A DNA stretch of 24,000 nt from an uncultured Cardiobacterium sp. (GCA_963553325.1 CAUVOF010000007.1:19401-43400); one strand, 5' to 3'; shown: positions 1 through 24,000, counted from the stretch's first letter. Made by a program: numbers and translations. The notes: a model not told the origin generated them from the sequence alone.

Positions 1-18
1 CCGGGCATGAATGCCCGG
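1..18 (-). terminator. Possible terminator stem 3' of the AAA+ gene. It is a perfect 8-bp inverted repeat, ccgggcat-ga-atgcccgg, cut by the window edge.
   Basis: Inverted repeat read directly at 1-8 and 11-18, about 10 nt downstream (minus sense) of the stop codon at 29-31. Any U-tract would lie outside the window. Confidence 0.3.
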
Positions 19-28
19 CCTCGGATAG

Positions 29-2290
29 TTAATCAAAATCCGCCAGTTCCAACTGCAGGCCGTCGATGTCGCCTGCATCGAGGTGGCGGACGATGGCGGC
101 CTGTTCGGCGCGATCGACCCAGTTGCGCAGGTCGCGGCCGCTTTGACCATCGCTGCGTGCGGCAAGCCCAGCGCAGCCCGTATCCAAATCGAAGGCGACG
201 GGTTTGTTGGCGAGCAGGACGCGCAGGATGGCAGCGCGTGCCGCTTCGTCCGGCAGACCGATTTCGATGCGGCGGTTGAAGCGGGAAAGGACGGCGTTAT
301 CCATGTCTTCCGGGCGGTTGGTCGCTGCCAGCACGAAGACGTCGCCGCTGTGGCTTTTGATGCCGTCCAGCTCTTGCAGCAGTTGGCCGATGATTTCTTT
401 GTTGAAGGTGTCGTCCGCGCCGCCGCGTGCCGGGGCGATGATGTCCATTTCGTCGATAAAGAGGATGCACGGTGACTGGCTGCGCGCCCGCGCAAACAAT
501 TCTTTCACCAATTGCCCGCTTTGTCCGATGTAGCCCGCTTTTAGGTCGGCGGTAGCGGCGCCGATGAATGACAGACCGCTTTCGTTTGCCATGGTGCGCG
601 CGATTTGTGTTTTGCCGGTGCCAGGCGGGCCATAGAGAAGGATACCGCGCGGGATACTGATGCCTTTGGCACGCAGCGCATCGGCATTGGCAAATACCGC
701 ACAGGCGGAATGCAGCATTTTTTTGTTGGCTTCATTCAGAATCAATTTGTCCCAGGTGGCGTCTTTATCGACGGCGCTATTGCTGCCGGTGCGTTTATCA
801 CGGGTGGCGCTCGCGAGGGTATCTTCGTTAATGTCGCCACCATTGCGCATCATTTGCCGCGCAAGGTTGGCAATTTCCCGTCCAGAGAATCCTTGCAAAT
901 AGTCGCTGGCATTTTCTGGCAATTCGCCCTGCCATTCGAGGGTGGCGAGTTCGGCGGCAAAGATTGCTTGGCGCATTTCTGCATCGGGCAGCGGAATTTC
1001 TATTTGTTCGGCAAAACGTGAGAGAACGGCTTCGTCCATAATGTCGCGGCGGTTGGTCGCACCCATGACCAATACGGTTTTTTGTTTGTTAAAGCCATCC
1101 CATTCAGCGATAAAAGCCTGCACGATGTCATCGGTAAAGCTATCGCTGCCGGTGCTGCCGCGTTTGATAAATATGCTTTCGCATTCGTCAATAAAAAGGA
1201 TGCAGCGTTTATATCCTTTGGCTTTTTCCCATACTTCTTTGACTTTCTGCCCGCTTTCACCAATGTAACGCCCTTTCAGGTCGTGCAGGTTTACCGCAAT
1301 AAAGCCGCAATCCAGGGTATCGGCGAGGGTGCGGGCGATGAGTGATTTGCCCGTCCCCGGTGCGCCGTAGAGAAGGATGCCTTGTGCGGCGCTGTTTTCA
1401 CCGGCGGCAAAGGCATCGCCCAGTTGGCGGATATTTTGTTTGAGGTTTTCCGGCAGATAGACGCCCGCCCAGCGTGCGACAATTTCTGCTTCTTTGGCTT
1501 CTCGCTCAGCTTGCAGCTTGGCAGCAAGCGCTTGTTGTGCGGCGCTGTTTGCCGTGGCTTGTGGCAATTCGCGGTGGATGTTGAAGGCGTCTTCGGTGCG
1601 CCGCCGTTCTTCATAGGTGTCTTTTTCCCGCCAGTATTCACGCCACAAATCTATTTTTTCGACAAATTGCAGGGCAAGCGCTTTTATTTGCGGATTTGCC
1701 GGGGCAGCTTCGCCTTTATATACAAATTTTGCGCCATTCCAGAAAATTAGCGGCATTTGTCCTTGTTTGCGCATGGGGATATAGCATAAGATTTCCCCTA
1801 TCCTTTTATTATTGCTGCCATCTTTTTGATTGATACCAATCATAATATCGCCGTATTGAACGCCTTCAACATTAGCACTGTTATACGAATTAAAAAAGAG
1901 TTCTCCATTCTTAAAACGACTATACGAACTAACCATAAAAAGCGCAAAGCGCTCATCATTACTTTTCCCTTCAACAAGTGCAAATTCAAGAAAATGGTTT
2001 TCGAGAAATTTATCCCGCTTTGCCATTTCACTAACGAATTTGAATATTGCATAGATTATCGCAATGACGCCAAGAAGAAAAAATTGGGTAACGATAGAGA
2101 GAAAGATAGCGAGAAAAATGAAGGTAATCCAAAAGGCGGTTTTGACGGGCGGCACTTCGATGCCCAATTTTTTTAGGGTATCGGCATTTAGGTATTGATT
2201 GCCGAGTGCGTCGTTAGCGGTCTTGGAAAATTGGTTCAATGCTTGCCGCATTTGTTCGATGCGGTATTTCTGGTTTTGTAAGTCGCTCAT
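29..2290 (-). CDS. Membrane-anchored tandem AAA+ ATPase (classic AAA, SpoVK/Vps4/spastin-like, two ATPase domains)
   Basis: 753-aa ORF with ATG at 2288-2290 and AGGAG (complement of 2296-2300) 5 nt upstream. Two Walker A motifs (GAPGTGKS, GPPGTGKT) and two Walker B motifs (ILFIDECE, ILFIDEMD). Two pore-loop-like motifs (GRYIGESGQ, AGYIGQSGQ). Two SRH-like segments (GATNRRDIMDEAVLSRF, AATNRPEDMDNAVLSRF). N-terminal hydrophobic stretch AFWITFIFLAIFLSIVTQFFLLGVIAIIYAIF. Confidence 0.88.
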   Translation of the reverse strand: MSDLQNQKYRIEQMRQALNQFSKTANDALGNQYLNADTLKKLGIEVPPVKTAFWITFIFLAIFLSIVTQFFLLGVIAIIYAIFKFVSEMAKRDKFLENHFLEFALVEGKSNDERFALFMVSSYSRFKNGELFFNSYNSANVEGVQYGDIMIGINQKDGSNNKRIGEILCYIPMRKQGQMPLIFWNGAKFVYKGEAAPANPQIKALALQFVEKIDLWREYWREKDTYEERRRTEDAFNIHRELPQATANSAAQQALAAKLQAEREAKEAEIVARWAGVYLPENLKQNIRQLGDAFAAGENSAAQGILLYGAPGTGKSLIARTLADTLDCGFIAVNLHDLKGRYIGESGQKVKEVWEKAKGYKRCILFIDECESIFIKRGSTGSDSFTDDIVQAFIAEWDGFNKQKTVLVMGATNRRDIMDEAVLSRFAEQIEIPLPDAEMRQAIFAAELATLEWQGELPENASDYLQGFSGREIANLARQMMRNGGDINEDTLASATRDKRTGSNSAVDKDATWDKLILNEANKKMLHSACAVFANADALRAKGISIPRGILLYGPPGTGKTQIARTMANESGLSFIGAATADLKAGYIGQSGQLVKELFARARSQSPCILFIDEMDIIAPARGGADDTFNKEIIGQLLQELDGIKSHSGDVFVLAATNRPEDMDNAVLSRFNRRIEIGLPDEAARAAILRVLLANKPVAFDLDTGCAGLAARSDGQSGRDLRNWVDRAEQAAIVRHLDAGDIDGLQLELADFD

Positions 2291-2308
2291 ACTTGCTCCT
2301 GTTAGTTT

Positions 2309-2959
2309 TTATTCCTGAATTTTGCCATGTTGTAGGCGGATGATGCGGTCGGTTTTGGCGCCGAGGTCGGGGTTGTGCGTCACCATGACGATGGTGCGGT
2401 TCTGCGCGTGCAGTTCGGCGAAGATGCGCAGCACGGTTTGTTCGTTTTCGGCGTCGAGGTTGCCGGTGGGCTCGTCGGCAAAGAGGATTTCCGGTTCGTT
2501 GATGAGCGCGCGGGCGATGCAGACGCGCTGTTGCTCGCCGCCGGATAGTTGCTTCGGCAGGTGGTCGCTGCGGTGTGCGAGGCCAACGCGATCCAGCGCG
2601 GCAAGCGCTGCCGTTTTGTCGGTAACGCTGTGGTAGTACTGCGCCAGCATGACGTTTTCGCAGGCGGTGAGGTAGGGCAAGAGGTGGAATTGTTGGAAGA
2701 CGAGTCCGATGGTGCGCGCGCGGAAGCTGCGGCGCGCTTCTTCGTCGAGCGCAGCGGCGTCGGTGCCGTTTAGCAGTACTTTGCCTTCTGTGGGGGTGTC
2801 GAGGCAGGAAAGGATGTTCATCAGCGTGGTTTTGCCGGAGCCGCTCGAGCCCATGATGGCGACGAATTCGCCGCGCGCGACGGCGATATTGACGTCGTCC
2901 AGCGCGGTAACGGTGCCGAAGCGTTTGTAGAGGTGGACGGTTTCGATGACGGGTTGCAT
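2309..2959 (-). CDS. ABC transporter ATP-binding protein, MacB/LolD/FtsE-like (type VII ABC partner of FtsX permeases)
   Basis: The true start is the internal ATG at 2957-2959 (MQPVIETVHLYKRFG...), preceded by GGAG. The 69-aa upstream extension in the ORF track is a Ser/Pro-rich artefact overlapping the previous gene. Walker A GSSGSGKT, Q-loop FQQF, signature LSGGEQQR, Walker B ILFADEPT, H-loop VTHN. Confidence 0.92.
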   Translation of the reverse strand: MQPVIETVHLYKRFGTVTALDDVNIAVARGEFVAIMGSSGSGKTTLMNILSCLDTPTEGKVLLNGTDAAALDEEARRSFRARTIGLVFQQFHLLPYLTACENVMLAQYYHSVTDKTAALAALDRVGLAHRSDHLPKQLSGGEQQRVCIARALINEPEILFADEPTGNLDAENEQTVLRIFAELHAQNRTIVMVTHNPDLGAKTDRIIRLQHGKIQE

Positions 2960-2963
2960 GGGT

Positions 2964-4079
2964 TCAGGCTCCTTTGAGGATGTCGGCGGCTTGCAGGGCA
3001 AGGACGCGCTTGAGCGGCAGGGCGACGGCGGCGGCAGCGACGGCGGTGGAGAGGATGATGGCGAGCGGGAAGACCGGCAGGCGCGGCGCGATGCTGGCGT
3101 GGAAGACGACGGCGCCGAGGATTTGCGCGAGGATGAGCCCCAGCGCGATGCCGATGGCGACGGCAACGGCAGCCATTAGCGCGGTTTCGCGAATCATCTG
3201 CGCGGTGATGGCTTTGCGGCTGGCGCCGAGTGCGCTTTGCAGGGCGAATTCGCGGCGGCGTTCGTGGGTCATCGCAGTGAGCGAGGTATTGACGCAGAGG
3301 CTAGAGAGCAGCAGGATGACGATGCAAACGACGCCCATCAGCCCTTTGATTTTGTGCAGGATTTGTCCTTCGGCGGCGCTGACTTTGCGGATGGGGTGGA
3401 TGTCGAGCTGCGGGTACTCGCGCGAGAGGGTGTCGGCGTAGGCGGTGACGGCGTCGTTGTCGTTGGCAAGGCTTGCCAGCGCGTAGCTGATGCCGCCAGC
3501 GCTGCCGAGCCAGTCTTGCGCGACGCGGATGTTGAGCAGCATGACGTTGTCCATCGCGTCGCCGCTTTCGACGATTCCTTTGATGCGGAAGGTTTTTTTC
3601 TGGCCGTTATCTTTGACGAGGGTGATGTTGTCGCCGACGTTCAGCTCAAGCTGCGCGGCGAGTGCCTTGCCGAGCATGGTGTTGCGGTCGTCAAAGGCGA
3701 CGCTGACCCAGCCGCCCTGCACCTGCCAGTAAGGCACGAGCGCCGGCAGCGCCGGGAAATCAACGCCGACCAGCGCGACGGGCTCGCGTTCGCTGCGCGC
3801 CACCGCGTAGAGATAGGGGCTGGATGCGTGGTACAAATCCTTCGGCATGGCGGCGATGATGGCTTCGTATTGTTCGAGGGTAAAGGGCGTTTCGTTTTTC
3901 GCGCCGAGGTAGAAGTTGGCACCGAAGGAACGCAGCTCGCGGCTCATTTTTTCGTTGATGTCGAAATAGACCGACGCCATCGCCGTTACCATCGCCGCGC
4001 CGATGGAAAGGGCGGCGACGATGACCAGCGTGCGCCGCCATTTGAGGCGCAGCGCTTTGAAAAGCAGTAACCATTTCAT
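2964..4079 (-). CDS. ABC transporter permease, FtsX/MacB family
   Basis: MKWLLLFKALRLKWRRTLVIVAALSIGAAMV... shows one N-terminal TM helix, a roughly 200-aa extracytoplasmic domain and a C-terminal three-TM FtsX-type bundle. The ATG at 4077-4079 lies 4 nt after the upstream stop. An alternative ATG at 4094 would overlap the upstream gene by 11 nt. Confidence 0.85.
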   Translation of the reverse strand: MKWLLLFKALRLKWRRTLVIVAALSIGAAMVTAMASVYFDINEKMSRELRSFGANFYLGAKNETPFTLEQYEAIIAAMPKDLYHASSPYLYAVARSEREPVALVGVDFPALPALVPYWQVQGGWVSVAFDDRNTMLGKALAAQLELNVGDNITLVKDNGQKKTFRIKGIVESGDAMDNVMLLNIRVAQDWLGSAGGISYALASLANDNDAVTAYADTLSREYPQLDIHPIRKVSAAEGQILHKIKGLMGVVCIVILLLSSLCVNTSLTAMTHERRREFALQSALGASRKAITAQMIRETALMAAVAVAIGIALGLILAQILGAVVFHASIAPRLPVFPLAIILSTAVAAAAVALPLKRVLALQAADILKGA

Positions 4080-4083
4080 ACTG

Positions 4084-5364
4084 TTAGCGTTCATAAAGCA
4101 CCTCAATCGGGATTTGGCGGGCGATGCTGCGCACCGGGAACCAGGTGCCAATCAGCGCAATGAGAACTGCGGCGAAGACCACCACCGGCACCACTATCCA
4201 GGTAAAGCCGAGCGCCGCGCCAAAAAGCGCTTCGCCAATCGCCCAGCCGAGCAGCGCGCCACCGGCGCAGCCGAGCAAGCCGCCGAGCGCGCCAACCAGC
4301 ACCGATTCGGCGTAAAAGAGCAGCGCGATTTGCCACGGTTTGGCGCCCAGCGCACGCATCAGCCCGATTTCCTTGGCGCGCGCCATGATGCCGCTGCCAG
4401 TGAGCGAGGCGATGCCCATGCCGGCGGAAATCAGCGCGGCGACGCTGCACACTATCAACAGCAACTGGATTTTTTCGATGACGACGCCTTCGGAAGCGGC
4501 GACCTGCCACACCGGACGCACCACCGAGCCGGAAACGGTTTCCTCCAACTGGTGCGCGATGGTGGAAACGTAGGCGGTGCAATACCACTGGTCGTACTGC
4601 TTGGCGTCCAGCGCCGACGGGTTCTCGTGTGCCTTGCGCGACAAGTCATTTTCCGGCACGGTCATCGCCGCGACTTGTATCGCGCTGATTTTGCCTGAAA
4701 GCCCCAGCAGTTGTTGCAACGCGGCAAGCGGCAAGACGAGCTGGTTATCCTGCGCTGCGCCGCTGGTGAGAATGCCGACGATGCGCGCGCGCCGCACGGG
4801 GCTGCCCGGCGCGGTGGACGAGAGCGACAACACGTCGCCCGCCTGCCAGCCGTGTTCCGTTGCCAGCTTAATGCCCGCGAGCAGCGGCAACTCCTGCGGC
4901 AACGCGCCGCTGTCGTCCGGCCAGTCGCCTGCGACCTGCCAAAACGGACTGACCGCCTTCTGTCCGGTGTGGAAATTCGATTCATCGGCAACATCCAGCG
5001 GGTGATCGAAAAACGTGCCGAGCGCGGCGACTTCCACCCCATCGGCGCGCAGCCGCCCGGAAAGCAGCGGCGCGAAGCCGTAGATGTTGTTGCGCCAAAA
5101 AATATCCATCACCGACGGCAGCACCTTCTCGTCCAAAAAATACTGCTGCCCAGCGACATCGTCCGGCAAAAGCGCGCCGCCTGCCGGCTCAATCAAAATA
5201 TTGGCGCCATAAGACTTCAACTCGCGCGACATCTTGTCGCCAATATCGACCGAAACCGCGAGCAAGCCCGCAATCAGAGCGGACGCCAAAAAAATCGTCA
5301 AAAACGCCAGCGCCTTGCGCGGCAAATCATGATGCCAAAGCTGAAAAATCATCCGCCAAAACAT
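4084..5364 (-). CDS. ABC transporter permease, FtsX/MacB family (second paralogous subunit)
   Basis: 426-aa ORF with the same topology (MFWRMIFQLWHHDLPRKALAFLTIFLASALIAG..., large loop, C-terminal TM bundle). ATG at 5362-5364 is preceded by AAGGAG and lies 4 nt from the upstream stop at 5369-5371. Confidence 0.87.
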   Translation of the reverse strand: MFWRMIFQLWHHDLPRKALAFLTIFLASALIAGLLAVSVDIGDKMSRELKSYGANILIEPAGGALLPDDVAGQQYFLDEKVLPSVMDIFWRNNIYGFAPLLSGRLRADGVEVAALGTFFDHPLDVADESNFHTGQKAVSPFWQVAGDWPDDSGALPQELPLLAGIKLATEHGWQAGDVLSLSSTAPGSPVRRARIVGILTSGAAQDNQLVLPLAALQQLLGLSGKISAIQVAAMTVPENDLSRKAHENPSALDAKQYDQWYCTAYVSTIAHQLEETVSGSVVRPVWQVAASEGVVIEKIQLLLIVCSVAALISAGMGIASLTGSGIMARAKEIGLMRALGAKPWQIALLFYAESVLVGALGGLLGCAGGALLGWAIGEALFGAALGFTWIVVPVVVFAAVLIALIGTWFPVRSIARQIPIEVLYER

Positions 5365-5368
5365 CGCC

Positions 5369-6760
5369 TTACTCCTTCACAAAATCTTCGGGTTTATCGA
5401 CAAAGCGCTGATAATTTTCCTCGGTGCGGAAAAAGTACGTCTTCGTGCCGTAGCTGTAGCGGTGCGGCGCGGTGGTGTTTTTCACCTTGCTGCCATCGAC
5501 CGGGTCAATCACCTCCAGCTCAACCACTGCCTTGAAGAAATTCAGCCCCGCTTCCAGCGCCTTGCGCGGCACGAGAATCTCGCCGCCCGCCTGCGACCAG
5601 CCCTCAATCGGCACCGGATTACAGCCGCCACTCTTGCCGACATTGGGGCGGAACAAACGCACGCCGCAGGCAACGCAGACCACCTGGTCGCCCTGCATCG
5701 CGTACCCCGTATCGCCGCAGAGCAGGCAGGCATCGAACACCACCGCCGGCGACCACTCGCCGGGGAAGCGGTCAATCACGAAAAAGCGCACCACCTTGCC
5801 CTCGGCAGAAACCCAGGCGAAGCGGTGCAAATCGCCGTCCTTGAGCTTCAAATCCGCAATCGGCAAATGCACCACATCATCCGCGGCGAGCATAACCGGC
5901 GTCGCCGCCGACAAGGCGGGCGGTTGCGAGGCGACCAAGTCCCAAAAGAGCGCCGTTGCCAAAGCAAAACAGACCGCAAACGCGCCCTGCCACACCGCGC
6001 GCCGACCGCGTCGCGCCTCAGCAATGAGCAAACGGCGTTCCACCGCGGTCGCTTTCGTAGTGGCGAGCCGCTTGCGCCGTGGCAACCAGCCAGAACAAAG
6101 CGCTGCCAACGTCGCCAGCGCCAACAGCACAATCGCCACATAACCAAACCAGGCGCGGACGAACTCCGCCCGCGCCAACCAACGTAGGCGCGTGCTAGAA
6201 ATCTCCAGCCATTGCAGCTTCACCGCGGCAAGACCAACATCGGCGCCGAGCCACACCGCCCACACCGCGAGCAGCGTCAGCACAAATAGCGCTACCAGCG
6301 ATTGCCACACCCAGCGCGACACGAGCGAACGCAGCACCACCAGCCACAGCACGAGCAGCGCCGACAAGCCAGCGGCCGTCAGCACTGCGGCGAAATGCAA
6401 AATAAAAGAGGTGTTCACCACCGAAGTCGTCGAAAACGCGCTCATCACGGGTGCGGCAAAAAACGGCGCGGCGCCGAGCAGCCCGGCGACAAACCACAGC
6501 ACGTTCAAGGCAAAGGCGCGCCGCGTCAATAAAAGCAACAGCGCCAGCACAAGCAGCGCGCCGCGCGCGACGGCAAACCAAAACAGCGCCACCGACGATT
6601 CCGGCAACGCGGCAACCGCTACCGCACCAGCGAGCAAACCGCCGCTAAACGCGACAAACCAGCGCCCCGGCTTAAGCGGCGCATGCCCGGCAGACAAAAC
6701 CGCTGCCGCAAACAGCGGCAGCCAAAAACAACGCACGAAAAGAGAAAAAAACAGACTCAT
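5369..6760 (-). CDS. Polytopic membrane protein with a C-terminal FtrD-like/DUF2318 Cys-cluster domain and a Cys-less YHS-like tail
   Basis: The N-terminal roughly 270 aa are multiple hydrophobic helices. The soluble domain carries CLLCGDTGY...VVCVACGVRL...GGCNPVP. Start is taken at the ATG at 6758-6760 (MSLFFSLFVRCFWLPLF...). The ORF-track start at 6841 is a TTG adding 27 non-membrane residues and is less likely. Confidence 0.8.
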   Translation of the reverse strand: MSLFFSLFVRCFWLPLFAAAVLSAGHAPLKPGRWFVAFSGGLLAGAVAVAALPESSVALFWFAVARGALLVLALLLLLTRRAFALNVLWFVAGLLGAAPFFAAPVMSAFSTTSVVNTSFILHFAAVLTAAGLSALLVLWLVVLRSLVSRWVWQSLVALFVLTLLAVWAVWLGADVGLAAVKLQWLEISSTRLRWLARAEFVRAWFGYVAIVLLALATLAALCSGWLPRRKRLATTKATAVERRLLIAEARRGRRAVWQGAFAVCFALATALFWDLVASQPPALSAATPVMLAADDVVHLPIADLKLKDGDLHRFAWVSAEGKVVRFFVIDRFPGEWSPAVVFDACLLCGDTGYAMQGDQVVCVACGVRLFRPNVGKSGGCNPVPIEGWSQAGGEILVPRKALEAGLNFFKAVVELEVIDPVDGSKVKNTTAPHRYSYGTKTYFFRTEENYQRFVDKPEDFVKE

Positions 6761-6870
6761 AACGCCATCCGTATCAAGAAACGATCGCAATTCTACCGCG
6801 CGGCGCGGGGCAAGGCGAGGCGACGCGGCGCTATAATCCAATCTGAAATCCCTACCTCACCCAACCCCCC

Positions 6871-8259
6871 ATGATTCACCTCATCCTCGTCTCACATCAC
6901 CCCGACATCGCGCGCGGCATCGCCGCCCTTGCCGCACAAATGAGCGCCGCGCCCGATACCATCCACACCGCCGCCGGCATTGACGACGCGGACAACCCCG
7001 TCGGCACCGACGCCGTGCGCATCATGCAAGCCATTCTCGAAGCCGATAACCCAGACGGCATCCTCATCCTGGTTGATCTTGGCAGCGCCATCTTAAGCGC
7101 ACAAACCGCGCTCGATTTGCTCGACGACCCGGCGCTTGCCGCGCGTTGCCACATCAGCCCGGCGCCGCTGGTGGAAGGGGCAATCAGCGCCGCCGTTGCC
7201 GCCAGCAGCGGTGCCGACCTCGCCAGCGTCGCGCGCGAAGCGGAACAAGCGCTTGCCGCCAAGCAGGCGGCGTTGGGCGGTGATGCGCCCTGCCCTGCCC
7301 TAGCCGCCGCCGCGCCGCAAGGCGACAGCGCCAGCATCACCCTCGCCAACCGCGATGGTCTGCACGCCCGCCCTGCCGCACGCCTCGCCGCTGCCCTCGC
7401 CTCGTACCGCGCCCGCCTTGTCCTCACTTGCGGCGATAAACAAGCGGACGCCACCAGCCTTAACCAGCTCGCCCTGCTGCAAGCGCGCTGCGGCGACCGC
7501 CTCACCCTGTACGCTGATGGCGACGACGCGGCAAGCGCCCTGCAAGCCTTCCGCGACCTTGCCGCTGCCAATTTCGGCGACCCGGCAGACGAGCGCGACG
7601 GCAAGCGCATCGCCCGCGCCAATCCGGCAACAGCCGCCCGCATCCGTGCCGCCGTTTGGCGTTGCGAGCCGCCGCAACACGATGGCAACGCCCTGCACGC
7701 CGAGCGCGACCGCTTTCGCGCAGCGGTCGCCAGCGTTGCCGCCCGCTTGGCAAGCCTGCAAGCCGCAGTCAGCGCCCGCCTCAGCGCAGAAGCGGGCGAG
7801 ATTTTCGCCGCGCAGCAGTTACTGTTTGCCGAGCTGGTTGAAGCGACCCTCGCCAGCAGCGCGGCAAACCTCGCCCCGGTTTGGCAGGCGGAAACCAGCC
7901 GTGCCGCCGCCGAACTCGCCGCCTTGAGCGACCCCTATCTGCGCGCCCGTGCCGCCGACATCCACGACCTCGCGCAGCAGGTGCTGGCATTGCTTGCCGA
8001 GGCGCCTGAAGCCGTCGCCCCTGCTGACGCGCCTTTTGTCCTCATCGCCCGCGACCTCTACCCGTCGCGCGCCGCTACCCTGCCGGCGAACTGCCTCGCC
8101 GTCGTCCTTGCCGCCGGCGACGCGCGCAGCCACGCCGCCCTGCTCTGCCAAGCGGCGCAACGTCCCTGGTTCGGCGGCGCAGGCGATGCCGTCCTCGCCT
8201 TGCAAGATGGGCAATTCATCGAGATTGAGCGCGACAGCGGCGAGATTTTTCGCGTTTGA
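6871..8259 (+). CDS. dhaM: PTS-dependent dihydroxyacetone kinase phosphotransferase subunit DhaM (EIIA-Man-like + HPr-like + EI N-terminal-like domains)
   Basis: MIHLILVSHHPDIARGIAALAAQM matches the E. coli DhaM N-terminus (MVNLVIVSHS...). The HPr-like block is ITLANRDGLHARPAARLA. The EI-like phospho-His block is GDARSHAALLCQA near the C-terminus. Length is 462 aa, against about 470 aa for E. coli DhaM. Confidence 0.85.
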   Translation: MIHLILVSHHPDIARGIAALAAQMSAAPDTIHTAAGIDDADNPVGTDAVRIMQAILEADNPDGILILVDLGSAILSAQTALDLLDDPALAARCHISPAPLVEGAISAAVAASSGADLASVAREAEQALAAKQAALGGDAPCPALAAAAPQGDSASITLANRDGLHARPAARLAAALASYRARLVLTCGDKQADATSLNQLALLQARCGDRLTLYADGDDAASALQAFRDLAAANFGDPADERDGKRIARANPATAARIRAAVWRCEPPQHDGNALHAERDRFRAAVASVAARLASLQAAVSARLSAEAGEIFAAQQLLFAELVEATLASSAANLAPVWQAETSRAAAELAALSDPYLRARAADIHDLAQQVLALLAEAPEAVAPADAPFVLIARDLYPSRAATLPANCLAVVLAAGDARSHAALLCQAAQRPWFGGAGDAVLALQDGQFIEIERDSGEIFRV

Positions 8260-8273
8260 GCAGTCGCGGTTGC

Positions 8274-8305
8274 AAAAAAATCCCCGCTTTCGCGGGGATT
8301 TTTAT
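8274..8305. terminator. Bidirectional rho-independent terminator (aaaaaaatccccgc-tttc-gcggggattttt)
   Basis: 8-bp GC-rich stem at 8280-8287/8292-8299, flanked by an A-run and a T-run. It lies 15 nt after the dhaM stop and is the only U-tract hairpin downstream of convergent glpQ. Confidence 0.8.
8285..8302. repeat. Left copy of an exact 18-bp direct repeat, cgctttcgcggggatttt (the 3' half of the terminator)
   Basis: An identical 18-mer is read at 8285-8302 and 8436-8453. Confidence 0.9.
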
Positions 8306-8381
8306 AGCGGTTTAGGGACTCTTGCGTGTATCTCTAGAACAAGGTTAGCACCCTATGTGCGGTGGACAATTCGGCATTGGC

Positions 8382-8426
8382 GGTATGCAGACGAACCCCA
8401 CCCCCATCCCCTCCCCCACCGGGGGG
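8382..8426. repeat. Solo copy of the REP-like C/G-tract element (ggtatgcagacgaaccccacccccatcccctcccccaccgggggg)
   Basis: Nearly identical to 16925-16968, differing by two substitutions and one 1-nt indel by eye. Confidence 0.85.
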
Positions 8427-8435
8427 TGTACTTGT

Positions 8436-8453
8436 CGCTTTCGCGGGGATTTT
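8436..8453. repeat. Right copy of the exact 18-bp direct repeat, cgctttcgcggggatttt
   Basis: Identical to 8285-8302. It lacks the 5' stem arm of the terminator. Confidence 0.9.
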
Positions 8454-8466
8454 CGTAGGTAGGCGC

Positions 8467-9666
8467 TTACAGCCCTTTGCAGTTGGCGTAGTAGGTAACC
8501 GTTGCCGGCCAGTCGCTGAAGATGCCGCTGATGCCGACGTCTTTGGCAAGCACGTCCAGGTATTTATAGGTGTCGCCATCTTTTTTGCCGTGTGCTTCGA
8601 TGCCGGTGAAGTACCAGCCGCCGCCGCGCGCCAGCGGGCCGGAACGTTCCAGCGTCCAGGTAATCAGCTTGAAACCGTTGTCTTTTGCCGCTTTGGCGTA
8701 GTCAGACGGCACCAGCTTGCCACCCTCATCTTTCACCAACATCGGCATCGCTGGTGAGAGGTAGTTCAGCCCCGCTTTGCGCCATTCCGGCATTTCTTGG
8801 ATGCGCTGTGCGGTGTCGAGGGTTTCATCGAGGTAAACCGCCTGTTTGCCGAATTCGCCGCCTTTTTGCAGCCAGTAGCGGATGACTTCCGGCTGGAAGG
8901 ATTGCGGGTACACGTCGCTGGCAGGTACGCCGGCAGCGCTGTAGTCGTCGAGCATTTTTTGCGCGTAGTCTTCGAGGGTGAAGCCGTCAAACGGCATCGG
9001 CACGACCGGCTCTTTCAGTTCCGGTGTCATTTTTACGCCAAGCTGTTTGAACAGTTCGATGCTTTCTTTGTGCGTCATCAGCTCGCCGTTTTGTGCGTAG
9101 AGGTTGGTGCGCCAGTCGGGCGTGCCGTTCATGTATTCCTCCACCGTGCGCGCTTCTTTGTTGCCGCCGTCCATTTTGCCTTTCAGGCTTTTGAATTCGG
9201 CGAGGGTGATGTCGGTGGTGCGGCATTCGACTTCGGCTTCTTTTACCAGTTTGCCGTCGGCATCGAATTCTGCCGGTTTGAACGGCACGCTGCATTTGGC
9301 AGCAAGCGGCGTGGCGAGGATGTTGGTGGTGTTGTGCAGGTCGTTTTGCGCGTGGCGGCAGACGAGTTCTTTGTCTTTGGTGAAGGCAACGTCGCATTCA
9401 AGAATGCCCGCGCCTTCACGCGCGCCGGCGAGGTAAGAATCGCGGGTGTGTTCCGGGAACATCAGCGCCGCGCCCCGGTGGGCAATGCTGAATTCGCTCT
9501 TTTTCGGGGTTTGTTGCGCGCAGGCAAGCAGTTCACTTTTCAGCGCGCCCTCTTCGAGGTTGTCGATGAGGAAAAAGGGACGCACGCCGTAGGTCAGCGG
9601 CTGTTGCTCGGCGTGCGCGCTGGCGGCAAGGGCGGCAAGGATGGTGAGGGTCAGGGTGCGTTTCAT
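8467..9666 (-). CDS. glpQ: Periplasmic glycerophosphodiester phosphodiesterase (GDPD family)
   Basis: Signal peptide MKRTLTLTILAALAASAHA|EQQ. GDPD catalytic motif FSIAHRGAALMFPEHT and ECDV. SD GGGAGA upstream of the ATG at 9664-9666. Adjacent to glpT, as in the E. coli glpTQ arrangement. Confidence 0.88.
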   Translation of the reverse strand: MKRTLTLTILAALAASAHAEQQPLTYGVRPFFLIDNLEEGALKSELLACAQQTPKKSEFSIAHRGAALMFPEHTRDSYLAGAREGAGILECDVAFTKDKELVCRHAQNDLHNTTNILATPLAAKCSVPFKPAEFDADGKLVKEAEVECRTTDITLAEFKSLKGKMDGGNKEARTVEEYMNGTPDWRTNLYAQNGELMTHKESIELFKQLGVKMTPELKEPVVPMPFDGFTLEDYAQKMLDDYSAAGVPASDVYPQSFQPEVIRYWLQKGGEFGKQAVYLDETLDTAQRIQEMPEWRKAGLNYLSPAMPMLVKDEGGKLVPSDYAKAAKDNGFKLITWTLERSGPLARGGGWYFTGIEAHGKKDGDTYKYLDVLAKDVGISGIFSDWPATVTYYANCKGL

Positions 9667-9686
9667 GGGTTCTCCCGTGTGTGAAT

Positions 9687-9758
9687 TTCACGGGTATTTT
9701 ACGGGAATTTTTACGGTTCATGCGGTGAAAAATGTGTTTTATTCACCGTTTTTCACCG
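9687..9758 (-). promoter_or_regulatory. Cluster of TTCAC(C/G)G / TTTACGG repeats upstream of glpQ; candidate operator array
   Basis: Three direct repeats sit at 11-12 bp spacing: ttcacggg 9687-9694, tttacggg 9698-9705, tttacggt 9710-9717. There is also a perfect 10-bp inverted repeat, cggtgaaaaa 9723-9732 / tttttcaccg 9749-9758, and an extra ttcaccg at 9742-9748. Confidence 0.35.
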
Positions 9759-9800
9759 TGATTGCCGATTTACATACACGGTAGCGACTAATGTGTATGT

Positions 9801-9832
9801 AAAAAGGGGAAACCTCACGGTTTCCCCTTTGC
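9801..9832 (-). terminator. Rho-independent terminator after glpT
   Basis: aaaggggaaacc-tcac-ggtttccccttt hairpin at 9803-9830. On the minus strand it is followed by a T-run (complement of aaaaa at 9801-9805). It lies 18 nt downstream of the glpT stop at 9850. Confidence 0.75.
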
Positions 9833-9849
9833 TTTGGCGCATGAAGCGC

Positions 9850-11313
9850 TTATTTCACCAGCCGTTCTTTTTCGGGAATTTTGGCTTTGTGTTTGCCTTC
9901 TTCGATGGTGGTGATCAGCAGCAGGACGATGGAAATAACACCGCTTGCAATGATGATATAGAAGCCGTAATCCCAGCCATAGTATTTGACTGTGCGACCA
10001 ATGATATAGGCTGCAGCGACCGAACCGCCGAGGTAGCCGAACAGTCCGGTAAAGCCTGCAGCAGTTCCGGCGGCTTTTTTCGGTGCGAGTTCGAGCGCGT
10101 GCAGGCCGATGAGCATCACTGGACCGTAGATGAGGAAGCCGACGGTGGTCATCAGGATGAAGTCGGTCAGTTGGTAGGGGTTTTTGTACCAAACGACGTC
10201 AGCGTACTCGGCGATGACGTTGCCTTGCGCATCAACCGGGGTGGCCGGGTTCATCCACAGTGCGACAACAGCAAGTGTGGTCAGAATCATAAAAACGACG
10301 CCGGTGATACCGCGTTTCCCCTTGAACACTTTGTCCGATACCCAACCGCACAGCAGCGTACCCGGAATGGCGGCGAGTTCGTAAATAGTGTAGGCAATAG
10401 CAGTACCTTTGAAGTCAAAATGTTTGACTTTACCGAGGTAAACCGGCGACCAGTTCAGTACGCCGTAGCGGATGAGATAGACGAAGACGTTGGCGAGCGC
10501 GATGTACCACAGCAAACGGTTTTTCAGGACGTAGGTAACGAAGATTTCCTTGGTGCTGAGATTTTTCTCGGCGGTTTTTTCATCGTAGTCGTCAGGGTAG
10601 TCGTTTTTCCACTGTTCAATCGGCGGCAGACCGCAGGATTGCGGGGTGTCCTTCAACGCAAAAACAATCAGCACGGCAGCGATCATTGCAGCAATACCCG
10701 GGTAATAGAGGGCTTGACGCCAAATATCCTCACTGGTTGCCTTGGTGCCATGTGTACGCATCCAAATATAGCCCGCAAGTAACACCAACAACCCGGGGGC
10801 CATACCACCAACGTTGTGCGCGCAATTCCAAATGGAAACGATAGAACCGCGTTCACTTTTCGACCACCAGTGCACCATCGTCTTGCCACAGGGCGGCCAG
10901 CCCATGCCCTGAAACCAGCCATTGAGGAAAATCATGATGAAAGCAATGGTTACACCGGAGGTCGCCCATTGTGTCAATCCCATCAATGTCATACACAAAC
11001 CAGAAAGAAACAGTCCACAGGGCAGGAAGTATTTGGGATTGGAACGGTCAGAGATGGATGCCATCAGGAATTTGGAAATGCCGTAGGCAAGGCCGGCGGC
11101 AGCACCAACCTTACCTAGTTGTTCTGTATCGAAAATTTGCGCATCCAGCAGCCCCTTTTGTGCAAGGTTGAAGTTGCCACGGGTGAAATAGTAGGCGGCA
11201 TAGCCGAGGAAGATGCCGATGAATACCTGCCAGCGCAGGCGGCGATAGGTTGGGTCTATTTTTTCGGCAGGCAAGCGGGGAATTTCCGCTGCCGGTTTGA
11301 ATATGCCAATCAT
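9850..11313 (-). CDS. glpT: Glycerol-3-phosphate transporter (MFS organophosphate:Pi antiporter)
   Basis: [45 protein letters not shown] is collinear with E. coli GlpT ([42 protein letters not shown]). SD GGAG precedes the ATG at 11311-11313. Confidence 0.95.
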
Positions 11314-11587
11314 GGGTTCTCCAATTTTTCAGTAAAATAACGGTTGTTGCAGAATGTTCACCTTCGGGGCGAACGGCGCGCGGATTTTAGCCGATTCTTG
11401 CTAAAGGCGCGCGCTTTTTTGCGATAGTCATGTGAAATTTATGTGGATATTTGAGTATTCCACGGAGCAATAACGGCAAAAAGCGGTTATTTTTCACTTT
11501 CACCATGAGCGGCGGGGGCGCGAATGTTAAAATGCGCGTAACCCGGTGCATTTCTGGGGAATTAACTGTTAAACGGAGACTGAATGT
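11314..11587. promoter_or_regulatory. Divergent glpT / glpD control region
   Basis: A 274-bp intergenic region between divergent starts. It contains aatgttcacc (11353-11362), which resembles the E. coli GlpR half-site AATGTTCGAT. It also contains tandem tttcac/tttcacc (11492-11504) and a TAAAAT hexamer (11528-11533) upstream of glpD. No promoter was mapped. Confidence 0.45.
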
Positions 11588-13144
11588 ATGAAAAGACAAG
11601 AGAATCTTGAGCGCGCCAAAAACGCGCCGGAATGGGACGTGGTCGTTATCGGTGGCGGGGCGACTGGCCTCGGCATTGCCGTTGATGCCGCCACGCGCGG
11701 ATTCTCAACCCTGCTCTTGGAGCGGCGCGACTTTGCCAAAGGCACGTCCAGCCGCAGTACCAAGCTGGTGCATGGCGGCGTGCGTTACCTCGCACAGGGC
11801 TATGTGGATTTGGTGCGCGAAGCGCTGCGTGAACGTGGGCGGCTCGCGAAAAACGCGCCGCACCTTTTCAAAAGCGAGGCATTCATCATCCCCGGCGAAA
11901 AATGGTGGACGGCGCCCTACTACACCTTCGGCCTTTGGCTCTACGACCGCCTCTCCGGCAAACTCGGCATCGGCCACACCCGCTACCTCAACAAAGCCAA
12001 AGCCAATGAACTGCTTGAAGGCGTCAAGCCGGAAAAGCTGCGCAACGGCGTCTGCTACTACGACGGTCAGTTTGACGATGCCCGCCTTGCGGTAAACCTC
12101 GCGCAAACCGCTATCGAGCACGGCGCGGCAGCGGTGAACTACTGCGAAGTCATCGGCCTCGATAAAGACGGCAACGGCAAAATCTGCGGCGTCCGCGTGC
12201 GCGACAACTTCACGGGCGACGAATTTGCGGTGAAAGCGCGCTGCGTCATCAACGCCACCGGGGTGTTCGCCAACGAAATCAACCGCATGGACGACCCGAA
12301 CGCGCTGGACGGCATCGTTCCCAGTCAGGGCGTGCATATCGTCATCGACCGCGAATTCCTGCCGGGCGATTCCGCGCTGATGGTGCCGAAAACTTCCGAC
12401 GGCCGCGTCCTTTTCGCCGTGCCGTGGCATGGCAAGCTCGTTGTCGGCACCACCGACACCCTCGTGAAAGAAGCCGAATACGAACCGCGCCCGCTGGAGC
12501 AGGAAATCGAGTTCATCTTAAATACTGCCAAGGATTACCTCGTCAAAGCGCCGACCCGCGCCGATGTGCGCAGCGTTTTCGTTGGCCTGCGCCCGCTGGC
12601 CGCGCCGAAAGACAGCGGCAAAAGCACCAAAGAAGTCTCGCGCAGCCACAAAGTGCACGTTACCCCGTCCGGCATGGTCGATATCATCGGCGGCAAATGG
12701 ACGACCTACCGGCAAATGGCAGAAGACGCCGTCGATGCCGCCATCAAGGAAAACATCCTGCCGGAAAAAGCCTGCCAGACCACCGAGCTGAAAATCCACG
12801 GCCACGCGCCTGCGGACATGGGCAACCACCTTGGCTACTACGGCAGCGACCGCGCGGCGATTGAAGCGCTGGCGCAAAGTGATGCGAAAGCGGGCAGCAA
12901 AATCCACCCCGACCATCCCTTCCTCTACGCCGAAGCCTTGTGGGCGGTGCGCGAAGAAATGGCGCAAACGCTGGAAGACGTGCTGGCGCGCCGCATCCGC
13001 CTGCTCTTCCTTGACGCGCGCGCTGCGAGTGAGGCCGCCGAAGAGGTCGCGCGCTACATCGCTGCCGAACTGGGCAAGGATGAAAGCTGGGCGCGCGAAC
13101 AGGCGGAAGATTTCCGCAAACTGTGCGCGCAGTATCATTTCTGA
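11588..13144 (+). CDS. glpD: FAD-dependent glycerol-3-phosphate dehydrogenase
   Basis: Dinucleotide-binding motif DVVVIGGGATGLGIAVDAATRG, then KGTSSRSTKLVHGGVRYL as in E. coli GlpD (ATSSASSKLIHGGLRYL). GGAG lies 10 nt upstream of the ATG. Length 518 aa. Confidence 0.93.
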   Translation: MKRQENLERAKNAPEWDVVVIGGGATGLGIAVDAATRGFSTLLLERRDFAKGTSSRSTKLVHGGVRYLAQGYVDLVREALRERGRLAKNAPHLFKSEAFIIPGEKWWTAPYYTFGLWLYDRLSGKLGIGHTRYLNKAKANELLEGVKPEKLRNGVCYYDGQFDDARLAVNLAQTAIEHGAAAVNYCEVIGLDKDGNGKICGVRVRDNFTGDEFAVKARCVINATGVFANEINRMDDPNALDGIVPSQGVHIVIDREFLPGDSALMVPKTSDGRVLFAVPWHGKLVVGTTDTLVKEAEYEPRPLEQEIEFILNTAKDYLVKAPTRADVRSVFVGLRPLAAPKDSGKSTKEVSRSHKVHVTPSGMVDIIGGKWTTYRQMAEDAVDAAIKENILPEKACQTTELKIHGHAPADMGNHLGYYGSDRAAIEALAQSDAKAGSKIHPDHPFLYAEALWAVREEMAQTLEDVLARRIRLLFLDARAASEAAEEVARYIAAELGKDESWAREQAEDFRKLCAQYHF

Positions 13145-13146
13145 CT

Positions 13147-13180
13147 GAAAAAAATCCCCGCTTGATGCGGGGATTTTTAT
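13147..13180. terminator. Bidirectional rho-independent terminator (aaaaaaatccccgc-ttgat-gcggggattttt)
   Basis: The stem arms and A/T flanks match the terminator at 8274-8305; only the loop differs. It lies between convergent glpD and the small ORF and overlaps that ORF's stop. Confidence 0.8.
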
Positions 13181-13416
13181 TTATACAAAACTGCGTCGGC
13201 ATCCCAATCTATTTCCCATCCCTGGGCGGCAACATATTGCTTTAACTCGCGCGCGTCGCTGACCCAATAGTCGTAGCTGTCGGCGGGATTAAAGGGTGAA
13301 AGCAGCAACAGCAAAAAGCCGCCGGTGTAGTCGCGGTCATTCAGGATTCGGACGTGCCAACCGAAGTAGTTGCCTTTGACAATTTTGCCGGTTTTGTTGA
13401 TTTCAATGGTCGTCAT
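13177..13416 (-). CDS. Hypothetical small protein (79 aa)
   Basis: ATG-initiated ORF with balanced, non-repetitive composition (MTTIEINKTGKIVKGNYFGWHVRILNDRDYTGG...WEIDWDADAVLYK). It is bracketed by two terminators. No SD is visible and no family was recognised. Confidence 0.55.
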   Translation of the reverse strand: MTTIEINKTGKIVKGNYFGWHVRILNDRDYTGGFLLLLLSPFNPADSYDYWVSDARELKQYVAAQGWEIDWDADAVLYK

Positions 13417-13513
13417 ATATGAGGAAAGGCTATTTTGGTGGGTAACTGGATTTGCCGCTTAATGACGCGCGATTTTACCGTTGTCGCACGCGCGTCGTCA
13501 GGCTTTTATGGCA

Positions 13514-13544
13514 GAAAAAAACCGCCCCGGAGGGCGGTTTTTTC
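13514..13544. terminator. Bidirectional rho-independent terminator after citT (aaaaaaaccgccc-cgga-gggcggtttttt)
   Basis: 7-bp stem at 13521-13527/13532-13538 with flanking A- and T-runs, about 20 nt downstream of the citT stop at 13562. Confidence 0.8.
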
Positions 13545-13561
13545 GTGGGCAGGCGCGAGGC

Positions 13562-15052
13562 TTACAGCACGCCCATGCCAACCAGCGCTTTCCACCAGGC
13601 AAAGCCGATGGTTACGTGTATCAGCAGGTTGCCGAAGGCAAAGACCGCGCCGACAATCCACCACGATTTGATGTCGTTGTAGCCTGCGCCGTAGATGACG
13701 GGCGCCGGACCGGAGCCGTAGTGGGTGAGCGCGCCGCCGTAGCAGTTGGAGAAGAGCAGGCCGAGCGCGAGCAGGGTCGGGTCGGCACCGGCGGCAAGGC
13801 CGACGGCGGCAAACACCGGCACCATCGCCGCGATGTAGGCACCGCCGGAGGCGAAGAGGTAGCGCACTGCGACGCTCATGAAGAGGATGATGACGGTGGC
13901 GATGGTGCTGCTGATGCCACCAAAGTTGAGGTTCGCCTGCATGGTGGCGGAGAGCCAGTCAAAGAAGTGGGCTTTTTCCAGCACGCCGGAGAGACCGAGC
14001 AGGCCACCGTACCAAACGAGGGTGTTCCAGGCGCCCTTGTTTTTCAGCATATCGTCCCAGACAAGCACACCGCAGATAACGAGCAGGGTCATGATGCTGA
14101 TGGCGGTGGTGGAGGCTTCCTTGATGCCGATTTTTTCACCGAGCGCCCAGGAGAGGACGGCGAGGATAAAGAGGCCGAGCAGGGTTTTTTCGCGCACGGT
14201 CATCGGGCCGAGTTCTTCCAGGCCTTTTTTCGCAATCGCCTTGTTGTCCAGCTTCTTCAGCTCCGGCGGGCAGATGAAATAAACCACCAGCGGAGTGAGG
14301 AAGAGGCAGATGAGACCGGGGACGGAGGCGGCGTAGAACCATTGCGGCCAGCTCAGCAGGAAGGGATGGCTTGAGCCATAAACCTTGCCGATGAGTTCCA
14401 TCGCCAGCATATTCGGCGCCATCGCGGTGATGAAGAAATAGCCGGTGGTTTTGACAACCATGTAGGTGTTGAGCAGCAGGTAGCGTCCGGCCTTGCGCGG
14501 GCTGGTGTCCGGTTCCGAGCCGAGCGAGACGGCGACCGAGTTCATGATGGGGAAGATGATGCCGCCCGCGCGTGCGGTAACAGAGGGCATTGCCGGCGAG
14601 ATGAGCAGGTCAAGGCAGGCATTGACGTAACCGAGGCGCAGGGTGGTGCTGCCGAGCCCGCCGATGAGCAGGTAGGCGATGCGCTTGCCGAGACCTGTCG
14701 CAACGAAGGCGGTACTCATCGCAAAGGCGGCGAAGACCAGCCAGGTGGTGCTGGATTTGTAGCCGTTGAGGACGTCTTTTTCTTCCAGCGCGATTTCCAG
14801 CATTTTGTTGTTCTTCGCGTCAAACCATTGTTCGCCCGGTGTGATGCCAATGATGATGGACGAGATGGCAACACCTGCAAGCAGGATGACCGGCAAGGCG
14901 AAGGGTTTGAGGATGATGGCGACGATGGTGGCGACGTACACACCAAAGAGGTGCCAGCCGACAACGGAGAGTCCTTCCGGCGTCGGGATGATGTAGGTGG
15001 ACGCGATAATCGCGATTAGGATGAGGTAGTGGATGGCTTTTTTGGTACTCAT
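13562..15052 (-). CDS. citT: DASS-family anion transporter, CitT-like citrate:dicarboxylate antiporter
   Basis: The true start is the ATG at 15050-15052 (MSTKKAIHYLILIAIIASTYIIPTPEGLSVVGWHLFGVYVATIV...). It is collinear with E. coli CitT (..LIPVPDGMPPQAWHYFAVFVAMIV..). It overlaps the citXG stop as ATGA. The 61-aa Arg/Pro-rich upstream extension is rejected. Confidence 0.85.
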   Translation of the reverse strand: MSTKKAIHYLILIAIIASTYIIPTPEGLSVVGWHLFGVYVATIVAIILKPFALPVILLAGVAISSIIIGITPGEQWFDAKNNKMLEIALEEKDVLNGYKSSTTWLVFAAFAMSTAFVATGLGKRIAYLLIGGLGSTTLRLGYVNACLDLLISPAMPSVTARAGGIIFPIMNSVAVSLGSEPDTSPRKAGRYLLLNTYMVVKTTGYFFITAMAPNMLAMELIGKVYGSSHPFLLSWPQWFYAASVPGLICLFLTPLVVYFICPPELKKLDNKAIAKKGLEELGPMTVREKTLLGLFILAVLSWALGEKIGIKEASTTAISIMTLLVICGVLVWDDMLKNKGAWNTLVWYGGLLGLSGVLEKAHFFDWLSATMQANLNFGGISSTIATVIILFMSVAVRYLFASGGAYIAAMVPVFAAVGLAAGADPTLLALGLLFSNCYGGALTHYGSGPAPVIYGAGYNDIKSWWIVGAVFAFGNLLIHVTIGFAWWKALVGMGVL

Positions 15053-16455
15053 AGGGCAGTTCCAGGGTTGGGGGTGAAGTGTTGGCCGCACCAGGCGGTG
15101 AGGGCGAGCAGGTCGGCGCTGCCGCCCGCGCTCAGGCGACGGCTGGCGCAGTCGCGGGCATAGGCGGCGATGGCATCGCTTAAGCGGGCTTCGTCCGCGC
15201 AGGTGGCATGGTCGGCGAGCAGTTGTCGCGCCCAATGCTGGTGCGCACGCAAGCCGTCAAGGCCGACGCGGGCAAGGGTGTTACTGTCGTCATTGACCGC
15301 ATAGAGGGTAACGAGCGCCAGCAACAAGGCGCGGCGGCTGTTGCCGTCTGCTGCCAGCGCTTGCCGGTAAGCGGGCAAGGTATGGCTGCTGACGGTGGCA
15401 TAGCCGCTTGCCGCTTCGCCGCGTGCGCCGCTGATGCCGTGCCGCGCGTAGCCGCGTTTGCCGGCGCTGTCGTCGCCTGACTGGTGCAGTTCGGCAAGCA
15501 GCCCGGCGCAGATGGCACGCACGTCGGCTTGCACATCGGCGAGCGTTGTCCTGCCCGCTTCGGCAAGGCGTTTGCCCAGCGCAGCCGCGACCACGCCAAA
15601 GGCAAAGATGGCGCCTTTGTGGGTATTGACGCCGCTGGTTGCCGCGCGCATCGCCGCTTCTGCCGCAATGCCGATGGGGCGGATGGCAGCGAGCATGGCG
15701 GGGCTGGCAGGGTGTCCGGCGAAGGTCATGCCGCAGGCGGCGCAGTCGCTGAAGAAGGGCGCGATGGCGTCGGCGCTTTGCAGGAACAGGGCAAGGTTCA
15801 TGTCGCCGTGGCCGCCGTTGTGCGCGGCATCGACCAGCCCGGCTTTCGGCGTCAGCGTCGCTTCCGTTATCAGCGCCTGGCGCATCGTCGCCGCTATCGC
15901 TTGCGCTTGTTGCTGTAGGCGGTAGCGGTGGGCGATGTCTGCTTGCAGCTCACCAATGCTGTGGCGACGGGCGCGGGCGCAGTTTTTCGCGTCGTCGTCG
16001 CAGATGAGGCAGCGACGCGGTGGCAAGCCGAGGTCGCGGCGCGAGACAGGAACGCCGTTGCGGTCGATGATGTCGATGTCCCATAGGCGCGAGAGCGGCG
16101 AGCGATTTTCCAAGGCGATGACCTGTGTTTTCCAATCGCGTGCGTCGCCGTCAAGCAGATAAAGTGCGTGATGCCCGCCGTCGTCCACCGCTTCCAGCCG
16201 CGCGCGCGCTTCGCTGATGTGTGGGCGTAGCGCATTGAGCGCGGCGGTGAAAATGGCGTCCAAAAGCGGGCTGCGTTTGACCGCACCGGGCGCGACCAGG
16301 GTAAGCGAGAGCAGCACACCGCCTTGTTGCAACATCGCCTGTTGCCGCGCCACGCGGGCATCGCGCGCCGCGAGGACGGCATCCAGCGCGACTGCCTTGC
16401 CTTCAACGGAAGGCAGGACGGTGGTAATAGGGCGGTAGTGCAGGGTGTGGGGCAT
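15049..16455 (-). CDS. citXG: Bifunctional CitX-CitG fusion (holo-citrate-lyase synthase + triphosphoribosyl-dephospho-CoA synthase)
   Basis: The N-terminal half matches CitX (SPLSRLWDIDIID...LGLPPRRCLICDDDAKNCARARRH versus E. coli HPLGRLWDIDVL...[23 protein letters not shown]). The C-terminal half matches CitG (TPKAGLVDAAHNGGHGDM, GVNTHKGAIFAFG, GARGEAASGY, LSAGGSADLLALTW). Confidence 0.9.
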   Translation of the reverse strand: MPHTLHYRPITTVLPSVEGKAVALDAVLAARDARVARQQAMLQQGGVLLSLTLVAPGAVKRSPLLDAIFTAALNALRPHISEARARLEAVDDGGHHALYLLDGDARDWKTQVIALENRSPLSRLWDIDIIDRNGVPVSRRDLGLPPRRCLICDDDAKNCARARRHSIGELQADIAHRYRLQQQAQAIAATMRQALITEATLTPKAGLVDAAHNGGHGDMNLALFLQSADAIAPFFSDCAACGMTFAGHPASPAMLAAIRPIGIAAEAAMRAATSGVNTHKGAIFAFGVVAAALGKRLAEAGRTTLADVQADVRAICAGLLAELHQSGDDSAGKRGYARHGISGARGEAASGYATVSSHTLPAYRQALAADGNSRRALLLALVTLYAVNDDSNTLARVGLDGLRAHQHWARQLLADHATCADEARLSDAIAAYARDCASRRLSAGGSADLLALTAWCGQHFTPNPGTAL

Positions 16456-16518
16456 GGGGGTGGGCTTATGTGCTGGTTGAATGGCTATTTAAGCGCGAGA
16501 GATGTGGCTAAACCGGTG

Positions 16519-16893
16519 TTATTGCGCATTCTGTTCTTCCAGTTTGTGCAGGATGGCGGTGAGTACCGCTTCTGTCTGTTGCAAGACTTCGTTGTTCCAA
16601 AACCGCAATACGGTGAGACCATGTTGTTGCAGGTAGTGGCTGCGCTGTGCGTCGTAAGTGGTCTGTTCAGCGTGTTGTCCGCCGTCTATTTCAATCACCA
16701 GCTTTGCTTCGAGACAGACGAAATCAAGGATGTATGTACCCAACGGCTGCTGACGGCGGAATTTGTACCCGGCCAAGCGTTTGCCGCGCAGATGCTGCCA
16801 AAGACGCTGTTCGGCAAGGGTCATGTTTTGCCGTAATTGTCGGCCGTTGGCGGTGATTTGCGGGTTGGCGTAGGTAAAAATACGGCTGGTCAT
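16519..16893 (-). CDS. DUF559 / Vsr-like endonuclease domain protein
   Basis: MTSRIFTYANPQ...MTLAEQRLWQHLRGKRLAGYKFRRQQPLGTYILDFVCLEAKLVIEIDGGQH...VLRFWNNEV is the typical DUF559 pattern. Start is taken at the ATG at 16891-16893. The longer ORF-track start runs into the G/C hairpin repeat. Confidence 0.85.
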   Translation of the reverse strand: MTSRIFTYANPQITANGRQLRQNMTLAEQRLWQHLRGKRLAGYKFRRQQPLGTYILDFVCLEAKLVIEIDGGQHAEQTTYDAQRSHYLQQHGLTVLRFWNNEVLQQTEAVLTAILHKLEEQNAQ

Positions 16894-16924
16894 GGTGTTT
16901 GGTTTGCTGACTATTTGGCAACGA

Positions 16925-17160
16925 GGTATGCGGACGAACCCCACCCCCGTCCCCTCCCCCACGGGGGGAGGGGGAAATCGCGGTGCGACCCACCCCGGTT
17001 TTCCCCACAGGGGCGAGGGAAATCGCGGTGCGACCCACCCCGGTTTTCCCCACAGGGGCGAGGGAAATCGCGGTGCGACCCAGTCCGGTTTTCCCCACGG
17101 GGGTGGGGGGAATCGCGGTGCGACCCACCCCGGTTTTCCCCACGGGGGCGGGAAGTCGTC
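16925..17160. repeat. Tandem array of five related 45-bp REP-like units (one diverged head unit plus four aatcgcggtgcgacccaccccggttttccccacaggggcgaggga units)
   Basis: Units start at 16976, 17021, 17066 and 17111, an exact 45-bp period. Units 1 and 2 are identical and units 3 and 4 carry a few substitutions. The head unit (16931-16975) shares the ccccacgggggNggggg 3' half and holds a perfect 10-bp hairpin, cccctccccc (16951-16960) / gggggagggg (16964-16973). Confidence 0.92.
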
Positions 17161-17163
17161 CTC

Positions 17164-18669
17164 TCAATCCGCCACTTGATAGACGGTGTCGATGACGCTG
17201 CCGTCGCGGTAGCGCACGATGGCGACCGGTTTGTCGGTGAAGCGGATTTTTTCCGGTTTGCCGGTGAGGCTTATCGCGCGCTGGTAGAGGTCTTCTATCG
17301 TCGTCAGTTCAACCCCGGCGTCGCGCAGGCGCTGCGCCAGTTGCGGGCGGCGCGGATTGACGGCAATGCCGTGGTCGGTGATGAGGATGTCGATATGCTC
17401 GCCGGGGGTGATGCAGGTAATGACTTCATCGACCACGGTCGGGATGCGACCGCGTACCAGCGGGGCAACGATGATGGCAAGGCGCGCGTTGGCAGCGGTG
17501 TCGCAGTGCCCGCCGGAAGCGCCGCGCAGTACGCCGTCTGAACCGGTCAAGACGTTCACGTTAAAGCCGGTGTCGATTTCGAGCGCGCTCAAGACGACGA
17601 CATCAAGCTGCTCGACCGAGGCGCCTTTGGAGCCGTAGTTGGCGTACTGGTTGGCGCTGATTTCGATGTGGTTCGGGTTACGCGCCAGCGATTTGGCGGC
17701 GTCGGCATCGAAGCTCTGCACGTCGAGCAGTTTTTTGATGAGGCCTTTTTCGTGCAGGGCGGCCATGGTTGCAGTGATGCCGCCGAGGCCGAAGGCAGCG
17801 GTGATGTTGTCGCGGCGCATTTTGTCTTCGAGGAAGCGGGTCACGGCGAGCGAGGCGCCGCCGGTACCGGTTTGCAGCGAGAATCCGTCGTAGAAGTAGC
17901 CGGATTTGGCGATGACGTCGGCACAGTGGCGGGCGATAAGCAGTTCGCGCGGGTTGGTGGTCATGCGGGTGGCATCTGCGCCGATTTTCGCCGGATCGCC
18001 GACGGCATCGACTTGCACAATGTAGTCCACCTGGTCTTGCGCGATGCTGTGCGGCGCAGTCGGGAAGTCTTCGATGGCTTCGGTCAAGAGGACAACTTTG
18101 TCGGCGTATTCGGCGTCGGTCATGGCGTAGCCGAGCGAGCCGCAGACGCTTTGTCCGTGCTGACCGTTGGCGTTGCCGAAGGGGTCGCAGACGGGGACGC
18201 CGAGGAAGGCGACGTCAATATGCAGTTCGCCGCTTTTCACGAGGTGGACGCGACCGCCGTGCGAGTGGATTTGTACGGGTTCTTTGAGGATGCCAGCCGA
18301 GATGGCATCGGCGAGTTTGCCGCGCAGGCCGGAGGAGTAGAGTTTGCTGACCACGCCGTTTTTGATGTGCTCAACCAGGGGCGCGTGCACACCGGTCAGT
18401 GAGCTGGAAGCGACGGTGAGGTTTTTGAAGCCCATTTTGGCGAGGATATCCATCACCATGTTGACGGTGTAGTCGCCGCCCCGGAAGCCGTGGTGGAAGG
18501 AGACGGTCATGCCGTCTTTGAGGCCACAGGCGCGCACGGCGTCTTCGATGCTGGCCAAGAGTTTGCGCGGGGCGCGTTCGCCGAAGCTGACTGTTTTCTC
18601 ACTGGCGGCGAAGGGTTTGAGGCCGGCTGCCACAGCGAGGCCGCCTTTGACGCGTTGTTCTCTGTTCAT
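17164..18669 (-). CDS. citF: Citrate lyase alpha subunit (citrate CoA-transferase)
   Basis: Long collinear identity with E. coli CitF (DGMTVSFHHGFRGGDYTVNMVMDILAKMGFKNLT, VQIHSHGGRVHLVKSGEL, TRMTTNPRELLIAR, LRGASGGHCDTA, VRYRDGSVIDTVYQV). SD GAGG precedes the ATG at 18667-18669. Confidence 0.97.
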   Translation of the reverse strand: MNREQRVKGGLAVAAGLKPFAASEKTVSFGERAPRKLLASIEDAVRACGLKDGMTVSFHHGFRGGDYTVNMVMDILAKMGFKNLTVASSSLTGVHAPLVEHIKNGVVSKLYSSGLRGKLADAISAGILKEPVQIHSHGGRVHLVKSGELHIDVAFLGVPVCDPFGNANGQHGQSVCGSLGYAMTDAEYADKVVLLTEAIEDFPTAPHSIAQDQVDYIVQVDAVGDPAKIGADATRMTTNPRELLIARHCADVIAKSGYFYDGFSLQTGTGGASLAVTRFLEDKMRRDNITAAFGLGGITATMAALHEKGLIKKLLDVQSFDADAAKSLARNPNHIEISANQYANYGSKGASVEQLDVVVLSALEIDTGFNVNVLTGSDGVLRGASGGHCDTAANARLAIIVAPLVRGRIPTVVDEVITCITPGEHIDILITDHGIAVNPRRPQLAQRLRDAGVELTTIEDLYQRAISLTGKPEKIRFTDKPVAIVRYRDGSVIDTVYQVAD

Positions 18670-18675
18670 ATTCGT

Positions 18676-19554
18676 TTATTCCTCTCTGATGCCGGATGCG
18701 GCTGCGCGTTGCAGAACCAGTTTGGCGCGTTCGATGATGGGCGTATCCACCATTTTGCCGTTGAGCGAGACAACGCCGGAACCGTTGCGTTCGGCTTCTT
18801 CGGCAGCGGCGATGACGCGCGTAGCGTGATCGACTTCTTTCTGCGTCGGCGCGAACAGGTTGTGGATAAGGGTGATCTGGTTCGGGTTGATGAGCGATTT
18901 GCCGTCGAAACCAAGTTGCTTGATGAGCGCGGCCTCGCGCAGGAAACCTTCTTCGTTGCGCGCGTCGGAATAGACGGTGTCAAACGCCATCAGGCCGTTG
19001 GCGCGGGCGGCGTGCAGGATGCTGCTGCGTGCAAAAAGCAACTCGATGCCCTCCGGCGAGCGTTCCGTCTTCATATTGCGCACATAGTCCTCGGCGCCGA
19101 GCGCAATACCCATCAGGCGCGGCGAGGCTTTCGCGATGTCGTTCACCGCGAGAATGCCCTGTGCGGATTCAATCGCGGCGAGCAGCTGCGTACTGCCGAC
19201 CGCGCGACCGCAGGCCTTTTCAATCTCGGTAATGGCGGCGTCCATGTCGATGATGTCCTGCGCGCTGTCGGTTTTCGGCAGGCGGACGATGTCCGTGCCG
19301 GCGCGCACCACCGCGTTCAAATCCAGCAAACCAAATTCCGAAGCCAGCGGATTGACGCGCACCACCGTTTCCAGCTCGCGGTAAAGCGGGTGTTGCAGGG
19401 CGTGTGCAACCAGCATCCGCGCGGTGTCCTTCTCGGCAAGCGCGACCGAATCCTCGAGGTCAAACATGATGGAATCGGGCTTGTAAATAAAGGTGTTGCT
19501 AATCATCGCCGCGTTGGCACCCGGCACGAACAACATACTTCTGCGCAGTTTCAT
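18676..19554 (-). CDS. citE: Citrate lyase beta subunit (citryl-CoA lyase)
   Basis: [17 protein letters not shown]...MFDLEDSV is the HpcH/CitE signature. The ATG at 19552-19554 overlaps the citD stop as ATGA. The ORF-track start at 19569 is a TTG five codons upstream. Confidence 0.93.
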
Positions 19555-19841
19555 AGCACTTTCCCCCAATCGACTGGCTCATCGGTGGCGCGTAACAGCG
19601 CCGCTTTCAGCCGCGCACGCAGCACACAATCGAGCGCGCCGCGGTCTTCCAGCTTCAGCGCGACCGCTTGCACGCCAAGCTGCGCCAGCACCTCATGAAC
19701 CGTCGCGCGGATTTGCGCGTCAAACTGCTTGCCGACGCTGCTGTTTACTTCCAGCGACACGCCGGAAGCGGCGGGCGCGACATAGACCATGACGTCGCTG
19801 GACTCGACCGTCCCGGCGACACTCTCTTTGCTGATTAACAT
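19551..19841 (-). CDS. citD: Citrate lyase acyl carrier protein (gamma subunit)
   Basis: [15 protein letters not shown]...[15 protein letters not shown]...[20 protein letters not shown] is collinear with E. coli CitD (AGTLESGDVMIRIAP...INSSVEKQFG...DKGALDCILRARLEA). The ATG at 19839-19841 has GAGGAG 5 nt upstream. The GTG at 19847 would overlap that SD. Confidence 0.9.
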
Positions 19842-20022
19842 AAACACTCCTCTATGCAGGATTACCGAACGCTGCGTACAGGGCAGCGCAAAAACCGCGC
19901 TATTTTAGATAAATTAAAAAATGATGACAATCTCAAAACATCGCTGTTGCGGCAGGTCAAGCGTAACGGGCTGATTTCGCGACAAGCGGGCGCGTCGCTG
20001 CACGTAGAAAAACGCCGCTTTG

Positions 20023-20028
20023 TATAAT
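20023..20028 (+). promoter_or_regulatory. Candidate -10 hexamer TATAAT for the aldolase-znuB transcription unit
   Basis: A perfect TATAAT preceded by TG lies 35 nt upstream of the ATG at 20063. No convincing -35 was seen. Confidence 0.3.
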
Positions 20029-20062
20029 GCCGCCTTCATTTTCCCGTAACCGGAAGGTCATC

Positions 20063-20710
20063 ATGTATCTCGACAGCGCCGACCCCGCCGCCTTTGCCCG
20101 CTATCAGCCGCTGGGCATCCTCAAAGGCATCACCACCAACCCGACCCTGCTTAAAGGCAGCCCGCGCCTGGCGCAACTGGACGCCATTCTCGCCCAGCGC
20201 CCGCAGCTCTTATTCGTGCAAGTCCTCGGCGCGACTGCCGCGGAAATGTTTGCCGACTACCAGCACATCCTCGCCACCTTCCCCGGTGCGCCGCTCGGCT
20301 TCAAAATCCCGGTGAACCACGCCGGACTTGAAACCATCGCCAAAATGCGCGCGCACCGCCTCGACCTGCCGCTGCTCGGCACCGCCATTTACAGCGCCGA
20401 ACAGGCGATTCTTGCCGGCATTGCTGGCTGCGACTTCGTCGCGCCCTACATCAACCGCATGGAAAACAACGCGATTGACCCCTACGCCGTCATCGCCAGC
20501 GCCCGCCGCTACTACGACAACCACGCCATTCCCTGCCAAATCATGGGAGCGAGTTTCAAAAACACTACGCAAATCCTGCACGCACTCGACGCTGGCGCGC
20601 ACACCTGCACCGTTGCCCCCGAGCTGCTGCACGCGATGCTGGAAAAACCGCTGGCGGAAGCGGCGATTGCGACCTTCAACGCCGACGGCTCTGCGGAAAA
20701 CACGCCCTAA
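20063..20710 (+). CDS. fsa: Transaldolase-family class 3B protein with fructose-6-phosphate aldolase (FSA) signature residues
   Basis: MYLDSADP...GITTNPTL, with the Schiff-base Lys in GFKIPV (E. coli FSA VVKVPV). The FSA-diagnostic Gln (LFVQV), Thr (LLGTA) and Tyr (VAPYINR) are present where transaldolases have Glu, Ser and Phe. GGAAGG SD precedes the ATG at 20063. Confidence 0.8.
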   Translation: MYLDSADPAAFARYQPLGILKGITTNPTLLKGSPRLAQLDAILAQRPQLLFVQVLGATAAEMFADYQHILATFPGAPLGFKIPVNHAGLETIAKMRAHRLDLPLLGTAIYSAEQAILAGIAGCDFVAPYINRMENNAIDPYAVIASARRYYDNHAIPCQIMGASFKNTTQILHALDAGAHTCTVAPELLHAMLEKPLAEAAIATFNADGSAENTP

Positions 20711-20732
20711 CCCCCCTACCCTACCAACGCCC

Positions 20733-21545
20733 ATGTTCTTCTACCAATTCATCCTCATCCCCTGCCTCTGCGCCCTGACCACCGCCGTTGCCGCCGCGCC
20801 CATCGGCGCGCTCATCGGCTGGCGCCGCCTCGTTTACTTCGGCGAGGCGCTGTCGCACGCCTCACTGCTCGGCATCGCCCTCGCCCTCTGGCTTGGCTTG
20901 CCGCCAGTGGTCGGCATTTGGAGCATTACCCTGCTGCTCGTCCTGCTTCTCTACCTCATTGAGCGCAGCGGCCGCGAAAACCCAAGCAACATTCTCGGCA
21001 GCCTGTCGCATATCGCCCTCGCCCTTGGCTATCTCGTCATGTCGCAGATGGAAAACGTGCGCACCGACCTGCTCGCCTATCTCTTTGGCGACATCCTCGC
21101 CACCACCACGCGCGACCTCGTCGCCATTGCCATCGTCGCCGTGCTCGCGCTCGCCATCCTGCGCCGCCTGTGGCAGCCACTGATACTCATGACCGTCAGC
21201 CCCGCCATTGCCAAAACCGAATACCCGCACAGCCGCCGCTACGACCTCATATTCCTGTTGCTGATTGGCCTCTTTATCGGCACAACGGTGCAGTATTTCG
21301 GCCTGCTGCTCGTCATTGCGCTGCTCATCGTGCCGGCGAACACCGCCAACCGCCTCGCCAAGACCCCGGAACAAAGCGCCGCGATTGCCGCCGTGCTTGC
21401 CATCCTCGCGACCGTCCTCGGCTTTACCCTCGCCAACCGCGCCGATTTACCGGTCAGCCCCGCCATCATTGGCGTTGCCGGCGTGCTCTACTTCGCCGTG
21501 CTGCTCTACACCGGCGTCAAACGGGCAAGTCCTAAAAACATTTAA
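20733..21545 (+). CDS. znuB: ABC-3 family metal (zinc) transporter permease
   Basis: MFFYQF...PIGALIGWRRLVYFGEALSHASLLGIALAL...VRTDLLAYLFGDILATT...LLIVPANTANRLAKTPEQ is collinear with E. coli ZnuB ([30 protein letters not shown]...IRVDLMAYLFGDLLAVT...LLIIPAATARRFARTPEQ). Start is the ATG at 20733. The long upstream ORF-track extension overlaps the aldolase gene and is rejected. Confidence 0.85.
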   Translation: MFFYQFILIPCLCALTTAVAAAPIGALIGWRRLVYFGEALSHASLLGIALALWLGLPPVVGIWSITLLLVLLLYLIERSGRENPSNILGSLSHIALALGYLVMSQMENVRTDLLAYLFGDILATTTRDLVAIAIVAVLALAILRRLWQPLILMTVSPAIAKTEYPHSRRYDLIFLLLIGLFIGTTVQYFGLLLVIALLIVPANTANRLAKTPEQSAAIAAVLAILATVLGFTLANRADLPVSPAIIGVAGVLYFAVLLYTGVKRASPKNI

Positions 21546-21616
21546 CGTTTACAAGCCGGGGGGGCTTCGCTACCATGCGCCGCCGATTTTTACCAATAAC
21601 CCGCAGGAGAGCGAAA

Positions 21617-22042
21617 ATGGCTAAAGAATTCAAAGCGAAAAACCAGTACACCCCGAAAAAGGACGAAGAATACATGAGCGAGGCGCAGCTTGCGCACTTC
21701 ACCCAGCTACTCACCGACTGGAAAAACGACATCTTGAGCGACAGCGACCGCACCAAAGAACATCTACGCGATGACCGGGAGCAGACCGCCGACCTCAACG
21801 ACCGCGCGACGCAAGAAGAAGAATTCTCGCTGGAGCTGCGCACCCGCGACCGCGAACGCAAACTGCTCTACAAAATCGACCGCGCCCTGGAACGCATTGC
21901 TCGCAAAGACTTCGGCTGGTGCGAGCGTTGCGGCGAAGAAATCGGCATCCGTCGCCTCGAAGCGCGCCCCACCGCCGAGCTGTGCATTGACTGCAAAGAA
22001 ATCGCCGAGCGGCAAGAGCGCAACTACCACGACATCCGCTAA
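21617..22042 (+). CDS. dksA: RNA polymerase-binding transcription factor DksA
   Basis: [12 protein letters not shown]...[27 protein letters not shown]...[29 protein letters not shown] shows the acidic DxxDxA tip region and the C4 zinc finger, as in E. coli DksA. AGGAGA SD precedes the ATG at 21617. Confidence 0.95.
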
Positions 22043-22050
22043 ACCCCCAC

Positions 22051-22077
22051 ATCCCGCCATTAGGCGGGATTTTTTTT
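22051..22077 (+). terminator. Rho-independent terminator after dksA (atcccgcc-atta-ggcgggat-ttttttt)
   Basis: 8-bp stem at 22051-22058/22063-22070 followed by seven T, 9 nt after the dksA stop. Confidence 0.85.
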
Positions 22078-22155
22078 GCCCGCGCTTCCGGCTTATCATG
22101 CAAACCTGCGCTGCGGCAACGCTTAGCGCATTCAACAAAAAAACAGGAAATCATC

Positions 22156-24000
22156 ATGACGCAAAAAATCCCCTACCGCTCCCGCACCTCAACCTCCGGG
22201 CGCAACATGGCAGGCGCGCGCGCCCTCTGGCGTGCCACCGGCATGAAAGACAGCGACTTCGGCAAGCCCATCATCGCCGTCGTCAATAGCTTTACCCAGT
22301 TCGTCCCCGGCCACGTCCACCTCAAAGACATGGGGCAGTTGGTAGCGCGCGAAATCGAAGCAGCGGGCGCGATTGCCAAAGAATTCAACACCATTGCCGT
22401 CGATGACGGCATCGCGATGGGGCATGACGGCATGCTCTACTCGCTGCCCAGCCGCGACATCATCGCCGACAGCGTCGAATACATGGTCAATGCCCACTGC
22501 GCCGACGCAATCATCTGCATCTCAAATTGCGACAAAATCACCCCCGGCATGCTGATGGCGGCGATGCGCCTCAACATCCCCGCCGTTTTCGTCTCCGGCG
22601 GGCCGATGGAAGCGGGCAAAACCGCCCTCGCCCAGCACAAACTCGATTTAGTTGATGCCATCGTTTACGCGGTTGATCCCGAAGTCGATGACGCCACCGT
22701 CGATGACTACGAAAAAAACGCCTGCCCGACCTGCGGCTCTTGTTCCGGCATGTACACCGCCAACTCGATGAACTGCCTCACCGAAGCGCTCGGCCTGTCG
22801 CTACCCGGCAACGGCACCACCCTTGCCACCCACGCCGACCGCAAACAGCTCTTTTTGAACGGCGCGCGCACCATCGTCGAAATTACCCGCCGCTACTACG
22901 AACAGGGCGACACCAGCGTCCTGCCGCGCAGCATCGCCACCTGGGACGCCTTCCAAAACGCGATGACGCTGGACATCGCCATGGGTGGCTCCACCAACAC
23001 CATCCTGCACCTGCTCGCCACCGCACAAGAAGCGGGCGTGGACTACAGCATGAAAGACATCGACGCCCTCTCGCGCCGCATCCCGCAGCTGTGCAAAGTC
23101 GCGCCGAACGAACCGAAATACCACATCGAAGACGTACACCGCGCCGGCGGCATCATGAACATCCTCGCCGAACTGGCACGCGCCGGGCTGATTCGCACCG
23201 ACATGCCGACCGTACACAGCCCGACCCTGCAAGCGGCGATTGACCGTTACGACCTGAAAAACCAGCCTGCGCCGGAAATCAGCGAATTTTACAAAGCAGG
23301 GCCGGCCGGCTTGCGCAGCCAAACCGCGTTTTCGCAAAACTGCCGCTTTGACAGCGTCGATGACGACCGCGAACACGGCTGCATTCGCGCCATCGAACAC
23401 GCCTACTCGCAAGAAGGCGGGCTTGCCGTCCTCTACGGCAACATCGCCGAGAACGGCTGCGTCGTCAAAACCGCCGGGGTTGATGAAAGCATCCACCACT
23501 TCACCGGCAAAGCCATCGTGTACGAAAGCCAGGACGCCGCCGTCGAAGGCATCCTGAAGCGCAAAGTAAAGGCGGGCGACGTCGTCATCATCCGCTACGA
23601 AGGGCCTCGCGGCGGCCCCGGCATGCAAGAAATGCTCTACCCAACCAGCTACCTCAAATCGATGGGGCTGGGCAAAGCCTGCGCGCTGCTCACCGACGGC
23701 CGCTTCTCCGGCGGCACCTCCGGCCTTTCCATCGGCCACGCCTCGCCGGAAGCGGCGGCAGGCGGCGCAATCGGACTGGTACGCGATGGCGACACCATCC
23801 ACATCGACATCCCAGCACGCCGCATCCACCTCGACATCAGCGACGCAGAAATGACCCGCCGCCGCGCCGAACAAGACGCCAAAGGCTGGAAACCCGCCAC
23901 GCCGCGCGCACGCCAAGTCTCTGCCGCGCTGAAAGCCTATGCGCTACTCGCCACCAGCGCCGACCGCGGCGCGGTGCGAGATTTGAGCAAGTTGGAATGA
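22156..24000 (+). CDS. ilvD: Dihydroxy-acid dehydratase
   Basis: A 614-aa complete [68 protein letters not shown] (Fe-S ligands) and [18 protein letters not shown] are canonical IlvD blocks. AGGAAA SD precedes the ATG at 22156. Confidence 0.97.

Follow-up and report, generated by a model that had tools for sequence, protein, structure and literature searches.

The window analyzed here, a stretch of 24,000 nucleotides from an uncultured Cardiobacterium sp., contains five packed open reading frames, all on the minus strand, and Pfam profile searches confirmed the families to which a first-pass annotation had assigned all five products. Read in their own direction, these are a fetA-like gene (5369..6760, 463 aa, with PF10080 and PF04945), a fetB-like gene for an FtsX/MacB-type permease (4084..5364, 426 aa, with FtsX at 8e-19 and a weak MacB_PCD match), a fetC-like gene for a second permease of this type (2964..4094, with MacB_PCD at 1.7e-14 and FtsX at 3.8e-16), a fetD-like gene for an ABC ATPase of the LolD/FtsE/MacB type (2309..2959, 216 aa, with ABC_tran at 3e-36) and, beyond an 18-nt spacer (AAACTAACAGGAGCAAGT, 2291..2308, minus strand), a gene for a membrane-anchored tandem AAA+ protein of the classic clade (29..2290). 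The coordinates and gaps annotated earlier were reproduced except for the start of fetC. With that start at 4079, the gaps are 4 nt for fetA/fetB, fetB/fetC and fetC/fetD, and 18 nt for fetD/AAA+. The claim of a good Shine-Dalgarno (SD) sequence at each gene holds for fetB (GAAGGAG), fetD (AAGGAG) and the AAA+ gene (AGGAG), but the SD of fetA is weak and the fetC ATG at 4079 has none. An alternative fetC ATG at 4094 is preceded by GAGGTG and gives a product of 376 rather than 371 aa, the length called in the related contigs L005 and L008. On these sequence features, 4094 is the more likely start, and the first 11 nt of fetC would then probably lie within the end of fetB. A hairpin occurs only after the last gene, as had been described (CCGGGCAT..ATGCCCGG, 1..20, minus strand). 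It is cut by the window edge, and in the near-identical contigs L005, L097 and L098 it runs on into TTTTTT, indicating that it is a real intrinsic terminator. The divergent upstream neighbor, annotated as dhaM, encodes a DhaM-like protein with EIIA-man, HPr and PEP-utilizer domains by Pfam.

FetA has an N-terminal polytopic membrane domain, a periplasmic DUF2318/FtrD-like domain (PF10080, E 2.7e-26) and a C-terminal YHS domain (PF04945, 2.4e-11), as judged by Pfam and hydropathy. Five cysteines that are invariant across our alignment A2 (Cys-345, Cys-348, Cys-362, Cys-365 and Cys-380) form a CxxC-x13-CxxC-x14-C motif, with spacing as in the published DUF2318 motif of FetA, CxxC-x13-CxxC-x14/15-C (PMC6083913). 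FetA is 89% identical to its C. hominis counterpart and 36–44% identical to FetA of Pasteurellaceae and Enterobacterales; the corresponding values for FetB and FetD against orthologues in the latter two groups are 54–61 and 68–76%. Hydropathy places TM1 of both permeases near residues 16–43, followed in FetB by a large periplasmic domain, and three TM segments at the C terminus of each. The FtsX domain is found in both permeases, whereas MacB_PCD is above the Pfam cut-off in FetC and sub-threshold in FetB (21.1 bits against a cut-off of 27). The nearest families of FetD are LolD, FtsE and MacB, with NCBIfam scores of 207 bits for LolD and 206 bits for FtsE, both below the equivalog cut-offs. 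Upstream of fetA, the -10-like hexamer TAGAAT (6790..6795, minus strand), 29 nt from the fetA ATG, is a likely candidate for the promoter element of the operon. The motif GCGGTAGAATTGCGA in this region is kept in the window and in L024 and differs at one or two positions in L019 and L022; L017 and L008 retain only GCGGTAGAAT. A search for a Fur box gave no match with up to three mismatches to the E. coli-type 19-mer consensus, which may not be that of Cardiobacterium.

The cluster had been likened to the ferrous iron uptake loci of the fetMP-fetABCDEF type, with the remark that Ftr1, P19 and thioredoxin are missing here, and both statements held. The architecture of those loci agrees with the literature (PMC6083913, PMC10783030) and with all 72 Pasteurellaceae and Enterobacterales loci that we collected, where fetMP is present in the order FTR1-P19-FetA-FtsX-FtsX. 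Nearly all of these loci go on to ABC-Trx, the ABC gene being undetected in six (some contigs end first) and the thioredoxin missing in a few. In 33 species surveyed in a published study, the first six genes of fetMP-fetABCDEF always occurred together (PMC6083913). Within the 24-kb window, tblastn with Pasteurellaceae and Pectobacterium seeds detected no FTR1, P19 or thioredoxin, the weak matches (E 0.01 at best) falling inside fetA, and Pfam detected none of the three in ten of the window's other large ORFs. Neither FTR1 nor P19 lies within 10 kb at any of 10 distinct Cardiobacteriaceae loci. No FetE/F thioredoxin follows the ATPase in the window or the Cardiobacterium loci, and within Cardiobacteriaceae a thioredoxin gene stands beside fet genes only in the metagenome-assembled genome L023. 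A FetE-like TlpA gene that is 55% identical to L023 FetE is found elsewhere in Cardiobacterium, where it adjoins a Csp gene and msrAB.

Such a locus might be a decaying relic left by the loss of fetMP, the whole region being inert. Consistent with this, fetMP is lacking in cis throughout the Cardiobacteriaceae loci and fetE occurs in cis only in the one assembly named above, C. valvarum and Cardiobacterium sp. Marseille-Q4385 have no fetD at the expected position, and the E. coli-type consensus found no Fur box. We nevertheless consider a relic extremely unlikely. All four fet ORFs are intact, the five cysteines and the YHS domain of FetA are conserved, and so is the -10 element upstream of fetA. 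Moreover, dN/dS for fetABCD is 0.04–0.25 (0.06–0.15 for fetB) in comparisons with relatives whose dS reaches 1.5, indicating that the genes are under purifying selection.

The place behind the ATPase is taken, as annotated, by a TM-anchored tandem AAA+ protein of 753 residues with two PF00004 domains (E 2e-72). Its N-terminal part comprises a helix (residues 2–33), a TM hairpin (51–96), a beta domain (99–195) and long helices (200–274), and the AlphaFold model of residues 1–282 has a pLDDT of 88. Foldseek found no match to this model in the PDB at E<0.1, and the beta domain of ~100 residues has no match in Pfam or, by Foldseek, in the PDB. At 50% identity, only 31 representatives make up the N-domain family in a set of 1.84 billion proteins. 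In the D1 ring, Walker A is at 309, Walker B at 364 and the pore loop YIG at 342; in D2 they are at 554, 609 and 587, respectively. The solved proteins closest in sequence are Cdc48, VAT and p97 (1e-79 to 1e-75), and no nuclease, protease or other effector domain was detected. By homology, the protein is most likely a hexamer at the inner membrane face that would thread substrate through the YIG loops of both rings, and a role in membrane-protein extraction or quality control would suit it. Nothing points to its needing or serving FetABCD.

Nucleotide comparisons divide the cluster at the spacer. When the window is compared by blastn with L017, L008, L018 and L024 (C. hominis and others), homology at 90–91% identity extends from 6832 to 2308; the stop codon of fetD marks its limit and is the right-hand end of the block common to C. 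hominis (blastn boundary 2308–2313). When it is compared with the AAA+ genes at other Cardiobacterium sites (L001 and L006), homology runs from 2303/2308 to 33. Left of the spacer, the sequence recurs only in AAA+ genes at other loci; right of it, only in fetABCD of other Cardiobacterium. The same AAA+ insertion behind fetD is present in L005, L097 and L098, each of which repeats, past the AAA+ terminator, 45–58 bp from the 3' end of fetD; this stretch matches L008 fetD at 97% identity and is closer to it than the fetD-attached copy. The slot behind fetD is empty in L017, L008 and L018, and in L024 it holds a different cargo of 1.25 kb, behind which come 64 bp left over from fetD and a terminator; in L010, L019 and L021, type I-C cas genes stand where fetD would be. 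These comparisons indicate that the fetD/AAA+ junction is an insertion scar. We found no integrase, transposase or recognizable att site for the AAA+ insertion.

The two sides of the junction also differ in composition and divergence. GC3 is 0.75–0.83 in fetABCD against 0.57 in the AAA+ gene, and 0.41 in the first 215 codons of the latter. Between the window and C. hominis, the AAA+ gene has a dS of 1.0 (the C. hominis copy being L006) and fetABCD one of 0.23–0.43, whereas between the window and L005 dS is 0.06 for the AAA+ gene and 0.13–0.27 for fetBCD. Against L097, nucleotide identity rises at about 2304 from 91–96% in the fet genes to 99–100% in the AAA+ gene. We think it probable, on this sequence evidence, that the locus combines an orphan fetABCD with an unrelated, foreign AAA+ cassette inserted behind fetD, the two having separate histories.

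The first-pass annotation had proposed something different, namely that the AAA+ protein may act together with FetA and a type VII ABC machine, and had named recurrent linkage of the homologues as a check. In a single system of five genes, the unfoldase would cooperate with FetBCD and FetA, for example by extracting or remodeling FetA or a client in replacement of Ftr1, P19 and thioredoxin. The tight same-strand packing with its 18-nt gap and AGGAG, the lack of a terminator before the end of the AAA+ gene, the location of both partners at the inner membrane and the retention of the arrangement in L005, L097 and L098 would all fit. Neighborhoods of homologues largely refute this proposal. Among 80 metagenomic AAA+ loci, FtsX or DUF2318 genes lie nearby only in two, whose AAA+ copies are 99–100% identical to the window's protein, and in none of the other 78. 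Linkage to fet genes is confined to copies 95–100% identical to the window's (L005, L097 and L098); Cardiobacterium homologues at 74–77% and all 71 more distant metagenomic relatives are stand-alone, as is the gene in L001–4, L006–7 and L014–16 and in two Xanthomonadales-type contexts inspected individually. From the other side, the genome scan covered 80 FetA loci, none of which has an AAA+ gene behind the ABC ATPase, and C. hominis and three other close lineages carry fetABCD without it despite fetBCD proteins 94–98% identical to the window's. The linkage is thus limited to one sublineage, and the scar, the other cargo at the same slot in other lineages, the foreign composition and the decoupled dS also count against a single system, which we judge very unlikely. 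The apparent five-gene machine would instead be a recent accident of one lineage involving a horizontally acquired AAA+ gene, with no conserved system behind it.

A second view of the AAA+ gene would make it selfish or defense-type cargo that shifts among variable sites in the genome, with a role (in phage defense or abortive infection, for instance) that has nothing to do with the envelope or with metals. At least four different sites harbor the gene in a single genus, its GC content is low, its flanks include REP-like palindromes and fragments of genes (the 3' part of gyrB and part of a PBP gene), strains whose flanks have diverged carry nearly identical copies, CRISPR-Cas genes fill the same slot in a sister species, and PADLOC and NCBIfam return IetA and IteA matches, respectively. 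However, these matches reflect generic classic-AAA similarity (235 bits for NF042959 against a cut-off of 510), the protein carries no effector domain, and no protease gene, of the IetS type or otherwise, lies beside the AAA+ gene in any context examined. In addition, Xanthomonadales-type AAA+ genes have a host-like composition and stand in ordinary, recurrent housekeeping contexts. A defense role therefore appears unlikely.

Taken together, the preferred reading of an orphan module with an inserted cassette would comprise two units. The first (6832..2309) would be fetABCD, vertically inherited in Cardiobacteriaceae: FetA with its five-cysteine DUF2318 and YHS domains, a putative FetBC heterodimer of MacB/LolCE-type permeases and the FetD ATPase. 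By homology to its C. jejuni counterpart, it is most likely a type VII (mechanotransmission) ABC machine that aids periplasmic redox or metal handling for high affinity iron uptake. The second (2308..1) would be a cassette of 2.3 kb, foreign in composition and equipped with an SD and a terminator of its own, that codes for a membrane-tethered double-ring AAA+ unfoldase of a small family whose genes otherwise stand alone. In one Cardiobacterium lineage, this cassette would have inserted directly behind the fetD stop codon, so that the ~50 bp that once ended fetD came to lie on its far side. The AAA+ gene would have lost its own upstream region in the process, and because of this loss and of an 18-nt spacer free of terminators, co-transcription with fetABCD is likely, read-through from the fetA promoter now probably supplying the AAA+ transcript.

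Such co-expression looks like a by-product of the insertion rather than a sign of partnership. Yet at least four related contigs, with fet proteins that differ by 2–8%, retain the fetABCD-AAA+ arrangement, so that it has persisted or spread without obvious harm, which counts against the preferred reading. The short spacer and strong SD, by forcing co-expression, could reflect a functional link beyond the reach of comparative genomics or create one. It is conceivable, if quite improbable, that Cardiobacteriaceae have fetABCD without fetMP genome-wide, the module acting alone or with another partner, and that the captured AAA+ protein has been recruited in the window's lineage to service it, for example by extracting or resetting FetA. 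If true, this would be a natural system for separating FetABCD function from Ftr1/P19.

Compared with known systems, the AAA+ protein shares with Cdc48/p97/VAT two tandem AAA domains of the classic clade, both bearing Walker A and B motifs and an aromatic-hydrophobic-Gly pore loop (the tandem domains also with actinobacterial Cpa), and with Msp1/ATAD1 and FtsH the tethering to the membrane by N-terminal TM segments. It departs from the Cdc48/p97/VAT family in its N-terminal region, where the TM hairpin and an unrelated beta domain replace the double-psi beta-barrel/beta-clam N domain, and in its TIGR01243 score, which is 279 bits for a cut-off of 802. Unlike FtsH, it has no protease domain (profile score 275 against a cut-off of 600), and its NF042959 score below the cut-off and the missing adjacent protease also count against the IetA/IteA family.

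The Campylobacter jejuni fetMP-fetABCDEF cluster (cj1658-cj1665) corresponds to FetMP-FlcABCD in Yersinia pestis and FetMP-Fls in Salmonella, and roles of fetA–D have been published (PMC6083913, PMC10783030). In contrast to that cluster, the window locus has no fetM/fetP upstream, no thioredoxin or cytochrome c downstream and no detectable Fur box of the E. coli type, and an unrelated AAA+ gene follows fetD. As in C. jejuni, FetA joins a multi-TM domain to the five-cysteine DUF2318 motif and YHS, and two FtsX permeases and the ABC ATPase follow in the same order. The fet proteins come nowhere near the equivalog cut-offs for LolC/E, MacB, FtsX and LolD, and no adaptor or outer-membrane partner is encoded at the window locus, unlike in type VII ABC transporters. 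Even so, FetB and FetC share the FtsX C-terminal domain with MacB, LolCDE and FtsEX and come with a LolD/FtsE-like ATPase, and in FetC a MacB-like periplasmic core domain lies between TM1 and TM2, the match in FetB being only sub-threshold. The four-TM FtsX fold, periplasmic domain and cognate cytoplasmic ATPase of a type VII ABC transporter are all present, and this family membership would suggest that FetBCD works by mechanotransmission rather than transmembrane transport.

This locus consists of an orphan fetABCD operon and a foreign AAA+ cassette that was inserted into it in one Cardiobacterium lineage. The five minus-strand ORFs described in the first-pass annotation are present where it placed them, and a Pfam profile search agrees with its family assignments for all five proteins: a fetA-like ORF (6760..5369; FtrD-like/DUF2318 plus YHS), a fetB-like ORF (5364..4084; FtsX, with MacB_PCD sub-threshold only), a fetC-like ORF (first described as 4079..2964; FtsX and MacB_PCD above cut-off), a fetD-like ORF (2959..2309; ABC_tran), and the AAA+ ORF (2290..29; two classic AAA domains). 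By NCBIfam, the FetD ATPase is nearest to LolD, FtsE, and MacB and the FetB and FetC permeases to LolC/E and MacB, in each case with scores under the equivalog cut-offs. A good SD had been reported at each of the four gaps between the genes, and this was borne out for fetB, fetD, and the AAA+ gene but not for fetC, whose ATG at 4079 has none. Because the ATG at 4094 is preceded by GAGGTG and the same start is called for fetC in related contigs, fetC probably overlaps the 3' end of fetB.

At the left edge of the window, the hairpin behind the AAA+ gene is a genuine terminator, with TTTTTT coming next in near-identical contigs. A promoter and terminator scan gave no usable signal at the fetD/AAA+ junction, and the many terminator-like matches within fetA were set aside as artefacts of the T-rich composition of membrane-coding sequence. 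Upstream of fetA, at a distance of 29 nt, is a conserved TAGAAT element. The 19-mer E. coli-type Fur consensus, searched with up to 3 mismatches, has no match in the window, a result with which iron regulation is still compatible. Within FetA, the Cys-cluster region (residues ~310–380; window 5618–5833) is weakly similar to P19 (BLASTP E value of 7e-4 for the single pair, 29% identity over 48 aa, beginning at GEWSP in FetA and GEWMP in P19). This similarity may be fortuitous; a real one would point to a P19-like metal-binding element within FetA.

Comparison of the window with other Cardiobacterium loci by blastn resolved it into two non-overlapping blocks. The first (6832..2308) has matches of ~90% in C. 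hominis and in three further lineages and ends at the fetD stop codon; the second (2308..33) matches only AAA+ genes sited elsewhere, in the related contigs L001 and L006. We assign L006 to C. hominis because its AAA+ protein is 99% identical to an NCBI C. hominis protein. The C. hominis fetABCD locus (L017) has no AAA+ gene behind it, the gene being found at another site beside a gyrB fragment (L006). The arrangement in the window is common to the related loci L005, L097, and L098, and in all three a remnant of the fetD 3' end, 45–58 bp long and with a stop codon, lies beyond the AAA+ terminator; the window itself stops just short of this position. At 97% identity, the remnant is closer to the fetD end of L008, a Cardiobacteriaceae locus with nothing inserted behind fetD, than is the copy now joined to fetD.

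Base composition and divergence were also compared between the two parts. GC3 is 0.75–0.83 across fetABCD; the AAA+ gene as a whole has 0.57 and its first 215 codons 0.41. The Xanthomonadales AAA+ homologues have GC3 in line with their hosts. Between the window and C. hominis, the fet genes have dS values of 0.23–0.43 and the AAA+ gene a value of 1.0; between the window and L005, dS is 0.06 for the AAA+ gene and 0.13–0.27 for fetBCD. Nucleotide identity to L097 steps from 91–96% to 99–100% at ~2304. The low-GC3 part of the AAA+ gene (1646–2290, ~215 codons for the N-terminal helix, TM hairpin, and beta domain; remainder 0.63) is seen in all Cardiobacterium copies, and outside the genus the nearest full-length relative is from a Weeksellaceae MAG (51% identity). 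This may reflect a low-GC donor or a chimeric origin. The cassette is now probably co-transcribed with fetABCD through read-through.

The slot directly behind fetD or fetC is variable in Cardiobacterium (L024:4587–5899; L010:13991–21506; L005:5656–5730). It holds the AAA+ gene in the window, L005, L097, and L098, and is empty in L017, L008, and L018. In L024 it carries a different 1.25-kb cargo encoding a secreted protein without a Pfam match, with a 64-bp fetD remnant and then a terminator behind it, and in L010, L019, and L021 type I-C CRISPR-Cas replaces fetD, with the cas genes following fetC in C. valvarum and sp. Marseille-Q4385. The remnants behind the cargo in L005 and L024 have derived changes in common, which suggests one ancestral duplication of the fetD end, with cargo exchanged later. 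A second duplicated gene end is found at an AAA+ cassette boundary. In the C. hominis-type contigs L006 and L104, 243 bp from the 3' end of gyrB are located immediately before the AAA+ gene; the fragment at L006:9600–9842 is 89% identical to L001:12761–13003, and in L001 gyrB is complete and convergent with the AAA+ gene. Contigs resembling C. hominis carry repeated copies of a REP-like palindrome, ATACATACA-N14-TGTATGTA(T) (L018:4433–4465, 6578–6610, and 7991–8022; L102:4145–4177, 4436–4467, 6807–6839, and 7929–7960), which is missing from the window. One copy in L018 begins ~13–17 nt past the fetD stop, and in L102 the AAA+ gene is bracketed by two copies; the palindrome may be a recombination substrate for cassette moves. 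A slot of this kind, with lineage-specific cargo flanked by a duplicated gene end, may be of specialist interest.

The other flank differs as well. The block shared with C. hominis upstream of fetA stops ~40 nt before the dhaM start codon (6832 versus 6871), and the whole fetABCD block therefore lies in a different genomic context in the window species. The DhaM-like gene (6871–8259; EIIA-man, HPr, and PEP-utilizer domains) is divergent from fetA, has an unusually high GC content of 0.70–0.73, and stands without adjacent dhaK or dhaL, its neighbours being GDPD, MFS, and GlpD genes.

The first-pass annotation had proposed that the five genes may form one machine in which the FetA, FtsX, and ABC components cooperate with an AAA+ unfoldase. 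This proposal is unsupported, the AAA+ gene being an insertion whose surveyed homologues at other sites are unlinked to FtsX or DUF2318. Homologues with 74–77% identity occur as solitary genes in no fewer than three further contexts, and those at ~40–45%, from Pseudoxanthomonas and other genomes of the Xanthomonadales type, are monocistronic and surrounded by unrelated housekeeping genes. The survey that the annotation had called for found no recurrent linkage, the outcome it had named as one that would refute its proposal: a metagenome scan with the AAA+ protein returned 80 loci, of which 2, both encoding 99–100% identical AAA+ proteins, have FtsX/DUF2318 neighbours, and none of the other 78 does. 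The case cautions that operon-like packing can result from recent cassette insertion rather than functional coupling.

Both AAA+ rings contain Walker A, Walker B, and a YIG pore loop, and Cdc48, VAT, and p97 are nearest in sequence among proteins of solved structure. The confidently predicted structure of residues 1–282 (pLDDT 88) comprises an N-terminal helix, a TM hairpin (51–96), a beta domain of ~100 residues, and two long helices. Foldseek gave no match in the PDB for the beta domain, and the 282 N-terminal residues alone have no significant Pfam match. From 1.84 billion proteins, a profile of the N-terminal region recovered only 31 representatives at 50% identity, of which about half are full-length at 700–780 aa and the shorter ones seemingly fragments. 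This suggests that the domain is specific to this small, uncharacterised family of membrane-tethered tandem AAA+ proteins. We infer that the protein is a hexameric unfoldase, tethered to the membrane and threading its substrates, with a plausible role in membrane-protein extraction or quality control. Membership of the anti-phage IetA/IteA systems was rejected, the PADLOC and NCBIfam matches being generic AAA hits under cut-off. Literature searches found nothing on proteobacterial membrane-anchored tandem AAA+ proteins.

The remaining interest of the locus is modest and lies in this small family, in the cargo slot behind fetD, and in the orphan fetABCD as a test of autonomy. The window FetA-like protein shares 89% identity with its counterpart in Cardiobacterium hominis NCTC10426 and 84–100% with oral-metagenome Cardiobacterium proteins. 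We used a FetA alignment to scan one genome per species, followed by tblastn with seed proteins; with L008 and the window added to the 8 loci from the FetA scan, and with L010 and L021 representing the same genomic region, 10 distinct Cardiobacteriaceae loci were available. The 24-kb window has no FTR1, P19, or thioredoxin gene, and FTR1/P19 is absent within 10 kb at all 10 loci. The lack of a nearby Ftr1/P19 partner, correctly noted in the first-pass annotation, is thus a trait of the whole family. Thioredoxin behind the ATPase is kept only in L023, the deepest-branching Cardiobacteriaceae locus. Searching with the FetE of this locus gave homologues in Cardiobacterium at 53–57% identity; one, a TlpA-family lipoprotein (L177:9381–10483), is encoded away from fetABCD, in divergent orientation to a Csp (PF03860) gene, and fetMP was not found in its neighbourhood (Csp, msrAB, PPK2). 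All four fet genes are intact, the five Cys of FetA are invariant in the alignment, and fetABCD is under purifying selection (dN/dS of 0.04–0.25 at dS up to 1.5). Literature searches on Cardiobacterium iron genes found nothing.

The fetMP-fetABCD architecture described in that annotation matches the Pasteurellaceae and Enterobacterales, where the order FTR1-P19-FetA-FtsX-FtsX is present in 72 of 72 loci and is followed in nearly all by ABC and then thioredoxin, usually with cytochrome c (the ABC match is missing in 6, in some of which the contig ends first). The C. jejuni locus likewise has FTR1-P19-FetA-FtsX-FtsX-ABC-thioredoxin, and each of fetA, B, C, and D is needed there for FetMP-dependent growth under iron limitation, their biochemical roles being open (PMC6083913, PMC10783030). 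The fetABCD genes of Cardiobacteriaceae, selected but without fetMP or fetE in cis, provide a natural test of the autonomy of this module.
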